Origin: a virus
Lineage: Duplodnaviria > Caudoviricetes
Reading direction: 5' to 3' (one strand)
DNA length: 64,000 nt
IMG/VR virus record: IMGVR_UViG_3300021592_000001
Coordinates: 32,001-96,000 of that record
This document shows, in pieces, positions 1-64,000 of this stretch. Positions within the stretch are counted from its first letter, which is position 1. Each line of letters opens with the position of its first letter. The position numbers were made by a program, and so were the translations under genes. A model generated the notes under the pieces. The model was not told the origin of the DNA, made no database searches, and worked only from the letters and a program-made list of their open reading frames with translations.

Positions 1-149
1 TTCAGACGGAAGATCCCGAAGATCTGGTTATTGAGAAATTCGACCAGTACGTGAGAGGGATTCAGTATTCAGAAAACAAACACTATCAAGAGAAGGCAGA
101 CCCGATATTGATACCCGTTGAAAAATTAAAGGGATGGTTATCGTCCTGA
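1..149 (+). CDS. partial CDS (3' end), hypothetical protein
   Basis: Frame 3 is open from the window start (QTEDPEDLVIEKFDQYVRG...GWLSS*) to TGA at 147-149, followed by the RBS of the next gene. Confidence 0.5.
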   Translation, partial: QTEDPEDLVIEKFDQYVRGIQYSENKHYQEKADPILIPVEKLKGWLSS

Positions 150-165
150 AAGGAGGGATAGGTCG

Positions 166-1278
166 ATGAAATGTTTCTATCACAACGATCTGGACGGACG
201 CTGTGCGGGAGCTATAGTATATAGAGCTGTTTCAAGGAAGGATGATTGGGAATTTATTGAAGTTGATTATAAAGATGAAATTGACATTGATAAGATTGAA
301 GATGGCGAGAAAATAGTTATCGTAGATTTTTCTTTCGAACCTGAGGTAATGGAAAAGGTCTTGCTGAAGACAGACGATATCATCTGGATAGACCATCACA
401 AAACATCATTTGAATACAAGTATTCCAGAGAGCTGGACGGATTGAGATTAAATGAGTATTCGGGATGTGAACTTGCCTGGAAATACTTTATGAAGAATAG
501 ACCGATACCGTATCCTGTCGAATTAATAGGAGATAGAGACACATGGAGATGGAAACATGGTACAACAACAACTTATTTTAATGAAGGGTTGAAACTGTAT
601 CCTCACCACCCAAAAGACGAAATATGGGACTACCTCCTCTCAGAAAATGAATTTCTGGTATTTGGTTGGGTCAAGGAGATAGTTGAGGAAGGAAGAACCG
701 CTGCAAGATATAGAGACGTGATTTGTGAAGACTATGCTAATAATTTCGGCTTTGAGACCACATTCGAAGGGTATAGATGTTTTGCGATAGGACTGCTTAT
801 GTTTGGAAGTCAAGCATTCGGGGAGCGATTTGACCGCTACGACATTTGTCTGGCGTACGAGTTTTTAGGCGACAAGTGGGTAGTCAAGCTTTATTCTGCA
901 ACTGTGGATGTTTCTGCAGTTGCGAAGAAATATGGAGGGGGAGGACACAAAGGAGCTGCTGGATTTATTTGCAGCGATTTGCCCTTTAAGAAGAAGGGAT
1001 CACAAAATATGAACACGACTCCGTATCAAAAAGCTATGCGGAAGGCTGAAAAATACTTTGCAGAGCAAGAGAAGAAATACGACGAAAGGGAGAAAAGAAT
1101 TTTTATGGTTTCCTGGGGAACTTGTCCAAGGTGCGGATCAGATTTAGTTCAAAAGAAGACAAGAGGGCTTCTTAGTTATCTCTTCTTCGATAAAAATAGC
1201 TACAAGCTTAAGTCTAGGTGTCCGAACTGCGGTTTCTATGACGAGTATCATCATGTAGGGGAAGACGGATTGACATAG
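166..1278 (+). CDS. DHH/DHHA1 family phosphoesterase with C-terminal Zn-ribbon extension
   Basis: HNDLDG, VDFS, WIDHH and GGGGHKGAAGF motifs; C-terminal CPRC...CPNC; AGGAGG RBS. Confidence 0.9.
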   Translation: MKCFYHNDLDGRCAGAIVYRAVSRKDDWEFIEVDYKDEIDIDKIEDGEKIVIVDFSFEPEVMEKVLLKTDDIIWIDHHKTSFEYKYSRELDGLRLNEYSGCELAWKYFMKNRPIPYPVELIGDRDTWRWKHGTTTTYFNEGLKLYPHHPKDEIWDYLLSENEFLVFGWVKEIVEEGRTAARYRDVICEDYANNFGFETTFEGYRCFAIGLLMFGSQAFGERFDRYDICLAYEFLGDKWVVKLYSATVDVSAVAKKYGGGGHKGAAGFICSDLPFKKKGSQNMNTTPYQKAMRKAEKYFAEQEKKYDEREKRIFMVSWGTCPRCGSDLVQKKTRGLLSYLFFDKNSYKLKSRCPNCGFYDEYHHVGEDGLT

Positions 1279-1319
1279 AGAAACGACTCTATACCAGTAT
1301 AGAGAAAGGAGGTAAAGTT

Positions 1320-1865
1320 ATGAAAGTGTATTTAGTTCCTACATTACCAGGGAGATATGATGAATTCTTGACTGCTTTAAAAGCGGAGAGTGTTAAAGCT
1401 TCAGAATTTGGCCTTGATAGGTGGACATATGCATCTAAGTGCTATCAATTAGACGCAGATGTTATTCTGGACAGGAAATTAGAAATTCCCACACGATGTG
1501 GACTTGTGATCTTCGATGAAGAGTGGAATATAACAGAGACAAAGGACGGAGAACTTATTAACCTTCTTAGTTTCTATGACTACGATCTGGAGTACAGATG
1601 TAGGAGAGGTAGGCTTGTATGTTTCTGGAGTGTTAAACATTCTTATTCTAAGCTCTATGCTATTATCCATGAGATCATGAAGAACAAGCCAAAAAGTAGG
1701 ACAGAGGAACTAAAAGAGGAAATAAAGAGCAAAGATCAAAAGATACAAGAACTCGAGAAAGAGCTTCAGGAGTGTAGACTTGAGATACAAGAGCTCGAAG
1801 AAAGACTTGATATTATAAGAGAGAAACTGGAAGATAAAATGGAAGAGATATTAGCAATGTTTTAA
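1320..1865 (+). CDS. hypothetical protein with C-terminal coiled coil
   Basis: ORF with AGGAGG RBS; heptad-like E/K/L-rich C-terminus. Confidence 0.7.
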   Translation: MKVYLVPTLPGRYDEFLTALKAESVKASEFGLDRWTYASKCYQLDADVILDRKLEIPTRCGLVIFDEEWNITETKDGELINLLSFYDYDLEYRCRRGRLVCFWSVKHSYSKLYAIIHEIMKNKPKSRTEELKEEIKSKDQKIQELEKELQECRLEIQELEERLDIIREKLEDKMEEILAMF

Positions 1866-1874
1866 TTTTACATA

Positions 1875-2372
1875 ATGAAAGGGCAACTTAATATGGACAA
1901 GAAGATTATAGACATCGGATATAAGAGCGAGTGGCCTGCTTCTGCTCTTAGTAACTTTGCGGCTCACAGATTTGTAATAGATGGAGTAGTATGTGAATCT
2001 ATGGAAGGCTTCCTGCAGTCATTGAAATTTGAAGACCCAGAAGTTCAAGAGAAAGTGTGTAAGCTGGTAGGAGTGAAAGCTAAATATCGAGGCAAGCGGA
2101 AAAAATGGTGGCTGACCCAAACCTTATGGTGGAGAGGAAAGAAATATGATAGACATGGTAAAAGGTATCAGAAATTATTAGACCGAGCTTATCTCGCTCT
2201 ATCAAAGAATAAAGACTTCAGAAAAGCTCTACTCGCAACTGGTGACGCTACGCTGATCCATTCGATTGGTAAGACTGACCCTTATAGGACGATACTAACT
2301 GAGCAGGAATTTTGCTCTAGGTTAGAGAAGATTAGGGAACTAATTAGCAAACGAAGGAAAAAAGAATTGTAA
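1875..2372 (+). CDS. NADAR family protein (T4 gp30.3/YbiA-like ADP-ribosyl glycohydrolase)
   Basis: LSNF..H.F.IDG..C.SMEGFLQSLKF, QTLWWRG and F..ALLATG...L.HSIG motifs. Confidence 0.8.
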   Translation: MKGQLNMDKKIIDIGYKSEWPASALSNFAAHRFVIDGVVCESMEGFLQSLKFEDPEVQEKVCKLVGVKAKYRGKRKKWWLTQTLWWRGKKYDRHGKRYQKLLDRAYLALSKNKDFRKALLATGDATLIHSIGKTDPYRTILTEQEFCSRLEKIRELISKRRKKEL

Positions 2373-2388
2373 AAAGGAGGTTAGACAA

Positions 2389-2970
2389 ATGGAAGGGTAT
2401 AAACCACAGAGAATAAGAGTAGCAATATCTGGTCCTCACGGTGTAGGTAAGAGCACTCTTGCAAGGAGAATTGCTGACGAGCTCTGTATATGGTATATAC
2501 CTGAAGTCGCAAGAGAACTTTTGGATAAAGCCCGAGACAGGAATTGGAAGGAATTTAGCGCTGAAGAGGCTTGTGAGTTTGAAAAAGCTATAATCCATTC
2601 GCATCTGTTCTACATAAAGCAAGCTAATCGGATGAACACAAGCTTCGTATCCGACCGCAGTGTCTTTGATGCATTTGGCTATATAGATTGGCAAGAGGAA
2701 TGTCGGGGTATGAAATTGGGTATAAATTACCATCGTATTAAGATGAGAGATTCTTATCTACCTTACATAGATAAGATTCTATTTTTTAAGTTCAGAGAAG
2801 AAGATAATCCTGACGAATCACAATGGTGGTTCCAGAACAGACTCGAAAAATTTTTCTCTTTCGACCCATTCCCTGATATCGTTGTTGAGATTGACAGAAA
2901 GACAGAATTTGAGGAAATTATTAGAATAATAACTTCAACAGGAAATTCATACCAAGCTCAAAAGAGATAG
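2389..2970 (+). CDS. P-loop kinase/ATPase, NadR/AAA_28-like
   Basis: Walker A GPHGVGKST, IPEVAREL and SDRSVFD motifs. Confidence 0.75.
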   Translation: MEGYKPQRIRVAISGPHGVGKSTLARRIADELCIWYIPEVARELLDKARDRNWKEFSAEEACEFEKAIIHSHLFYIKQANRMNTSFVSDRSVFDAFGYIDWQEECRGMKLGINYHRIKMRDSYLPYIDKILFFKFREEDNPDESQWWFQNRLEKFFSFDPFPDIVVEIDRKTEFEEIIRIITSTGNSYQAQKR

Positions 2971-3011
2971 GGCGTTTTGAGATAACTTTAAACCTATAGG
3001 AGGAAGAAGTC

Positions 3012-3668
3012 ATGTTAGAAATTTATTTAGGTACAGAAGATGAGTTAAGAGGGAATTATTTTACCCTTGAAGAAAAGTTGCCTTTTTGTCCAGGACAACT
3101 AGTCGTCCTAAATTTTTATAATTTATTGGATAAGTATGTCCTTCCGAAGAAAGGAAATCTGACTGGAGAGGATTACAAAAGAAAGCTAGAGGAAAGTAGG
3201 GTTTCTGTTCCAGGAGTTATTAAGAGTGTCAGGCTTTTTGCTCAATCTGCCTGCCGCTTGCCCTTAGCTGACGTCTACTTTCTCTCTCGCTGGAACAGTG
3301 GAGACGTCTCGGGTTACTTAGAAGTAAAAGATATGCCTGTCTGGAGATATGTAAATTGGTCTGAACCTATTCCAAATTGGTTTATTGAAGAGATTAGAAG
3401 TATAGCTAACAGAAATGAGAAAGAGGGTTGCCCAAAAACATGGATGGATATTCCTGTCAAGGATTTGTTCTACATCAGACATATAATAAGAGATGACGGC
3501 AAAATCTCTGTCTACAAAATTTATCCCTTTAGGGAAAGTCCTTCCATCTACCCGATGAAGTGGTGGTGTGGTAATTGTAGCGAACCAGAAGCAGGATACG
3601 AAAGGGGAACTATAACTGAAGAAGTAAACACGAAATTATGGAAGGAAGCTGACAAACAGGAGTGTTAG
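3012..3668 (+). CDS. hypothetical protein
   Basis: 218-aa ORF with AGGAGG RBS. Confidence 0.7.
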   Translation: MLEIYLGTEDELRGNYFTLEEKLPFCPGQLVVLNFYNLLDKYVLPKKGNLTGEDYKRKLEESRVSVPGVIKSVRLFAQSACRLPLADVYFLSRWNSGDVSGYLEVKDMPVWRYVNWSEPIPNWFIEEIRSIANRNEKEGCPKTWMDIPVKDLFYIRHIIRDDGKISVYKIYPFRESPSIYPMKWWCGNCSEPEAGYERGTITEEVNTKLWKEADKQEC

Positions 3669-3777
3669 TATCTATGGAGGCTCTAAAGAGCCGAGAAAGC
3701 TCTGACTGGCTCAGAGGGTAAGGTCAGACTATTTTGTATGTGAACTTCAACTGGGGAGGGAGGCTAAAGGAGGTTTC

Positions 3778-4107
3778 ATGTTTATGTTCATTCCGAATCC
3801 GAAGAGAGTGAAAGTTGGGCAGAAATGTACAAAGTTCTACAAATGTCCGTATTATGGAAAATGTCTCGAGGTAGCGATAGGCTGGGATAATTTTGACTGT
3901 ACGAACTGCTTTATGATCAAGAATGCTAAGGCGAATGATATTGTTACCTTTAAAGCTCGGAGCGGTTCTACAGGAAGAGAAGGACATTCCTCAGAAAGGG
4001 CAAAGAGAGCGATCGTTGAACTGTTCCAGATAGCTCTTGCAGAAATGGACAATTCTATGGAAACGGACGAAAGCGAAAATAAAGGAAATGACCGACATTG
4101 TTTGTAA
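3778..4107 (+). CDS. hypothetical Cys-rich protein
   Basis: ORF with AGGAGG RBS; C..C..C..CxxC cluster. Confidence 0.6.
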   Translation: MFMFIPNPKRVKVGQKCTKFYKCPYYGKCLEVAIGWDNFDCTNCFMIKNAKANDIVTFKARSGSTGREGHSSERAKRAIVELFQIALAEMDNSMETDESENKGNDRHCL

Positions 4108-4144
4108 GTCTTTAATAATATTACACTTTTAAAGGTAAAGTTGC

Positions 4145-4174
4145 TTGTAATTTGTAAACTATATATGTTATAAT
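4145..4174 (+). promoter_or_regulatory. sigma70-type promoter (TTGTAA-18-TATAAT, extended -10 TG)
   Basis: ttgtaa at 4145-4150 and TGtTATAAT at 4166-4174 in an AT-rich gap before ORF 4186. Confidence 0.6.
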
Positions 4175-4185
4175 GAGGCTGCGGT

Positions 4186-4617
4186 ATGACTGAAATAAAA
4201 AACAGGATGAAGATACCTATAACGCTATCTTGCGGTAGAACTATTCCTCCTCAGAAAAGTATAGTAGTCGAAGAGTCTATAGAGTCTCTCACAAGGAGGA
4301 AGGACGTAAAGAACCTCCTCGATAGAGGATGGATAGAGCTTCCGCAGGAGGAACGTAGTGAGGACGTAATCAAAAGGCTTCAGTCACAAGTTAATTCTCT
4401 CAAACTGCGCAATAAGGAATTGTTAAGAGACATTAGGCTTCTGCATGCAAAGCAGGAGTCGAACTGTACAGAGATTGCGGAGATCCTGGCTGCAGATAAG
4501 AATGCCAGGTCTAAATTAAAAAATATTTCTTCGCTAGTGAAGAAATGGAACAGCTTTTTAGAAGCCTATACTATTGAGGAAGATGAGGAAGAGGACTATG
4601 GTGAGTGGGAAGTTTAG
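4186..4617 (+). CDS. hypothetical protein
   Basis: 143-aa ORF with a coiled-coil segment and acidic tail. Confidence 0.65.
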   Translation: MTEIKNRMKIPITLSCGRTIPPQKSIVVEESIESLTRRKDVKNLLDRGWIELPQEERSEDVIKRLQSQVNSLKLRNKELLRDIRLLHAKQESNCTEIAEILAADKNARSKLKNISSLVKKWNSFLEAYTIEEDEEEDYGEWEV

Positions 4618-4674
4618 GATCTTCGTGGGAGAGAAGTTGTAAGCCTTCACTAGAAACATTAGTAGGAGGATAAG

Positions 4675-5118
4675 ATGCGTGAGATGCCCTTGGAATTTGA
4701 GAAAGGGTCTGCCTATGTTGACTACGGCAAAACTAGACTATGGGTAGACAAAAGGCTAGTAACTAGGAAGCGTGACGGAGCTGTCATTGTCTATCCTGTT
4801 AAGAATGGTAGGATAGAAGACGGTAATGTACTGCGACCAGCAACTGGTTATACCACTTTCGATATCTTAATTCTACCAGGGTACAGAAGTAGCAGTCGAA
4901 TAGAAGTGATAGAGCCAAATCCCGAGGCAATTCTGGAGTATGAGGCTCGCTACCGTACAAGAAACTCAGGTACATCTTACGGCAAAGTGGTTAGCGTAAG
5001 AGGTGACTATCTGATCTACAGATGGTTCAGAAGTGGTAGGCTTCATGGTAGTCCTGCAACTGGTATAACGTGTGCTACCAGTGACGGGAAGATGAGAGCA
5101 CTTTCTTATGAGGATTAG
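4675..5118 (+). CDS. hypothetical protein
   Basis: ORF with AGGAGG RBS. Confidence 0.65.
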   Translation: MREMPLEFEKGSAYVDYGKTRLWVDKRLVTRKRDGAVIVYPVKNGRIEDGNVLRPATGYTTFDILILPGYRSSSRIEVIEPNPEAILEYEARYRTRNSGTSYGKVVSVRGDYLIYRWFRSGRLHGSPATGITCATSDGKMRALSYED

Positions 5119-5177
5119 ACGCTAGGGAAGGACTGAAAGACGCTTCAAAGGCAAATAAAACTAAAGGAGCGAGAACC

Positions 5178-6086
5178 ATGATAAAATCTGTTTTAGTTGT
5201 CGGAGATGTAATGCTAGATACCTATATTATAGGGGAAGTCAACAGGCTCTCTCCTGAAGCTCCAGTTCCTGTCTTGAGAGTGACCAGAGAACTTAATTAT
5301 CTTGGTGGAGCAGCAAATGTTGCAAGGAACTTAAGAGAATTGGATATGGACGTCACACTAGTTGGCTTAATTGGAAAAGATAAAACGGCAGACACTCTCC
5401 TTAAATTGCTGAACAAGTATGCAATAAATAATTTATTATTGAGCAAAGAGGAAGTCATAACAACTCGGAAAATCAGGCCGATGACCAATTATGGCAAAAC
5501 CCAATTACTAAGGATAGATGAAGAAAATGCAGTTAAAGTTAATATTGACGAAATTGCGGATGAAGTCAAGAAAATAGCTGCTAAATCTCAATTCATAGTA
5601 GTTTCAGATTATGCAAAGGGGGTAGTTACTCCATTGCTGATGCGGATGGTAGATTCTGTAAATGTTCCTATCGTATTAGATCCAAAACCGATAAATTCTG
5701 AAATATATAAAAAGATGAAAAATATAATGGTTTCAACTCCGAACACATCCGAACTGAAAGCTATGACTATTCACCCAACTACATATTCAAAGTATGTTTT
5801 TGAAACAAAAGGACCTGAAGGGATATGTGTTCATCGTAAAAATAAGAGTTCTTTCATAGTAAAACCTGAACGAGTTGAAATCTTCAATGTTATAGGAGCA
5901 GGAGACGTCGTAACAGCAGTCGTAGCCAAGTGTATTTCTGCGGGGATGACAATTGAGAAAACTGCTGCAATAGCATGTGCTTGCGCTTCCAGAGCGGTTA
6001 CAGAACCATGGACTGCTATAGTTGACAAATCACATTTCTATAACGTCTCAAACGAATATAAAGAAATGGAAACATGGGAAGTTTAA
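5178..6086 (+). CDS. rfaE: D-glycero-D-manno-heptose-7-phosphate kinase (RfaE/HldE kinase domain, PfkB family)
   Basis: VVGDVMLD.Y..G.V.R.SPEAPVPV, GGAANVA, SDYAKG, DPK, TPN..E and GAGD motifs. Confidence 0.85.
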   Translation: MIKSVLVVGDVMLDTYIIGEVNRLSPEAPVPVLRVTRELNYLGGAANVARNLRELDMDVTLVGLIGKDKTADTLLKLLNKYAINNLLLSKEEVITTRKIRPMTNYGKTQLLRIDEENAVKVNIDEIADEVKKIAAKSQFIVVSDYAKGVVTPLLMRMVDSVNVPIVLDPKPINSEIYKKMKNIMVSTPNTSELKAMTIHPTTYSKYVFETKGPEGICVHRKNKSSFIVKPERVEIFNVIGAGDVVTAVVAKCISAGMTIEKTAAIACACASRAVTEPWTAIVDKSHFYNVSNEYKEMETWEV

Positions 6087-6128
6087 TATTGCGGAGACAT
6101 TTTACTCTTCCTCGTAAGGGAGAGGGAG

Positions 6129-6917
6129 ATGAAAGTTAATGTAGTTTATGCAAAGTCGTTCTTTGGCCTCGACGAAGTTGAAGATGATTCCGTAGATTTG
6201 ATTTTCGCTGATCCTCCATACGGAATTTCCAAGGATACATTACTATCCAATCCACAGATTGGCTACGAACCAAAAAAGGGAAACTGGGATTTAGTCAGCA
6301 AAGAGTATCTAAAAGAATTTGCGGAACACCTCGGAGCTGATGCCTTGCGAGTACTGAAGCCCAGCGGAAGCATAGTCGTGTCGGGAGTATTCGGCTCCCT
6401 TAGGCCATATTTTGCGAATTTTGTATCTCTCGGTTTTAAGTTTCGTCATCATATCGTATGGCACAAGACGAATCCTGCTCCCTCGGTGCACCGTAGATCC
6501 TTTGTTTATTCCAACGAAATTTTATTATGGTTCAGTAAGACAAATAAATGGTATTTTGATTATGATTTATCGAAAACATACAACAAAGGTAAGCAGCTTC
6601 ACGACGTATGGGACATTCCATCTGTCAGAAAACAGGCAGGAGTTACAAGGAAACCTAAGGAACTGATGGAGAGAATCGTTAGAATTCTCTCCCCGGAAGG
6701 AGGGTTAGTTCTCGATCCTTGTGTCGGTTCAGGAACGACTATCGAGGTTGCTAGAAAATTCCGCAGAAAGTTCGTTGCCTACGAAATAGGCAACGAACAG
6801 CTCAAACTACTAAGGAAGAAGAAATTCAATGTGGTAAATCACAAAATAAAGGTTCGTCTGAGACCGAAGATGAGAAAGAGAGGAGTGAAACTCAAACACT
6901 TCCACTTTTGTGATTGA
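6129..6917 (+). CDS. DNA N4/N6 methyltransferase (beta class)
   Basis: DLIFADPPY near the N-terminus, IVWHK.N, VLDPCVGSGTT near the C-terminus. Confidence 0.9.
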   Translation: MKVNVVYAKSFFGLDEVEDDSVDLIFADPPYGISKDTLLSNPQIGYEPKKGNWDLVSKEYLKEFAEHLGADALRVLKPSGSIVVSGVFGSLRPYFANFVSLGFKFRHHIVWHKTNPAPSVHRRSFVYSNEILLWFSKTNKWYFDYDLSKTYNKGKQLHDVWDIPSVRKQAGVTRKPKELMERIVRILSPEGGLVLDPCVGSGTTIEVARKFRRKFVAYEIGNEQLKLLRKKKFNVVNHKIKVRLRPKMRKRGVKLKHFHFCD

Positions 6918-7516
6918 GGATAAAGATGTTAAGAGTAAAGAAGAATAGAATGGATCCCGACAATTACAATAGTACATTCAAAAATTGGCCGCCTTTGGTA
7001 AGATTTGGTCGCTGGGTCTATGGTATTTGGATAATTGGTAATAATTATAAGTCAAAAAAGAAGTACTATGGTGAATATCCGCCTACTTATCTGAAAAGGA
7101 TAAAGGCTCTTTTTCCTAATGCTCGGAATGTTCTCCATCTTTTCTCTGGTGTTGTTGAAAAGGGATTGTGGTCAAATGAGGTTACTCTAGATATTAGAGA
7201 AGAATTGAACCCAGATATCTGCTGTGATGCTGAAGAACTGAGCAAGCATGTAAGGGGTAGTTATGATCTTATTTTGGCTGATCCACCTTATTCTGGAGAA
7301 GATGCAGCTCATTACGGACGGCCTTTGATAAATAGGTTTAAAGTAATAACCGAGTGCGTAAAAATCTTGACCTCTGGCGGGTATTTGGTTTGGCTTGATC
7401 AAGTTTTTCCGATGTTCAGAAAATCTGAATTAAAATTGATTGGCACAATAGGTATAATCCGTTCGACTAATCATAGAGTTAGAACAGTATTTGTGTTCAA
7501 AAGGTTTAAAAGGTAG
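6914..7516 (+). CDS. small DNA amino-methyltransferase-like protein
   Basis: VLHLFSG (motif I-like) followed by DLILADPPY. Confidence 0.7.
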   Translation: MRIKMLRVKKNRMDPDNYNSTFKNWPPLVRFGRWVYGIWIIGNNYKSKKKYYGEYPPTYLKRIKALFPNARNVLHLFSGVVEKGLWSNEVTLDIREELNPDICCDAEELSKHVRGSYDLILADPPYSGEDAAHYGRPLINRFKVITECVKILTSGGYLVWLDQVFPMFRKSELKLIGTIGIIRSTNHRVRTVFVFKRFKR

Positions 7517-7526
7517 TAGGAGAAGA

Positions 7527-8330
7527 ATGAAAAAGAAAAAGAAAAATAAAGCATCTAGCAAGATAAAATTATATGTGGGGGACTGCATTGCCGTTATGAA
7601 AACGAAAATAGATGATGAAAGCATTGATTTGATAGTCACTTCCCCTCCTTACAATTGCGGAATAAAATACGATAATTACAATGATTCGCTCCCTAAAGAA
7701 AAATATTATAGGTGGTGCAAAAATTGGTTAAAAGAATGCTACAGAGTATTAAAAAATAATAGAAGAATAGCTATTAATGTTCTACTTAATAAAGGGAGTA
7801 GTAGAGAGGGTAGAGAACAGCCAGTAGTAGAATTCTGTAATTTATTAAAAAAAGTTGGTTTTTCTTTAAATAATATAACTCTATGGATGGATGAACATAG
7901 GGTAAAGCATACTGCTTGGGGCTCCTGGAAGAGCGCTTCGGCTCCTTATATATTTAATCCTTACGAAGTTATAATTATGGCTTCTAAGGGAAAGTGGGAG
8001 AGAAAAGATAGAGGAGTGTCTGACATTACAAGAGATGAATTTATGGAATGGGTTACTGGACGGTGGAGATTTAATCCCGAGCACAGAAGATTGAACCCTG
8101 CTCCTTTTCCAGAAGAATTGCCTAAAAGATGTATAAAACTACTAAGTTATGTTGGAGATACAGTTTTAGATCCTTTTGTAGGTTCAGGAACTACTTGTGT
8201 CGCAGCTAAAAAACTGAATAGAAATTGCATAGGAATTGACATTTCAAAAAAGTATATAAATATTGCGAAGAAGAGAATAAAGGAACAGAAGTATGGGAGG
8301 CTTAAATGCAGGAAGATATTCAAGGTATGA
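7527..8330 (+). CDS. DNA N4-cytosine/N6-adenine methyltransferase (beta class)
   Basis: DLIVTSPPY, PAPFPEELP and VLDPFVGSGTT; ATG 7527 follows AGGAG (the ORF track starts at 7491). Confidence 0.9.
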   Translation: MKKKKKNKASSKIKLYVGDCIAVMKTKIDDESIDLIVTSPPYNCGIKYDNYNDSLPKEKYYRWCKNWLKECYRVLKNNRRIAINVLLNKGSSREGREQPVVEFCNLLKKVGFSLNNITLWMDEHRVKHTAWGSWKSASAPYIFNPYEVIIMASKGKWERKDRGVSDITRDEFMEWVTGRWRFNPEHRRLNPAPFPEELPKRCIKLLSYVGDTVLDPFVGSGTTCVAAKKLNRNCIGIDISKKYINIAKKRIKEQKYGRLKCRKIFKV

Positions 8331-8395
8331 TCACGTAGTCAGTAGTGATAATATCAGTTTGGTAAGAAGGGAGAAGCAATAACGGGAGAATAAGG

Positions 8396-8938
8396 ATGCT
8401 AAAGTGCGGATCATGTGTCTGGTTAAGAACACTGCCGAGGTTATACAAAGGAAAACACGTTTATTGTTACGATCTCGGCTTTCACGATGAAAACAGGGCT
8501 TGCCGAAACTGGAGAGCAGACTTCAGTAAGTTGCGAAAGAAATCGAGATTTTCTTGGTTCTTGCGAAGCTTAGGTAAGCTCAAACTTCGTGACCTTGACA
8601 TCGTTGAACAGTTAATCAAACAGCAAAGAGACCTAATTAAGAAGAAGGCTCCCTACAAGATAGGGAGCCTGGTTTGTTATTACTTTATGAATAGATGGTT
8701 CGTGATATTCGTTGAGGGAATTATCTCCATAGACGGAGTGGCTTATATACAGGGCAGAAGTGTAGACGGTAATACTACCTTTACAGTACCCTGTACCTCT
8801 GTAAGACTACGTAAAAAGCTTCGTGTAAAAGTTAAAAAGGATATCAAAATAAAGGTAAAATTGAAAGATGATAGGAGGAAAAAACATGACAAGAGAGGAA
8901 CAGCTGGAAAAATGGATTTCGGGGGTATCTCTACATAA
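8396..8938 (+). CDS. hypothetical basic protein with N-terminal Cys cluster
   Basis: CGSC...C...C pattern; Lys-rich tail. Confidence 0.6.
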   Translation: MLKCGSCVWLRTLPRLYKGKHVYCYDLGFHDENRACRNWRADFSKLRKKSRFSWFLRSLGKLKLRDLDIVEQLIKQQRDLIKKKAPYKIGSLVCYYFMNRWFVIFVEGIISIDGVAYIQGRSVDGNTTFTVPCTSVRLRKKLRVKVKKDIKIKVKLKDDRRKKHDKRGTAGKMDFGGIST

Positions 8939-9146
8939 TGATGAGCTTGATGAATGTTGCCCAGATTTCTCCTGCTGTTGCGAAGGGATATCTACTCCTG
9001 TAGAAGTCAAGAAGGCATTCAGAGATGCTTACATTCGAGGGGATAGTGAAGAAATGGAGCGAATGCTTTGGACGTTTCTCAGCGACGCTATACCTAAGAT
9101 TGTCAAGAATGATAATGTCCGTAGTGTAATCTTGATCGGCGAATAA
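8868..9146 (+). CDS. hypothetical protein
   Basis: ORF, probable start at MTREEQ after AGGAGG; ECCPDFSCC motif. Confidence 0.6.
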   Translation: MIGGKNMTREEQLEKWISGVSLHNDELDECCPDFSCCCEGISTPVEVKKAFRDAYIRGDSEEMERMLWTFLSDAIPKIVKNDNVRSVILIGE

Positions 9147-9151
9147 TAAAA

Positions 9152-9415
9152 ATGAAAAAGTGGTATGTATATATCCTTGAATGTTCGGATGGTAGCTATT
9201 ATACAGGTTCGACTTGTGACGTCAAAGGAAGAATAGAAAAACATAATGACGGTAAGGCTTCGAAATATACCAGGAGCAGATTACCTGTGAGACTCATCTA
9301 TTTGGAGAGGTTCGGCAGCCGCAGTTCCGCTTGTTCCAGGGAGCATCGAATAAAGAAAATGACAAGGAAAGAAAAGGAGGCACTTGTAAATGGCGAGGAA
9401 AACCCTCTTAGATGA
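9152..9415 (+). CDS. GIY-YIG nuclease family protein (UPF0213-like)
   Basis: WYVYILECSDGSYYTG.T.D...R...HN.GK.SKYTRSR. Confidence 0.9.
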   Translation: MKKWYVYILECSDGSYYTGSTCDVKGRIEKHNDGKASKYTRSRLPVRLIYLERFGSRSSACSREHRIKKMTRKEKEALVNGEENPLR

Positions 9416-9716
9416 GAGGAACATATTGGATAGTGATGGGACGTTAATAATTACGGAAAATGGTCGACAAAAGAAGTCAGACCCAACTGTAGTATTATGT
9501 AGAAAGCATGACCGTCCCTTCGTACGTATTGATCTTTCAAAGGTGTCAGTTCCAGTTGCCGCTAGGATTATCAAAACTTGGCTTAAGAAAAGCAATGTTA
9601 AAGTTCTCAATGTCGTCTGCTCCTGTTCAGAACATAGAGACAGAAAGTTGCTATCGTTGCTTCCATTCAGAGTTTCGATTTCCAATAAGGAAAGGAGGTG
9701 TAACTATGAAGCTTAA
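9390..9716 (+). CDS. truncated/degenerate SLOG-family 'putative molybdenum carrier'-like protein
   Basis: RNILDSDGTLI...K(H)DRPF..IDL...I..WL....VKVLNV pattern; the usual N-terminal GGQTG and C-terminal AGPR motifs are absent. Confidence 0.55.
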   Translation: MARKTLLDERNILDSDGTLIITENGRQKKSDPTVVLCRKHDRPFVRIDLSKVSVPVAARIIKTWLKKSNVKVLNVVCSCSEHRDRKLLSLLPFRVSISNKERRCNYEA

Positions 9717-9966
9717 ATCCCTTGCCTTGTGCTTCGCTTCGTTTATGCTAATAGGATGTGCTACTGTCAAATTCAATCCTGAAACTGGTGAAGTCAAATA
9801 TACTAGAATTGGAGACCAGCATATTCAAGGTTTTGAGATGGAGATAAAGCAAAGTGGCGATGTGATAGTTCGATTAAAAGGACAGCAGTCGAATGCAGAA
9901 GCTCTGACTGAAGCTATTCGTATAATAGGTGTTCTTTCTACATCATCTACTAAGGCAGTTAAGTGA
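9706..9966 (+). CDS. small lipoprotein
   Basis: ATG 9706 after AGGAGGTG; MKLKSLALCFASFMLIG-C signal peptide with lipobox. Confidence 0.7.
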   Translation: MKLKSLALCFASFMLIGCATVKFNPETGEVKYTRIGDQHIQGFEMEIKQSGDVIVRLKGQQSNAEALTEAIRIIGVLSTSSTKAVK

Positions 9967-10053
9967 GGGAAAAGGAGGAGACTACGAAAGATATATCCGA
10001 ACGGGAAAATGGATGCAGTCAAACCTGATGATAGTAAAGAGGAGGTGATAGGT

Positions 10054-10479
10054 ATGTGTAATAACTTACACGAGGAAGGCTTCCGACCAATTCCAAAGCG
10101 TGGAGTAGGTTGGAAGATATTTGGAATAAATGTAGTACCTCCAGCCGATTGTGATACAATGATAATTACTTCAATACACGGAGTCGCATTCAAACGTGCA
10201 GATGACGGTTGGGTCGAGTGGAAGTGGAACGACGTAGATGAGAGGCATAGAGGATTTTGTTTCTTCTTGAAACAGAGAGACGCGATCGATGGTGCAAGGA
10301 AGTGGTGTCAAAGTATCGACTACTACGGTTGTAAGCCTTATAAAACATATATAGTGTTGAAGATTGAGTACGATCAAGGGTTAGGAGAGTGTAACGAGAG
10401 CAATTTTATAGAAGGAGAAGTCGTACGAATTGCACTTGCGAAACGTTTCAGGATTATTGGAGTGGATGGGAGGAGGTGA
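10054..10479 (+). CDS. hypothetical protein, tandem paralog 1
   Basis: GGAGGTGA RBS before ATG 10054; highly similar to 10485..10898. Confidence 0.7.
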   Translation: MCNNLHEEGFRPIPKRGVGWKIFGINVVPPADCDTMIITSIHGVAFKRADDGWVEWKWNDVDERHRGFCFFLKQRDAIDGARKWCQSIDYYGCKPYKTYIVLKIEYDQGLGECNESNFIEGEVVRIALAKRFRIIGVDGRR

Positions 10480-10484
10480 TAGGT

Positions 10485-10898
10485 ATGTGCAATAATTTGC
10501 ATGAAGAAGGCTTCCGGCCTATTCCGAAACATGGAGTGGGTTGGAAGATATTTGGAATAGGTGTAACGTCTCCAGATGACAATAGCGAGCTGAGCATAAG
10601 CTCAATACATGGAACTATATTTGAACGTGCAGAGGACGGTTGGGTCGAGTGGAAATGGAGCGGTATAGAAGAGAAGAACAGAGAATTTGGGTTTTGCTTT
10701 TTCCTGAAGCGGAGGGACGCAGTAGACGCTGCGAAAAAATGGTATCAGTGTATCGGTAATGATTGTAATCCTTGTGAAACATGTGTAGTCATGAAAATCG
10801 AATACGATCAAGGATTAGGGGAGTACAATGAAAATAATTTTATTAAAGGAGTAAGAACTGCACTTGCAAAACGATTTAGAATTATTGGTATAGAGTAG
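10485..10898 (+). CDS. hypothetical protein, tandem paralog 2
   Basis: Same RBS context and shared MCNNLHEEGFRPIPK...GFCFFLK...ALAKRFRIIG. Confidence 0.7.
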   Translation: MCNNLHEEGFRPIPKHGVGWKIFGIGVTSPDDNSELSISSIHGTIFERAEDGWVEWKWSGIEEKNREFGFCFFLKRRDAVDAAKKWYQCIGNDCNPCETCVVMKIEYDQGLGEYNENNFIKGVRTALAKRFRIIGIE

Positions 10899-10934
10899 AT
10901 ATAACTGTAGAAGAGGAAGCATTGGAGGTATTTT

Positions 10935-11117
10935 ATGAATCCTAGTTATAAAATACTTTTTGAGGAAATAAGTAAGGCTCAGATGAAACTAAATCAGTGG
11001 AGCCGTAATTTTCGTCTTGAGATATTAGGTTTCGCATTGCAAGGTGAGAAAGTCGCTGTTCTTGTGAAAAGAACGCCTCTACCTGGAATTATGGAAGAAG
11101 AAGACGATGACCGCTAA
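10935..11117 (+). CDS. hypothetical protein
   Basis: GGAGG RBS; 60 aa. Confidence 0.55.
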   Translation: MNPSYKILFEEISKAQMKLNQWSRNFRLEILGFALQGEKVAVLVKRTPLPGIMEEEDDDR

Positions 11118-11129
11118 AAATCGAACCAA

Positions 11130-11345
11130 ATGCAAATACGGAGGGATAAAATGAATGTATTAAAAGAATTACAAACTATGATGCAGGTAATACAGAAGGA
11201 ATATGGGGAATGTGAACTATCTATCCGTGTTAAGACGGATGCAATTTCATTCGTCGTCGTTAAAAGGGAATCAGACGGGACAACTATCACGGTTGATATC
11301 AGTTGTCCTGTGAACAAGTTAGGAGGGAAAGAGAATGTCCATTAA
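11130..11345 (+). CDS. hypothetical protein
   Basis: ORF; GGAGG before the internal MNVLKE start. Confidence 0.55.
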   Translation: MQIRRDKMNVLKELQTMMQVIQKEYGECELSIRVKTDAISFVVVKRESDGTTITVDISCPVNKLGGKENVH

Positions 11346-11362
11346 GGGGGGGTGTATATTAT

Positions 11363-12028
11363 ATGACTCTGAATCCTTTCTATGTAGAGGCTACTACATT
11401 GGATGATGCTTGGCACCAATTAGTCTATAACATATTTGACAAAGGTTACTATTACAGAATTGATAGAGGGAGCTACGCAGGGAGCTACAGATGGGAATAT
11501 GACTGGGTCACAGTCCATATAACAAAACCATCTGAGTATCCAAGGGTCCCTCAAATACCTGAGAGCCTTTCTATTCCGCCACCTGTAACAGAAGATTATG
11601 TTGTAGACTACTTTAATAAGTATATTATCGGAAAGGAAAAATCTGAAGGTGAGAGCTACACTTATGGAGAGCGAATGCTATCTTCAAATCAGATAGCAGA
11701 AATAATTGAGCGATACAAATCTGCTCCGAATGATAATCAACTGATACTGCAAATAGCTATGCCATCGGATATAACACTTGATGATCCACCTTGTTTGAGG
11801 CACATAGATACCCGTATCAGATACGGTAAACTACATTTCTTTCCCTACTTTAGATCATGGGATTTGTGGTCTGGATTTCCAGCAAACCTTGCTGCCCTTC
11901 AACTCTTGAAGGAGTATATGGCTTCAGAAATCGGCGTTGCTGATGGCGAAATTATAGCTAGCTCTAAAGGTCTGCATATTTACAAACACGTTGAAGACAT
12001 AGCAAAGATTCGATTTTATAGAGGATAG
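11363..12028 (+). CDS. thyA: thymidylate synthase (short ThyA type) or dUMP-modifying homolog
   Basis: YTYGER, catalytic PPCL, FRSWD, GFPAN and GLHIY motifs; start adjusted to MTLNPF. Confidence 0.85.
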   Translation: MTLNPFYVEATTLDDAWHQLVYNIFDKGYYYRIDRGSYAGSYRWEYDWVTVHITKPSEYPRVPQIPESLSIPPPVTEDYVVDYFNKYIIGKEKSEGESYTYGERMLSSNQIAEIIERYKSAPNDNQLILQIAMPSDITLDDPPCLRHIDTRIRYGKLHFFPYFRSWDLWSGFPANLAALQLLKEYMASEIGVADGEIIASSKGLHIYKHVEDIAKIRFYRG

Positions 12029-12063
12029 CTTGTTCACAATTAGTTAGCGAAGGAGGAATAGCA

Positions 12064-12426
12064 ATGGATACTAACGAACGAAGAGCTATTTTTGTCTATG
12101 AGGGAGCAAGACTACATGCCACTTACCTAAAGTGTCCTGTCATTCCTGCTCCCTGGGACGAAAGGGAAAGTGATTTCAAGGAACAGTTCGTTGAACTCAT
12201 ATCTGACTTAGTTTCAGGTAAAAGAAAATTTCAGGATTTTGAAGAAGCTCATGATTCTTGGGTGAAGAAATACCTGGAGATGGGATGGAGGTATGGCGAG
12301 AAATACGATCCCGCTAATAGAATTCATCCTGACTTAGTTCCTTATGAAGAACTAGACCCGAGAGAAAAGGTTAAAGACGAGGTATTTCTGAGACTTGTCG
12401 AAATAGCTAAAGATTGTATCTGGTAA
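12064..12426 (+). CDS. RyR-domain protein
   Basis: HDSW......GW.YG...D...R.HPDLVPYEEL...EK.KD. Confidence 0.8.
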   Translation: MDTNERRAIFVYEGARLHATYLKCPVIPAPWDERESDFKEQFVELISDLVSGKRKFQDFEEAHDSWVKKYLEMGWRYGEKYDPANRIHPDLVPYEELDPREKVKDEVFLRLVEIAKDCIW

Positions 12427-12473
12427 GGAGAAGTAGCAGTGGAAAGTAAGACTTAGTAGAAAGGAGGTTTACT

Positions 12474-12848
12474 ATGACAATACCCTATGACGACTCAGGG
12501 AAACTTTATCTTTTAGATGTGATCACTTTTAAAGGCAAGAAATATAAGATGTGGATGAAGCACGAGGTATTTGACGAGATCGTTGGAGTCTATATCTGTG
12601 AGGGCAACCAGACGAAAAAGTATGTAGCCCACGGACAAATGGAGTGTATGAATACTTTTATTCCGTATGAGGAAAGGTGGGAGACATTCATAGATCATTT
12701 TCAAAAGGAAATAGATAGAGCTTTGAACAAGCCTGACGATTCTGAGCAAGAAAAGCCAGAAATCGAAAAGGCTTGGGAAGATGTATCTATGCTTAGATTG
12801 AAAGTAGTTGATGGAAGAGTAGTAGTGGAAAAGTCAGGGAGAAACTAA
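12474..12848 (+). CDS. hypothetical protein
   Basis: AGGAGG RBS; 124 aa. Confidence 0.65.
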   Translation: MTIPYDDSGKLYLLDVITFKGKKYKMWMKHEVFDEIVGVYICEGNQTKKYVAHGQMECMNTFIPYEERWETFIDHFQKEIDRALNKPDDSEQEKPEIEKAWEDVSMLRLKVVDGRVVVEKSGRN

Positions 12849-12877
12849 GATTGTATCTGGTAGTAGGAGGGAATTCC

Positions 12878-13468
12878 ATGGAAAGAAAAACTAAAGATCT
12901 TGATCTTATTGTTGTGATTGGATGTATTTTGTGGGCTTGCCTCGGATTTATTGTGGCAAGATGCGTCATTAAGGAAAATGTAAAAGTAATATATATGGAC
13001 AGATATAAATATAGGTATGTATTGGATGACGAAATGATAACTGTTGCAAAATATATAAGATTAGTTAATCGAAAAGTCCCTGAAAGTGTAGCTAACAGAA
13101 TTGCTTATGAAGTTGTTAGTCAATCAAGAAAGGAATCACTTCCATTTGAATTAGTACTTGCTATAATAGAAGTTGAGTCAACTTTCAATCCTATGGCTAC
13201 CTCTTCAAAAAACGCCCGTGGTCTTATGCAGGTTTTATATGGAAATAACGATATCAATAAAATTTATAATATAGATTATAATATTAGTCGTGGTATAGAG
13301 ATTCTGAAGATGTGTCTGTCTGAGTCGAAAGGCGACCTGTCGGCAGCTCTTTATAAATACGTCGGAGGAAGCGACAAGTATAAGGAGAAAGTATTAAGAA
13401 GTATTGGTAGTTTTATCCTGTTTAGGAGTATCGAATATGCGAAAGGAAGGGGACATACGAATAGATAA
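12878..13468 (+). CDS. lytic transglycosylase (SLT domain) with N-terminal membrane anchor
   Basis: LVLAIIEVES.FNP.A.S...ARGLMQV, NI..G..IL and AL..Y.GG motifs; hydrophobic N-terminal helix. Confidence 0.85.
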   Translation: MERKTKDLDLIVVIGCILWACLGFIVARCVIKENVKVIYMDRYKYRYVLDDEMITVAKYIRLVNRKVPESVANRIAYEVVSQSRKESLPFELVLAIIEVESTFNPMATSSKNARGLMQVLYGNNDINKIYNIDYNISRGIEILKMCLSESKGDLSAALYKYVGGSDKYKEKVLRSIGSFILFRSIEYAKGRGHTNR

Positions 13469-14225
13469 TCTAACGTCTCTCTTGGAAGAGAGACTAAATA
13501 AGGTAGAACAGAATATAAACCCAGAATCAGTTTATTTAGTTTTGTCTATACTAGGACTGGAGTGTGTAGAGAAACTCCAATGCAAAACTTGCTCCAGGGA
13601 GGAACAGATAAGATGTCTGAAAATGTATGCAGGCAGAGCGAAGCTGTTATGGCATAACTTATTGACGGATACAGATCACAGATGGGCTAAAAAGTTGTAT
13701 TATTCAAAGTTATTCGATCTTATCGACTCAATGTTGAAAGACGCTAATATTACTACCAGATTATGGCATAAGGAACTTCAGAGATGGGTCCCATTTATAG
13801 ATATTCAAGGGAATAAGGTACTGATAGTTGTCGGAGATAAAATAGTCGAGTCTCCTATGAGTTTGTATGATCCGTCTGTAAAGACTGATGCCGACGTTGA
13901 AAGGCTAAAGTCTGAAGAAAAAGAGAGGGAATTTGAAAAAGCCAAGATGATGGCGAAACTGCAAACTGAGATAAAAAAGGTGAGATTCACTCTTAAGCGG
14001 GAATATATTTTAAGAGTCAAACAGAAGGTAACCTTGGATATCTCTAAATATGATCTACTTCTCCTCCGTAGGAAAACCCATAAATTGTTCGTCTGGAGAA
14101 AGGATAATAGCGTATGGATAATCCCGACAGAGAAGGTGTGGGGATTGAAGGTGGCTAAGGCGAGACGTGAAGCACTCGATTACCTAAAGGCAAATGCACG
14201 ATGCATTTATACTCCATCTTCTTAA
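13437..14225 (+). CDS. hypothetical protein
   Basis: Long ORF; AGGAG before ATG 13437. Confidence 0.65.
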   Translation: MRKEGDIRIDNLTSLLEERLNKVEQNINPESVYLVLSILGLECVEKLQCKTCSREEQIRCLKMYAGRAKLLWHNLLTDTDHRWAKKLYYSKLFDLIDSMLKDANITTRLWHKELQRWVPFIDIQGNKVLIVVGDKIVESPMSLYDPSVKTDADVERLKSEEKEREFEKAKMMAKLQTEIKKVRFTLKREYILRVKQKVTLDISKYDLLLLRRKTHKLFVWRKDNSVWIIPTEKVWGLKVAKARREALDYLKANARCIYTPSS

Positions 14226-14237
14226 GGAGGTGATGCT

Positions 14238-14591
14238 ATGAAGAAGACAGAAAATAAAACTATAAACGCATTAACAAAGATGGTCTTAAGAGACATAAAC
14301 ACGCTTAGGACGAATATGAACGTAGTCCGCAGAAACCCGACAGATATACTGATAGCTATACAGTTTGATGACGGCCATATTCACACTATTCTCCCTCACA
14401 TGGAAGTAGTCAGATCGATGGTGAATGTGCTGCTCATGCAATTGGATGAATACGATCGGAAGGATGAGATACAGCAAGAGCCTAGACCTATTCCTACACC
14501 ACCAATTCGCCCAGTTTCATTGGAGGAAGGCAAGAAAAATATAGATGAGAAAGCAGAAAAAAGAGAAGATCAGGAGAATAAAACAGAGTAG
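14238..14591 (+). CDS. hypothetical protein
   Basis: AGGAGGTGA RBS. Confidence 0.65.
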   Translation: MKKTENKTINALTKMVLRDINTLRTNMNVVRRNPTDILIAIQFDDGHIHTILPHMEVVRSMVNVLLMQLDEYDRKDEIQQEPRPIPTPPIRPVSLEEGKKNIDEKAEKREDQENKTE

Positions 14592-14600
14592 GAGAACGAT

Positions 14601-15311
14601 ATGATTTGTGCTAAACTGTTTTATGCTAAAAATAAACTAGAAAAAGAAGAATGTGACTTACTGTTTAAATATGCTCTTGGTTTGTCTGCTTCTTATCCGA
14701 TCAATAATATTGTTCGCAGAAGGCAAATCCAGGACATCAAGTATTTTCTAGACTATTCTTATTATAGTCTAAGTTGTTTATGGAGATCTGTAGTGTCGGT
14801 ATTAGCTTGTGGCGAAGATGTGAAGAAGGCTTGTACCATCTTCGGTTCTACTGTCAGAGATGTTATGTATATATTAGATGACTGCTTGGACAAGAAGGAA
14901 ATTTCTGTTCTTGTGCGTAGAAAGACGAAGTTAAACCGCTTAAAGAAAACGGAATTATGGGACATAGCTTTCGACAACATGAGGATGATAGATAATCTTG
15001 TTGAGAAGAAACTGAGGTTCGTATATTTGTCTAATTGCTTTGAAAAGGATGATTTTGTAAATGATACATTTATTGCCGTCCTACGGTATCTATACAAGAG
15101 AGATTGGCAGACAAAAACTTTCCTGGTAAACGGAGTTCGGAAATGTATAGTTAATCATATTGTCAATCTTATATACAGATACACTGCTCAGTGTAGAAAT
15201 AGGCTAAGGTATGGAGATAATGGTTGGGAGAACATAATAGTTCCTGAGGAACTTGGAGCGGCAGAACTTCAAATGAGCAATTGGAGGAGAGTTGATCACG
15301 CTCAAGTCTGA
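14601..15311 (+). CDS. putative divergent sigma-factor-like protein
   Basis: NMRMIDNLVEKKL...FEKDDFVNDTFIAVLRYL...FL...VRKCI.N resembles sigma70/ECF region 2. Confidence 0.4.
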   Translation: MICAKLFYAKNKLEKEECDLLFKYALGLSASYPINNIVRRRQIQDIKYFLDYSYYSLSCLWRSVVSVLACGEDVKKACTIFGSTVRDVMYILDDCLDKKEISVLVRRKTKLNRLKKTELWDIAFDNMRMIDNLVEKKLRFVYLSNCFEKDDFVNDTFIAVLRYLYKRDWQTKTFLVNGVRKCIVNHIVNLIYRYTAQCRNRLRYGDNGWENIIVPEELGAAELQMSNWRRVDHAQV

Positions 15312-15334
15312 AGTTCCAAATCGTCTTCACATAA

Positions 15335-15835
15335 GTGATGAAACTAAGGAGGCTTGAAATGAGTCTGTGCGTTCTTTTACAGATAAGTTGGGTAGGAGGA
15401 ACGCCCGGTGAAGTTGTCCCCATCGCTGAAAAGCACTATAACGCTTTAAATGAAAGGTATCATCTTATAGCATTGGAGCTTAGAAGCAAGGGATTTAGAG
15501 AAGGTTTTAAATTACTTAAAGAACAGCCTAGTGAAGAAGCAATCAAGTTCCTGAAAGGTATTCGTGATTGTAGATGTCACTATGAAGGGACTAAAGGGAC
15601 ATTCTGGTCCTGGGGTACTGTAGGGAACTGTTTGATTGTATCTCGTATAGTCAAAGAGCTTATTCCATTTTTCCATGATCTCTATTCTAAAAAGGTATTA
15701 GTTAGTCGTGATAGGATAATAGCTTTATCTGAGCGGGAAGATGCAGAAGCTGTAGAGATAATCTTGTTACGATGGACTGGCTCTGAAGTGAAGATAGACA
15801 CCTTTAGAGATGATAAATGGTTTTGGGGAGTGTGA
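15335..15835 (+). CDS. hypothetical protein
   Basis: ORF; AGGAGG before MSLCVL. Confidence 0.6.
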   Translation: MMKLRRLEMSLCVLLQISWVGGTPGEVVPIAEKHYNALNERYHLIALELRSKGFREGFKLLKEQPSEEAIKFLKGIRDCRCHYEGTKGTFWSWGTVGNCLIVSRIVKELIPFFHDLYSKKVLVSRDRIIALSEREDAEAVEIILLRWTGSEVKIDTFRDDKWFWGV

Positions 15836-15883
15836 CAAAAGGAGAAATATTGACAGAACTCGTGAAGGGAAGGAGGTGAGACT

Positions 15884-16042
15884 ATGGAAGAAATAACAAT
15901 TGAAATCTATTTTGACGATTTAAAGGAAGAAAAACAGAAGGAAATTCTACAAGCCTATGGAGTGGATAGGCTGCAGAAAACGAACTGTCCTTTACTATAT
16001 CTTACAGTAAAAAGAAGCCTTTATAGTGAGAGAAAGGAGTGA
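15884..16042 (+). CDS. small hypothetical protein (52 aa; not in the ORF track)
   Basis: AGGAGGTGA RBS; MEEITIEIYFDDLKEEKQKEILQAYG...; fills the gap between neighbouring genes. Confidence 0.6.
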   Translation: MEEITIEIYFDDLKEEKQKEILQAYGVDRLQKTNCPLLYLTVKRSLYSERKE

Positions 16043-16048
16043 AATAGT

Positions 16049-16561
16049 ATGAATATAAGAAAAGAAATATTGAGAAATGCATACTTTGAGTTAACTCGAA
16101 TTGTTTTTAAGTTTGAGTCTTGTAAAGCGTGTCCGCTCAGGGAAACAGTAGGAAAAGGTTTCAAGGTTTGCTCTTTGGTGTCGGATGATCACAGAATTGA
16201 TGAAGCCAGTGATGATTTTCCTATATGGTGTCCTTTGAGGCTTAGCGGAGGCTATGAGGATTATGAGAAAGTAGTTGAGGAATTGAGACGTCGTTTGGAA
16301 GGAGTTGCTATCTATTGTAACTGGAGAAAAGTAGAGGTCTCGAATATCAGTGAGATGGTTGTTACATTTAAGTCTGAGGAAGCTCCAGTGGAAGTAGACA
16401 TCAAATTGATGTATTCCAATGGTATTTGGATTCCCTTTGTAAAAACAAAGCTTAATCTATTTCCTGATATAAGCTTGGATGAAGCGAAAACTCAGATAGA
16501 GAGGGCTGAGAGCTTTGTTAAGGGAGTTGAATATCTTGTACCAAGTGTTTCTTGGTGGTGA
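16049..16561 (+). CDS. hypothetical protein with Cys cluster
   Basis: SCKACPL...C...P.WCPL; AGGAG RBS. Confidence 0.65.
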   Translation: MNIRKEILRNAYFELTRIVFKFESCKACPLRETVGKGFKVCSLVSDDHRIDEASDDFPIWCPLRLSGGYEDYEKVVEELRRRLEGVAIYCNWRKVEVSNISEMVVTFKSEEAPVEVDIKLMYSNGIWIPFVKTKLNLFPDISLDEAKTQIERAESFVKGVEYLVPSVSWW

Positions 16562-16575
16562 GAAAGGAGGCAGTT

Positions 16576-17100
16576 ATGCACGGAAGAATATTTGTAATTG
16601 TAGACGAAGACTCTTTGAAAAATGGCGACAGATTTTGTCCATTCGTGGCGGCCGATATGGTGGACTGGATTCCTGGTTGTGAATATGTCGTAAAAGAATC
16701 TGAAAGAGATTTTAAGGAGAGCCTTAATTGGTTATCAGAATGTCTCAACTTTGACCTAAAAATTGAATTTAAGGACTTAGATGGAAAGAAGGTTCTTGTT
16801 GGAACGATCAGTCAAGATGGAGTCAAGGGCCTGATTCAGGCTATAGAAGAAGAGAAAAAGATACGACTAAGAGCCATTAGAGAGGAACTTAAAAAGGAGA
16901 ACCCTGATATGTGGAGAATTGCTTATCTCGCTTACAATAACAACACTTTCTACTTTGTGCTACCCCAGGGTGAATTCTCCAATGAAATGGACTTTCTTAA
17001 ATCTTTAAGACAGTTCCAAAAGGAATATAACGGATCTCTTTTTATCACGGAAAGCTATGGTTACCAACTGTCGAAGTTTGTTATCAAGACGACTGAGTAG
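16576..17100 (+). CDS. hypothetical protein
   Basis: AGGAGG before MHGRIF. Confidence 0.65.
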   Translation: MHGRIFVIVDEDSLKNGDRFCPFVAADMVDWIPGCEYVVKESERDFKESLNWLSECLNFDLKIEFKDLDGKKVLVGTISQDGVKGLIQAIEEEKKIRLRAIREELKKENPDMWRIAYLAYNNNTFYFVLPQGEFSNEMDFLKSLRQFQKEYNGSLFITESYGYQLSKFVIKTTE

Positions 17101-17160
17101 CCTAGCTATTAAGTAAGACACCAATCTTGGTCAATAGCTTCTTATATAATCAATCTTAAA

Positions 17161-17367
17161 ATGAGGAGGACAATTATGCAAAAGTTGATAGAGGAAACCA
17201 TTGAAAAGGTAGGGAATCCATCTTCTAACGAAGATGTTTTCAATGAACTAGCTCAACGTATAGCAATAACCTCTATACGGAACTTCAGCGGTAGTCGGCT
17301 CTGGGCAGGGCTAAGAATAGCTTTTGCAGTGGCCGAATTTGGAAACTGTTTCTATGATCAAAACTGA
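17161..17367 (+). CDS. hypothetical protein
   Basis: GAGGAGG before MQKLIE. Confidence 0.55.
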   Translation: MRRTIMQKLIEETIEKVGNPSSNEDVFNELAQRIAITSIRNFSGSRLWAGLRIAFAVAEFGNCFYDQN

Positions 17368-17396
17368 CAAATCCTAAATCTCATAGGAGGACGTCG

Positions 17397-17648
17397 ATGG
17401 AGTTTATTGTTTCAAGAACTTCTATAGAAAATGGAGACGATAGCCCTTGCAAGGAAGCTTATAGAAAGATTTATAAGAGAGATAATCTTCCAGTAGACTA
17501 CTGGCCAAAAGAGACGGAAGCATGGTTTATACGGCTTAACTCTCTGGAAGAGCTGCTGGACTTCGTGGACAAGTACGATAGAATCATCTTAACACGGGAC
17601 TGCAATAAGTCCTGGTGGATAGAAATATATGATGATTATCGAGAATGA
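17397..17648 (+). CDS. hypothetical phage protein
   Basis: AGGAGG RBS; C-terminal IEIYDDYRE; last + strand gene before the convergence point. Confidence 0.65.
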   Translation: MEFIVSRTSIENGDDSPCKEAYRKIYKRDNLPVDYWPKETEAWFIRLNSLEELLDFVDKYDRIILTRDCNKSWWIEIYDDYRE

Positions 17649-17678
17649 ACGTAGGGGATGTCACAGCTGAATCCCGAT

Positions 17679-18212
17679 TCATTTTCCTTTTGAGACAATT
17701 ACGAACCTATCATCGAGATACTTCTCTAGGAGAGGTCTCACAGTTTTATACTTTAGTTCTCCTGCTCCACATCCAGGTCTTGGCAGATGAATGTTTGTTA
17801 GTTTCCGTTTATTTGCAAGGGTCACTAGTTGCTTACAGCTCTGCTCTATTACCCTGAGATCAGCTTTCGCAGCCCACCCTGGGACTGTATCACCTATACG
17901 GAAACGATGCCTCATGTGTTTGACTGCATTTGAGCCGTTGAATACAGCAGTCCTAGGTTTCACGGGGAATGAGATAATACGCTTTCCGTCAGCCTGAACA
18001 CCTAGGTCAAACACACGATTCCCGTGCTTTGCTATATACCTTCCGAGCTTCAAGGGCAGTTTCGGATACCGCAATTTGGCTTCATAAGCACATCCTCTTC
18101 CCATTACGCACTCACCATTGGATTTCACGAAGCCATTTGTAGTTATACAGAGGATTTCAGCAGTCCAGAGGTCTTTGATTTGCTCTATCATCTGATTTTC
18201 CTCTTTGCACAT
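17679..18212 (-). CDS. macrodomain (ADP-ribose binding/hydrolase) protein
   Basis: ITTNG......VMGRGCA, SFPVK and LPRPGCG.G.L motifs. Confidence 0.8.
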   Translation of the reverse strand: MCKEENQMIEQIKDLWTAEILCITTNGFVKSNGECVMGRGCAYEAKLRYPKLPLKLGRYIAKHGNRVFDLGVQADGKRIISFPVKPRTAVFNGSNAVKHMRHRFRIGDTVPGWAAKADLRVIEQSCKQLVTLANKRKLTNIHLPRPGCGAGELKYKTVRPLLEKYLDDRFVIVSKGK

Positions 18213-18391
18213 TTAGAACAGAGTTCGAGGTAAAAGGGTGGAGGGTTGGGGTTTATTGCTTCGGGATTATATATTTCACTGGCATTTAAGGGGATAGTCT
18301 CTCCGCACTTGACACACCAGCGGCTTCCTCTTTTTTTGAGAAGCGACTTATCCTTTGGAGAAGATATTTTTCTGATTCGTCTGTTTTTCAT
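18188..18391 (-). CDS. small Zn-finger protein
   Basis: CVKC...CSKC; GGAGG RBS. Confidence 0.55.
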   Translation of the reverse strand: MKNRRIRKISSPKDKSLLKKRGSRWCVKCGETIPLNASEIYNPEAINPNPPPFYLELCSKCAKRKIR

Positions 18392-18409
18392 TTATATCCT
18401 CCCTCGATT

Positions 18410-19003
18410 CTATCTTTTGATTTCCCTAATTGGCGGTGTCCCTATAGGCCAAAGTCTGTTGATTTCGTTAGAGATAATACTATCCCTGTATTTTTCCAAT
18501 CCGTAAAGCTGTATAAGGAAATTCAGTATAGCTACTGATAATAATTTATCAGTATATTCACGAAGCCTTCTATCATCGAATCTAGTTACCGTTCCATTTC
18601 TAACAAATTCGTCTTGCAAATTCAGTAACGTTCGATTGAGTTCGTTCTCGATTTCAAATACATAATTTATTATATTGCGTATTCCCTCTTTGTACCTACC
18701 CGAAGACTGTGGTTTAAAGAATACAAATTTGTTACATATACGTCCTTTTCTATCTTTACAGGTAAAGACACAGTCTCCACACGTAAATTTTGATACGAAG
18801 TCCTTGCATATCGGTTGTAAAGCGCTCTTCGTCTTTTTGCAGGACTTAAACTTCTTGCAGAATATACATTTGATGTCTGTCGTAAATTTTTTGCAAACCT
18901 TGCTGCTTGGCTTCCTTCCTCTTTCCTCACATGTCTGTAGCCTACCAGCCTTTCTTCTTCTTGGTTCTTGAGAAAAGAACCTACACAATCTGCATGTTAT
19001 CAT
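18410..19003 (-). CDS. Cys-rich hypothetical protein
   Basis: Three CxxC...C...C repeats in the N-terminal half. Confidence 0.6.
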   Translation of the reverse strand: MITCRLCRFFSQEPRRRKAGRLQTCEERGRKPSSKVCKKFTTDIKCIFCKKFKSCKKTKSALQPICKDFVSKFTCGDCVFTCKDRKGRICNKFVFFKPQSSGRYKEGIRNIINYVFEIENELNRTLLNLQDEFVRNGTVTRFDDRRLREYTDKLLSVAILNFLIQLYGLEKYRDSIISNEINRLWPIGTPPIREIKR

Positions 19004-19028
19004 CCGCTTTCAATTCCTTTTAAACCGA

Positions 19029-19448
19029 TCAGCCTGACTGATCGAATTCCCAAACTTTCTCTTCATTAAATGCAACGAGAGGCTTGAAGTTCGCAATTTG
19101 AGATCCCTTCCAAATGTCGTCGCCATATCCTAAAGCACCGTTATCAAGTACCCACGGATCATCCTCGTTTTCGTACCAACAACAGACCATGTGCATGGAC
19201 GAAAAGCGCCCAGTTGCATCCATAACCATCCCAATAACAAGAGCTAACTCTTCAAGAGGGAATCCCACTTCTTTAAGAAGTCCGTATTTTGCTATAGCTT
19301 GGCCGTCACAGTCTTCTCTTCTAATCTCCTTCATTTCTCTGGTTGTAGGCCAGTAATCTATCTTTCCCCAGACCTCCTTATCCGAAGCGTACTGGATATT
19401 CCTATTTACCCAATTGTTGATTCCACGTAATATTTTGTGTTTGTCCAT
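19029..19448 (-). CDS. transglutaminase-like cysteine peptidase (C93/BTLCP, LapG-like)
   Basis: Y.SD...WG..DYW, EDCDG.AIAKY..L, H.V and WVLDN give a Cys-His-Asp triad. Confidence 0.85.
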   Translation of the reverse strand: MDKHKILRGINNWVNRNIQYASDKEVWGKIDYWPTTREMKEIRREDCDGQAIAKYGLLKEVGFPLEELALVIGMVMDATGRFSSMHMVCCWYENEDDPWVLDNGALGYGDDIWKGSQIANFKPLVAFNEEKVWEFDQSG

Positions 19449-19481
19449 TTCCTTTAATTATCTCCTTTGTACAGCATAGAA

Positions 19482-19643
19482 TTACTGATCCTGCGTGCTC
19501 CTCTCTCTTTGTTGCCAGTCCTTTATCTGTTCTTTGTATAGAACAGGATGCTTTGATTCTTTCCTTTCCCAAGAATAGGGAGAGGAAGAGCATCCTGCTA
19601 ATACTAAGAAAGTTAGTGGCCATATCATTAATTTCTTTTTCAT
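19482..19643 (-). CDS. 53-aa lipoprotein (not in the ORF track), in frame with the downstream C93 peptidase
   Basis: MKKKLMIWPLTFLVLAG-CSSSPYSW...QDQ*; LAGC lipobox; GAGG upstream. Confidence 0.7.
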   Translation of the reverse strand: MKKKLMIWPLTFLVLAGCSSSPYSWERKESKHPVLYKEQIKDWQQRERSTQDQ

Positions 19644-19652
19644 GCATTCCTC

Positions 19653-19838
19653 TCAATTTTGTAATAATAATAAGAGGTCTATCTTGCCGTCTGTATCTGC
19701 TATCAGTTCAATATTTACTATTTCTCTGTCTTCTCTCCATATTCTGTCGTAGGCATCTTTAATCGTCTGACAGACGATGTAGATATTCCCACGGTCTCCT
19801 GAAATCCCTTCTTGTACAGTTACTCTAAATAACTTCAT
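19653..19838 (-). CDS. hypothetical protein
   Basis: AGGAGG RBS; 61 aa. Confidence 0.55.
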   Translation of the reverse strand: MKLFRVTVQEGISGDRGNIYIVCQTIKDAYDRIWREDREIVNIELIADTDGKIDLLLLLQN

Positions 19839-19960
19839 AGTTAAATACCCTCCTTTGAGGCTCTCGCTAGGAAACCCGACCTTTCCTGGCGAGGATTGTT
19901 AATAAGATATTCTGTCAGGTTAGGTCTGACAGCGGCTTTACCAATTGGAGAGGGTCGGAT

Positions 19961-21418
19961 TTATACCGAAAGGTCTATGCCCTCTTCAATCCATCGGTAT
20001 TCGTAATCCGACGGTTGGTAAGAATAAACAATGTTACCGTCTTTCACGTATTCTGGCTTCAACTTGCCATCAAAGTATTTATACGGATATTGAGTATTCC
20101 ATTTATTGAGTAAATAGTCTTTTAATGTATATCCTCTTCTCAGAGCAGATTTCTCTCCTATAATAGCAGGCATGTTATTAGTCAGTATAGAATCGTCCAA
20201 GAAAGTCAGATATTTGTTCTCCTTTGTAATTTCTGGCGAAAATACGTCCTCGAATTCTATCCTTGCGTCTTCGCCTCTCCAAAACTTCTTCCTCAATTCA
20301 ATAATAGCGTTGGTCATTTGGTATTTAGACCAGTTAAATAAATTTTGGTTAATTTTTATCCCAAGCCGTTCTGCAGTTTCCCTGTCAGGGAGTCCACAAC
20401 AGGACCCGACCATACCTAGTTCCTTAAAATCTGGATCACTGCAAGCAAATATCATATCATGTTCCAAACAGTACTCATAAACCTTCCTTATATATCTCTC
20501 TTTCACTAGTCTATTTAGTCTCTTGTATGTCCCCCTGTGTGATGGGGACAGTTTATCATAGTAGTCGTATAGATCGTCTATACCAGCATGGTGCTTCATA
20601 GCTTCTGCTAACTTATCTTGCCACGTATCTTTGTTCCTTCTGTCTTTAAAGTTTAAAGCATAGAACTCTATGCTGACTGCCCTTGCTCCTGCCTTCCTTG
20701 CCATAGAGAGAAGTTTCATATAGGAATCATTTTTATCAGATATTCCTATAATGAACGGTCTGAACCTTAGAACACAATAGTATCCTAAGTTAGAGAGCTT
20801 TTCCATCGCCTTAATTCTGTCTTTTGGCGAAGGAACTCCCCTCTCAATCTCTTTTGCAATGTTTTCATCGCTAGTTATCATACTAAACTGAAATGCAAAA
20901 TTGCCTTGCTTAGAAGCCTCCTTAAAAATTTTCATGCATCTGTCAAATTTTCTTATATCCCCTTTTGTTGAAAAGAATACAGGATAATCTTCTTCTGCAG
21001 CGAGTTCTATAATTTCAGCGCCAACATTGTGCTTCTTTTCTAAATAGCAAAATGGATCAGCTAAACCTCCCCAATGTAATACGAATTTGTTCTTGAAGAA
21101 AGACTTCTTAAGTGGTTTGAATACTTTCCACAATACTGTACTACTTTCTTTCTGTTTTATGTGTGTTCCCTTTCTGAAGAGGGGATACAAAGTATGGACA
21201 GCGACCGATCTAACTTTGAATTTGCCTCTACTATGGACAACAGGGTTCAGTTTTTTGAACACGTGTGCAAAGCAGTATAGACAATGATAGCTACACATAT
21301 TATACTGGTCAAAGGTCATAGGCAAACTGCAATCCAATACTTCGCTGGAAATTCTCGGGGAAGGGTAATAACTGCCTATTTTCTTAAGAGCTTTCTTAAT
21401 AGTTCTTTCAAACTTCAC
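19961..21418 (-). CDS. radical SAM protein (spore photoproduct lyase-like clade)
   Basis: CSYHCLYC (CxxxCxxC), GG.ADPF, STKG, E...PSP..R and RPFI.G motifs. Confidence 0.85.
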   Translation of the reverse strand: MKFERTIKKALKKIGSYYPSPRISSEVLDCSLPMTFDQYNMCSYHCLYCFAHVFKKLNPVVHSRGKFKVRSVAVHTLYPLFRKGTHIKQKESSTVLWKVFKPLKKSFFKNKFVLHWGGLADPFCYLEKKHNVGAEIIELAAEEDYPVFFSTKGDIRKFDRCMKIFKEASKQGNFAFQFSMITSDENIAKEIERGVPSPKDRIKAMEKLSNLGYYCVLRFRPFIIGISDKNDSYMKLLSMARKAGARAVSIEFYALNFKDRRNKDTWQDKLAEAMKHHAGIDDLYDYYDKLSPSHRGTYKRLNRLVKERYIRKVYEYCLEHDMIFACSDPDFKELGMVGSCCGLPDRETAERLGIKINQNLFNWSKYQMTNAIIELRKKFWRGEDARIEFEDVFSPEITKENKYLTFLDDSILTNNMPAIIGEKSALRRGYTLKDYLLNKWNTQYPYKYFDGKLKPEYVKDGNIVYSYQPSDYEYRWIEEGIDLSV

Positions 21419-21752
21419 CTTTCTGACTCCTCTTGATTTGCTTCATAGCGGCTTTTATCAGCCATTTATTATCGTCGACTACAACGAATCTATCAAGCCC
21501 TGATATTCTTGCAAATTTGCAAAAAAGGGAATAATCTTTGTCATTGGAAAATACCAGGGTCACAAGTCTCTTTGAGAGCATATTAACAGGCTCTTCAAAC
21601 GATACTGGTTCAAGTCTATCCGGCCTCATGTGTTTTAGTTCAAGATATCTTAGTTCTTTTGGATCTTTAGTTTTTTCCATCTTCTTCAGAAGCTTTCTCT
21701 GCTTCTGGAGTCTGGTTTCACGAGGATAGACCTCAAATATACGTCTTATCAT
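21408..21752 (-). CDS. hypothetical protein
   Basis: ORF overlapping the radical SAM start. Confidence 0.6.
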   Translation of the reverse strand: MIRRIFEVYPRETRLQKQRKLLKKMEKTKDPKELRYLELKHMRPDRLEPVSFEEPVNMLSKRLVTLVFSNDKDYSLFCKFARISGLDRFVVVDDNKWLIKAAMKQIKRSQKGEV

Positions 21753-21927
21753 GACTTCTCTTTCCCATCTTATTTAAGCATTTATAATACTTTGTTATCA
21801 TAGCACCAGTCATACATTGTTCCAGCGGAATTCCATTTATATCTTTTATTCCGCATTTCTTAAGAACAGATATGATATTTTTCCTAGTCATCTTTATAGG
21901 TTTAGTCATAATATGAATCTGAGTCAT
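21733..21927 (-). CDS. hypothetical protein
   Basis: Short ORF overlapping both neighbours. Confidence 0.45.
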   Translation of the reverse strand: MTQIHIMTKPIKMTRKNIISVLKKCGIKDINGIPLEQCMTGAMITKYYKCLNKMGKRSHDKTYI

Positions 21928-22240
21928 CGTGGTGTGTTGATACCTCTATGAATTTGCAGAGCTTTCCTACGGCTCTGAACCTATGTCGATTCATAGGCAT
22001 CACTCTAAAGGAAGCTCCTTCAACAATCTGATGATCCATCACCGAATCTCCGTTTTTAATCTGAAGCTGCAAAGTTCCCTCCAAGACGTAAAAAGTCTCG
22101 TCCTTCAGTTTATGATAATGGAATTTACCATTTGAAGACCAGCGATTTCCAACTACCATAAACTTACCGCAGTACTTTTCATTATTTTCAAAACATTCTT
22201 CATATCCCCAATTTTTCAATACTTTGCTATGTCGTCGCAT
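21902..22240 (-). CDS. cupin-domain protein (sugar isomerase-like)
   Basis: WG.E......YCGK, FHYHKLKDETFYV..G, HRF and EVST.H..SD motifs. Confidence 0.8.
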   Translation of the reverse strand: MRRHSKVLKNWGYEECFENNEKYCGKFMVVGNRWSSNGKFHYHKLKDETFYVLEGTLQLQIKNGDSVMDHQIVEGASFRVMPMNRHRFRAVGKLCKFIEVSTHHDDSDSYYD

Positions 22241-22250
22241 ACTCCCTCCC

Positions 22251-22925
22251 TCAAGGGTTTAATAGTTTACCTAGAGTTATTTCGGCGATCGCCCTGATTT
22301 CTTTCAGGGCAAAGTGAGTGTTGCTCAAATTGATTTCGACCATTTCTGCCGTATCCAATATAAATTCTAACTGCCTCTTTATTTCGTAGAGAGGTCTAAA
22401 TGTTCTCTGCATGAAAGCGTTCCTTGCTTCTTGATTACCTAGCATAGATATATGGTCTCTGTATTTGTCGTAGACATAAGAACGAGCCAGATTTTCTATA
22501 GATATCAACTCGTTTAGTATAGATTTTATGGATATTCTTATCTCAAGAGTTCTATCTCTATAGGCTTGAGTTTCTTCGAACAGAGAAGCCAACTTGGACA
22601 ACTCTCTCTTACTCCAATTAGCTATCGGGACACGTATATTTCTAGCTATTGATTTTGCCCTTACGGAGAATACCTTAAACGATTTGAGCTCATCCATCAC
22701 AGATTCGTCTACAAAGAACTGCTTCGAAGAAAGCTTCCTCTTAAGTTTATTTATGAAGGAATCGTCGTACAGTCTTGGCTTAAACTTAATGCAGGCTGGC
22801 GAAAAGTCGTTTATTTTGTAGATGTTTTTACAGCTATCTATATTCCTACAATCTCCGCACAATATATAGGGATTATGGTGAGCCTTTGGGGGCTTGGACT
22901 TCCTCTTTCTCTTTTTCTTTGCCAT
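22251..22925 (-). CDS. hypothetical protein (N-terminal Cys cluster, helical C-terminus)
   Basis: CGDC..C..C; AGGAGG RBS. Confidence 0.65.
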   Translation of the reverse strand: MAKKKRKRKSKPPKAHHNPYILCGDCRNIDSCKNIYKINDFSPACIKFKPRLYDDSFINKLKRKLSSKQFFVDESVMDELKSFKVFSVRAKSIARNIRVPIANWSKRELSKLASLFEETQAYRDRTLEIRISIKSILNELISIENLARSYVYDKYRDHISMLGNQEARNAFMQRTFRPLYEIKRQLEFILDTAEMVEINLSNTHFALKEIRAIAEITLGKLLNP

Positions 22926-23259
22926 CAGTCCTCCTATCTAGACATATTAAGACTTCATTGTTGTCATAAAGATAAATGCGTATATATTTGTCACGAAAAG
23001 CAATTTTATAGGGAGATATATCATTAGATACCTTCCCGCAATACAAATGAGCCTCTCCGTGAGCTATCACGGTGTCCTTGCATCTAAATGTGTATCCTAT
23101 TACGTAGTTGTTCGTCTTATGAATAAGGACAGACACGCATCCATAATTTTTCGGCTTAGCTGACGGAGCTTTGAGGCTATCTCTTATTTTATATACGAAC
23201 TCGCTGTCTGATATGCGCATCATTTTCCCTACGGGAACTTTGCTCCAGTCTATCTTCAT
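22873..23259 (-). CDS. hypothetical protein
   Basis: 128-aa ORF within the operon. Confidence 0.55.
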   Translation of the reverse strand: MKIDWSKVPVGKMMRISDSEFVYKIRDSLKAPSAKPKNYGCVSVLIHKTNNYVIGYTFRCKDTVIAHGEAHLYCGKVSNDISPYKIAFRDKYIRIYLYDNNEVLICLDRRTDGKEKEKEEVQAPKGSP

Positions 23260-23677
23260 TCTTTTTTATTCCTTTTTTAAGGAGTTTCAAAAATTCCTTT
23301 CGGTCTGATAACCATCCTCCGTACTTTTTAATTACTTTAAGAAATTCCTCTACGTCATGTTTTCTTATCTTCCATCTCTGATTACCTTTCGAGTCCACAG
23401 AAGCTTGAATGTGTAGCAATTCGTGCAATAGCAGAGCTTTCTTCTGTTTTTTATTTGACTTGTTCCAAAAACCTTCCCACACTTCAATTATATAGTCATA
23501 CCCCGTCAAAAATTTGACTAAAGGAGAAGTTTTTTTGCATACCCCTAAATAAGGGGAACTTCCTGATTTGCGTATCAGAAATTTTATACGACATCCTTTA
23601 TTTGCATCTAAGCTCTTGTTTGACTTCAGTACTTTCTGGGCTAATCTATCAAGTTCTTTACTTTCAACGTATTTCAT
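23189..23677 (-). CDS. putative phage metallopeptidase
   Basis: HELLH zincin motif followed by HDVEEF..V...YG. Confidence 0.8.
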   Translation of the reverse strand: MKYVESKELDRLAQKVLKSNKSLDANKGCRIKFLIRKSGSSPYLGVCKKTSPLVKFLTGYDYIIEVWEGFWNKSNKKQKKALLLHELLHIQASVDSKGNQRWKIRKHDVEEFLKVIKKYGGWLSDRKEFLKLLKKGIKKNEDRLEQSSRRENDAHIRQRVRI

Positions 23678-23690
23678 TACCAGTTCCCTC

Positions 23691-24767
23691 CTACTGGACT
23701 AGCGGGAAAACATACGAAATATCTTGTTTTGTAGACCGTATTACTGCTACGTCTTTATAAACTTCAATTTTTGACGACACTTTGACAAGACTGAAGAGAT
23801 CTGAAGCAATTTTATTACTTATATTAAAAGAACAGTCTTTACCTTGCTTCTTATGTATCGGTACGGTATATGTAGCATTTGCAGTCCCAGTAACTGCTTT
23901 CATTTCAAGTTTGTTTTTCTTGGTAGAACATATAATTTTAATCTCGTCCAACTTAGACGATTTGACGAGACTAAACAGCGTCTCGCACGCTTTATGTAGT
24001 TTTGAGGCATCTGCAATAAACGAAACCTTTGCATTCTTCAGTTTAGAGATGAACTCCTCGGACGTACTAGGTTTTGTTACTTGTAAAGCAGGGTATTGGC
24101 AATCTATAGATTCTGTCACTACTCTCATCTGCTTTCCGTCTGTACCGAATTTCATTATTTCGGCTCCTGATATTATATTGGATATACGTCGCATAGATTC
24201 AAAATTGACGTTCACTTTGAACTTTTTAGCTGACGTTGTAGACTTAAACACACCGCCTCTGTAGCTATCGTTAGTAGACATTATAAATTCTCCGCTATTT
24301 GTGATACGGATACTCAAATTTTTACTGTCCTTCCCTGCAAGAATAGGGCTATAGTTTAAATAGGAGATCCCTTCGCACAGTAGCTTCGGGTCTATCTGAT
24401 ACTTCGCTGTTATTGCTTTCAGAGGTTTGTGCTTGGTAACTTTATTCTTGTCAATCAATTTCGAAAGTGTTCCCTTGAACGATCCACAAGCGAATGACAG
24501 AGATCTCCCTTCTAAAGAGAAATTTATAGTATCCTTAGGAAAATTAATTGCAGATATTGTGGAATATTCTATTGCAAACGTCTCGTTTTTAGAGCCTGTA
24601 ACTGGAATCTTCTGACTTATCCACGCATTCTTCTCGCCACAATTAATGGTGAGAACATTCTTCTTGGCATTGATCTCGAATAGTGCAGACACGTCAGAGT
24701 TACCGAATATAGTTTCTATCACTTTAGTTGCATACTTTAGGTCGTCCCTCTTGACTTTAAATTCCAT
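23691..24767 (-). CDS. dnaN: DNA polymerase sliding clamp (beta-like)
   Basis: 358 aa; MEF.V....L N-terminus, STNDSYR (cf. ATDGHR), C-terminal Y.FPL; lies in the replication operon that includes dnaX. Confidence 0.65.
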   Translation of the reverse strand: MEFKVKRDDLKYATKVIETIFGNSDVSALFEINAKKNVLTINCGEKNAWISQKIPVTGSKNETFAIEYSTISAINFPKDTINFSLEGRSLSFACGSFKGTLSKLIDKNKVTKHKPLKAITAKYQIDPKLLCEGISYLNYSPILAGKDSKNLSIRITNSGEFIMSTNDSYRGGVFKSTTSAKKFKVNVNFESMRRISNIISGAEIMKFGTDGKQMRVVTESIDCQYPALQVTKPSTSEEFISKLKNAKVSFIADASKLHKACETLFSLVKSSKLDEIKIICSTKKNKLEMKAVTGTANATYTVPIHKKQGKDCSFNISNKIASDLFSLVKVSSKIEVYKDVAVIRSTKQDISYVFPLVQ

Positions 24768-25611
24768 AACACTTCCTCCCTTTTTTAAGGTTTATCCAAA
24801 AATCGGAGCCGTATTTTTTAATACCATTATCTTTCATTATTTTGAGAAATATAGTTTTATCACCTCTAATATCTTCCTGTTTGACTTTTACTTTATTCTT
24901 CAATTTTACGATTTTGTAGAAAAATTTTATCTGCTCTCTATTATTTTGTATTATTTCCCTCAGATGACTGTCTCTTTTTGATATACTAAAAAAAGATTTC
25001 AACGTTTTGGAACTATTTATTACGTCTATTATCTTTTTCCTTGGTAATCTACAATTCAGCTTTGGTATGTTGTCAGACTTATCCCCAAAGATGGCCTTAT
25101 AAAGGCAGATTTTCTTTGGATTTCTTATGCCGTATTTGCTCTCTACGTAATCACGAGAGATAACATTTCCGCTAAGATCAGCTAGGAGCACTCTCTTTCC
25201 GAATAATTGCCACAGATCATGGTCTGAACTAATTACTATTGTGCAGTCATCTATTTTCTTTACATAAGAAGCTATTACAGAATCAGCTTCTTCGTGCCTG
25301 TTATATATTATCCTACAAGGTAGGGTTCTTATTATTTTCTCTATGTCTGGGACAGGGTTGAATCTGCCTCTGATTCTGTTAGCTTTGTATCCTGGGAATA
25401 CTTTATAAACATGCTTGGGATAGCCGTCTATTGCAAATACAAATACAAGAGCATCCCCCTTCTTCCCAAATTTATTATAGAAAGAGTTCAATTTAGATAC
25501 AAATCCGTAGATATGTGAAGTTTTCTTACCTTCGAAATTGGCAAATCGGTATCCTTTTGCATAATAACAGGCGTATGCTAAATTTGATGTATCGATAATT
25601 ATTTCAGTCAT
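24757..25611 (-). CDS. 5'-3' exonuclease / FEN-like (T4 RNase H type)
   Basis: IID.SN, YKANR, EAD..IA, SSD.DL.QL and GDKSDNIP motifs. Confidence 0.9.
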   Translation of the reverse strand: MTEIIIDTSNLAYACYYAKGYRFANFEGKKTSHIYGFVSKLNSFYNKFGKKGDALVFVFAIDGYPKHVYKVFPGYKANRIRGRFNPVPDIEKIIRTLPCRIIYNRHEEADSVIASYVKKIDDCTIVISSDHDLWQLFGKRVLLADLSGNVISRDYVESKYGIRNPKKICLYKAIFGDKSDNIPKLNCRLPRKKIIDVINSSKTLKSFFSISKRDSHLREIIQNNREQIKFFYKIVKLKNKVKVKQEDIRGDKTIFLKIMKDNGIKKYGSDFWINLKKGRKCYGI

Positions 25612-26972
25612 TAGTCCGGCTCTATCGGTATTAGTTCGTAATCTTCCCGCTCGGCTACTAATTCTTCAGTCGAACGGTATCTCCTACTTTTGGCTTTTGC
25701 CCTGACATCTCGCTTACCGTCTTTAGCTGTATAATCTCTTATTATCATTTTATCGAAATCTGCTACCAAAGTGAAAGGAAACACTTTTTGGTTTCTCGCT
25801 TTCTGTTGATTTACCGTGATAATATTATTTTCCCCCATAGGATTATAGTTCCAAGACCACATATTGTCACAATTTTCTTTAATCGCTCTAGAATATCTGA
25901 TCCTTTCCTCGTCATTCACCTGAGCAAGAATAACAACTACACTATTAGTGTCTTTTGCGAACAGCTTTCCATATCTTGTTGATTCAGCTAACGACTTCCA
26001 CTGCTCGTCCCTTTCTTGTTTTAATAATGAAGCATAGTCTATAACGAAGACATCATAGTTATAAGGTTTTAGGCGGAATAGTATGTCTCTTATGTATAGG
26101 TCTTCGCTAGGAGTATATATAGTGTACTTACAGTCATTGCGCTTCCCAAACTTTTGGAAACTATTCCAAGACGTAATTATTCTTTGTTTATCGGCTTTAG
26201 TTAGTTTGTTAAGACTTATATTAAGAGAATCTACTCCAGAAATATTTGACAATATTCGTGTAAGAACCTGTTCCCTATCCATTTCCAGAGAAACGAGCAC
26301 TACGCTGAACCCTGAAAGATACATATTTATAAGAAGTTGAATAGCCATAGCACTCTTACCGCCAGAAGTATTAGCTCCTATGACTACGAGGCTGGATCTT
26401 TTAAATCCACCGTTTATAGAGTCGAACTGCTTTATTCCAGTAGGTATGCAAGGAACTACTTCCCCTTCTATAATCTTCTTTACGACATCGTCCGCATTAT
26501 CCCTGTTTCCTATATGTAAGATGTCATCTTCAGAGCTTGCGGACTTTGCCTTCATCAAAGTATCTTCCCATAACCTTATTAAGGCATCTGGGTCTACGGC
26601 TTCCTTGGAAACTATGTCAGACGATTTAATAAGACTGTGCTTGATAGTTCTAAATTTTCTATAATTTTCGAGAATGTCTATGAGAGTCTTCGCATCTTTC
26701 TCAGTAGTAATTCTATATTTCTTCTTTTTAGAAGTTCTTAGCATCACCCTTGCGGACTCAGGCAGAACAGCGTCTTCCGCAAGTGTAGATACCTTCGGTA
26801 TAAGCTTACCTTTTGAGAGAAGATTCCTAATCCTTCTAAATACCTTACGAATATCTTCGTGTCCGAAATGGTCTTCCCTTAGGAATCCAAGGAGAATAGA
26901 CTTTGCAACTTCACTACCGTCACAGATAGTGATAATAGCCTTCAATTCGCTCTTAATAGATATGCTTCTCAT
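25611..26972 (-). CDS. dnaB: DnaB-like replicative helicase
   Basis: PTG...FD...GG, GANTSGGKS, SLEM, VIDY, LAQ and QKARN motifs. Confidence 0.9.
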   Translation of the reverse strand: MRSISIKSELKAIITICDGSEVAKSILLGFLREDHFGHEDIRKVFRRIRNLLSKGKLIPKVSTLAEDAVLPESARVMLRTSKKKKYRITTEKDAKTLIDILENYRKFRTIKHSLIKSSDIVSKEAVDPDALIRLWEDTLMKAKSASSEDDILHIGNRDNADDVVKKIIEGEVVPCIPTGIKQFDSINGGFKRSSLVVIGANTSGGKSAMAIQLLINMYLSGFSVVLVSLEMDREQVLTRILSNISGVDSLNISLNKLTKADKQRIITSWNSFQKFGKRNDCKYTIYTPSEDLYIRDILFRLKPYNYDVFVIDYASLLKQERDEQWKSLAESTRYGKLFAKDTNSVVVILAQVNDEERIRYSRAIKENCDNMWSWNYNPMGENNIITVNQQKARNQKVFPFTLVADFDKMIIRDYTAKDGKRDVRAKAKSRRYRSTEELVAEREDYELIPIEPD

Positions 26973-27556
26973 GACTCAGCGAAGTAGTTAATGGGATGTA
27001 ATATATAATCAACAGGATGTCTTAACATGTCTGAAAAGAATGAGTAAGCATCGATTCCTCCTATTATTAGAAAAAGCGTACTGGTGTCTAAGTATTTTGT
27101 TACAATGTCTCTAAGTTTCATAGTTCTGTCTACTGTAATATGGTCTGTAATATTATAAATGAATAGAGCCTTACAGGGTTCTGGAGAATATGTTTCCGAC
27201 AAATTTACCATCAATACATATTCTCCTCTCTTAATAGCTTTGCTAAATAAGGTAGAGGCTACCATCATAGCTAAAGCATCTGTCGGCTCTGAACTAATAC
27301 CTATTATCTTATTGTGTGGAATACCTTCTTTGCAGAAGAACTTGAACCATCTCTCTTGCACATCATCACTTATCGAGCTCACCTTTCCTTTCCTCGTTTT
27401 ATATATGATTCTACCAAATTTGAATGAAACTTCTTTGAAAGCTGAATATCTTAGTGGTAGTCCTCTCGACTTCGCAATCAGTTCTATGTTCTTACCACGA
27501 GAGCTTTTGAGTATTTTGCTCGATTTCGCCTTCTGTGATAAAGCCTTCTTGCTCAT
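26969..27556 (-). CDS. hypothetical protein, possibly a degenerate helicase loader
   Basis: alpha/beta pattern, directly upstream of dnaB; no intact Walker A. Confidence 0.5.
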   Translation of the reverse strand: MSKKALSQKAKSSKILKSSRGKNIELIAKSRGLPLRYSAFKEVSFKFGRIIYKTRKGKVSSISDDVQERWFKFFCKEGIPHNKIIGISSEPTDALAMMVASTLFSKAIKRGEYVLMVNLSETYSPEPCKALFIYNITDHITVDRTMKLRDIVTKYLDTSTLFLIIGGIDAYSFFSDMLRHPVDYILHPINYFAES

Positions 27557-28955
27557 GTACTTTCTCCGCTATCCTTTTACATGCATAGACAGCTCCGTGT
27601 CCCTTATCCAGGAAGTATCTCACTACAGGCATAGGTTTTCCTTTATATGGAGTGCGGATTCTCGATACTTCCTGATAGTAATTCTCGCTATAAGCTATAG
27701 GACATACATTGTAATAAGCTGACCATAAAGGAACATCAATACCAAACTTCGTTATTTTTCTGGAAGCTACGGTTACTCGTAGTTTACCACTCCTAGCTTC
27801 CTCCAAAATTTCTTTTCTATTACTGTTACCGAGAAATGATCTTGTATATACTCCTCTCTCGTTGATCATTCGAGAGAGTTCTTTCGCATGAGCTACTCTG
27901 TCTGTAACTATCAGTATATAATGTCCGTCCTTAGCGTCCTTTACTGCCCAGTCAGCTATCAGCTTGTTTCTGCTCTTATTTTTGCAGAGTCTGTTGATGA
28001 ACGTTGTCCACCTGGAAAAAGCAGGAACACGATAATCAGTTCTTATAAAAGTCACTTTACATATCATAGAGTCTGCTTGACCTATAGACGTAACAGGACC
28101 GAGGATATCGTCAGCTAGAATATGTAGCTCGTCTTTCCGTCTTGGAGTAGCAGTCAGCCCCATTCGGTAGTAAGAATTGATGACATCAACTACATGTCTA
28201 TAATTATAGGCCGAAGACAGATGGCACTCATCTACTACCAGCAATCCAAAGCTGTTTCTATTTCTGTGCAATATCTTGCTTCCACGTTCTCGAATAAAAG
28301 CTTGGTAGGTGGACATCACTACATCATATTCGTTGAGACTGCTCCAGTTCGTTATTCTCCCTACTATATACTTTGTTCTATGCAACTTCCTTAGATGCTT
28401 CAAATTTGTGAACTTTTCAAAAGTTGATACAAACTGGTCAAGAAGATCTGCTTGATGTGAGAGGATAAGAGTCTTCATGCCAAGCTTGCATATAATATAG
28501 CAAGCCATCACAGTTTTACCGCTTCTTGCAGGTGCTTTGAGCTGTCCGTATTTGTATTCCATCCATTCATCTACTGCTTCACGTTGATTCCTCCAAAGTT
28601 CACCTGTGAATTCTAAACCGTAGGACATCTTAGGTTTAGCTCTCTTATCCTTAACTCTGTACATCAAGTCTGAAAAGACTTTATAGAGCTTGCCTAAATC
28701 GCCACGACAAAACGATACGTATTTATCATGGTTCTTATAAGTAACAATCTGCAGCGACAGTCCTTCTCTGGTCTTTATTTTATATGTAAAGCTTTTTTTA
28801 TGAAATGGTTCAACGAGTTTCTTGGGTACGTACAGACGTTCCTTTAGGATCAATCTCTTCTTCTGACTTTTCATCTTTCTTGCATTCTCCAACGGCATGA
28901 TAAGTGCCGCATTTCTTACAGAATTCGATAGGTTTTTCTTCTGTAGATACAGCAT
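27492..28955 (-). CDS. superfamily 2 DNA helicase (UvsW/DEAD-like)
   Basis: Q motif, APARSGKT, VVDECH, GLTATP.R.D, G.D.P and Q..SRI.T motifs. Confidence 0.9.
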   Translation of the reverse strand: MLYLQKKNLSNSVRNAALIMPLENARKMKSQKKRLILKERLYVPKKLVEPFHKKSFTYKIKTREGLSLQIVTYKNHDKYVSFCRGDLGKLYKVFSDLMYRVKDKRAKPKMSYGLEFTGELWRNQREAVDEWMEYKYGQLKAPARSGKTVMACYIICKLGMKTLILSHQADLLDQFVSTFEKFTNLKHLRKLHRTKYIVGRITNWSSLNEYDVVMSTYQAFIRERGSKILHRNRNSFGLLVVDECHLSSAYNYRHVVDVINSYYRMGLTATPRRKDELHILADDILGPVTSIGQADSMICKVTFIRTDYRVPAFSRWTTFINRLCKNKSRNKLIADWAVKDAKDGHYILIVTDRVAHAKELSRMINERGVYTRSFLGNSNRKEILEEARSGKLRVTVASRKITKFGIDVPLWSAYYNVCPIAYSENYYQEVSRIRTPYKGKPMPVVRYFLDKGHGAVYACKRIAEKVHEQEGFITEGEIEQNTQKLSW

Positions 28956-28987
28956 CTCCAGTTACTATTTCCATGTTTATACCCTCC

Positions 28988-29602
28988 TTATATATTATCC
29001 CATTCCTCTAAATCACTATAGAAGTCTTCATTTATACTTTTGGCGCTTCTAGACAATTTGCTTCTCTTCCTCTCCGTTTTAGCTATCAGTTCAGCCCCAA
29101 AAGACTCTATAGCTGCCTTGACTTTGCTATTGCGCATGGATAATACCTTCAAAAGTTCTACACTGCTAAGGTCGATAACAGATAACACACCAGTCGGTCT
29201 TAATACTCTTCTTCTTAGTTCCTTCAATATAAGGGTTCTATAAGTAACATCGACTACCATGCCGAACAACTTTCTATGTAGCTTATCGTCGTAATGAACT
29301 GTGATTTCTTTTCCGATAAGGTCTTCAAATGACTTCACTGTATCGCTCTTGTTGCGCAAGGTCATCTTCACTACATTTCTGAGGTCTATACTTTCTACAT
29401 CTACCTTACCACCATACAAAGGTCGACTTATAAAGATAACACCATCGTCTATACCTACACATTTAGCTCTAGACCTTCTAGTTCTCCAGCGATGAGTATG
29501 TATTTCTACTATTTTTCCTTTCAAAGAAGATATACGCCAGCCTCCATGTTTTGCACTGGCATCTATTTCCAAATTTTTAGGTTTACTTCGATCTTTTGCC
29601 AT
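28988..29602 (-). CDS. hypothetical protein with two Sm/SH3-like beta-barrel repeats
   Basis: Two L.GK...(V/I)H...G/K.V.(I/V)...I.L..V repeats. Confidence 0.55.
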   Translation of the reverse strand: MAKDRSKPKNLEIDASAKHGGWRISSLKGKIVEIHTHRWRTRRSRAKCVGIDDGVIFISRPLYGGKVDVESIDLRNVVKMTLRNKSDTVKSFEDLIGKEITVHYDDKLHRKLFGMVVDVTYRTLILKELRRRVLRPTGVLSVIDLSSVELLKVLSMRNSKVKAAIESFGAELIAKTERKRSKLSRSAKSINEDFYSDLEEWDNI

Positions 29603-30443
29603 TTCCCTTTATTCCTCTCTTTTTAGATTTCTTTAAAGGGAAATCGTCCGCAGAAGCGTATGCGGAGACGATATCCAAATCCTTACGGGACACTCTAGCA
29701 TATTGACTTACAACGTCTTTCTCGGCAGAGAAAATTCTGAGATCCAAGTACGCTTGTGATAATCTCCCACAGTATTCGCTATTAAGAAATCTATCGAGAG
29801 CATCTCCTTTTATATTATATTTTGCTTTAGTGATAGGGAGTTTCTTGATCTTTCTCATTCCTAGTACGTACTCCACTATTCTTTTAGTTATAGCATTCTT
29901 CTTTTTGTCTGATAGGCTAGCAGTTATCTTCTCGAGAATATCCGAAAGGGTTGCACTGTTACTGTTGCTATTTATAGTCTCCATAATCGTATTACGGTCT
30001 GCATCCTTTACAACAGTCATTCCGTCTCTGTTTTCTATCATCAGGCCATCTTCGTTATCTGTATCGCCATCTAGGGATGGTACTCCAGGTGAACAATCTT
30101 CCAAAGCTGTATTAAATATATCTGGAGTCATTGAAAAATATTCGCAACTGCCGTCTGACTTAATAGCAGTGTCTACTAGTTCGAGAAATAGACCCCTTAG
30201 ATTAAAGAGACTATCAAATACTACCACTTTTACGTTTGAAAGGTCGTATTTTGAGGCATACTTTTTGAGCAGCCTCAAAGTATCTACTAGTAATACCTTC
30301 GTCCTGTCACTATCCTTTCTCAACCATTCTGACAGCTTTTCTTCTTCGGTAGAAGATCCTTCTCCTGCTACGAATGGGTAGAATTTCTCTCTATTTATTA
30401 TCAGATTTAATACCGCTGGATTATACTGTGTGAATCCTATCAT
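29583..30443 (-). CDS. hypothetical protein
   Basis: 286-aa ORF with GGAGG RBS. Confidence 0.65.
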   Translation of the reverse strand: MIGFTQYNPAVLNLIINREKFYPFVAGEGSSTEEEKLSEWLRKDSDRTKVLLVDTLRLLKKYASKYDLSNVKVVVFDSLFNLRGLFLELVDTAIKSDGSCEYFSMTPDIFNTALEDCSPGVPSLDGDTDNEDGLMIENRDGMTVVKDADRNTIMETINSNSNSATLSDILEKITASLSDKKKNAITKRIVEYVLGMRKIKKLPITKAKYNIKGDALDRFLNSEYCGRLSQAYLDLRIFSAEKDVVSQYARVSRKDLDIVSAYASADDFPLKKSKKRGIKGNGKRSK

Positions 30444-30475
30444 GATAACAGCCCTCCATTTATTTGATTATTTAT

Positions 30476-32785
30476 TTACGATTTCAAGATTTCTATTTTG
30501 CCGAAATTTGTGTACATTACTTTGTTAAACTCCTCAAGCGGTATTCTGGTCTTTAAATCATTACCTTCCTTAATAGCAGGACCTAGCATGAATATGCTGT
30601 TGTATTTCTTCTTGAGAAAGGGTATCAATGTTTCTCCAATTAGAGAAGTTCCTATGTCGTCTACATTAGCATCCACCTCGTCAAGTATTATTAGATTACT
30701 CTGTTTTGAGGAGGGAACAAGGCTTGAGATTACAGGTATCAAAAGCAGCATCAGTCTTTTCTTCATTCCTCCGCTCAAAAAACGAACACTCCGTTCCTGT
30801 CCCTTTTCTCTAAGTTTTCTAAAATAGATAGCTGAACTGTCTGACTTTTTGACAGAAGAGAAGACTATTGGAGACTCGAATATCATCGGTGCAAGCATAT
30901 TTAAGTATGAAACTACCGTACTATTAATATCGTGAATACGATCCAACTTCAATTTGTCTGGAGCATACGCTTTATACAAAGCGTTGAGCAACTTCATCTT
31001 TCTCTCACGTTTTTCAATCCTCTTAATGTCTGGCGTTAGGGTTTTAAGCTCTTTTTCTATTCTTTTAATCTCTTCCAATTCCCTTTGTAGCTTTCCGACC
31101 GACATACTCAACTTTGATACTGAGCGGTCGATGTCTTTCTTTCGCTTTTCAGCCCTTTTGAGTTTCTTTTTCAATCCATAAGTCTCAAGATGCTTATCTC
31201 CTAGCTTCTTGTTGATAGAAGAGAGCTCTTTCATAAGAGGGTAAGCTTTCAACGTGTTTGCTTCTTCCCGCTTTAACGCCTCCATCATTTTCTTAATTTT
31301 AGGGAGCTTCTCTTTAGCTTCTTTGTATTCATCCACAGATATATCTCTATATTCTGAGAGCTTTTCTCTAAGAGAGAGAACGTGTTCAAGCGTCTGTATT
31401 TCATCAGAAATGTCTACTAATGAGGATAGGTCTCCACTAGGCAGCTCGTCGACCCGTGCTTTTATTGCTTCTATCTTACGCAAAGCTTTAACCTGCTTTT
31501 CGAGCTGCTCTATAGTCTTGTCTATTGCGCTAAGTTCTTGTTCATATTTCTGTCTTGCTTCCTTTCTATTCTTAATCTGCTGCACTACGAACTTTGGATC
31601 GTCTATAGGTCTGAAGCACTTATCACATACGGCTTTATCTTTCAACGACGAAAGTTTTTTAAGTTCCTTGTTTATAGTAGATATTGCCTCTTCTGTATGT
31701 GCTCTTTTCCTTTCTGCTTCTTTTAATTTCTCTTCACAGTTCTCTTCAACTATTCTTTTCTGATACATTCTGATGGTGTTCTCATATTTCGCACGTTTCC
31801 GAATCAGAGAACGTTCTTTAAGTAATCTTCTTAGTTCCTCCAGTCTTTTTCTCAGACTATCTATACTATAATGGGAATATTTCTCGCCATTTGACTCCTT
31901 TAGTTCTTTTATAAGTTGTGCTTTCCTATCTCCTCGAAATACAATCTGTTCCAAGGTCTTTACCCTGTCTTCGAGATAGTCTTTTTCTTTTGCAATAGTT
32001 TCTGGAGGTATCACATTCCCAAATTTCTTGAGCTTCTTTTTGAGGTAAGAAAGCCTTTCCTTCAAACGTATTTGTTCCTTTATCTCAGATATCTTGCCGT
32101 CGAGCTCCTCCTTCTTCTTTTCGTAAGTCTTCAGTTTGAGAAGAACTTCTTCGTATTTCTCCTTCAAGATCGACTTATCTGGCATTGTACCGAGACTTTC
32201 TTTTAGCACATTGACTTTGACCATAACATTTCTACTTTCCGAAAGCTTGTCGTTTATGTCTCTAATAAGTTCCTTTATAGCTTCCCTTATACGATCATAA
32301 GCTTCTAGCCCGAATGCAGCACTATAGAACGACGAACAATCTGACGGTTTCCCGTAAACTAGTGCATGGAAATTATCCTGGGTAAGGAAGTGAAAATTGT
32401 AGTATTCATCACTCGTTATTGGCAGTAGTTCTTTGATGAACGCTTCACACTTGGGTATGCCTCCAGCTATCTTCAAATCCTTTCCATTCTTATATATCCT
32501 GTATCCATTGCCGTACTTTTTGTGATTGAAAAATTGTTCTATTCTATAAGAATTATCGTCAATTTCAAAGTCTAACGCTCCAAAATAGTTTTTTCCTGCT
32601 ATCTGCTTTCTTGGACCTCCTAGTGGAGAAGACCTGAACAAAATATTACACAATACTGAAAATATTAAGCTCTTTCCACTGCTATTCTTTCCGCCTATAA
32701 ACACAACTCCTTGATTTTCAAGCGGCAAATCGACTTCCTTATAGAAGAGGACATTCTCGAAGTGGAGATGCTTAAATACTATCAT
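30476..32785 (-). CDS. sbcC: SbcC/Rad50 (gp46-like) recombination ATPase
   Basis: GKNSSGKS, central coiled coil with a CDKC Zn hook, LSGG signature and ILDEVD. Confidence 0.9.
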   Translation of the reverse strand: MIVFKHLHFENVLFYKEVDLPLENQGVVFIGGKNSSGKSLIFSVLCNILFRSSPLGGPRKQIAGKNYFGALDFEIDDNSYRIEQFFNHKKYGNGYRIYKNGKDLKIAGGIPKCEAFIKELLPITSDEYYNFHFLTQDNFHALVYGKPSDCSSFYSAAFGLEAYDRIREAIKELIRDINDKLSESRNVMVKVNVLKESLGTMPDKSILKEKYEEVLLKLKTYEKKKEELDGKISEIKEQIRLKERLSYLKKKLKKFGNVIPPETIAKEKDYLEDRVKTLEQIVFRGDRKAQLIKELKESNGEKYSHYSIDSLRKRLEELRRLLKERSLIRKRAKYENTIRMYQKRIVEENCEEKLKEAERKRAHTEEAISTINKELKKLSSLKDKAVCDKCFRPIDDPKFVVQQIKNRKEARQKYEQELSAIDKTIEQLEKQVKALRKIEAIKARVDELPSGDLSSLVDISDEIQTLEHVLSLREKLSEYRDISVDEYKEAKEKLPKIKKMMEALKREEANTLKAYPLMKELSSINKKLGDKHLETYGLKKKLKRAEKRKKDIDRSVSKLSMSVGKLQRELEEIKRIEKELKTLTPDIKRIEKRERKMKLLNALYKAYAPDKLKLDRIHDINSTVVSYLNMLAPMIFESPIVFSSVKKSDSSAIYFRKLREKGQERSVRFLSGGMKKRLMLLLIPVISSLVPSSKQSNLIILDEVDANVDDIGTSLIGETLIPFLKKKYNSIFMLGPAIKEGNDLKTRIPLEEFNKVMYTNFGKIEILKS

Positions 32786-33045
32786 CTTAACTCCTCTTCA
32801 AGTCTTTTTCTTATCATTTCTTTTATAATGGATACGATCATAGTATTAACTTCATACTCCCCTAGCATCTTTTTAAACTTAAGAGAAAGTCTTTTTAATA
32901 TTTCATATTCGCATGATGTACAAAGATCGAATGTTTCTGATACTGTATCCATACTTCCTGCTGCATCCATCTTTCTATCTACTGAATAGCTCTTCCTGTT
33001 TACTTTGTCGATGCTTTTGCAGATATCACAAGCTATGATTTCCAT
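32782..33045 (-). CDS. small Zn-binding protein
   Basis: CDIC...DLCTSC. Confidence 0.6.
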   Translation of the reverse strand: MEIIACDICKSIDKVNRKSYSVDRKMDAAGSMDTVSETFDLCTSCEYEILKRLSLKFKKMLGEYEVNTMIVSIIKEMIRKRLEEELR

Positions 33046-33058
33046 CGTTCTTAACTCC

Positions 33059-33832
33059 TTAATTAAATATCTGTGGTATTTTAATCCTTCTTATTTCCTC
33101 TTTAATTCTTTTCTTCGCTATCTTGCAATATTTTGGATTTTTCTCCACCCCAATCCATCTTCTTCCTAATTTCTCACAGGTTACACATGTCGTTCCTGAT
33201 CCTACAAAACAGTCCAAAATCACGTTACCGTCCTTGCTCGAAACCAAAATGAGGTGTTCTATTAATTTCAGAGGTTTTTGATGTACGTGAAACCGTTTGT
33301 CTTTTTTAAAATTGGACTGAGGTTGGGTATATTTTAAAACATCGAAATTGTTGAATTGTTCCGATTTCTTTATTTTTGCTGGCTTACCTTTGTGAAAATT
33401 TAAAATCTGTTCATATACAGAAGTAAAATCGTAAACTTTCTTTTTAGTCCCCCTAGTAAGATTAGGCTTAAACCAAACTAACGTTTGGTGCAGTTTGAAT
33501 CCATTATCCTCGAAGTTCTTGCTAACTTCTATAGAAGTTTTTTGAGCTGTAAAAACAAACGCTCTTGAATTATTTTTTAGGACTCTGCATAGTTCGCTGG
33601 AAACCAAGCCTACGTCATAAAACTCGTCCTTATATTCTATACCACTAAGCTCGTCGGAGCCTACACCATAAGGAGGGTCTGTCAGGATCAAGTCTATACT
33701 TTCATTGGGAAGCAACTTCATTACTTCTAAACAATCTCCGCAAAGCAACACTCCCCTCTTCGTATAAAAATAGCAGTATTTCGAATGGATTAACTTTTTC
33801 TTCAAATCACACCATTCCATTTCAGTTTCCAT
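33059..33832 (-). CDS. DNA N4/N6 methyltransferase (beta class)
   Basis: DLILTDPPY, H..QKP..LI and ILDCFVGSGTT motifs. Confidence 0.9.
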   Translation of the reverse strand: METEMEWCDLKKKLIHSKYCYFYTKRGVLLCGDCLEVMKLLPNESIDLILTDPPYGVGSDELSGIEYKDEFYDVGLVSSELCRVLKNNSRAFVFTAQKTSIEVSKNFEDNGFKLHQTLVWFKPNLTRGTKKKVYDFTSVYEQILNFHKGKPAKIKKSEQFNNFDVLKYTQPQSNFKKDKRFHVHQKPLKLIEHLILVSSKDGNVILDCFVGSGTTCVTCEKLGRRWIGVEKNPKYCKIAKKRIKEEIRRIKIPQIFN

Positions 33833-35177
33833 TTTCGTTGAACAGTTCCTTATATTTCGGCTTTTGCTTGTTCATTTCTATTACTTCTGAAACACGCTTA
33901 ACTGCCATTCTACAATATTTAGGATTCATATCAATTCCAATCCACTTCCTATTTAATTCTTCTGCAACTTTAAGTGTAGTTCCGCTACCCATAAATGGGT
34001 CGAGCACTACACCTGCTTCCCAGCCAGCGTTACAACCGCAGTCTGTCCAGCCGACGGTGTGAGTTGATAATCTTTTTTCTGGCCGTGGAAAAGGAAGTTC
34101 TCTATTAAATTTATTTCCTTGTCCTTTTTGTAAGTTTCCACTTGCCCATTTACCCTTTTTTTGCTCAAGCCACCATTTGTAAAATGTTTCATAGTCATAA
34201 CAATTACTTTCTATCATCCATTTCTTCATTATTTCAAATGCTCGCTTGTAGAATCTGTTTGAATGACTCGTTCTATGTAAAAAATCCCACCAATATTTAT
34301 CATCCCATTTATCTATTTCCTGTTCAGTTTTTGTTATTCTTACTCTCGCCTTCCCACACTTCTTGCAAATCCACTGAGGACAGCCGCACAAAATACATCT
34401 CCTAACCAGCTCCTCAGGGAAAGTTGCATAATGGTCAATGCTTTTAAAACCAAGTTTCCTTGCTGAGAAGGGTTGAGTTGGTATTGCCCACACGTCTCCA
34501 GGATTCCTTCCAGACCGAAAAATAGGTATATTCAGCTTTTGAACTTCATAAATCTTGTCATCGAAAGTATCATCGAATCTTAATATTTCTTTTAATTTGA
34601 ACCAGTCTTCTACGCAAGGGAGAGCAGCTCCTGAAAGGTCGGTTCTTATCCAATGTCTCCACTTATGTTTGCCAAAAGTCTTATCCAATATGGGCTTGTG
34701 TGAAGACTTGATGTGTTTCTTTAGAAATTTTGCAATCGGCTCTTGATAGTCTTTGTAAGCCTTGATTGTGACTGTATTGAGGGGTCTGTCAAGACCTTGT
34801 CGATTGCTATGTCCTTTCCCTCTTCTATACTTGGGAGTCATCCATTTCCATTTCTCCACGTCTTCGTTCTGGAAAATAGTTTCATATTTAGGGGACAGGC
34901 CGTCTCCTTCGGGAACATCGTTTTTCTGAAGTGATTTCTCACTCAGTTCCCTGACTTCTTCCAGGTCAAACCAGTATCGAATTTTTTTCACTAACATAAA
35001 TACAGGTTCGTAAGCTCCTGCGAATCTATCTTTTGCGCTAGAAGGGATGTGATTCGGTTTGTACCAAATTATTTGATTACGAAGCCTAAACTGTCCGCTA
35101 TTAGGGTAGGGATCAACAGGCTTAAAATACTTCAGCAGATGCTTTGGTATTTCTTTCTTATAAAGCCTAATTTTCAT
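33822..35177 (-). CDS. DNA methyltransferase, C-terminal half (SAM-binding) of a split gene
   Basis: LRNQIIWYKPN..P.S.KDR, GRNPGDVW.I, H.ATFPEELV and VLDPFMGSGTT; no DPPY/SPPY; own GAGGAG RBS. Confidence 0.85.
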   Translation of the reverse strand: MKIRLYKKEIPKHLLKYFKPVDPYPNSGQFRLRNQIIWYKPNHIPSSAKDRFAGAYEPVFMLVKKIRYWFDLEEVRELSEKSLQKNDVPEGDGLSPKYETIFQNEDVEKWKWMTPKYRRGKGHSNRQGLDRPLNTVTIKAYKDYQEPIAKFLKKHIKSSHKPILDKTFGKHKWRHWIRTDLSGAALPCVEDWFKLKEILRFDDTFDDKIYEVQKLNIPIFRSGRNPGDVWAIPTQPFSARKLGFKSIDHYATFPEELVRRCILCGCPQWICKKCGKARVRITKTEQEIDKWDDKYWWDFLHRTSHSNRFYKRAFEIMKKWMIESNCYDYETFYKWWLEQKKGKWASGNLQKGQGNKFNRELPFPRPEKRLSTHTVGWTDCGCNAGWEAGVVLDPFMGSGTTLKVAEELNRKWIGIDMNPKYCRMAVKRVSEVIEMNKQKPKYKELFNENGN

Positions 35178-35191
35178 GAATCATCTCCTCG

Positions 35192-37015
35192 TTATTCCAG
35201 TACCCCAGCTTTGATCAGTTCCTTGATAACATATTCCTTTTCCTTCTGCGTTAAATCGTCTCTCAGTTCCCATTTTCTCAAGTCTTCCAACATACGAAGG
35301 ATTAGACGGTAGTTTTGCATTACCATACATTTTACGGGGATATCATCTCTTTTATCGACGCACTCACGAGGCGTCCCAAACCCTGCTCTACCACCGAAAC
35401 TTGCACGACTGCTTTTTCCACCATAACAATCTCCATGATTCCAGAACATAATTCCACTAGGTTTTAAAACTCTTTTGAGTTCGGCGATTATCTGAAGAAG
35501 ATGGTCTAAATACATTTCCAAACTAGGTTCGAGACCGAGCTGTCCGAGCCACGCTCCGCACTTTCTGCAAAAACCTGATCTTATCTTTTTGACTTGTTCT
35601 ACATACTTTTCAGTTTTCTTTCTCGGCCTTCCATGTCTTAAAGTAGATTTGTTGCTTGACCCAGTTCTTACTACTGTCTCTAACTCTTCCCATTCGTGCT
35701 CGCAATTTTTATCACCTCCCCAAACTGTATCCGTTTTTCTTCCGTAGTCTCTTAGAGAATTGCCAGAAAATACTACTTTATTATTCCTTCTAATACATAA
35801 TGTATGATTCTTCTCTACTTCTATACCATAGATAAAACCTTTATAATCTTGAAGGGTCATAGTTTTCTTCAATTTAATCGTCTTCCTTTTCAGGAAGGTG
35901 AGAATGTTTTCTCCTCGGACGGAGACATTGCTTCCGATTTTGAGCGCTACTTCCGTCAAGTCATCTTTTAATCTGGAGGATGCTGTATAACACGAAACAT
36001 ATCCCTTGTTCACATTCAGAAACCCTGTATTCCTCTCACGAGCTGTCCTTCTCCTATTCTTTACACACCCGTCTCCGAACAAATACCACTTTATGAACGT
36101 CCGCAGAAGACTGGAAGAAAGTTCTTTTATTTCCTTTGGAATATATTTTGTGTACGAATTACCTAACTGCTTTAGATAATTCCAAAGCTGTCTATCTGGC
36201 AGATAGAAACATACAATTCCATTACGGCTCTTGGTCTCTCTAAATTCGAAAGGGAGTCTCTTTAGCAGCCTCCTTACTTTCTTGTCTTCAGGAGGCTTTT
36301 GTTTAAGAGATACTGTATAAGTTTTCTTTTTACCTCCCTTGCTCCCTCTGACAGACCCCTCTGCAATCCACAAACCTAAAAAGGCTACCCAATCCTTCAT
36401 TTTTATCTTTTTTGCAGGAAAAAGTCTACTCTGCTTATTATAGAGAACCTTTAACTTCGGGAGCACGAAGTACTTCACATTGTTCCCTCTCCAAGAGAAA
36501 CCAGTCTTCGGGGTGACATGACCTAACTTGATCTCTTTAGCTTTTACAAAGAACCCTTTATTGAGGCTTTTCGTATATCTACCTCTGCAGTCCCTATTCT
36601 TCTCCTTAATAGGGTCTCCTACATTGCGGTAATAGACCAGCATATTATGATCTGGAGTAACTTGCAGATCAATATGGGTATTTTTGAACTGAACTACTTT
36701 TCCTCGATATTTCCACCTTCCAGTCCTGACTACTTTTACCCACTCCAGTTCCCTACTTCCAGGATTGACAGATAGGACAAGATCGCCTTTCTTCACCTCT
36801 TTAATGTCCTTCCATCCATCCCAGGTCAGAACTTCATGTTTCTTCGTATAGCACCAGTAAGGGGGAGACGTTACAATCGTATCTACAAAGTTGTCTGGGA
36901 AAGCCTTCAGAACGTCTAAAACATTGCCTGCAATAACTTTGTTTATAGGACTAATGCCTCGTTCCAGGTCACGAAGATTTATGATCAAACTATCTTTCTT
37001 CTTTTTCACTTTCAT
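35192..37015 (-). CDS. DNA methyltransferase, N-terminal half (catalytic SPPY) containing an intein
   Basis: VTSPPYW-[intein]-SLRDYG, GQLGLEP and RVLKPSG..FWN.GD.Y; no motif I. Confidence 0.85.
   Translation of the reverse strand: MKVKKKKDSLIINLRDLERGISPINKVIAGNVLDVLKAFPDNFVDTIVTSPPYWCYTKKHEVLTWDGWKDIKEVKKGDLVLSVNPGSRELEWVKVVRTGRWKYRGKVVQFKNTHIDLQVTPDHNMLVYYRNVGDPIKEKNRDCRGRYTKSLNKGFFVKAKEIKLGHVTPKTGFSWRGNNVKYFVLPKLKVLYNKQSRLFPAKKIKMKDWVAFLGLWIAEGSVRGSKGGKKKTYTVSLKQKPPEDKKVRRLLKRLPFEFRETKSRNGIVCFYLPDRQLWNYLKQLGNSYTKYIPKEIKELSSSLLRTFIKWYLFGDGCVKNRRRTARERNTGFLNVNKGYVSCYTASSRLKDDLTEVALKIGSNVSVRGENILTFLKRKTIKLKKTMTLQDYKGFIYGIEVEKNHTLCIRRNNKVVFSGNSLRDYGRKTDTVWGGDKNCEHEWEELETVVRTGSSNKSTLRHGRPRKKTEKYVEQVKKIRSGFCRKCGAWLGQLGLEPSLEMYLDHLLQIIAELKRVLKPSGIMFWNHGDCYGGKSSRASFGGRAGFGTPRECVDKRDDIPVKCMVMQNYRLILRMLEDLRKWELRDDLTQKEKEYVIKELIKAGVLE
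35759..36853 (-). mobile_element. intein (365 aa) with LAGLIDADG homing endonuclease
   Basis: Starts CYTKKHEVLT.DGW; block B VTPDH; LAGLIDADG-like FLGLWIAEGS and WYLFGDGC; ends V..NHT.....FSGN with Ser as the +1 residue. Confidence 0.9.
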
Positions 37016-37027
37016 TAGGAGATCCTT

Positions 37028-37237
37028 TCACGAGGAAGTGATCTCATGACTTTCTGGATCCAACGAGAACCATCTCACTTGCCTTAAAGGTATGTGACGA
37101 TTGCTTCCTTCCAATAACTGAAGCCATAACAGATCACTACCAAACCTGACTTCTGTGCACTCAAAAACTTCAAGGTATCCATCATTCCACCTTACATTTA
37201 CCAGTATGTAATTATCTCTATCCTTTCTTCTTTTCAT
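37028..37237 (-). CDS. small beta-rich hypothetical protein
   Basis: 69 aa with GAGG RBS. Confidence 0.55.
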   Translation of the reverse strand: MKRRKDRDNYILVNVRWNDGYLEVFECTEVRFGSDLLWLQLLEGSNRHIPLRQVRWFSLDPESHEITSS

Positions 37238-37760
37238 GACTTTTCTCCCTCTGCAACATATTACTAATTAGCGACTCAAGTTCATATATAGTCTTACTAG
37301 CATTCTCATGCAAGATAGCTTGTCCTCTGTTCTTTTTCCATTCCATTACGTTTCTGAAATCATCATCAATTAAAATATGGGACGAGCTTGCGAAGAATCT
37401 TTTCTCTTCCCTACGACACGTAATCATAGGGACTCTACCAATCTCTTTTTTAATCCATAATAATTTACCTTCCTCTGCATGAATAGCCTCATCAGGTACA
37501 GCAGTGAGTATAATTGGATCGTATTTACTTACGTGACGCCATAGTTTTTCACCGTCTTTCATCCATCCCATATCTACCCAGAACTTTTTCCCTTTCGAGT
37601 TTATAGCTCTCCAGAACAGTTCCCTTTCATGTTTGCTCAGAATATGTTTCTTATCTTTATCCACAAGATCCTTCAGATAAGGAAACTCTTTAGAGAGAGC
37701 ACTCACTTTCCCATCAAAATCCGTTAAGACGCCATCCATATCTACAAACAGTCTGATCAT
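37218..37760 (-). CDS. HAD-family 5'(3')-deoxyribonucleotidase
   Basis: FVDMDGVL.DF, ILTA, K..W and ILIDD...N..W...G motifs. Confidence 0.85.
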   Translation of the reverse strand: MIRLFVDMDGVLTDFDGKVSALSKEFPYLKDLVDKDKKHILSKHERELFWRAINSKGKKFWVDMGWMKDGEKLWRHVSKYDPIILTAVPDEAIHAEEGKLLWIKKEIGRVPMITCRREEKRFFASSSHILIDDDFRNVMEWKKNRGQAILHENASKTIYELESLISNMLQREKSHEKKKG

Positions 37761-38872
37761 GAGTTTTTACCTCCAGCGACGTGGACTATCCTGAATGTAG
37801 CCGCTATCAACACATGCTTTGGATCTACAGCATACCTTACCTTGTTAGAAGCATCTACTAGAATGTCCAGTATGTCTAACATCGTCCCTTTAGGGAGATT
37901 GTCTAACTTATACTTCTTCAGGTGTTCGAAGAATCTCTGGTAGTCATAGTAATGACTGCAAAGCTTCGGACTTACCTTGCTATAAATAGCATTTATGTGA
38001 TAGTCTATAAGAGTCCTTATGAAGGATTCGTAAGAGGTTGATACCTGGTGAATGGATTTAATAGCAGAAGTATATTTACCAGAATATACGCTGAGAAGAT
38101 ACTGTATGATTAAGTCACTTCGAGTGTACCCCAAAGTCTCCTGAACTACAGAAAGCAAAGACTCCGCATCAACTTTAGACTCTCCAGAAGATACATAGTT
38201 TACTACTGCTTCCAAACCTTGCAAAGAATCTCTCGGCTGACCTCCACATAGTTCTGCTATCTGAAGAAGTGTCTGCTTTGGTATTTTTATTCTCTCTTTT
38301 TTGCACACTCGCTTTAACAACTTAGCGGTTTCCCTAGGGTCTACAGGTTTCATGTGAAGTTTTAGACATCTTCCTCTAACAGTTGCAGGCAGCTTCTCAG
38401 GATTTGTTGTTACCAATATCCATATTGTATTTGGTGGAGGCTCTTCAAGGGGTTTGAGGAAAGCTGCTATTGAATTCTGGCTGACAGCGTGCAGTTCATC
38501 AAGTATAAATATGCGAAAGTTTGACTGAGGAGCATAATTAGCAGAATTTATTAGTTCCCTCATAAAGTCTATACCAGTCTTGTCCCCCATGTTAATCTCA
38601 TGAACATCTGGATGTTCGGAAATCTCCCTCAAACAACTTTCACACTTATTGCAAGGTATTTTCTTACCTTGACAGTTTACATATCTTGCAATCATTCTAG
38701 CTATACTCGTCTTACCAGTTCCAGTCTCTCCTATAATCAGAATGCTACGTGCTATCTTTCTTCTTTCAAACATTCCCTGTAATATACTGACAACTTCAGA
38801 CTGGCCGATGAAGTCCTCCAGTAACCTGGGTCTATATTTAACCGCAAAAGATTCGTCGATTCTAAATTTCAT
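37757..38872 (-). CDS. dnaX: clamp loader, DNA polymerase III gamma/tau-like
   Basis: KYRP....D..GQ, GETGTGKTS.AR, C..PC..C.SC, ILDE.H, LEEPP and RGRC motifs. Confidence 0.9.
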   Translation of the reverse strand: MKFRIDESFAVKYRPRLLEDFIGQSEVVSILQGMFERRKIARSILIIGETGTGKTSIARMIARYVNCQGKKIPCNKCESCLREISEHPDVHEINMGDKTGIDFMRELINSANYAPQSNFRIFILDELHAVSQNSIAAFLKPLEEPPPNTIWILVTTNPEKLPATVRGRCLKLHMKPVDPRETAKLLKRVCKKERIKIPKQTLLQIAELCGGQPRDSLQGLEAVVNYVSSGESKVDAESLLSVVQETLGYTRSDLIIQYLLSVYSGKYTSAIKSIHQVSTSYESFIRTLIDYHINAIYSKVSPKLCSHYYDYQRFFEHLKKYKLDNLPKGTMLDILDILVDASNKVRYAVDPKHVLIAATFRIVHVAGGKNS

Positions 38873-38931
38873 CCATTATACCTCCTACTTATACTTTACA
38901 AGATAGGAAAAACATAAATAATTACAATAAC

Positions 38932-39651
38932 TTACGCTATTGGACCGAGATACTGAATTATGAAATCCCTTATTACCTTATTGTAAAAATACGTCAGAAC
39001 AGGGCTCCTGAATGTCAGGCTAATAGTCCTAAGAGCGGTCAACATTGGAACAATCTCTGTCCAATGACAGAGAGCTATCGCTTCCATCATAGTCAACCTT
39101 ACAAACCTCCTCAATGTCCACCTCACCTGAATTATCTTATCACGGGAATAGATATAAACTGGCGGGTCTATATTCATGAAATCGTTGAACCACTTCACAA
39201 CATTCTTGTCTTTCACCTCATCTATGCTTTCTTTCTTTATGATGAGTTCGGGTATCCCATATTTAAGGCAGGATCTAAGCACCTCTATTTCCATCGGCCT
39301 ATTAGCTATTAAACATTGGAATAGCTCATGTATCAGATTTATAGAGAAATCATTAATGTTGCCAAGAGACTCTATGTCCACTACTAGCTTACCTTTTCTA
39401 TATCGTAATTGGCCATGTTTGACTGACGGCAATCTATTAGCTCTGAAGTTTCTAAGCCATCCTGTTCCTATATATACCTTATTTTTGGAGAGGTACTGTA
39501 GGACTACACCTGCAATAGCAGGATCATTGGTATTATCGAGTAACTCTTTGTAGACTCCCTCAAATTCCTGCTCTACCTGTTCTTTGCTTATGCCAGATAC
39601 CAGTATTTCTAATTCGAATTTAAGATCATAACTGCTGTTACTCTCTTTCAT
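38932..39651 (-). CDS. hypothetical protein
   Basis: 239-aa ORF; IHELFQ. Confidence 0.6.
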   Translation of the reverse strand: MKESNSSYDLKFELEILVSGISKEQVEQEFEGVYKELLDNTNDPAIAGVVLQYLSKNKVYIGTGWLRNFRANRLPSVKHGQLRYRKGKLVVDIESLGNINDFSINLIHELFQCLIANRPMEIEVLRSCLKYGIPELIIKKESIDEVKDKNVVKWFNDFMNIDPPVYIYSRDKIIQVRWTLRRFVRLTMMEAIALCHWTEIVPMLTALRTISLTFRSPVLTYFYNKVIRDFIIQYLGPIA

Positions 39652-39704
39652 ATTCCTTCTCCATTTTACTTATAGTGAGAGAAAAAGGAGTAGTAGCTTC
39701 GTAG

Positions 39705-39916
39705 CGTCCTCTTCGGGGACGATAGAATCACGACCTTCGGTCGTGATTCCTAAAAAGAGAGAAAAGATAAGGAAAAAAGTTAGATTACCCTCCGTTGTAT
39801 GACTTATACATACAACATACAGCAGAAGAACGTCCCTCTCTCTTTCTTTCTCTTTCTTTCTTTAATGATTGCGACCGAAGGTCGCAATCATGTGTTGCCT
39901 CCGAAGGAGGCAACAC
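39705..39916. repeat. symmetric array of four triloop hairpins around a central palindrome (candidate replication origin)
   Basis: Inverted repeats at 39705-39721, 39725-39749, 39794-39816, 39865-39891 and 39892-39916, read directly from the sequence. Confidence 0.85.
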
Positions 39917-40135
39917 TTAGTATCGCTGCCCTCCCCACTTCTCACATGAGATACCTCCTAATTGCGGGGATGGTATGAGTGCACACCTCATCCAAATAGG
40001 ATGGCGATTTTTTGCAAAATTTTGGGATTTTTGTGACCAAAATAGTTCGCCATCCATAAAAAAGTCCGAGGGTTAATTTTTCAGAAGAGAACACAGGAAA
40101 TAGCCTTAAAGGAATGATTGCAATATAGCTTCTTA

Positions 40136-41998
40136 TCAACATCTTAAGACTACAGTCTCCTTTATACGAGAGATAGGCACTTTTCCTGGTTCTCTTATTG
40201 CTTCTAGTGTTCTCTTATCTTTTATTGCTTTGTTCACAAGATCGCCACACCCTCGGAAGATGGCGATCCTGGCTTTCCTTATTTTGGATTTTAGTTTTCT
40301 GAATTCTATCTTTGTCTTTTTTGGGATTTTATACTTTGCAGTATATTCCTTCTTCTTGAGACTTATTATCTTTTCATTGCATTTCTCCTTCTCTTGAGGT
40401 TTATTGTTCATGAGGATCCTGTATTTCTTCTTTCCGTGGAGTATATAGGCTGCAACTCTCGCTTTCCCGCTTTCAATTAGGCGAACTGCACTTGTGACCA
40501 GCTTATCTACAAATTCCGATATCTTCCTACGTCTGGTTCTCTTTTTCTTGTAAGACTTTATTATTTGGCTTCTTGTGCGTCTTATTTCCTTTTTCAAGGA
40601 GAGCTCGGCGAGTCTTCTAACTCTTAGCCGTCTTTCCCTTTCTGCTGCTTCTGCTTCCTCTTTCTTGCGTCTTCTTTCGGCTTCCTCTTGAGCACGCCTG
40701 TCCAGTTTTGCTTTGTAGTAATCCATGTATTCATATACAAGATGTCTTCTGTGAGACTCTCTCCTAGATTCGGCTTCTCTGAACCTACATGCAGATATTA
40801 TATGGGCATTGACATGTGATGAGAACAGGTCTGTTATGTTTTCGTCTTTTACCTTCTCATCAGGTTTCTTGCACATTTCTGCATATAAGGAGTGAAGCTT
40901 CTCTCTCGCTTCCTTTGCCTTCTTACCTTTACCAGCTACGTCATACCATCCCCCAAAAGCATAGCAGAAATATTTCTCACAGTCGCTCAACCACCACTCT
41001 CCAGACATTCCGCTTTTATAAAAGGCTTTCGTATATTTGTCTCCGTCTATCCACGTAAGGCTATTCTTCTTTCTTGTTTTGAGATACTGATTCCTGAACG
41101 ACTTCTTATTAGGGCATTTCTTCAAGGATTTGATGTCGGTAGTGTCAACTTTAGGGTGATTAGCGAAGAAAGGATCTTTGTAGTTCTGCGATGTTTTGTT
41201 TCCAAGGATCTTGTCAATAGCATGGAGTTTCTTGCGTATTCGCTTATATATTCTTGCTATGTCCTTGCATTTGAATATCGCCGATATTGCTTTCTCACGG
41301 ATCTGATTTTTGCAGATCTTTGCATGTAGGTCTTCAATATAAAAGAAAACCTCTGCAGAAGTGGTAGGATTTGCTATGCGTATTTTAGTAGAACCTTTTA
41401 GTATGTTACCTATAAACTTTAGGAAATAAGCTACCGTTCCGAGTGGTCTAAGTTCATCTGATTCCTGCTCCCGTTTCATCGCTGCAATTATAGCACTTAC
41501 CTTGACAGGTATAAATCTCAGCCCGGGGCATAAACTCTCTATTCCTTTGGCTGCATATTTCTCCAGCAGTTTCGATACTAGTATTTCCTTTATTTCCGAT
41601 ATTAGATTATTTGCTTGATTGAAGTGAACGACTTCTCCTAAACCTCCTCCACCGCCTAAGTAGTTTGCAAACGTCTGTTTATTATAGTCGGGAGAATACT
41701 TCCAACCTCCTCTAAGCGTTCTTGTTCCTGCGAGGACAGCTGAATGCCACGATTTTATTATTCTTTCTTTTTTCCATTTTGCCCATACGTCATCACTGTC
41801 GAACTCAGGCATTATCTTGCCATAACCTTCAAATAAGGCATTGTCGAATTCGCTCCAGTCGTTCACCCTTGTATCGTTCGTAGTTGGTGAGAACAGCAGC
41901 CATGCACTTCCTACCCTTCTTTCGTTATTACTCTCCTTTAGCAGCTCTGCTTTGTCGTATAGCTCTGTAGATTTCCCTCTTATAGGGTTATAGTTCAT
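40136..41998 (-). CDS. large basic hypothetical protein (candidate origin-binding/initiator)
   Basis: 620-aa K/R-rich ORF ending about 220 bp from the hairpin array; no recognised family motif. Confidence 0.6.
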   Translation of the reverse strand: MNYNPIRGKSTELYDKAELLKESNNERRVGSAWLLFSPTTNDTRVNDWSEFDNALFEGYGKIMPEFDSDDVWAKWKKERIIKSWHSAVLAGTRTLRGGWKYSPDYNKQTFANYLGGGGGLGEVVHFNQANNLISEIKEILVSKLLEKYAAKGIESLCPGLRFIPVKVSAIIAAMKREQESDELRPLGTVAYFLKFIGNILKGSTKIRIANPTTSAEVFFYIEDLHAKICKNQIREKAISAIFKCKDIARIYKRIRKKLHAIDKILGNKTSQNYKDPFFANHPKVDTTDIKSLKKCPNKKSFRNQYLKTRKKNSLTWIDGDKYTKAFYKSGMSGEWWLSDCEKYFCYAFGGWYDVAGKGKKAKEAREKLHSLYAEMCKKPDEKVKDENITDLFSSHVNAHIISACRFREAESRRESHRRHLVYEYMDYYKAKLDRRAQEEAERRRKKEEAEAAERERRLRVRRLAELSLKKEIRRTRSQIIKSYKKKRTRRRKISEFVDKLVTSAVRLIESGKARVAAYILHGKKKYRILMNNKPQEKEKCNEKIISLKKKEYTAKYKIPKKTKIEFRKLKSKIRKARIAIFRGCGDLVNKAIKDKRTLEAIREPGKVPISRIKETVVLRC

Positions 41999-42984
41999 AC
42001 TCCTGCTTTCTTCCTAACTTTTTTGAGAATCTTGAAGCATCCTTTTATTTCTTCTCTGTTTAGCCCTAAGCTCTTTAGGAAAGGCTTGAGACCGCTTGTA
42101 ATACTCTCCTTTACTTTGTATTTTCCTAGCTTTGCCTCGTTCATGCTTCCAGTGGCTATTACATTTTCTGGGAACTTACCTTTGAGCGATGATTTTTTGA
42201 GGAGGAGTTTGACGTATGCGTCTTTTGGTATCTTCCCTCCTTCCTTTACCACTACGAGGGGTTTACTTTTCACTTCTATAAATTCGGGTTCAGTGGGATT
42301 ATCTGTATCAACAATAAGTACTCCTTTTGGAGGATATTCGTCAAATTTATGTTGTATAGGGGATCCGCACTGAAAAGCATTCGGCAGAGAGAGTTGCTGT
42401 TTGAGATGTATCCCGCCCATAGCATAGTAGGTTACATCAAATTTTTTGAATTTATTGAGATCTATTCCAGATTTGAGTCTATATCCAGTGTCAGATCTTG
42501 TTCCTATAGTGGTGTCATGTCCTACCACGATTACAGACTTTCTATCCTTTGGAACTGACTTTAGCATTTTCTTCAGGATTTTCAGGCGAAAGGAGGGAAG
42601 TGTTATGAAGTAGTTATCGTCGATGTTTATAATGTCTGGTCTTACTTCACTGACTCTGAGATTCTTAAATTTGTTCCTCGATTCCAATATCTTTAGAAAA
42701 TGTATGGAACTTCTCTGGAAATCTATCGAGTCATGATTACCCTCCATTATTATTGTAGTGAACTTGTCGTCATATTGCAGGAGTTTCTTCAGTAGAAGAT
42801 CTCTCTCCTCGCTGGTAGGTTCGTTCTTTTGGAAGATATCTCCTGCTACTACTATGACTTTTATTCCTTTCTGTCTTGCTATACTGTATATCTGGTCTAT
42901 AGAGTTGCTGTGCCTGTCTAAATAATTGGGTATCCGTCGAGCTCCACTTCCTATATGCCAGTCTGACGTATGCAGAAACTTCAT
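41995..42984 (-). CDS. sbcD: SbcD/Mre11 (gp47-like) nuclease
   Basis: HTSDWH, AGDIF, GNHD, GH, Y.AMG.IH and GSP.Q..FDE motifs. Confidence 0.9.
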   Translation of the reverse strand: MKFLHTSDWHIGSGARRIPNYLDRHSNSIDQIYSIARQKGIKVIVVAGDIFQKNEPTSEERDLLLKKLLQYDDKFTTIIMEGNHDSIDFQRSSIHFLKILESRNKFKNLRVSEVRPDIINIDDNYFITLPSFRLKILKKMLKSVPKDRKSVIVVGHDTTIGTRSDTGYRLKSGIDLNKFKKFDVTYYAMGGIHLKQQLSLPNAFQCGSPIQHKFDEYPPKGVLIVDTDNPTEPEFIEVKSKPLVVVKEGGKIPKDAYVKLLLKKSSLKGKFPENVIATGSMNEAKLGKYKVKESITSGLKPFLKSLGLNREEIKGCFKILKKVRKKAGV

Positions 42985-42986
42985 AG

Positions 42987-43478
42987 CTATACTAAGTCTT
43001 TTGTTTTTGGTAAGACGTTAAGCAGATCTTTAGCAGAAGATACAAAATTCCTAAGAGATTGAATCACTGCGGACAGCTTAGTTTTCAGTCCTATCCACAT
43101 TTTCTTGATGAAGTCTCTTACAGATGCAGTAGTTGATTTAGTTATTTTTACGTATTCCTGAGTGTATGAATTTGCACGTCTTATTCTATCCATTGTCTTC
43201 TGCAAGTCTTTATTTACTTTGTCATAGAGCTTGTCATATACCTGCTTCCATTTTGTTATTTTCTTCTCATATTTTAGTATCCTTGCTGTTCTGCCCTTTA
43301 GTTTTACCAGAATTTCATCAGTCTCTCGGAATTCCTTTTTAACGTGTTTTTGTATGTAGGACTCTATCTTTTCCTGTTCCGCCGAAATTTCCATCATTCT
43401 TTCCTTCAGTGCTTCATACTCTTCTGCCAAGTCTAAATACTTTTCAAGTTTCCTTTTAGTTTTCTTCGAAAGAGCCAT
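42987..43478 (-). CDS. hypothetical coiled-coil protein
   Basis: GGAGG RBS; 163 aa. Confidence 0.6.
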   Translation of the reverse strand: MALSKKTKRKLEKYLDLAEEYEALKERMMEISAEQEKIESYIQKHVKKEFRETDEILVKLKGRTARILKYEKKITKWKQVYDKLYDKVNKDLQKTMDRIRRANSYTQEYVKITKSTTASVRDFIKKMWIGLKTKLSAVIQSLRNFVSSAKDLLNVLPKTKDLV

Positions 43479-43514
43479 TTCTTTCCTCCTGTGAAGAAGA
43501 TATAATTTCTGTTG

Positions 43515-44858
43515 CTATTTTCCTGTTTGCTTGAAGTAAAGTTTAAAAGCCTCTCCGCTTTTGATCTGGCTCCAGCAAGCCTTTCTCAGATCTCTGTTCT
43601 CTTTCTTATTGTATTTTAGCTTGAATTTTTTGAACACGGACTTCTTGTTGGGATTTAAAATGAGTTCCTTTAGCTGAGCCCATTGCCATCTTCTATTTTG
43701 CCACGGACCAGGAACTAGTATATAGTATCCTCTTCTGTCTCCTGTTATCTGATTGGTCTCTACGAGGTATTGATAAGTGTCCCAAAATGGATCGAAGCCG
43801 AAACCTGCCTTACCTTTATGAGATACCCATATTCTAGCTATCGTCTGTCTGAATGGTACGAATGTTTTGTTCTTAGTTGTTCTTATGCTTACGTATCTAT
43901 AAGTGTCCTTGCCTTTCTTATCCCAAGAGACTTCTTCCTCTATCATTCCAGACCCGTGAGGAACAGATATCCCGCTTATTCTTACTCTTATATCGCTATG
44001 ATGCCTCACTGTATTGCCACACGGTTCGTACTCAGGATTGCCGTACATGCTCCCAGGTCGTTCTCTTATCTGATTTATGGCGATAATAGAACACCTCTTT
44101 CTCGCCAGTTTGCCTCGTATTAGTGGAACGTAGTCGCTAAACATTCTAGCTAGCATGGCTTGAGGGCTTTTACTGCTATCTTCTTCTCTAGCTTCAGGCA
44201 GCATCGCAGGCAGACTATCTATAAACCAAACCATTTGAATCTTTCCGTCTTCAACTGGTATCCAGTATTTGCCTGTAGTTTTGAACAAGCCCTTGCTATA
44301 ACTCTTTCTTTTCATGCTTTGGGGGAGCTTGTCAAAGACTAAAAACCATTGGTCGTCATGGTAAACCTTATCTGGAAGATGCTTTAGAACATTATGTATA
44401 TAACGGAATATTGGTTCACCAAGATCTGGCTGGTGATATCTACATTTCGGTTCTACCTTCCATGTATTGTCTTCATTCCTGAGACCAAATATTTTATCTA
44501 TACTTTTGATTTTAAGTATTCTTGTTATATAAGGAGGGTCAAGCGACCCTTCAAAGTCGAAGAAATCACTCATTATTTCTGATTTTATAACTTGTTTGAT
44601 AGTTTGATAGACCAATGTGCTTTTTCCAGATGCCTCCTTACCGAATATCGTTATCCATCTTCCAGGAGCCCATCCTCCCCCAGTGATAAGATCGCAACAC
44701 AAATTTCCAGAAGATACGGTGTCTTCAACATATTTAGCTCTTTTAATGGAAATCGGTAGTATGTCATCTTCAACGCCTAGTTTATCCAGCTCTTTTATAC
44801 TAACGTGCCCTATACCGTCAACAATAGACAATAGCTTCTTTCTCTTTTTTCTTGCCAT
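43515..44858 (-). CDS. recA: RecA/UvsX recombinase
   Basis: SSG...D...GGG, G.EASGKST, D.EG..DP, IDS..AM, INQIRE.PG.MYGNPE and KNK motifs. Confidence 0.9.
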   Translation of the reverse strand: MARKKRKKLLSIVDGIGHVSIKELDKLGVEDDILPISIKRAKYVEDTVSSGNLCCDLITGGGWAPGRWITIFGKEASGKSTLVYQTIKQVIKSEIMSDFFDFEGSLDPPYITRILKIKSIDKIFGLRNEDNTWKVEPKCRYHQPDLGEPIFRYIHNVLKHLPDKVYHDDQWFLVFDKLPQSMKRKSYSKGLFKTTGKYWIPVEDGKIQMVWFIDSLPAMLPEAREEDSSKSPQAMLARMFSDYVPLIRGKLARKRCSIIAINQIRERPGSMYGNPEYEPCGNTVRHHSDIRVRISGISVPHGSGMIEEEVSWDKKGKDTYRYVSIRTTKNKTFVPFRQTIARIWVSHKGKAGFGFDPFWDTYQYLVETNQITGDRRGYYILVPGPWQNRRWQWAQLKELILNPNKKSVFKKFKLKYNKKENRDLRKACWSQIKSGEAFKLYFKQTGK

Positions 44859-44862
44859 ATTT

Positions 44863-45504
44863 CTACCTCAATATATTGAGAAGTTGTTTTTCGACGAGAT
44901 TTCTCCTGTTCATTCTAGCTAAGACATGGCTCACGTACATGTCTGCATGGTGAAGGAGGAGCGTTAGTGGAAGCTCTTTATTCTTGATGTCTTTCCCCGA
45001 ATTCATATACATCCCTCCATGATATAATATCGCCTGATATTCATCTTCTGATAATTTTATGTCGAATTCGTTTAAGATCCAGACTGACCTAACTTCGTGA
45101 GGTATCTGCGTGATCTTTTCATTTACCGTATATGGCGGTCCTTCGCCTTCAAGAGGAATGTATAAATGTTCTGTCTTCGTCCCTATTTTTCCGAGATCGT
45201 GAAATAGCCCAGTCGTAACTACTTTGTCGATTGTTACATCGTTTGGATATAGGTGCATGTCGTGCATCATTTTAAGTGTAACAAATACGGAGTGGTTTAT
45301 AAGCCCTCCATTGTACGAGTCATGGTGTTTTGCGGAAGCAGGTGACTGTCGGAATCTTTTTATGATACCTTCATCATACATCATAAATAGCAGCTTTTTC
45401 TTTCTGTTTTTATCACGAATCATCTCCAGCAATTTCCCAAAAGTCTTTTCTCTTATTTTCATCTTAAGTTTCCTTAATGCATTCGGTTCTGTACTTGCAG
45501 TCAA
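44863..45504 (-). CDS. HD-domain phosphohydrolase (YhaM-like)
   Basis: SPAS.KHH....GGL..HS, HDLGK and H.AD motifs. Confidence 0.85.
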   Translation of the reverse strand: MTASTEPNALRKLKMKIREKTFGKLLEMIRDKNRKKKLLFMMYDEGIIKRFRQSPASAKHHDSYNGGLINHSVFVTLKMMHDMHLYPNDVTIDKVVTTGLFHDLGKIGTKTEHLYIPLEGEGPPYTVNEKITQIPHEVRSVWILNEFDIKLSEDEYQAILYHGGMYMNSGKDIKNKELPLTLLLHHADMYVSHVLARMNRRNLVEKQLLNILR

Positions 45505-46483
45505 AGCATTTTATTTTACCTTTGTAATCGCCAAAGCACTTTGGCTTTTTGCTCTTTTTCGCTTTGGCTTTCTTTTTCTTCTTATTTTTCTTTTTATCCT
45601 TTTTGCTTTTCATTTTCTTTGCTTTCTTTTTTCTTTTCTTCGACGTTCTTTCTTCTTCTTCCTCTTCGATTTCCTCATCTTCTTCGATATTTATTACTCT
45701 GCCAGACCTAGTCTCAGATGACTTCTTCCTCTTTTCCTTTCCCTTCTTTCTAGCAGCCTTCGCTTGTTCTTCGTCTAACAACAGCGCTTCAGACGGCCTG
45801 AGATATCCTAGTCTTATCAGGTCTGCTTCCTGTTTAGCCATGTCTACAGACACTGCATTCTCCACGTCGAATAGCTGATAATTACGCTCTTCTTTTGTCA
45901 GAGGGGTGTGATCGCCTTTCTGGACATCGTAAGCTGTGGAAGGCGATTCATTGGAATCGTATTTTATAAATACGTCACAACCGTAGTCTGGATCTGACAG
46001 CTCACAGGTTACCGTTTTTCCACGTATCTTGTGCTTATTCAATGCCACTATGTTCTTTAGCTGACTGGCGCAAGAAACTGGTATTTTGAATACCTTTATC
46101 GGAGACCATGATTCGTCTCCAACTTTTCTGAATTTTCCTTTCTTGGCCTTTTTGATTTTGGCTTTCAGAGGTTTGTTTTCTTGCAATTCCCTGTCGATAA
46201 AATTGGCGAAGTAGAATTTATTTGTTTCTATGCCTGCTCTGCAGGCAGGGCACTTGTTATCTATAAACTGTTCCGTCTTTGGATCATAGCTCCCACAAGT
46301 CATCGGAAACTTGGTTTTACTTCCGTCGCTTTTGATAACTGTAACCCAATGCCTTACAGCACTGGATACAGGACCGACAGGTCTCAATTGTTTATACTTG
46401 CCATCTTTCAGTTCTCCCCAGTCAAGATTTTCTTCCCACTTTTTATCTTGCGCTGCGGATGGTTTGATGTCTCCCCATTTCAT
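45464..46483 (-). CDS. single-stranded DNA-binding protein (gp32-like) with Lys-rich tail and terminal Cys4 motif
   Basis: R..GP....RHW, C...CP.C, Y.AN.IDR and L.DP..G.D..I..D.....Y.V motifs; located between the sigma factor and recA. Confidence 0.6.
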   Translation of the reverse strand: MKWGDIKPSAAQDKKWEENLDWGELKDGKYKQLRPVGPVSSAVRHWVTVIKSDGSKTKFPMTCGSYDPKTEQFIDNKCPACRAGIETNKFYFANFIDRELQENKPLKAKIKKAKKGKFRKVGDESWSPIKVFKIPVSCASQLKNIVALNKHKIRGKTVTCELSDPDYGCDVFIKYDSNESPSTAYDVQKGDHTPLTKEERNYQLFDVENAVSVDMAKQEADLIRLGYLRPSEALLLDEEQAKAARKKGKEKRKKSSETRSGRVINIEEDEEIEEEEEERTSKKRKKKAKKMKSKKDKKKNKKKKKAKAKKSKKPKCFGDYKGKIKCFDCKYRTECIKET

Positions 46484-46516
46484 AGTAATACCCTCCTTTC
46501 CGATTACTAATACTGA

Positions 46517-47473
46517 TTAATAATACTTTGCTTGCCTCTTTATTTCCTTTTCTATGTCCTCCTCAGTAGGAGGCTTTCCCACTACGGGATCAAGAAACAT
46601 TAATCCTACTATAAACTTTTCCCCTTTTGTTAATATAGGGCTATTTTCTCGATAAATCTTCTTAAAACCATTTTCTTCAATAGCTATATCTTCTACATTG
46701 TCATCTATGGAAACCGAAGCTTTAGGAGGTAATGTCAAAGGTATGTCTACTTCTGTAGAGTAGGGAGGACGACGAAGAAATCCCTTCAGGTGATTTTTGA
46801 GGAATTTGATTACAGACCCTTCTCTGTACATTAAATCTACCTTCAGTCTGTCTACTACTTCTATCACTCCTAATGCTAAGTTTTGGAACACGTCTCCTCT
46901 GCGGTCGGACCGATACTTTCTGGATATGTTTTTTGCAGCTTCAGTCATCGTAATAATTAAGTTTTCTCTGGTTTTTCTGTATTTCTCATAGTAAGCTTTG
47001 CAATTTCTATAGCATCCGTATAGCGTGCTTCTTGTCCCTCCTACTTCGGATTCTATTCTTTCCATCTTAGAAAGAATTTCATGGTCGGTAGGGGCTTTTG
47101 ATAGGCATTTTACAAGCTTGTCGTACTCAGCCAACTTTTTCAGAAATTCTTCTACTACTTTTGCAAGAATATTTCTGTTGAATCTTATGGTCTGTAGCGC
47201 ATTCTCGAAATCTTTCTGATCCCTTTTTAGAACACTTTTGCATAACATTCCATAATACATTATTAGATTTTCTGTTTTGTCACATCTATACTGTTCTTCG
47301 AACATAAAGCCTACTTTATTTTCCAAATACCTCGTAAATTTCAGAATTGTTGCCATTGCAAGATGTATCGTCTTATTGAGAATTTCTACTGCTTTGATTA
47401 CCTCTTCGTGCTTTATAATCATTTCTTCTTCTCCACTATCGGAATACATGCTATTAAATGTTTGCAAATCCAC
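46517..47473 (-). CDS. phage sigma70-like factor
   Basis: RENLI......AKNISRKY....GDVFQN..LG.IE.VDR resembles region 2.1-2.2. Confidence 0.6.
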   Translation of the reverse strand: MDLQTFNSMYSDSGEEEMIIKHEEVIKAVEILNKTIHLAMATILKFTRYLENKVGFMFEEQYRCDKTENLIMYYGMLCKSVLKRDQKDFENALQTIRFNRNILAKVVEEFLKKLAEYDKLVKCLSKAPTDHEILSKMERIESEVGGTRSTLYGCYRNCKAYYEKYRKTRENLIITMTEAAKNISRKYRSDRRGDVFQNLALGVIEVVDRLKVDLMYREGSVIKFLKNHLKGFLRRPPYSTEVDIPLTLPPKASVSIDDNVEDIAIEENGFKKIYRENSPILTKGEKFIVGLMFLDPVVGKPPTEEDIEKEIKRQAKYY

Positions 47474-47802
47474 GGTTTAAGCGTCGGATTGGTCTTTTTA
47501 GGCATCTTACCGCTACTGCTTATAATATCGGAAGAACCTCTGATGGATAATGCTACTTCCGCATTGTACTTGAACCAACTACAACTGCAGTGAACCCATG
47601 CTTTATCTCCTTCGTACATTCTTATGATACATTCTTTCGGTTCGCCGCTTCCTCTACATTTTACAATGAATTTAAACTCTTTATATATTTTGTCTGTTTC
47701 GTCTTTCCTAGTTAGTGTCTTCCGCAATCTTGCTTTGCAGTCCTTTGATCGTTTTATAATTGCTGACGGTGTGCTTCTCAGCATAACTGATAGCTTTATC
47801 AC
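47419..47802 (-). CDS. SWIM zinc-finger protein
   Basis: VHCSC..FKY...CKHL. Confidence 0.75.
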   Translation of the reverse strand: MIKLSVMLRSTPSAIIKRSKDCKARLRKTLTRKDETDKIYKEFKFIVKCRGSGEPKECIIRMYEGDKAWVHCSCSWFKYNAEVALSIRGSSDIISSSGKMPKKTNPTLKPWICKHLIACIPIVEKKK

Positions 47803-47804
47803 GA

Positions 47805-48638
47805 TTATACCTCCATATTCCTGATATGTTCCATATTGCGCAAGTGCTTTTCCACCCCGATAGGGGAAAAGCAGATGTTCTGATAAGGACAGTGCCTGTT
47901 CACAGCATCACTCTTCGTTTTGCAGACTTTCTTGATTTTGGTGAACTCTTTACGTTCAATTAGTTTCATCGTTTTATAGTAACTTTCTATCATCTTGTCC
48001 GAATGATCGTAGTCGACTCCTGGATTTACAAAAATTTTATAATTATTGTGTTTAGCTCTATCGAAGTAGATAATTATATGTCCTTCTATATCACTTTCCA
48101 ACTTAAGGCATCTATTGACCATTGCTGCATATAAGTTGGCCTGACAGATGTGCTCTCTCTTGGGAGATTTCATCTTTTTAATTTTTTCTGCGTTACTGGT
48201 TTTTATTTCGAGTAGAAATATTTTGTCTGCTAATTTTATTATTCCATCACAGTGTCCTGTCAGACCTTTGTAAAAAAGAGAATACTCTACATATTTAGCC
48301 ATCGTCCTACAACAGATGATTGGACCCCAGGTTTCAACAATTTTTCCGCAGTTCTTGCATTTCCACTTACCATATAAAGGAAACCATCTCTGAACTACTT
48401 CATGAATAGCTGTCCCTATTCCCGTGTAGTAATCTTCTGCGAAGGAGTTTCCAGAAGGTCTTCCGTAGATTAAGCTTAATGCTAAATGTGTGGGGCAGAA
48501 TAAGGATAGAGCGGAAGTTCTCAGTTCATAATCAGTACAGTCAATATCTGTAATTACTCTTGATTCGGTCGCTTCCCTTACTACTCGGTGAATCTCTGCC
48601 TCTATTCTTGAGAAATCTATCTTTGTCATGGTTTGCAC
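47805..48638 (-). CDS. Cas4-like PD-(D/E)XK exonuclease
   Basis: FCP, GTAIHE, GHCDG, EIKT, Q..LY and C-terminal C...CPY...C motifs. Confidence 0.8.
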   Translation of the reverse strand: MQTMTKIDFSRIEAEIHRVVREATESRVITDIDCTDYELRTSALSLFCPTHLALSLIYGRPSGNSFAEDYYTGIGTAIHEVVQRWFPLYGKWKCKNCGKIVETWGPIICCRTMAKYVEYSLFYKGLTGHCDGIIKLADKIFLLEIKTSNAEKIKKMKSPKREHICQANLYAAMVNRCLKLESDIEGHIIIYFDRAKHNNYKIFVNPGVDYDHSDKMIESYYKTMKLIERKEFTKIKKVCKTKSDAVNRHCPYQNICFSPIGVEKHLRNMEHIRNMEV

Positions 48639-49531
48639 ATATTCTTTATAACTCTAAGAATCTTTGGGGGAGCAGTTTCAGGATCCATTTTACCTTTTGG
48701 GAGTCTCGGTAGATCTAAAATTCTTGTATCAAATTCGTCCCTCAGTTCTTTCCATATACGTCTATTACATTCATATCCCGCAAGGTCGCCGTCACATACA
48801 ATACACACTATTTCTATTCCCTTCGCTGCTAATAGGTTGCTTTTGTATTTATCCCAATTATTCACGCCGAAGAAGCTCATGGCTGGGATGTTGTGCTTTA
48901 TTAAATTTAAGGCATCGCTTATACCTTCTACCAAGACTACAGACTTGTCATTGTGCAAGTCGTAGGGAAACATTGCCTTCTTTACCCATTTACCTTTGCT
49001 GAATCTATGGTATCCATCTCCATTTCCCTCTATCACATATCCCACTGTCTCCCCAAACATTTTAATTGGAAATAATATTCTTTCCATTCCAGACTTTTCA
49101 TCGTAATAGCTCATAGCTCCGAACTGTCGTAGAAATTCCTTAGGGTAAATTATTCTCTTCCTTTTCCAACTTTTATTCCATCCAGAAAGACTAGCTATGT
49201 TTGTAATTTCTGGCGGATTACCTTCACTTTCTGCAATCTTGTCTCTGATGAGTTTCCCAAGACTTTCCGAGTCTATGCTTTCAGTTTCGGAGAGTTCTTT
49301 AAGACCTATCTTTTTAGCCAGGATATTCCAGTTTCCAGATTTACCGCAACCAAAACAATGAAATGTCCCGACTGGGACCTTTGGATTATCTATGTTTACA
49401 GAACAAGACGGATGTCTTTCTTTGTGCCATGGGCATCTTATTAGTATGTTTTTGTCTCCCACCTTCTTTGGTGGAGGAATCTTTTCTAATTCCTCCACTA
49501 CAATGTTTCTTTTCTCCTCTCTGGTGATCAT
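48626..49531 (-). CDS. dnaG: DNA primase (CHC2 Zn finger + Toprim)
   Basis: CPWHKE..PS, FHCFGCG..G, VEG..DAL and DGD.AG motifs. Confidence 0.9.
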   Translation of the reverse strand: MITREEKRNIVVEELEKIPPPKKVGDKNILIRCPWHKERHPSCSVNIDNPKVPVGTFHCFGCGKSGNWNILAKKIGLKELSETESIDSESLGKLIRDKIAESEGNPPEITNIASLSGWNKSWKRKRIIYPKEFLRQFGAMSYYDEKSGMERILFPIKMFGETVGYVIEGNGDGYHRFSKGKWVKKAMFPYDLHNDKSVVLVEGISDALNLIKHNIPAMSFFGVNNWDKYKSNLLAAKGIEIVCIVCDGDLAGYECNRRIWKELRDEFDTRILDLPRLPKGKMDPETAPPKILRVIKNMCKP

Positions 49532-49548
49532 TTCTATCCCAAACCTAT

Positions 49549-50235
49549 TTATTCCTGTCTTTCATCTGTTCCACTTTTCTTATCGATGCGTTTTAAAGCC
49601 CACCTTTTCACTTTTCCTGATGCATTCTCAACTATATATCTTAGGTCGGCGTCAGTTAGTTCCTCTTCAATGGTTTTAAGTTCATTCAAAGTGTGAGTCG
49701 GAGACATCTTCCTGAGAAGGATGTCTATAACCTTACTGGATACGTTCTCCTCTGTTTCATCCTCGGAGACTACTACGCTTCCTTCCTGCTGAGAGACAGA
49801 TATTCCTTTAGATTTGTATCCTGCTTCTGAATACTTGCTCGCAAAAATACGTGTTAGCTCTGCCTGAGCCTCTTTGGTTTCAAGTATTTTCTCTGCCTCA
49901 TTTGGAGGAACTAATTCGAGTACACCGCTGGTAACATAAGCACGGAAGTCCATGCTCTCTTTCAGTAAGCTGACGGGAACTTGATCGGTAATACAGATAG
50001 GGATGTATGTTTTGGGAATGTTTATCGATTCCATTCTCCCGCTGGGGAGAATCATGCTGAGATTAATTGGACCTTTCGGTCTTGTACAATTTCTGACATA
50101 TATCTTTTCTTGTTTGAGAGCCTCTTCTAATGTAATTTTACTTCCACTCATAGTATTCCTCCTATTGTTTGTTGTTATTAGTTTTATTACTGACACTAAG
50201 ACTAGCTCTCGGTATATATTTTTTTGCTGATACAC
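49549..50235 (-). CDS. hypothetical protein
   Basis: ORF; probable start at MSGSKI after AGGAGG. Confidence 0.65.
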   Translation of the reverse strand: MYQQKNIYRELVLVSVIKLITTNNRRNTMSGSKITLEEALKQEKIYVRNCTRPKGPINLSMILPSGRMESINIPKTYIPICITDQVPVSLLKESMDFRAYVTSGVLELVPPNEAEKILETKEAQAELTRIFASKYSEAGYKSKGISVSQQEGSVVVSEDETEENVSSKVIDILLRKMSPTHTLNELKTIEEELTDADLRYIVENASGKVKRWALKRIDKKSGTDERQE

Positions 50236-50752
50236 CGAGAACTTCTCTATAAGCTTTTCTGACTTCTCTATTTGTGCGGAAACCTAAGCAGTATCTCATA
50301 CTTCTTAGAGATTTGAATACTTTAGGTAAAACGGTCAATATATGAGCTATCGGGACACCAGTCTCATTTTCGAATTCAGTATATTTATGATGTCTTATAT
50401 GTTTATGATTTCTGCATACATAGCTTCCATTCTCTTCTCTTACAATATTAAAAGCTCTCCCGCATACCTTACAATATGGCACACTTGAGTCTTCACGTAT
50501 CCTCTTGTTTCTGATAGCGGAAAGAGCAATTTTGCTCTTCGCTCTTTTGAGTATCCTGTCTATATCACTATGAGGGATTCCTGTTATTATTGATAGTTCC
50601 TTAGCTGAAAGATTTTCCTTTCGGTTCAGCACATATTCCCATATACAATGGCTTGATACAGCTTTAGAATAGAAGCTACATGACCTAGCTTCACATGGGA
50701 CTACCAGTCGTGATTTTGTAAACGGGCATATAAAATTAAATCCTTTCTTCAT
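50162..50752 (-). CDS. Zn-finger/HTH hypothetical protein
   Basis: Cys clusters plus an LSAKELS.ITGI...DI..I...A sigma4-like HTH. Confidence 0.55.
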   Translation of the reverse strand: MKKGFNFICPFTKSRLVVPCEARSCSFYSKAVSSHCIWEYVLNRKENLSAKELSIITGIPHSDIDRILKRAKSKIALSAIRNKRIREDSSVPYCKVCGRAFNIVREENGSYVCRNHKHIRHHKYTEFENETGVPIAHILTVLPKVFKSLRSMRYCLGFRTNREVRKAYREVLGVSAKKYIPRASLSVSNKTNNNKQ

Positions 50753-51246
50753 TTCAGAGACCCGATATTGCTAAGAATACTGCTAAAGATTTTTTTATTG
50801 CAGATTTTCTCGAAGTAGTATGCTCCCATACATACGCAGTCGCCTATGTGTTTCGGCAGAGCTTCCATAATTTTTTCGTAGGTATTGATTCCGTATTCCT
50901 TCTTCAATGCATTCTTCCATGCGGCTGCTGTGAGGAGACTGACTTCACAGTTTCTGTTACAGGCAGACTGTAAAAGAATTCCTATTGCAATGTTTATTAT
51001 TTCATTATTTAAGCCTTTATGCCTTGACTGATATCTTTCTATTATTATGACATTTGGATTGCATCTTGACAAGAGGGTCTTGATTTCGTTTCCGAACGAT
51101 TTTACATGGCTCTTCAGTTCCTTACTCTTTAGTGTCATGATTGGAAAATTCATGATTCCGCTTTCTGCGATTTTGGCGTCTGCAGTCACGCTAGCATACG
51201 CAAAATTGGACTTTCCTGGGTCAAATGCTGTTATTTTGCTTTTCAT
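50749..51246 (-). CDS. RuvC-like Holliday junction resolvase
   Basis: AFDPG..N.A, IIERYQ, WK and H..D motifs. Confidence 0.75.
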   Translation of the reverse strand: MKSKITAFDPGKSNFAYASVTADAKIAESGIMNFPIMTLKSKELKSHVKSFGNEIKTLLSRCNPNVIIIERYQSRHKGLNNEIINIAIGILLQSACNRNCEVSLLTAAAWKNALKKEYGINTYEKIMEALPKHIGDCVCMGAYYFEKICNKKIFSSILSNIGSLK

Positions 51247-51364
51247 CGTATTTCCCTACGAAATATCGCTTTAGACGTCCCTTTTCGTATAATATCTATG
51301 GACAGTTTACATCCTGCAAATCTACACTTATATATATAGAGGGGTTCTCCTTTATGCTTTCTTT

Positions 51365-51392
51365 TGTATAGTTTACTGGTAAAAACTGTCAA
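51365..51392 (-). promoter_or_regulatory. promoter for the replication operon (TTGACA-16-TATACA)
   Basis: Perfect -35 TTGACA at 51387-51392 on the - strand in the AT-rich divergent gap. Confidence 0.5.
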
Positions 51393-51494
51393 AATAGCTA
51401 AATAGCTAAAAATATTAACGAAATTGGCATTTAAGCCTTAATTTGTCTTAATTTGCTTAAATGTAGGTATATTTGCTTTGTTTACCGTTAAATA

Positions 51495-51524
51495 TTTACA
51501 ATAAACGAAAAAATGTAATAAAAT
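51495..51524 (+). promoter_or_regulatory. promoter for the rightward operon (TTTACA-18-TAAAAT)
   Basis: Near-consensus hexamers in the divergent gap. Confidence 0.4.
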
Positions 51525-51562
51525 TAGTAGGTTACGGGCAATGTGATTTTTTGGGTCAAAAA

Positions 51563-52021
51563 ATGAGAATAATACCAGTCGCATTTAAGGAAGGCGAACT
51601 GATTCCGCCAAAATACACTAGTGAGGGAAAGAACGTCTCGCCTCCCTTTTTGGTCGAAGATATTCCAAAGAGGACTAAGTTCCTGAGACTAGTATGCCGT
51701 GATCCTGACGCTCCTGGTAAGACTTGGATTCACTGGGATATCACCTTCAAGAAAACGAATAAGATTGATGAGAATTTCGAAGCAGTCAAGAAGAATTTGA
51801 TTGTAAAGAAAGGACGCAATAGCTGGAACAATAGATTCTACCAGGGACCGAAGCCTCCAGAAGGAGAGGTTCACAGGTACTATTTTGTACTGTATGCAAT
51901 TGATGCGAGAGGTTCTATTTGTGATAAGGCTGAAACATTTGGAGTGTTTGGTCGTAGGAAAGGATCTACACTGTCTTTTCTGCTGTCGGTTGCTCGCCTT
52001 ATCTTGAACGAGGAAGGTTGA
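51563..52021 (+). CDS. YbhB/YbcL PEBP (Raf kinase inhibitor-like) protein
   Basis: F..G..IP.KYT.EG.NVSPP, DPDAP..TW.HW and Y.GP.PP....HRY.F.LYA.D motifs; start adjusted to MRIIPV. Confidence 0.9.
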   Translation: MRIIPVAFKEGELIPPKYTSEGKNVSPPFLVEDIPKRTKFLRLVCRDPDAPGKTWIHWDITFKKTNKIDENFEAVKKNLIVKKGRNSWNNRFYQGPKPPEGEVHRYYFVLYAIDARGSICDKAETFGVFGRRKGSTLSFLLSVARLILNEEG

Positions 52022-52030
52022 ATATAGTGT

Positions 52031-53053
52031 ATGCCCCTGGTGGGGGTTCAGTATTTCATAGGGAGACGTCAAATGGCTTTGCGATACATCAGAGCTAGGA
52101 AAGGACTGACGTACTTGAGGGAAAAAAGGACGAGTGTTCCCACTCGTATAGACCAACTTGAGACTAATCCTTATCTCATTGCTAGAGACGAACTCGTCCC
52201 TGCTGCAGTTGAAATGCAGAAGAAGGCCGTCAAGGTAGACAGAGTCCCTGTCCACTTTTTTCAGAAAATGTCTTTTGGACGGGAATGTTCTTGTACCAAG
52301 TTTAGATATAAGTCACCCGATAAAACTAAATGCAATATCTGCTTTGGAAAAGGGATTGTTGGAGGTTTTAATAAAATAGGGACGAGATTGGAAGTTATCG
52401 ATTCTACTAGACCAGGTCTCAGCCTCTCTGGTATAGAGATAGACGACTCTACTTGTCCGTATCAATTTAAATTGCGGTCAGATTCTCTGACAGGCAATGT
52501 TGATGTTGTACTTGATATTCCAGTCCATACTGATGTGGATGCTGTCGTTCTTTACAGCAGTGGCGATGTTAAAGCTTACGTGAAGAAGATAGACCAGCCT
52601 TCTTATACATTGTTGAGTAGAAGTTCACTTCGTTCTATTGCAAAAGACCAAAAGCAGTTGAATGTTCGCATCACGTTAAGCAGAGCCTCTCTCTCAGATC
52701 AGTCTCCTACATTTACTCACCTTTATATACGTTGGATGATAAATGAAACAGATATCTATGTTGACATGTCTAGGAAGACTGTTTCTGTGAGTATGCAAGA
52801 GTTCAACTTGCCAGATTTGTTACAGTCTATATCTGTTTACATTCCTGCGACCATTTCCAGGGTAACTACTTCTGATTTTTTCATAGTTAGACTTACTCCA
52901 GATGTGGATATAGATGTTTTTAGAGACGAGGGAAAAAGAAGATACAAAATAACGGAAGTAACTGCAAATAAAGCACTTGGAACTGTTGTGAGCTGGGATG
53001 TTACTGCAAGACTTGTTCAGGCTTTTGAAAACTACTCTAGGGTTCCTGAGTAA
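52031..53053 (+). CDS. probable virion structural protein
   Basis: CSC...C.IC.G.G.VGG; beta-rich; lies in the late-type operon. Confidence 0.45.
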   Translation: MPLVGVQYFIGRRQMALRYIRARKGLTYLREKRTSVPTRIDQLETNPYLIARDELVPAAVEMQKKAVKVDRVPVHFFQKMSFGRECSCTKFRYKSPDKTKCNICFGKGIVGGFNKIGTRLEVIDSTRPGLSLSGIEIDDSTCPYQFKLRSDSLTGNVDVVLDIPVHTDVDAVVLYSSGDVKAYVKKIDQPSYTLLSRSSLRSIAKDQKQLNVRITLSRASLSDQSPTFTHLYIRWMINETDIYVDMSRKTVSVSMQEFNLPDLLQSISVYIPATISRVTTSDFFIVRLTPDVDIDVFRDEGKRRYKITEVTANKALGTVVSWDVTARLVQAFENYSRVPE

Positions 53054-53538
53054 TGGAGGTGTCAATGGAAACATTGAAACTGATGGATGAGCTTGTCATA
53101 AGGTACGGTTTTTTCGGCTTATTTCTTTTTTTAGTATCTATATCTATAGTTGTGTATCTGAAATATCTCCGAAAGAGAGTTTTTGTCTTACAGAACCCAC
53201 ATGAGCTGAGTTTAGAAGACCTGAGAAAATATATAAAAAGGGAAGTCAAAACTCAGATGGATAGGCATAGTGTATCTGGTAGTGGTGAAAAGTTGTCCTG
53301 GACGGAGTGGTATAAAGACTGCATTAATCGGAAGCAGATGTGCAGTATGGAGTTCAATGAAATCAAATCTTCGGTTATGGAACTGAAAGCTGCTGTTGAA
53401 AAGAATGATGACCAGATCAGATCACTTCTTGAAACTATACATAAAAACGAGAAAGCTTTTATGGAAAAATTGCATAAGATAGACAATCAGCTCACCTCTG
53501 TATTAACGTTGATAAAAAGAAATAATGGCAGTCGATAA
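53053..53538 (+). CDS. membrane protein with coiled coil (holin/spanin-like candidate)
   Basis: One N-terminal TM helix followed by a heptad region. Confidence 0.5.
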   Translation: MEVSMETLKLMDELVIRYGFFGLFLFLVSISIVVYLKYLRKRVFVLQNPHELSLEDLRKYIKREVKTQMDRHSVSGSGEKLSWTEWYKDCINRKQMCSMEFNEIKSSVMELKAAVEKNDDQIRSLLETIHKNEKAFMEKLHKIDNQLTSVLTLIKRNNGSR

Positions 53539-53550
53539 GGAGTAAATAGT

Positions 53551-53859
53551 ATGAGACCTGTTAGGAAGATCGTTAAAGAATTGGAGGATAGGAACTGTTT
53601 TTCCTTGGCTAAGGAACTCGAAAGAATAGATGCTGATAGTAGACGCAATAGTTTAAAGAGATTCGCTGGTGAAGAATACAAAGACTACAAGTATGGAGAC
53701 CCGTCTGGAGCAGCTAGTAGACTTCAGAAAGTCATCGAAACAGTGAGAAAAGAAATTAAAATAGCAGGTAGGATGGCTGGCCCCTTTTTAGCTCCTGCTA
53801 TTTTAGATTCATTTAGAACTGAATTAATGCAAATGTTATCCCGTGAATTAAATAGGTAA
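53551..53859 (+). CDS. small protein with the shared N-terminal helical motif
   Basis: IVKELEDRNCFSLAKELERIDA. Confidence 0.65.
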   Translation: MRPVRKIVKELEDRNCFSLAKELERIDADSRRNSLKRFAGEEYKDYKYGDPSGAASRLQKVIETVRKEIKIAGRMAGPFLAPAILDSFRTELMQMLSRELNR

Positions 53860-53877
53860 ACAATAAGTAAGGAGGAT

Positions 53878-54252
53878 TTGATCATGAATAGTACTATGAT
53901 GGATATAATTGAAGAGCTAGAAGATAGAAACCAGTTCGCTCTAGCTAAAGAACTTGAGGAAATTGAAGCGGCTAGAAAGACTAGGAAAGTTAGAGTTAAA
54001 AGAAAAAAGCCATGGGCGACGTTGCCTCGTGGATGGACAAAAGAAAGCTTAGATAAATTTGCCAGATCGCTTACTAGAAAGACTAAAAGAGATCCGAAAG
54101 GATTCGTTCGAGAGTGCATGAGGAAGTTGAAAGGAACACCTATAAAAGACCCTGCTAGATTCTGTGCCTCTCTCAAGGATCAATATTTAGGAACTACTAT
54201 GTGGAGACCTGGCAGAGGAGGTTATAAAGCTTCGAGGAAGTACAGAAAATAA
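53878..54252 (+). CDS. small basic protein with the shared N-terminal helical motif
   Basis: IIEELEDRNQFALAKELEEIEAA. Confidence 0.65.
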   Translation: MIMNSTMMDIIEELEDRNQFALAKELEEIEAARKTRKVRVKRKKPWATLPRGWTKESLDKFARSLTRKTKRDPKGFVRECMRKLKGTPIKDPARFCASLKDQYLGTTMWRPGRGGYKASRKYRK

Positions 54253-54263
54253 GGGGAGGGGTA

Positions 54264-54872
54264 TTGATGGCTAGGAAGTTCAGACCAGAGTATCTAAAGA
54301 GGATGTCATTTGAAAAGTTTTGGGACGGAGCGAGAAAGTTCTTTCTTGATATCGAATATGCGGCTGCAAGAGATCATTTTAAAGATTGGCTTATAGACTC
54401 GGGATGGCGAGAGAGGAAGATAGAAGAGCTTATGGAGCTTGATATAGAAGATCTCAAATATTTGGGCATTTACAATGATTTGAAGGAGGAATACAAGAAT
54501 TGGAAGGAGAGATATATGGAGAAGTTGGGAATTGTGGTTTCGAGACTAGTAGACAATCTTGTTAGAAGAGGACACATCGATGTCGCCTTTGAACTTGCCG
54601 TAGCTGCTGGGAAGAAGATCAAAGTTAGATATCTTACAGTAAAAAATCCTTGGATTGAAAATGGTCGTATATATTTGGTGATAAACAAGAAGGAGTACGG
54701 ATACGCCCCTAAGAAAGGGTATGGCGGCGCTAAAGTAATAGTAGAAAAATTCAAAGAGAAGCGTAGAAAAGAAGGTATTGGAAAGGCATTGGCATGGTTT
54801 AAAACTGTAACTATACTGAAGGAGCGTGAAGGTAAGCCCGTTAGAGATACGAAGACGAGAAGGCGAAGGTAA
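54264..54872 (+). CDS. hypothetical protein; C-terminal domain paralogous to 54896..55108
   Basis: Internal motif LVDNLVRRGHIDVAFEL; INKKEYGY...GKALAWFK. Confidence 0.65.
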   Translation: MMARKFRPEYLKRMSFEKFWDGARKFFLDIEYAAARDHFKDWLIDSGWRERKIEELMELDIEDLKYLGIYNDLKEEYKNWKERYMEKLGIVVSRLVDNLVRRGHIDVAFELAVAAGKKIKVRYLTVKNPWIENGRIYLVINKKEYGYAPKKGYGGAKVIVEKFKEKRRKEGIGKALAWFKTVTILKEREGKPVRDTKTRRRR

Positions 54873-54895
54873 GGAACTTATAAAAGTTAAATGTC

Positions 54896-55108
54896 ATGAG
54901 AGAAGTTAATATAGTAGAGATTGGCAGGGATCCCTACTACGTCATTGTTGACATACGAGGAAGGAAATATAAATATACTGTTAATAGTGAGTATGCTGTA
55001 CGAAAGTTTGTGAAACGTTTGCGTTCTGTGCATTTGTCTGGTGGGGAGGGGTATCGAGCTCTGAATTGGTTTAGAAAAAGATTTAAACCGAAGGAGTGCC
55101 GTTTATAG
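54896..55108 (+). CDS. small hypothetical protein
   Basis: IRGRKYKY...YRALNWFR, similar to the C-terminal half of the previous gene. Confidence 0.6.
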   Translation: MREVNIVEIGRDPYYVIVDIRGRKYKYTVNSEYAVRKFVKRLRSVHLSGGEGYRALNWFRKRFKPKECRL

Positions 55109-55117
55109 GAGGTTGGC

Positions 55118-55387
55118 ATGTCAGATCTTGTTACTGGTATTGTGATGAAATGTAAGAAAAAAGATTATAAGAAAGGTCGTCCCTGGTGTATCTATAAGCA
55201 CGATCCAAAGGATCCGTCTAAACCTTTGAATCCTCAACCTAAAGGTTGGCCGAAGCATTACAAAACTAAAAAGGATGCTGAATACGGACTAAAAATGATG
55301 AAGACGTTTGGGTCTGTTGTCAATGCTTTGCGCAATAGAGGAGAGACGTGTTTATCTTCTAAACTGGAAGACGTGTTAAATGAATGA
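55118..55387 (+). CDS. small basic hypothetical protein
   Basis: AGGAGG RBS; C-terminal VVNALRNRGETCLSSKL. Confidence 0.6.
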   Translation: MSDLVTGIVMKCKKKDYKKGRPWCIYKHDPKDPSKPLNPQPKGWPKHYKTKKDAEYGLKMMKTFGSVVNALRNRGETCLSSKLEDVLNE

Positions 55388-55390
55388 CGG

Positions 55391-56725
55391 ATGAGTGATA
55401 TGATTGCTCTTAGTAAATTTGATAAAATAATAGCTAAAGCTTATAACGACTTACGGAGAGATATAGAAGCGTCGAAGATAATAATAAGATCTGCAGGAGA
55501 TTCCATAATAAAGGACACAAAAAGAAAGGTCGAAAAGCTTCTTTTAAGCCTCGATAAATTTTCCGAAAAGTTAAGAAAATTAAAAGAAGCTTATACATCA
55601 GACAAACATTCCAAGGCTGTTTCTTCATCGTATATAGGCTCTGCACGTCGCATCGAGAAACCGAAGATACCTTCTCCAAAAGCTCCTAAAAGCGTAAAAT
55701 TACGGCAAGCTGACAGAAATTTCCGTATAATGGAGACGTACAGACAGTACGCTAAGGAGCTTATGGATATAGAGGAAAGGTTGTCTAAGATTCCCAAAAG
55801 AAGTGTAAGATCTGTCATACCGAGTATAAAAGCAGCTAGGATTAAATTCAATAAGATATTTCAGCAAGCTCGTGACGCCTTAGAAGCGATAGCGAAAACA
55901 GTAGTCCCCAAAAACCTAATAAATGCGGGCAATTACGTAAGGAAAGAAATCCTTAAGAGGGCTATACAGAAGAAAATAAAGGTAAAAGTTGAAAGAGCTA
56001 TTGTTCGGCTACCTGATAAGAAAGACGTGATCTGTGCTTGTTATGTAATAGTTGAGGGAGCTAAAGATATCAATAAAGAGGATGTCGACGTGTATATTAG
56101 CCTATGGTGCGTTGTAGATTTGAACGATATGGTGTTCTCTGAGATGAGAGCCCGCATCGATTCTGAGTACGTAATTCCTACGATGCTGAAGTCCGAACTT
56201 AGATTGAAAGCTAAGGATCGAGCTAAGTTGATGAAGTTTATCGAGAGAGACCTTTCCAGGATGGGTATCCCTTTACTTAAACCTATGAGCATAGAGGTGG
56301 ACAAAGAAGCTTACAGGAAGGAAGGATTCATTCCAGAAAATATAACTGTTAAAGATAATACTATAACTGTTATAGAATCTGCAGACAAATGTATATTCAA
56401 TCCTGACGATCCTGTTGGTAAATGGAAACTTAGAAAAAGCTATCTGATAGATTTATATGTCGCTACTATGAAGGCTGCTGGGATACCTTTCACCAAAAAT
56501 CCTGTTAAGAGTGTTGGTAGGATCCTTTTCCGAAGACCAAAACTGAACAAGGCGAAAAGAGAAGTAACATTTAAGATGGAGATATTGCCTGTCGGACTGA
56601 CAAAAGATGAGGTTAGGGAAGCCTACTTCAGAAGACTGAAAATCTCCAAAAACGAAGCGGATTTCAGCGAGAAGGTAGGAAATGAGGTTGCACCTGTAAT
56701 TAAAGTGAGGTTGAAGAAAAAATGA
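55391..56725 (+). CDS. hypothetical (probable virion) protein
   Basis: 444-aa basic ORF. Confidence 0.65.
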   Translation: MSDMIALSKFDKIIAKAYNDLRRDIEASKIIIRSAGDSIIKDTKRKVEKLLLSLDKFSEKLRKLKEAYTSDKHSKAVSSSYIGSARRIEKPKIPSPKAPKSVKLRQADRNFRIMETYRQYAKELMDIEERLSKIPKRSVRSVIPSIKAARIKFNKIFQQARDALEAIAKTVVPKNLINAGNYVRKEILKRAIQKKIKVKVERAIVRLPDKKDVICACYVIVEGAKDINKEDVDVYISLWCVVDLNDMVFSEMRARIDSEYVIPTMLKSELRLKAKDRAKLMKFIERDLSRMGIPLLKPMSIEVDKEAYRKEGFIPENITVKDNTITVIESADKCIFNPDDPVGKWKLRKSYLIDLYVATMKAAGIPFTKNPVKSVGRILFRRPKLNKAKREVTFKMEILPVGLTKDEVREAYFRRLKISKNEADFSEKVGNEVAPVIKVRLKKK

Positions 56726-57267
56726 TGGAATCTATAATTGCTGAAGTAAAGTCTATAGACTATAATTTTGGAACGGAGATAGAAGGAATCGTTAAAAATA
56801 GAAAGATATTATTAGAGCTGAGGAAAAGTGACAGGAAGCGTCAACAAGCGAATCGTGAAGTTATACACTGGTTTCTGTTGGATAAACTTATCGACAGACC
56901 TGCAGACATTACTAAGTTTAAGAAGACTATTAGAGTTGCTATGAAGAAAGGAAGACGTGTACCCCTCAGTTTATATGCAGATCTTCTGTCATTACTTGAT
57001 GATAAGGAGCTGGCTTCGCTATTTGTAATCCTAAATCGTAGGATTCCAGACTGGCTTGCAGATAAGGATAAGGAGATAAAGGTAGCTGCTAGGGTATATG
57101 CTAAGATGACTCCCCTGCAGCGTAGAAAAATATCTGAGTCTTTGAAGAAGTATTGGAGGAAGGTAAGAAAGGGAGGGAGAAAGCTAAAAGAGAGCAGACT
57201 TGCAGAGCTTCTACGAGAGAAAGCTTCGGAGATTGATCCTATGTATTTTGTTTCTCTCCTGGTCTAA
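56722..57267 (+). CDS. hypothetical basic protein
   Basis: ORF; NUMOD3-like RRKISESLKKYW segment. Confidence 0.6.
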   Translation: MMESIIAEVKSIDYNFGTEIEGIVKNRKILLELRKSDRKRQQANREVIHWFLLDKLIDRPADITKFKKTIRVAMKKGRRVPLSLYADLLSLLDDKELASLFVILNRRIPDWLADKDKEIKVAARVYAKMTPLQRRKISESLKKYWRKVRKGGRKLKESRLAELLREKASEIDPMYFVSLLV

Positions 57268-57279
57268 AGAGGCATTATT

Positions 57280-58428
57280 ATGAGTAAACGAGTGATCTAC
57301 AGAGGAAAATCGTATATATTTAAACAGTCCTTTCTTGATAAGAATGGGAATCCATTAGAACCTGCTGACGATACTTATCCTAGGTATTCTATTTACGATA
57401 TAAACAATTCTGAAGTTGAAGTAGGAACGGGAAAGCCTTCTAATAAGCCTGGATGGTATGCTATTGATTTTGTTGCCCCGGATAATGCTCTTCTCAGTAC
57501 TGACGACTGTAGCTGGAGAATAGAATGGTTGTTTGTAGATAAAGAAGGGAATCACTATCTTAAGGTCGAGGATTTTGATCTTGTAGACGAGACTATATCT
57601 GCAGCCGATGAAATTTCTCAGCAGTTCATATTTTTAGCTAATAAAGACAATAAACTAATAATAAGACTATTTTCTGAACCCTTTCTTATTAGATTAACGA
57701 TATATGACGAAGCAGGATCTCCTACGTCTGTTGAAAATGTTGAGCATCCAGGTAATAAAATTGATAAGATAAGAGATGGCGACAGCTATCTTTACAGCTA
57801 TACGATCCGTGCAGGAACATTTGAAGAGGGACAGACCTACAGCGCTATGTGGGAAATATACGAGAACCCTGATAGTACTCCTGACTATATATGGCAAAAG
57901 ATTGTTGCAGTCCACTGGAAAGTACTGAGGCTCATCCCAGACCTAAGAATGCTAATAGACAAGATTCAGAAAAAGCAGGGAACTGTTCAGGCTTACAGTG
58001 ATGCAGATTTGACCAATTACATAGAACAAGGACTGAGAATGCTTAACGGCTGGCATCCAGTTACTTCATACACCTACAGCACTTTGCCCGATCAGTTGTT
58101 CATATTTTTGCTCTTGTTTTCTGCGTGGTATGCACTCAACTCACAATATATGCTGGAAGTCGATTCTGCGTTTTCCTTTGGAGGACAGACGGTAACTTTA
58201 GATTATGATAGGACTGGTGGTATTGAATCTGAAATTGGAAGATTGATGGAGTTCATAACGGAGCATCTGACCCGAGCAAAAACGGCCGTTTTACGAGGAC
58301 GGTCATTGGGAATTGTGAGTGTTCGTCCTTATAGAGGTTGCCAGCCTGTCGTTAGATGGGCTACATCTGGCGTAGGAATGAATTTATCTCTTACAAAACA
58401 ACTAGCATCTATCTTTGACTGGTATTAA
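57280..58428 (+). CDS. probable neck/head-tail connector protein with Ig-like N-terminal domains
   Basis: beta-rich repeats followed by helical LR.LID...YSD.DL..YI..GL..LN, reminiscent of adaptor proteins. Confidence 0.45.
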   Translation: MSKRVIYRGKSYIFKQSFLDKNGNPLEPADDTYPRYSIYDINNSEVEVGTGKPSNKPGWYAIDFVAPDNALLSTDDCSWRIEWLFVDKEGNHYLKVEDFDLVDETISAADEISQQFIFLANKDNKLIIRLFSEPFLIRLTIYDEAGSPTSVENVEHPGNKIDKIRDGDSYLYSYTIRAGTFEEGQTYSAMWEIYENPDSTPDYIWQKIVAVHWKVLRLIPDLRMLIDKIQKKQGTVQAYSDADLTNYIEQGLRMLNGWHPVTSYTYSTLPDQLFIFLLLFSAWYALNSQYMLEVDSAFSFGGQTVTLDYDRTGGIESEIGRLMEFITEHLTRAKTAVLRGRSLGIVSVRPYRGCQPVVRWATSGVGMNLSLTKQLASIFDWY

Positions 58429-58451
58429 GAAGATAACTTTCGGGAGATACA

Positions 58452-59549
58452 ATGATTACTGTTACTTTAAACCCAGAACAGTTTGAACCAGGAGGTGTCT
58501 GGTACGGAATCCCAAAGTCTAAGGTCAAGATACCTCTTGGAGTTGAGGGAGCTGTTGAGTACGGGCAAAATAGATTCTACACTATAGAAGGTAAGGTAAT
58601 AGATTCCATAGACTATGACGGTCTTAGGATTGCAGACTACGTGTGGCATAGTCTTGCAGGAATAAAAATACGTTTAGGACTCTTGGTTCAGAAGGGACTC
58701 ATCTGCGTTTCTCATAACGGAAGTCCATGTATGAGTCCTTGGGACGTGGTATATTCTTCATTAAGTTCGAGCTCTTCATCGATGTCAAGCTCAAGTTCTT
58801 CAAGTAGCTCGAGCTCATCAAGTTTTAGTAGTTCTAGTTCGAGCAGCTCTAGCTCCAGTAGCTCTTATAGCAGTTCTTCGAGTTCGTCCAGTAGTTCTAG
58901 TTTTTCAAGTTCGTCAAGTTCCAGCAGTTCTAATAGTAGCTCTAGTAGTAGCTCTTCAAGTTCAAGCAGTAGATCCAGTAGTAGTTCTCTCAGTTCGAGC
59001 AGTTCTTCCAGCTCTAGTAGTTCTAGCTCCAGTTCACTGTCTAGTAGTTCAAGTTCTTATAGCAGTTCTAGTTCCAGTTCTTCTTCCAGAAGCTCTAGCA
59101 GTTCCAAAAGTTCCAGTTCCTCTTCTTCGTCAAGAAGCTCTAGTTCTGAATCAAGCAGTTCTTCAAGCGTCAGTAGCTCCAGCAGGTCGAGCTCGTCCAG
59201 GAGCAGCAGTTCAAGTAGCATAGTTCCTATCACTGTAAATGCTACTCTGTACGATAGCGAGCTCAATCCGATAGGGACGTTTACTTCTGATCCCTATTAC
59301 GGTGTTCCAGACGGACAGTTACATGAGATCACCTTTAGTAATGCTACTTACGACAATAATCAAGTATATACTATCAAGTTTACATCTGAGCATCCGAAGA
59401 TACCTCCGTGTCAGGATTATGTAGACGTTAATTTCAACACTGCCAGCGATATACGCTATGCGTATGATCCTTACAGTACTCATTGGCTAGCTTTAGATTT
59501 GGTCTTCTCAAGGCAACTTCTCAGTGTAAAAATGAAGTTATGTCCCTGA
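58452..59549 (+). CDS. poly-serine protein 1 (unique N-domain, 155-codon Ser tract, shared C-domain)
   Basis: Ser tract at 58755-59219; C-domain SDPYYGVPD...SEHP.IPPCQ...KMKLCP. Confidence 0.8.
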   Translation: MITVTLNPEQFEPGGVWYGIPKSKVKIPLGVEGAVEYGQNRFYTIEGKVIDSIDYDGLRIADYVWHSLAGIKIRLGLLVQKGLICVSHNGSPCMSPWDVVYSSLSSSSSSMSSSSSSSSSSSSSFSSSSSSSSSSSSSYSSSSSSSSSSSFSSSSSSSSSNSSSSSSSSSSSSRSSSSSLSSSSSSSSSSSSSSSLSSSSSSYSSSSSSSSSRSSSSSKSSSSSSSSRSSSSESSSSSSVSSSSRSSSSRSSSSSSIVPITVNATLYDSELNPIGTFTSDPYYGVPDGQLHEITFSNATYDNNQVYTIKFTSEHPKIPPCQDYVDVNFNTASDIRYAYDPYSTHWLALDLVFSRQLLSVKMKLCP

Positions 59550-59563
59550 TTGGGAGATGAATA

Positions 59564-61162
59564 ATGTCGAAAAACTATAATTGTACAAATGATTTTAACA
59601 ACACAGGATCTCTGGAAGGGACGGATGTAAATATATACGTCGCTTATCTTCAGGCTGTCATCACACTACCCTTTAAACCTCCTGAATGGTCGATGCTCGA
59701 GTGGACACAGAACAGATATAACTTAGGCGTATCTGCTGAAAAATACATCCCTACTACTATTACTAATCTGCCTGTTCTTGACTGTAGTGACTATTACGAT
59801 TCAGGGGAGCTAAATGGTATAAATGTGAATATATTTACCGCTTATCTACTTGCTGTTTCCACTCAGGCTTTCAAACCTCCTGACTGGTCAATGCTTGAAT
59901 GGACACAAAACAGGTATGATCTTGGCGTCGCTGTAGAGAAATATGTCCCCGTTGTCATTACAAGACTTCCTAATCTGTACCCGAGCAGTTCGAGTTCCAG
60001 TCACAGCTATTCCAGTTCTAGCAGTAGTCTGTCCAGTTCGAGTTCTAGCAGCTCACTTTCTGTGAGCTCTAGTAGTTCCAGCAGTTCATTTTCACTAAGT
60101 TCTAGCAGCTCATATTCCAATAGTTCGTCTTCAAGTAGTTCTTCTAGTTCTCTGTCTATTAGTTCTAGCAGTTCATTTAGTTTGAGCAGCTCGTCAAGCT
60201 GTAGTGTAAGCAGTAGCTCCTCAAGTTCGTTATCTAGTAGCTCTTCTAGCTCCCTGTCGAGCAGTTCAAGCAGTTCCCTTAGCTCTAGTAGTTCCAGTTC
60301 CAGTTCTTCTTCCAGTTCAAGTTCTAGCAGTTCGTTCAGCTCTTCGAGCTCAAGTTCAAGTTCTTCTGTCAGTTCTAGTTCTAGCTCTTCTTTCAGCTCC
60401 AGTTCCAGCAGTTCAAGTTCATCTCTAAGTTCGAGCTCAAGTAGCTCAAAAAGCAGCAGCTCTTCAAGTTCATTGTCTAGTAGTTCTTCCAGTTCCTTAT
60501 CTAGCAGTTCGAGCTCTTCGTCAAGTAGCTCAAGTTCCTCATTCAGCTCCAGTTCCAGTTCTTCACTTAGTAGCTCTTCGAGTTCATCCTTAAGCTCGAG
60601 TTCAAGCTACAGCTTATCCTCTAGCAGCTCCAGCAGTTCTAGTTCAAACTCGTCGTCAAGTAGTTCTAGCAGTTCGTATTCTACCTCAAGTAGTTCCAGT
60701 AGCAGTTATTCCCTTAGTTCGAGTAGTAGCAGTAGTAGCTCACGTTCTTCGTCCAGCCGTTCCTCCTCATCATCGAGCCGATCTTCTTCCTCTAAAAGCT
60801 CAAGTAGTACTTCTGTCAGTTCAAGTTCCAGCAGTCTTCAACCAATCTTTGTGATCGCTAAGCTTCTGGATAGTAACTTAGACGAAATAGCTACGTTTAC
60901 TTCCGACCCGTACTACGGAGTACCAGATAATCAATACCATGACATAACATTTACAAATGCTACCTATTCTAGTGAGCAGGTCTATGCTATAGACTTCCTT
61001 TCTGAACATCCACATATACCACCTTGTCAGAACGCAGTTACCACATATTTTAACACTGGAACTATTTCTTCTATGTATGACAGCTTCAGTACGTATTGGT
61101 TAAGCGATACGCTGATATTCTCTACTCAGTTGGAAAAAATAAATATGAAATTATGTCCGTAA
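59564..61162 (+). CDS. poly-serine protein 2 (two dockerin/EF-hand-like repeats, 284-codon Ser tract, shared C-domain)
   Basis: DFNNTGSLEGTDVNIYVAYL and DYYDSGELNGINVNIFTAYL; Ser tract at 59984-60835. Confidence 0.8.
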   Translation: MSKNYNCTNDFNNTGSLEGTDVNIYVAYLQAVITLPFKPPEWSMLEWTQNRYNLGVSAEKYIPTTITNLPVLDCSDYYDSGELNGINVNIFTAYLLAVSTQAFKPPDWSMLEWTQNRYDLGVAVEKYVPVVITRLPNLYPSSSSSSHSYSSSSSSLSSSSSSSSLSVSSSSSSSSFSLSSSSSYSNSSSSSSSSSSLSISSSSSFSLSSSSSCSVSSSSSSSLSSSSSSSLSSSSSSSLSSSSSSSSSSSSSSSSSSFSSSSSSSSSSVSSSSSSSFSSSSSSSSSSLSSSSSSSKSSSSSSSLSSSSSSSLSSSSSSSSSSSSSSFSSSSSSSLSSSSSSSLSSSSSYSLSSSSSSSSSSNSSSSSSSSSYSTSSSSSSSYSLSSSSSSSSSRSSSSRSSSSSSRSSSSKSSSSTSVSSSSSSLQPIFVIAKLLDSNLDEIATFTSDPYYGVPDNQYHDITFTNATYSSEQVYAIDFLSEHPHIPPCQNAVTTYFNTGTISSMYDSFSTYWLSDTLIFSTQLEKINMKLCP

Positions 61163-61179
61163 TGAATTAGGAGGTACAA

Positions 61180-61473
61180 GTGACTAAAGAAACTAAACTG
61201 TTTAATTCTTTAAATGCGAATGACAGAAAAAGACTAAGAATCTATGAGGATGAAATAAACGAAGTCGGTAAAATGTACAAGGACGCATTTTTAGATGTTG
61301 CATTGCAACGTTCTATTAACGAAGAAGCATTAATGGAACTTGAGGACCGAATGGAAGCCATGCGACGTTCAGCGTCAAGAAAACTTGGGAGAGTCGCTAA
61401 AATATGGCCAAAGATTCCTGATTATGCTTTTGAGACCTTTCATGTAAGACTCATTAAGTCTATGAGAGATTGA
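61180..61473 (+). CDS. hypothetical protein
   Basis: AGGAGG RBS, GTG start. Confidence 0.6.
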   Translation: MTKETKLFNSLNANDRKRLRIYEDEINEVGKMYKDAFLDVALQRSINEEALMELEDRMEAMRRSASRKLGRVAKIWPKIPDYAFETFHVRLIKSMRD

Positions 61474-61482
61474 GGTGTTCCG

Positions 61483-61758
61483 ATGAAGGATAGCTTGTCT
61501 AGAAAAATTTGTAGCACATCGCTTTGGTCTCTTGAAGGGGATGAAATGAAGACGATCATTCTACAGTTGGAAGCAAAGGGACACAAAGATTTGGCTAATG
61601 AGATAAAAGCAATTCAAGGGTTGCCGCTTAGACACACTATTATCGATAGAGGACGGGATAGAACGTCTGGTCTTCAAAAGTTTCGGAACTTATTAAAAAA
61701 GAAGTTAGGTAAGGATTATGAGGTTACACTTGATATCGTTATTAGAGATATAATATAG
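61483..61758 (+). CDS. hypothetical protein with the shared helical motif
   Basis: IILQLEAKGHKDLANEIKAI. Confidence 0.55.
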   Translation: MKDSLSRKICSTSLWSLEGDEMKTIILQLEAKGHKDLANEIKAIQGLPLRHTIIDRGRDRTSGLQKFRNLLKKKLGKDYEVTLDIVIRDII

Positions 61759-61846
61759 GATAAATGAAACGATTGTTGAAAACTATTGGGGGAAGTTCTT
61801 AAGGTGTGAGTGAAACTGAAGTGTAATGAGAGATTGAGGTGTTCCG

Positions 61847-62095
61847 ATGAAAGACAGTTTGTTTAGAAAATTCTGTAATACGTTACCTGTATGGACGAAG
61901 AGTTTTGATAAGTTATACAACACAACACGATATCTTAGTGATTTACTGAAACGTGGAGGTTATGCGTCAGGTAGTCGTGAGTTGAAGACCATCAGGAAAA
62001 TTCTTGAGGATATGGATAAAATTGAAGATACAATGCATCTACTTGTAAGGTCTGTGGAAATAAATCAAGGTAAGCGTTGTCGTGACTTGCAGTAA
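61847..62095 (+). CDS. hypothetical protein
   Basis: Start region duplicated from 61483. Confidence 0.55.
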   Translation: MKDSLFRKFCNTLPVWTKSFDKLYNTTRYLSDLLKRGGYASGSRELKTIRKILEDMDKIEDTMHLLVRSVEINQGKRCRDLQ

Positions 62096-62138
62096 AGGTG
62101 AATCACAAAAACTTAATTTTTGACTACGGGCAAGTTAA

Positions 62139-62537
62139 GTGAATACGATGAACATAGGAGATATCATGAGAATAGATATAGTTCGCGATATTGACCTTAT
62201 TATAGATAGAATATTGGGAAAAGAATTCAAGAGAGTAGAGCGAGCGTACCTTAAGAAGGGTGCGATTGGTCAGATTATAGAGTTGCTAGAGGCTGACTAT
62301 GCAGAAGCTGAGGAAGATTTGGAATTGAAACTGGAAAATGAAGATTTGATAGACAGTAAAGAAGGAGAAGTATTCTATGCAGCATCATCTCTTATGCAGG
62401 AAGCCATTGACACTTTTAAAGAACTTGATAATAAGCTTGACAAAGCACTATCTCTCGTAAATAAAGCTATAAAGAAATATAAGCTTTTAAGGAAAGTAGT
62501 TAGTAAAGATGAGAAGACGTCACCTCTAAGGTACTAG
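62139..62537 (+). CDS. hypothetical helical protein, paralog of 62626..62871
   Basis: EG.VFY..SS.M..A..T.K shared with the next ORF. Confidence 0.6.
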   Translation: MNTMNIGDIMRIDIVRDIDLIIDRILGKEFKRVERAYLKKGAIGQIIELLEADYAEAEEDLELKLENEDLIDSKEGEVFYAASSLMQEAIDTFKELDNKLDKALSLVNKAIKKYKLLRKVVSKDEKTSPLRY

Positions 62538-62625
62538 AGGTGTACTTGCCCGTCAGGGGAATAAGTATTAAGCAGTAGGACTAAGTATAGTAAGATTAAT
62601 AATATCAGATAAGAAAAAGAAGTTT

Positions 62626-62871
62626 GTGATGAGGAGTAAAGTGAGAAGATATCGTTGTGAAGTGTTGGGTGAGACAAGGGAGATGGTAGCTGAAATGGCT
62701 GAAGACATTATGAAGCGCTTGGATGAAATAGAGGAAATAGAAGGTGATATTGAGTCAGAATTAGATGATATGGGTTTACTGAAAGCTAATGAAGGAAGAG
62801 TATTTTATAAAATGTCATCCTTTATGGATAAAGCCAGAGCCACGTTGAAAAGATTCTTGAAGATAATATGA
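62626..62871 (+). CDS. hypothetical helical protein
   Basis: Paralogous to 62139..62537. Confidence 0.55.
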   Translation: MMRSKVRRYRCEVLGETREMVAEMAEDIMKRLDEIEEIEGDIESELDDMGLLKANEGRVFYKMSSFMDKARATLKRFLKII

Positions 62872-63104
62872 ACATAGTAGAAATATATATTTTAAACTGT
62901 GAGTCCTCTACTCCTAAGAGGAGACCGCTTTGTAGAATGCTCAGCAAAACAAATGCTGGATTGGATAAAATTGGGGAGGATGTAGAACGCTTCAGGAAAG
63001 CTGCGTTAAGAATAGAAGGTCGGCTGAAGTAATCTAAAGTAAGGGAATAGTAGAGGTGTCAAGTACCTTGTATATAGACTGAATAACTAGATTAGTCGGT
63101 TACT

Positions 63105-64000
63105 ATGCCTAACTATAATTGTACCAACGATTTTGACAATTCTGGTGTTCTAGACGGGATAGACGTTGATATCTATTCTGCTTATCTACTTGCTGTTTCC
63201 ACTCAGGCTTTCAAACCTCCTGGATGGTCAATGCTTGAATGGACACAAAACAGGTATGATCTTGGCGTCGCTAATGGAAAATATCTTCCAGCTACCATAG
63301 TCAGCCTACCTGTTCTTGACTGTAGTGACTATTATGATTCAGGGGAGCTGAACGCTATAAATGTCAATATTTTTTCGGCCTATCTCCAAGCCGTAGCTAC
63401 CCAGGAATTCAAACCTCCTGACTGGTCAATGCTTGAATGGACACAGAACAGATATGATTTGGGAGTAGCTTCTGGCAAGTATGCAGCAGTGACTATTACA
63501 AGGCTCCCCAATCTTGAACCTAGTAGTTCAAGTTCTAGCTCTTCAAGTTTGAGCAGTTCAAGTAGTTCGTCCAGCCTTAGCAGTTCATCAAGTTCAAGTT
63601 CGTCTAGTTTCAGTAGTTCAAGCAGCTCTTCTTTAAGTAGTTCAAGCTCTTTCAGTTTAAGCAGTTCAAGTTCGTCTAGTTTCAGTAGTTCAAGCAGCTC
63701 TTCTTTAAGTAGTTCAAGCTCTTTCAGTTTAAGCAGTTCAAGCAGTTTTAGTCTCAGCTCCTCCAGCTTTTCGAGTTCTTCTAGTAGTCTTAGCGATTCG
63801 AGTAGTTCGAGCTCTAGCCTTTTGCCTATAGTTGTGACGGCAATTTTGTTAGATGAAAAGATGAAGGAAATAGCTATATTTGATTCTGACCCTTACTATG
63901 GCATCCCTGACGGGTTGAATCATGACATTATTTTCAAAGGTGAATATTCTGCTAATGTTGTTGTTGCTATAGCTTTCAAGTCTGAGCATCCGCATCCACC
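63105..64000 (+). CDS. poly-serine protein 3 (partial; runs off the window; not in the ORF track)
   Basis: MPNYNCTNDFDNSGVLDGIDVDIYSAYLL...; Ser tract at 63522-63818; then SDPYYGIPD...SEHPHP; paralog of 59564..61162. Confidence 0.85.
   Translation, partial: MPNYNCTNDFDNSGVLDGIDVDIYSAYLLAVSTQAFKPPGWSMLEWTQNRYDLGVANGKYLPATIVSLPVLDCSDYYDSGELNAINVNIFSAYLQAVATQEFKPPDWSMLEWTQNRYDLGVASGKYAAVTITRLPNLEPSSSSSSSSSLSSSSSSSSLSSSSSSSSSSFSSSSSSSLSSSSSFSLSSSSSSSFSSSSSSSLSSSSSFSLSSSSSFSLSSSSFSSSSSSLSDSSSSSSSLLPIVVTAILLDEKMKEIAIFDSDPYYGIPDGLNHDIIFKGEYSANVVVAIAFKSEHPHP
63591..63734 (+). repeat. perfect 72-bp tandem duplication within the Ser tract
   Basis: 63591-63662 is identical to 63663-63734. Confidence 0.9.

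Follow-up and report, generated by a model that had tools for sequence, protein, structure and literature searches.

A probable replication origin of new layout, marked by GAA mini-hairpins, in a hydrothermal-vent phage

Priming signals built on DNA mini-hairpins have been described in a plasmid and in small single-stranded DNA phages. At oriV of the IncQ plasmid RSF1010, the signals ssiA and ssiB lie inverted on opposite strands (PMC8567376, PMC13037366) and are read by the AEP-type primase RepB'; the mini-hairpin of ssiA is CCGAAGG (PMC13037366). The complementary-strand origins of phages G4, St-1 and alpha3 instead carry several hairpins with a mini-hairpin core, which are thought to remain free of SSB and to be used by DnaG (PMC13037366). 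These phages have single-stranded genomes and a single priming direction. In phage lambda, the origin lies within the gene of the phage initiator O, and replication passes from a mixture of one-way and two-way theta starts to rolling circle (PMC3985674). Hairpins with GNA triloops also occur outside replication, as in the promoters of the N4 virion RNA polymerase, where the triloop on the template strand is GGA or GAA (PMC13037366). Additionally, template switching in yeast genes is known to homogenise hairpin arms and to invert their spacers, GAA/TTC flips included (PMC8604942), as a mutational process without function.

The locus considered here belongs to an uncultured hydrothermal-vent phage, represented by a linear contig of 188,322 bp that is approximately 73% complete and is matched over its full length by one hydrothermal-vent metagenome run. 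The window, a stretch of 64,000 nucleotides, comprises positions 32001-96000 of this contig. The phage encodes a terminase and a portal, as expected of a tailed phage, and has its own primase. Its replication genes specify DnaB (25611-26972), a DnaG-type primase (48626-49531), SSB (45464-46483), a clamp loader and PolA, and are accompanied by RecA, SbcCD, a Holliday junction resolvase and a sigma factor. The RecA and clamp loader are nearest, at 30-41% identity, to those of Vibrio GR7B/GR11A, Lu11, PaBG, phiRSL1 and Y3-like phages; no mapped origin or initiator was found for large phages of the Lu11/PaBG/phiRSL1 type in literature of incomplete coverage. Outside the window, the contig also encodes a PolX-PHP polymerase (genome 14654-16300) and a PolA with a fused uracil-DNA glycosylase domain (genome 177912-180608). 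Among related contigs, RecA homologues with LAGLIDADG inteins occur at L007:6001-8586 and L008:2333-4960.

Within a 33-kb block of minus-strand genes, a gap of 484 nt (39652-40135) separates ORF239 (38932-39651, minus strand), a flanking gene of no known family, from ORF620 (40136-41998, minus strand), which encodes an orphan protein with a basic C-terminal coil and is a candidate initiator. A 66-codon ORF at 39942-40142 is without support. All parts of the gap listed in the original prediction were recovered in place, with one correction: hairpin A, first given as 39705-39721, in fact spans 39702-39724, with a 10-bp stem that has two defects (G.A and T.G) and presents C-GAA-G on the minus strand. 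It directly precedes hairpin B (39725-39749), a perfect 11-bp stem whose plus-strand TTC loop again reads as C-GAA-G on the minus strand. A purine tract follows (39752-39779), interrupted by one T; on the minus strand it is a pyrimidine tract and mirrors the pure 31-nt pyrimidine tract of the plus strand (39833-39863), the longest pure purine or pyrimidine run of the entire 188-kb contig. Between the two tracts lies a central palindrome (39794-39816) with 8-bp arms and a 7-nt spacer. The right half ends in hairpins C (39865-39891) and D (39892-39916), both on the plus strand with CC-GAA-GG cores and GAA loops, and with perfect stems of 12 and 11 bp, respectively, as for B in agreement with the first description. 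A with B and C with D thus form back-to-back pairs, the C-D pair having TTA on both sides, and the left and right halves show 77% complementarity over 30 nt. Towards ORF620, a stretch rich in A/T runs (40005-40135, 63-68% AT) may be a region of unwinding or bending.

None of 5000 dinucleotide shuffles of the gap contained at least three triloop hairpins with stems of at least 8 bp, and only one contained two. Mirror alignment of the two halves scored 80, the best of 2000 shuffles reaching 59, and folding gave z = -8.9 for the gap as DNA and z = -8.3 for its sense RNA. Of the C-GAA-G hairpins in the contig, B, C and D alone exceed 6 bp, and no other C-GNA-G triloop hairpin with a perfect stem of at least 8 bp occurs in 11 related genomes and contigs (about 2 Mb). 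No further copies of the element occur in the contig, its two larger gaps included; the exact pattern of hairpin B had no match in viral contigs, and an Rfam search of the element returned no family at its cut-off. Every stem is centred on its triloop, and the RNA tetraloop register C-UUCG-G with a stem of at least 5 bp is absent from the entire contig, which together point to DNA mini-hairpins (PMC13037366). REP elements were rejected, as GTAG precedes hairpin A only and there is a single locus.

The likeness to ssiA and ssiB of RSF1010 lies in the CCGAAGG mini-hairpin and in the inversion of the signals on opposite strands (B against C and D), an arrangement seen in the genome of the window only. 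In contrast to RSF1010, the phage has DnaG, and RepB' (PF16793) had no match in the contig, a search in which the positive control was silent and the contig 73% complete. Furthermore, the phage has two hairpins per side, long tracts and no iterons, the gap holding only weak two-copy repeats, and its signal sequences are not conserved between relatives. Several hairpins with a mini-hairpin core, in a phage with DnaG, also recall the origins of G4, St-1 and alpha3, although a large double-stranded DNA phage must first melt its duplex; a 188-kb tailed phage with its own primase falls outside the G4-type oric group, in which host DnaG primes the single-stranded genome once. By analogy, the element would work like ssiA/ssiB or like a G4 origin while being a member of neither. 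As in lambda, the candidate origin adjoins the gene of the candidate initiator, but ORF620 is without similarity to a known family and hairpins stand in place of iterons. An iteron-type theta origin, such as those of lambda and P1, was accordingly rejected, there being no direct-repeat array.

Among 1.84 billion representatives, ORF620 has a single homologue, 42% identical, on contig L005. The flanking proteins of this contig are about 42% identical to those of the window, its gene order is the same, and a gap of 458 nt lies at the matching place, with no overall alignable sequence between the two gaps. In the orientation of the window, the L005 gap runs from a 19-nt pyrimidine tract, at the place of 39833-39863, to an 8-bp hairpin of unrelated sequence with a CC-TTT-GG core, at the place of hairpin C, and then to a perfect 7-bp TCC-GAA-GGA hairpin, at the place of hairpin D and on the same strand. 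The last of these is the one C-GAA-G hairpin in 21 kb of L005. The gap contains no separate left half, no counterpart of the purine tract and no palindromic centre. Thus, of the architecture sought in relatives, the tract and two hairpins recur in L005, while the mirror half and the central palindrome do not. Because the loop of the first L005 hairpin faces as in B, a compact mirror pair is an alternative reading of this gap. The best sequence match between the two gaps is an imperfect short palindrome around CAAATAGG (39982-40010), a candidate protein site whose significance is borderline, near the 95th percentile of the shuffles.

In the sister clade (L006, L019/G001), sbcD, ORF239 and the clamp loader are retained, and the slot between sbcD and ORF239 is filled by a small gene and a PfkB kinase, without ORF620, the gap or the hairpins. 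As these relatives retain ORF239 without the element, the element travels with ORF620 and not with ORF239, on the basis of two lineages with it and one clade without. In the window itself, a PfkB-like kinase gene at 5178-6086 matches the one that L019 has in place of ORF620, which indicates that slot content has moved between lineages. ORF239 carries a degenerate HExxH-like motif (HELF/HEMI) and has a weak likeness to the zincin fold (TM about 0.5, from a poor model), possibly as an inactive metalloprotease fold.

The sole JGI match of ORF620 is L018, a contig of the L005 phage itself (99.98%) that stops short of the gap. The protein was not found in viral contigs, GTDB genomes or ten related records, and searches of the named phages with the DNA and with ORF620 gave no match. 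Pfam, PHROGs, the PDB and the Atlas yielded nothing usable on its function, two predicted folds had mean pLDDT values of 40 and 34, and inspection, by eye only, revealed no protelomerase, HUH or RuvC motif. Its position, its co-occurrence with the element and its basic charge nevertheless make ORF620 a plausible initiator, if a tentative one.

Leading strands are T-over-A rich. They are also rich in G over C, which is commonly ascribed to deamination (PMC3269016). Plain GC skew across the contig tracks gene strand and shows nothing at the element; it is the synonymous sites alone that show a step. At fourfold sites of same-strand genes, the A/T skew changes from -0.04 left of the gap to +0.16 on its right. 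With gene strand as a covariate, the best A/T change point of the contig at these sites is the element (0 of 300 permutations as strong), with a genome-wide bootstrap that is broad, placing 57% within 3 kb (37-43 kb) and leaving wide tails. When synonymous sites are scored as G+T versus A+C, the gap again comes out first of the contig's 163 gene boundaries as a single change point. Taken on its own, GC skew does not reach significance, and for two of the site classes the genome-wide peak lies at another place. In the operon of co-oriented genes, every one of the 12 genes whose transcription leads up to the gap is A/C-rich and the four that come next are G/T-rich; by permutation the gap ranks first of 30 (0 of 2000 permutations), a step that persists when ORF620 is left out.

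The same step is found in L005, at the matching gap (+0.23 to -0.08, p=5e-10, best of 18), which ranks first of 18 in the operon permutation (p=0.0015) with a similar gene-by-gene pattern. G001, which is without the element, has no step (p=0.37) and a rank of 16 of 32 (p=0.94). Twofold T/C sites, an independent class, give p=6e-4 and 4e-8 in the two element-bearing phages and no step in G001, and all six base contrasts shift the same way in both element-bearing phages. Gene order is identical in the window, L005 and G001, and thus no inversion lies behind the step. Its polarity is that of an origin and not of a terminus, and the latter reading was rejected. The original suggestion of an origin is borne out to this extent, the step falling exactly at the gap in two lineages and being absent from the clade without the element, and it is likely that the gap is the main replication origin of the phage. 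Two of 33 control loci, without such hairpins, also had a step at p<1e-4, so steps have other causes as well. Long-stemmed hairpins like these are absent from four named distant phages and five further IMG/VR records, in which the bias steps do not lie on hairpin clusters where looked at. Depth is flat in the contigs covered, which come from DNA runs.

The bias is lopsided. Net values are about +0.09 from the element to the right contig end and about +0.01 in the left arm, and leftwards of the gap the G/T excess is confined to the first 4-5 kb and then fades. This is unlike a plain two-way origin, and would be produced if rightward forks dominate, with some leftward ones; as a model only, lambda-like mixed starts followed by rolling circle would also give a lopsided bias. 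For the symmetric, bidirectional loading first envisaged for the element, support is partial, given the lopsided bias, the missing left half of L005 and a flipped loop in a strain variant of hairpin A; the symmetry does not extend to the relative.

This variant comes from run X2 of another study, in which a 264-nt contig of depth about 2 differs from the window at 39704, 39710 and 39712-14. With these five changes, the stem of hairpin A becomes perfect over 10 bp and its plus-strand loop becomes GAA; the 13 nt concerned (left arm and loop) are the exact reverse complement of the right arm and loop, such that one inter-strand template switch suffices for all five. The first loop base of hairpin B is also changed, to G, and this loop has probably been flipped too, its other two bases being deduced from the change types T>A and C>A. 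With loop A and probably loop B flipped, the mirror polarity is probably not fixed, on the evidence of one low-depth contig of a near-identical strain. In the X4 strain contig, hairpins C and D are unflipped. Each variant has one further change at low depth: a 3-nt insertion at 39661, just upstream of the ORF239 start, in X2, and a 1-nt deletion at 39804, in the spacer of the central palindrome, in X4. The arm homogenisation and the spacer inversion from GAA to TTC in X2 are as in the known template-switch hotspots, but here they affect two neighbouring hairpins at a probable origin. Since stems can be perfected by template switching in the absence of selection (PMC8604942), stems that are perfect yet differ in sequence do not in themselves prove selection, a warning that weakens the earlier view of these hairpins as conserved in structure rather than in sequence.

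Alternatively, the gap could be a transcription boundary (a promoter, a processing site or a small RNA), with the codon-bias step reflecting the level of transcription. In favour of this, the G/T excess is strongest over the 4-5 kb next downstream and then declines, as a promoter in the gap could produce; the steps of L084 and L094 coincide with apparent changes of gene class; the sense RNA has a stable fold; and five T follow one L005 hairpin on the sense strand. However, the anomalous genes are the upstream ones, in which fourfold sites carry more A than T (T share 0.39-0.42, the orthologous blocks of G001 having 0.54), and weaker transcription would not yield an excess of A. The triloop-centred stems and the missing tetraloop register likewise argue against a structured RNA, and there is no leftward sigma-70-like promoter, Rfam match or terminator call, the last in line with the initial remark that the hairpins, having no U-tract, do not resemble ordinary terminators: terminator prediction calls none of the four. 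A transcription boundary is considered unlikely, and a T4-style R-loop origin would be a hybrid of it and of the origin reading. The N4-type promoter pair of the original prediction, in which convergent hairpin promoters would be read by a virion RNA polymerase, shares the GNA triloop hairpin with its model. There is one site, its stems, at 11-12 bp, have roughly double the length of those of N4, loop polarity is probably not fixed, and the phage encodes a sigma factor. Searches gave no match to a multisubunit polymerase (positive control detected) or to a T7-like polymerase (positive control also silent), and the approximately 73% complete contig has no ORF near 3500 aa, the large ORFs scanned matching otherwise or nothing. 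This proposal is highly improbable and was set aside.

It could also be argued that the hairpins are functionless or selfish, either double-hairpin elements or self-perfecting palindromes in a tolerant gap, and that any origin here is independent of them. The back-to-back pairs, the TTA flanks of C-D and the template switching caught in X2, with like flips in yeast genes (PMC8604942), would all be in keeping with this, yet TTA, at 3 bp, counts for little as a match in AT-rich DNA, and L005, of unrelated sequence, retains the tract and hairpin pair at the same place and on the same strand. Moreover, the element occupies a single site; neither dispersed copies in the contig nor an empty site lacking C-D, in X4, which spans the pair, or in the few strain contigs, was seen, and a mobile double-hairpin element was rejected on these grounds. 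Functionless or selfish hairpins are thus quite improbable. The element is real and probably functional, and is probably an origin of new layout.

As an origin, the locus might operate as follows. ORF620 and the gap would constitute one cassette, set between sbcD and ORF239, in which an initiator (perhaps ORF620) would open the duplex of the gap. The freed strands would snap into mini-hairpins that resist re-annealing and coating by SSB; related mini-hairpins are known to bind SSB poorly (PMC13037366). The freed plus strand, as the lagging-strand template for rightward forks, would fold hairpins C and D. Phage DnaB could then load beside these hairpins and move 5' to 3', rightwards, and DnaG could load there as well and prime at the pyrimidine tract, used either as a landing site or as a template. 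The half that L005 conserves, a tract with plus-strand GAA hairpins, is on the strand that would be single-stranded for rightward forks, the dominant ones. The left half probably arose long ago as an inverted copy in this lineage alone and may serve leftward forks, and the stems would be kept perfect at least in part by template switching.

A broader and rather doubtful proposal is that a new-family initiator, ORF620, and the gap form an exchangeable origin cassette. Its signal would be the shape of the DNA, a pyrimidine tract with paired GAA mini-hairpins, with stem sequence free and stems kept perfect or re-oriented by template switching, such that fork direction might be adjusted by duplication, or by flips of the loops. 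Read simply as an origin, the locus would extend the mini-hairpin priming signal of a plasmid and small single-stranded DNA phages to a large double-stranded DNA phage with a DnaB/DnaG replisome. The locus offers a precise origin candidate of less than 500 bp together with one candidate protein, and the sister clade, with the same genes but neither cassette nor step, is a natural negative control that renders the reading directly testable.

Structured stretches also occur in other contigs. At L101:16340-16600 (IMGVR_UViG_3300043449_002710, approximately 217.1-217.35 kb), five GCGAAGC mini-hairpin words lie on one strand within 200 nt, of a total of 24 such words in 223 kb; this largely gene-free stretch of a distant relative is only 6 kb from the contig end and has no tie to a bias step. 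A 500-nt gap at L008:15766-16266, after a 773-aa orphan gene, holds a perfect 17-bp inverted repeat and long A runs, likewise without a bias step. Finally, L084:15400-15900 and L086:15000-15480 have in common a structured gap with a terminator and tRNA-like end motifs in apparently permuted order, on which ARAGORN makes no call and which is possibly a tmRNA-like or other RNA.
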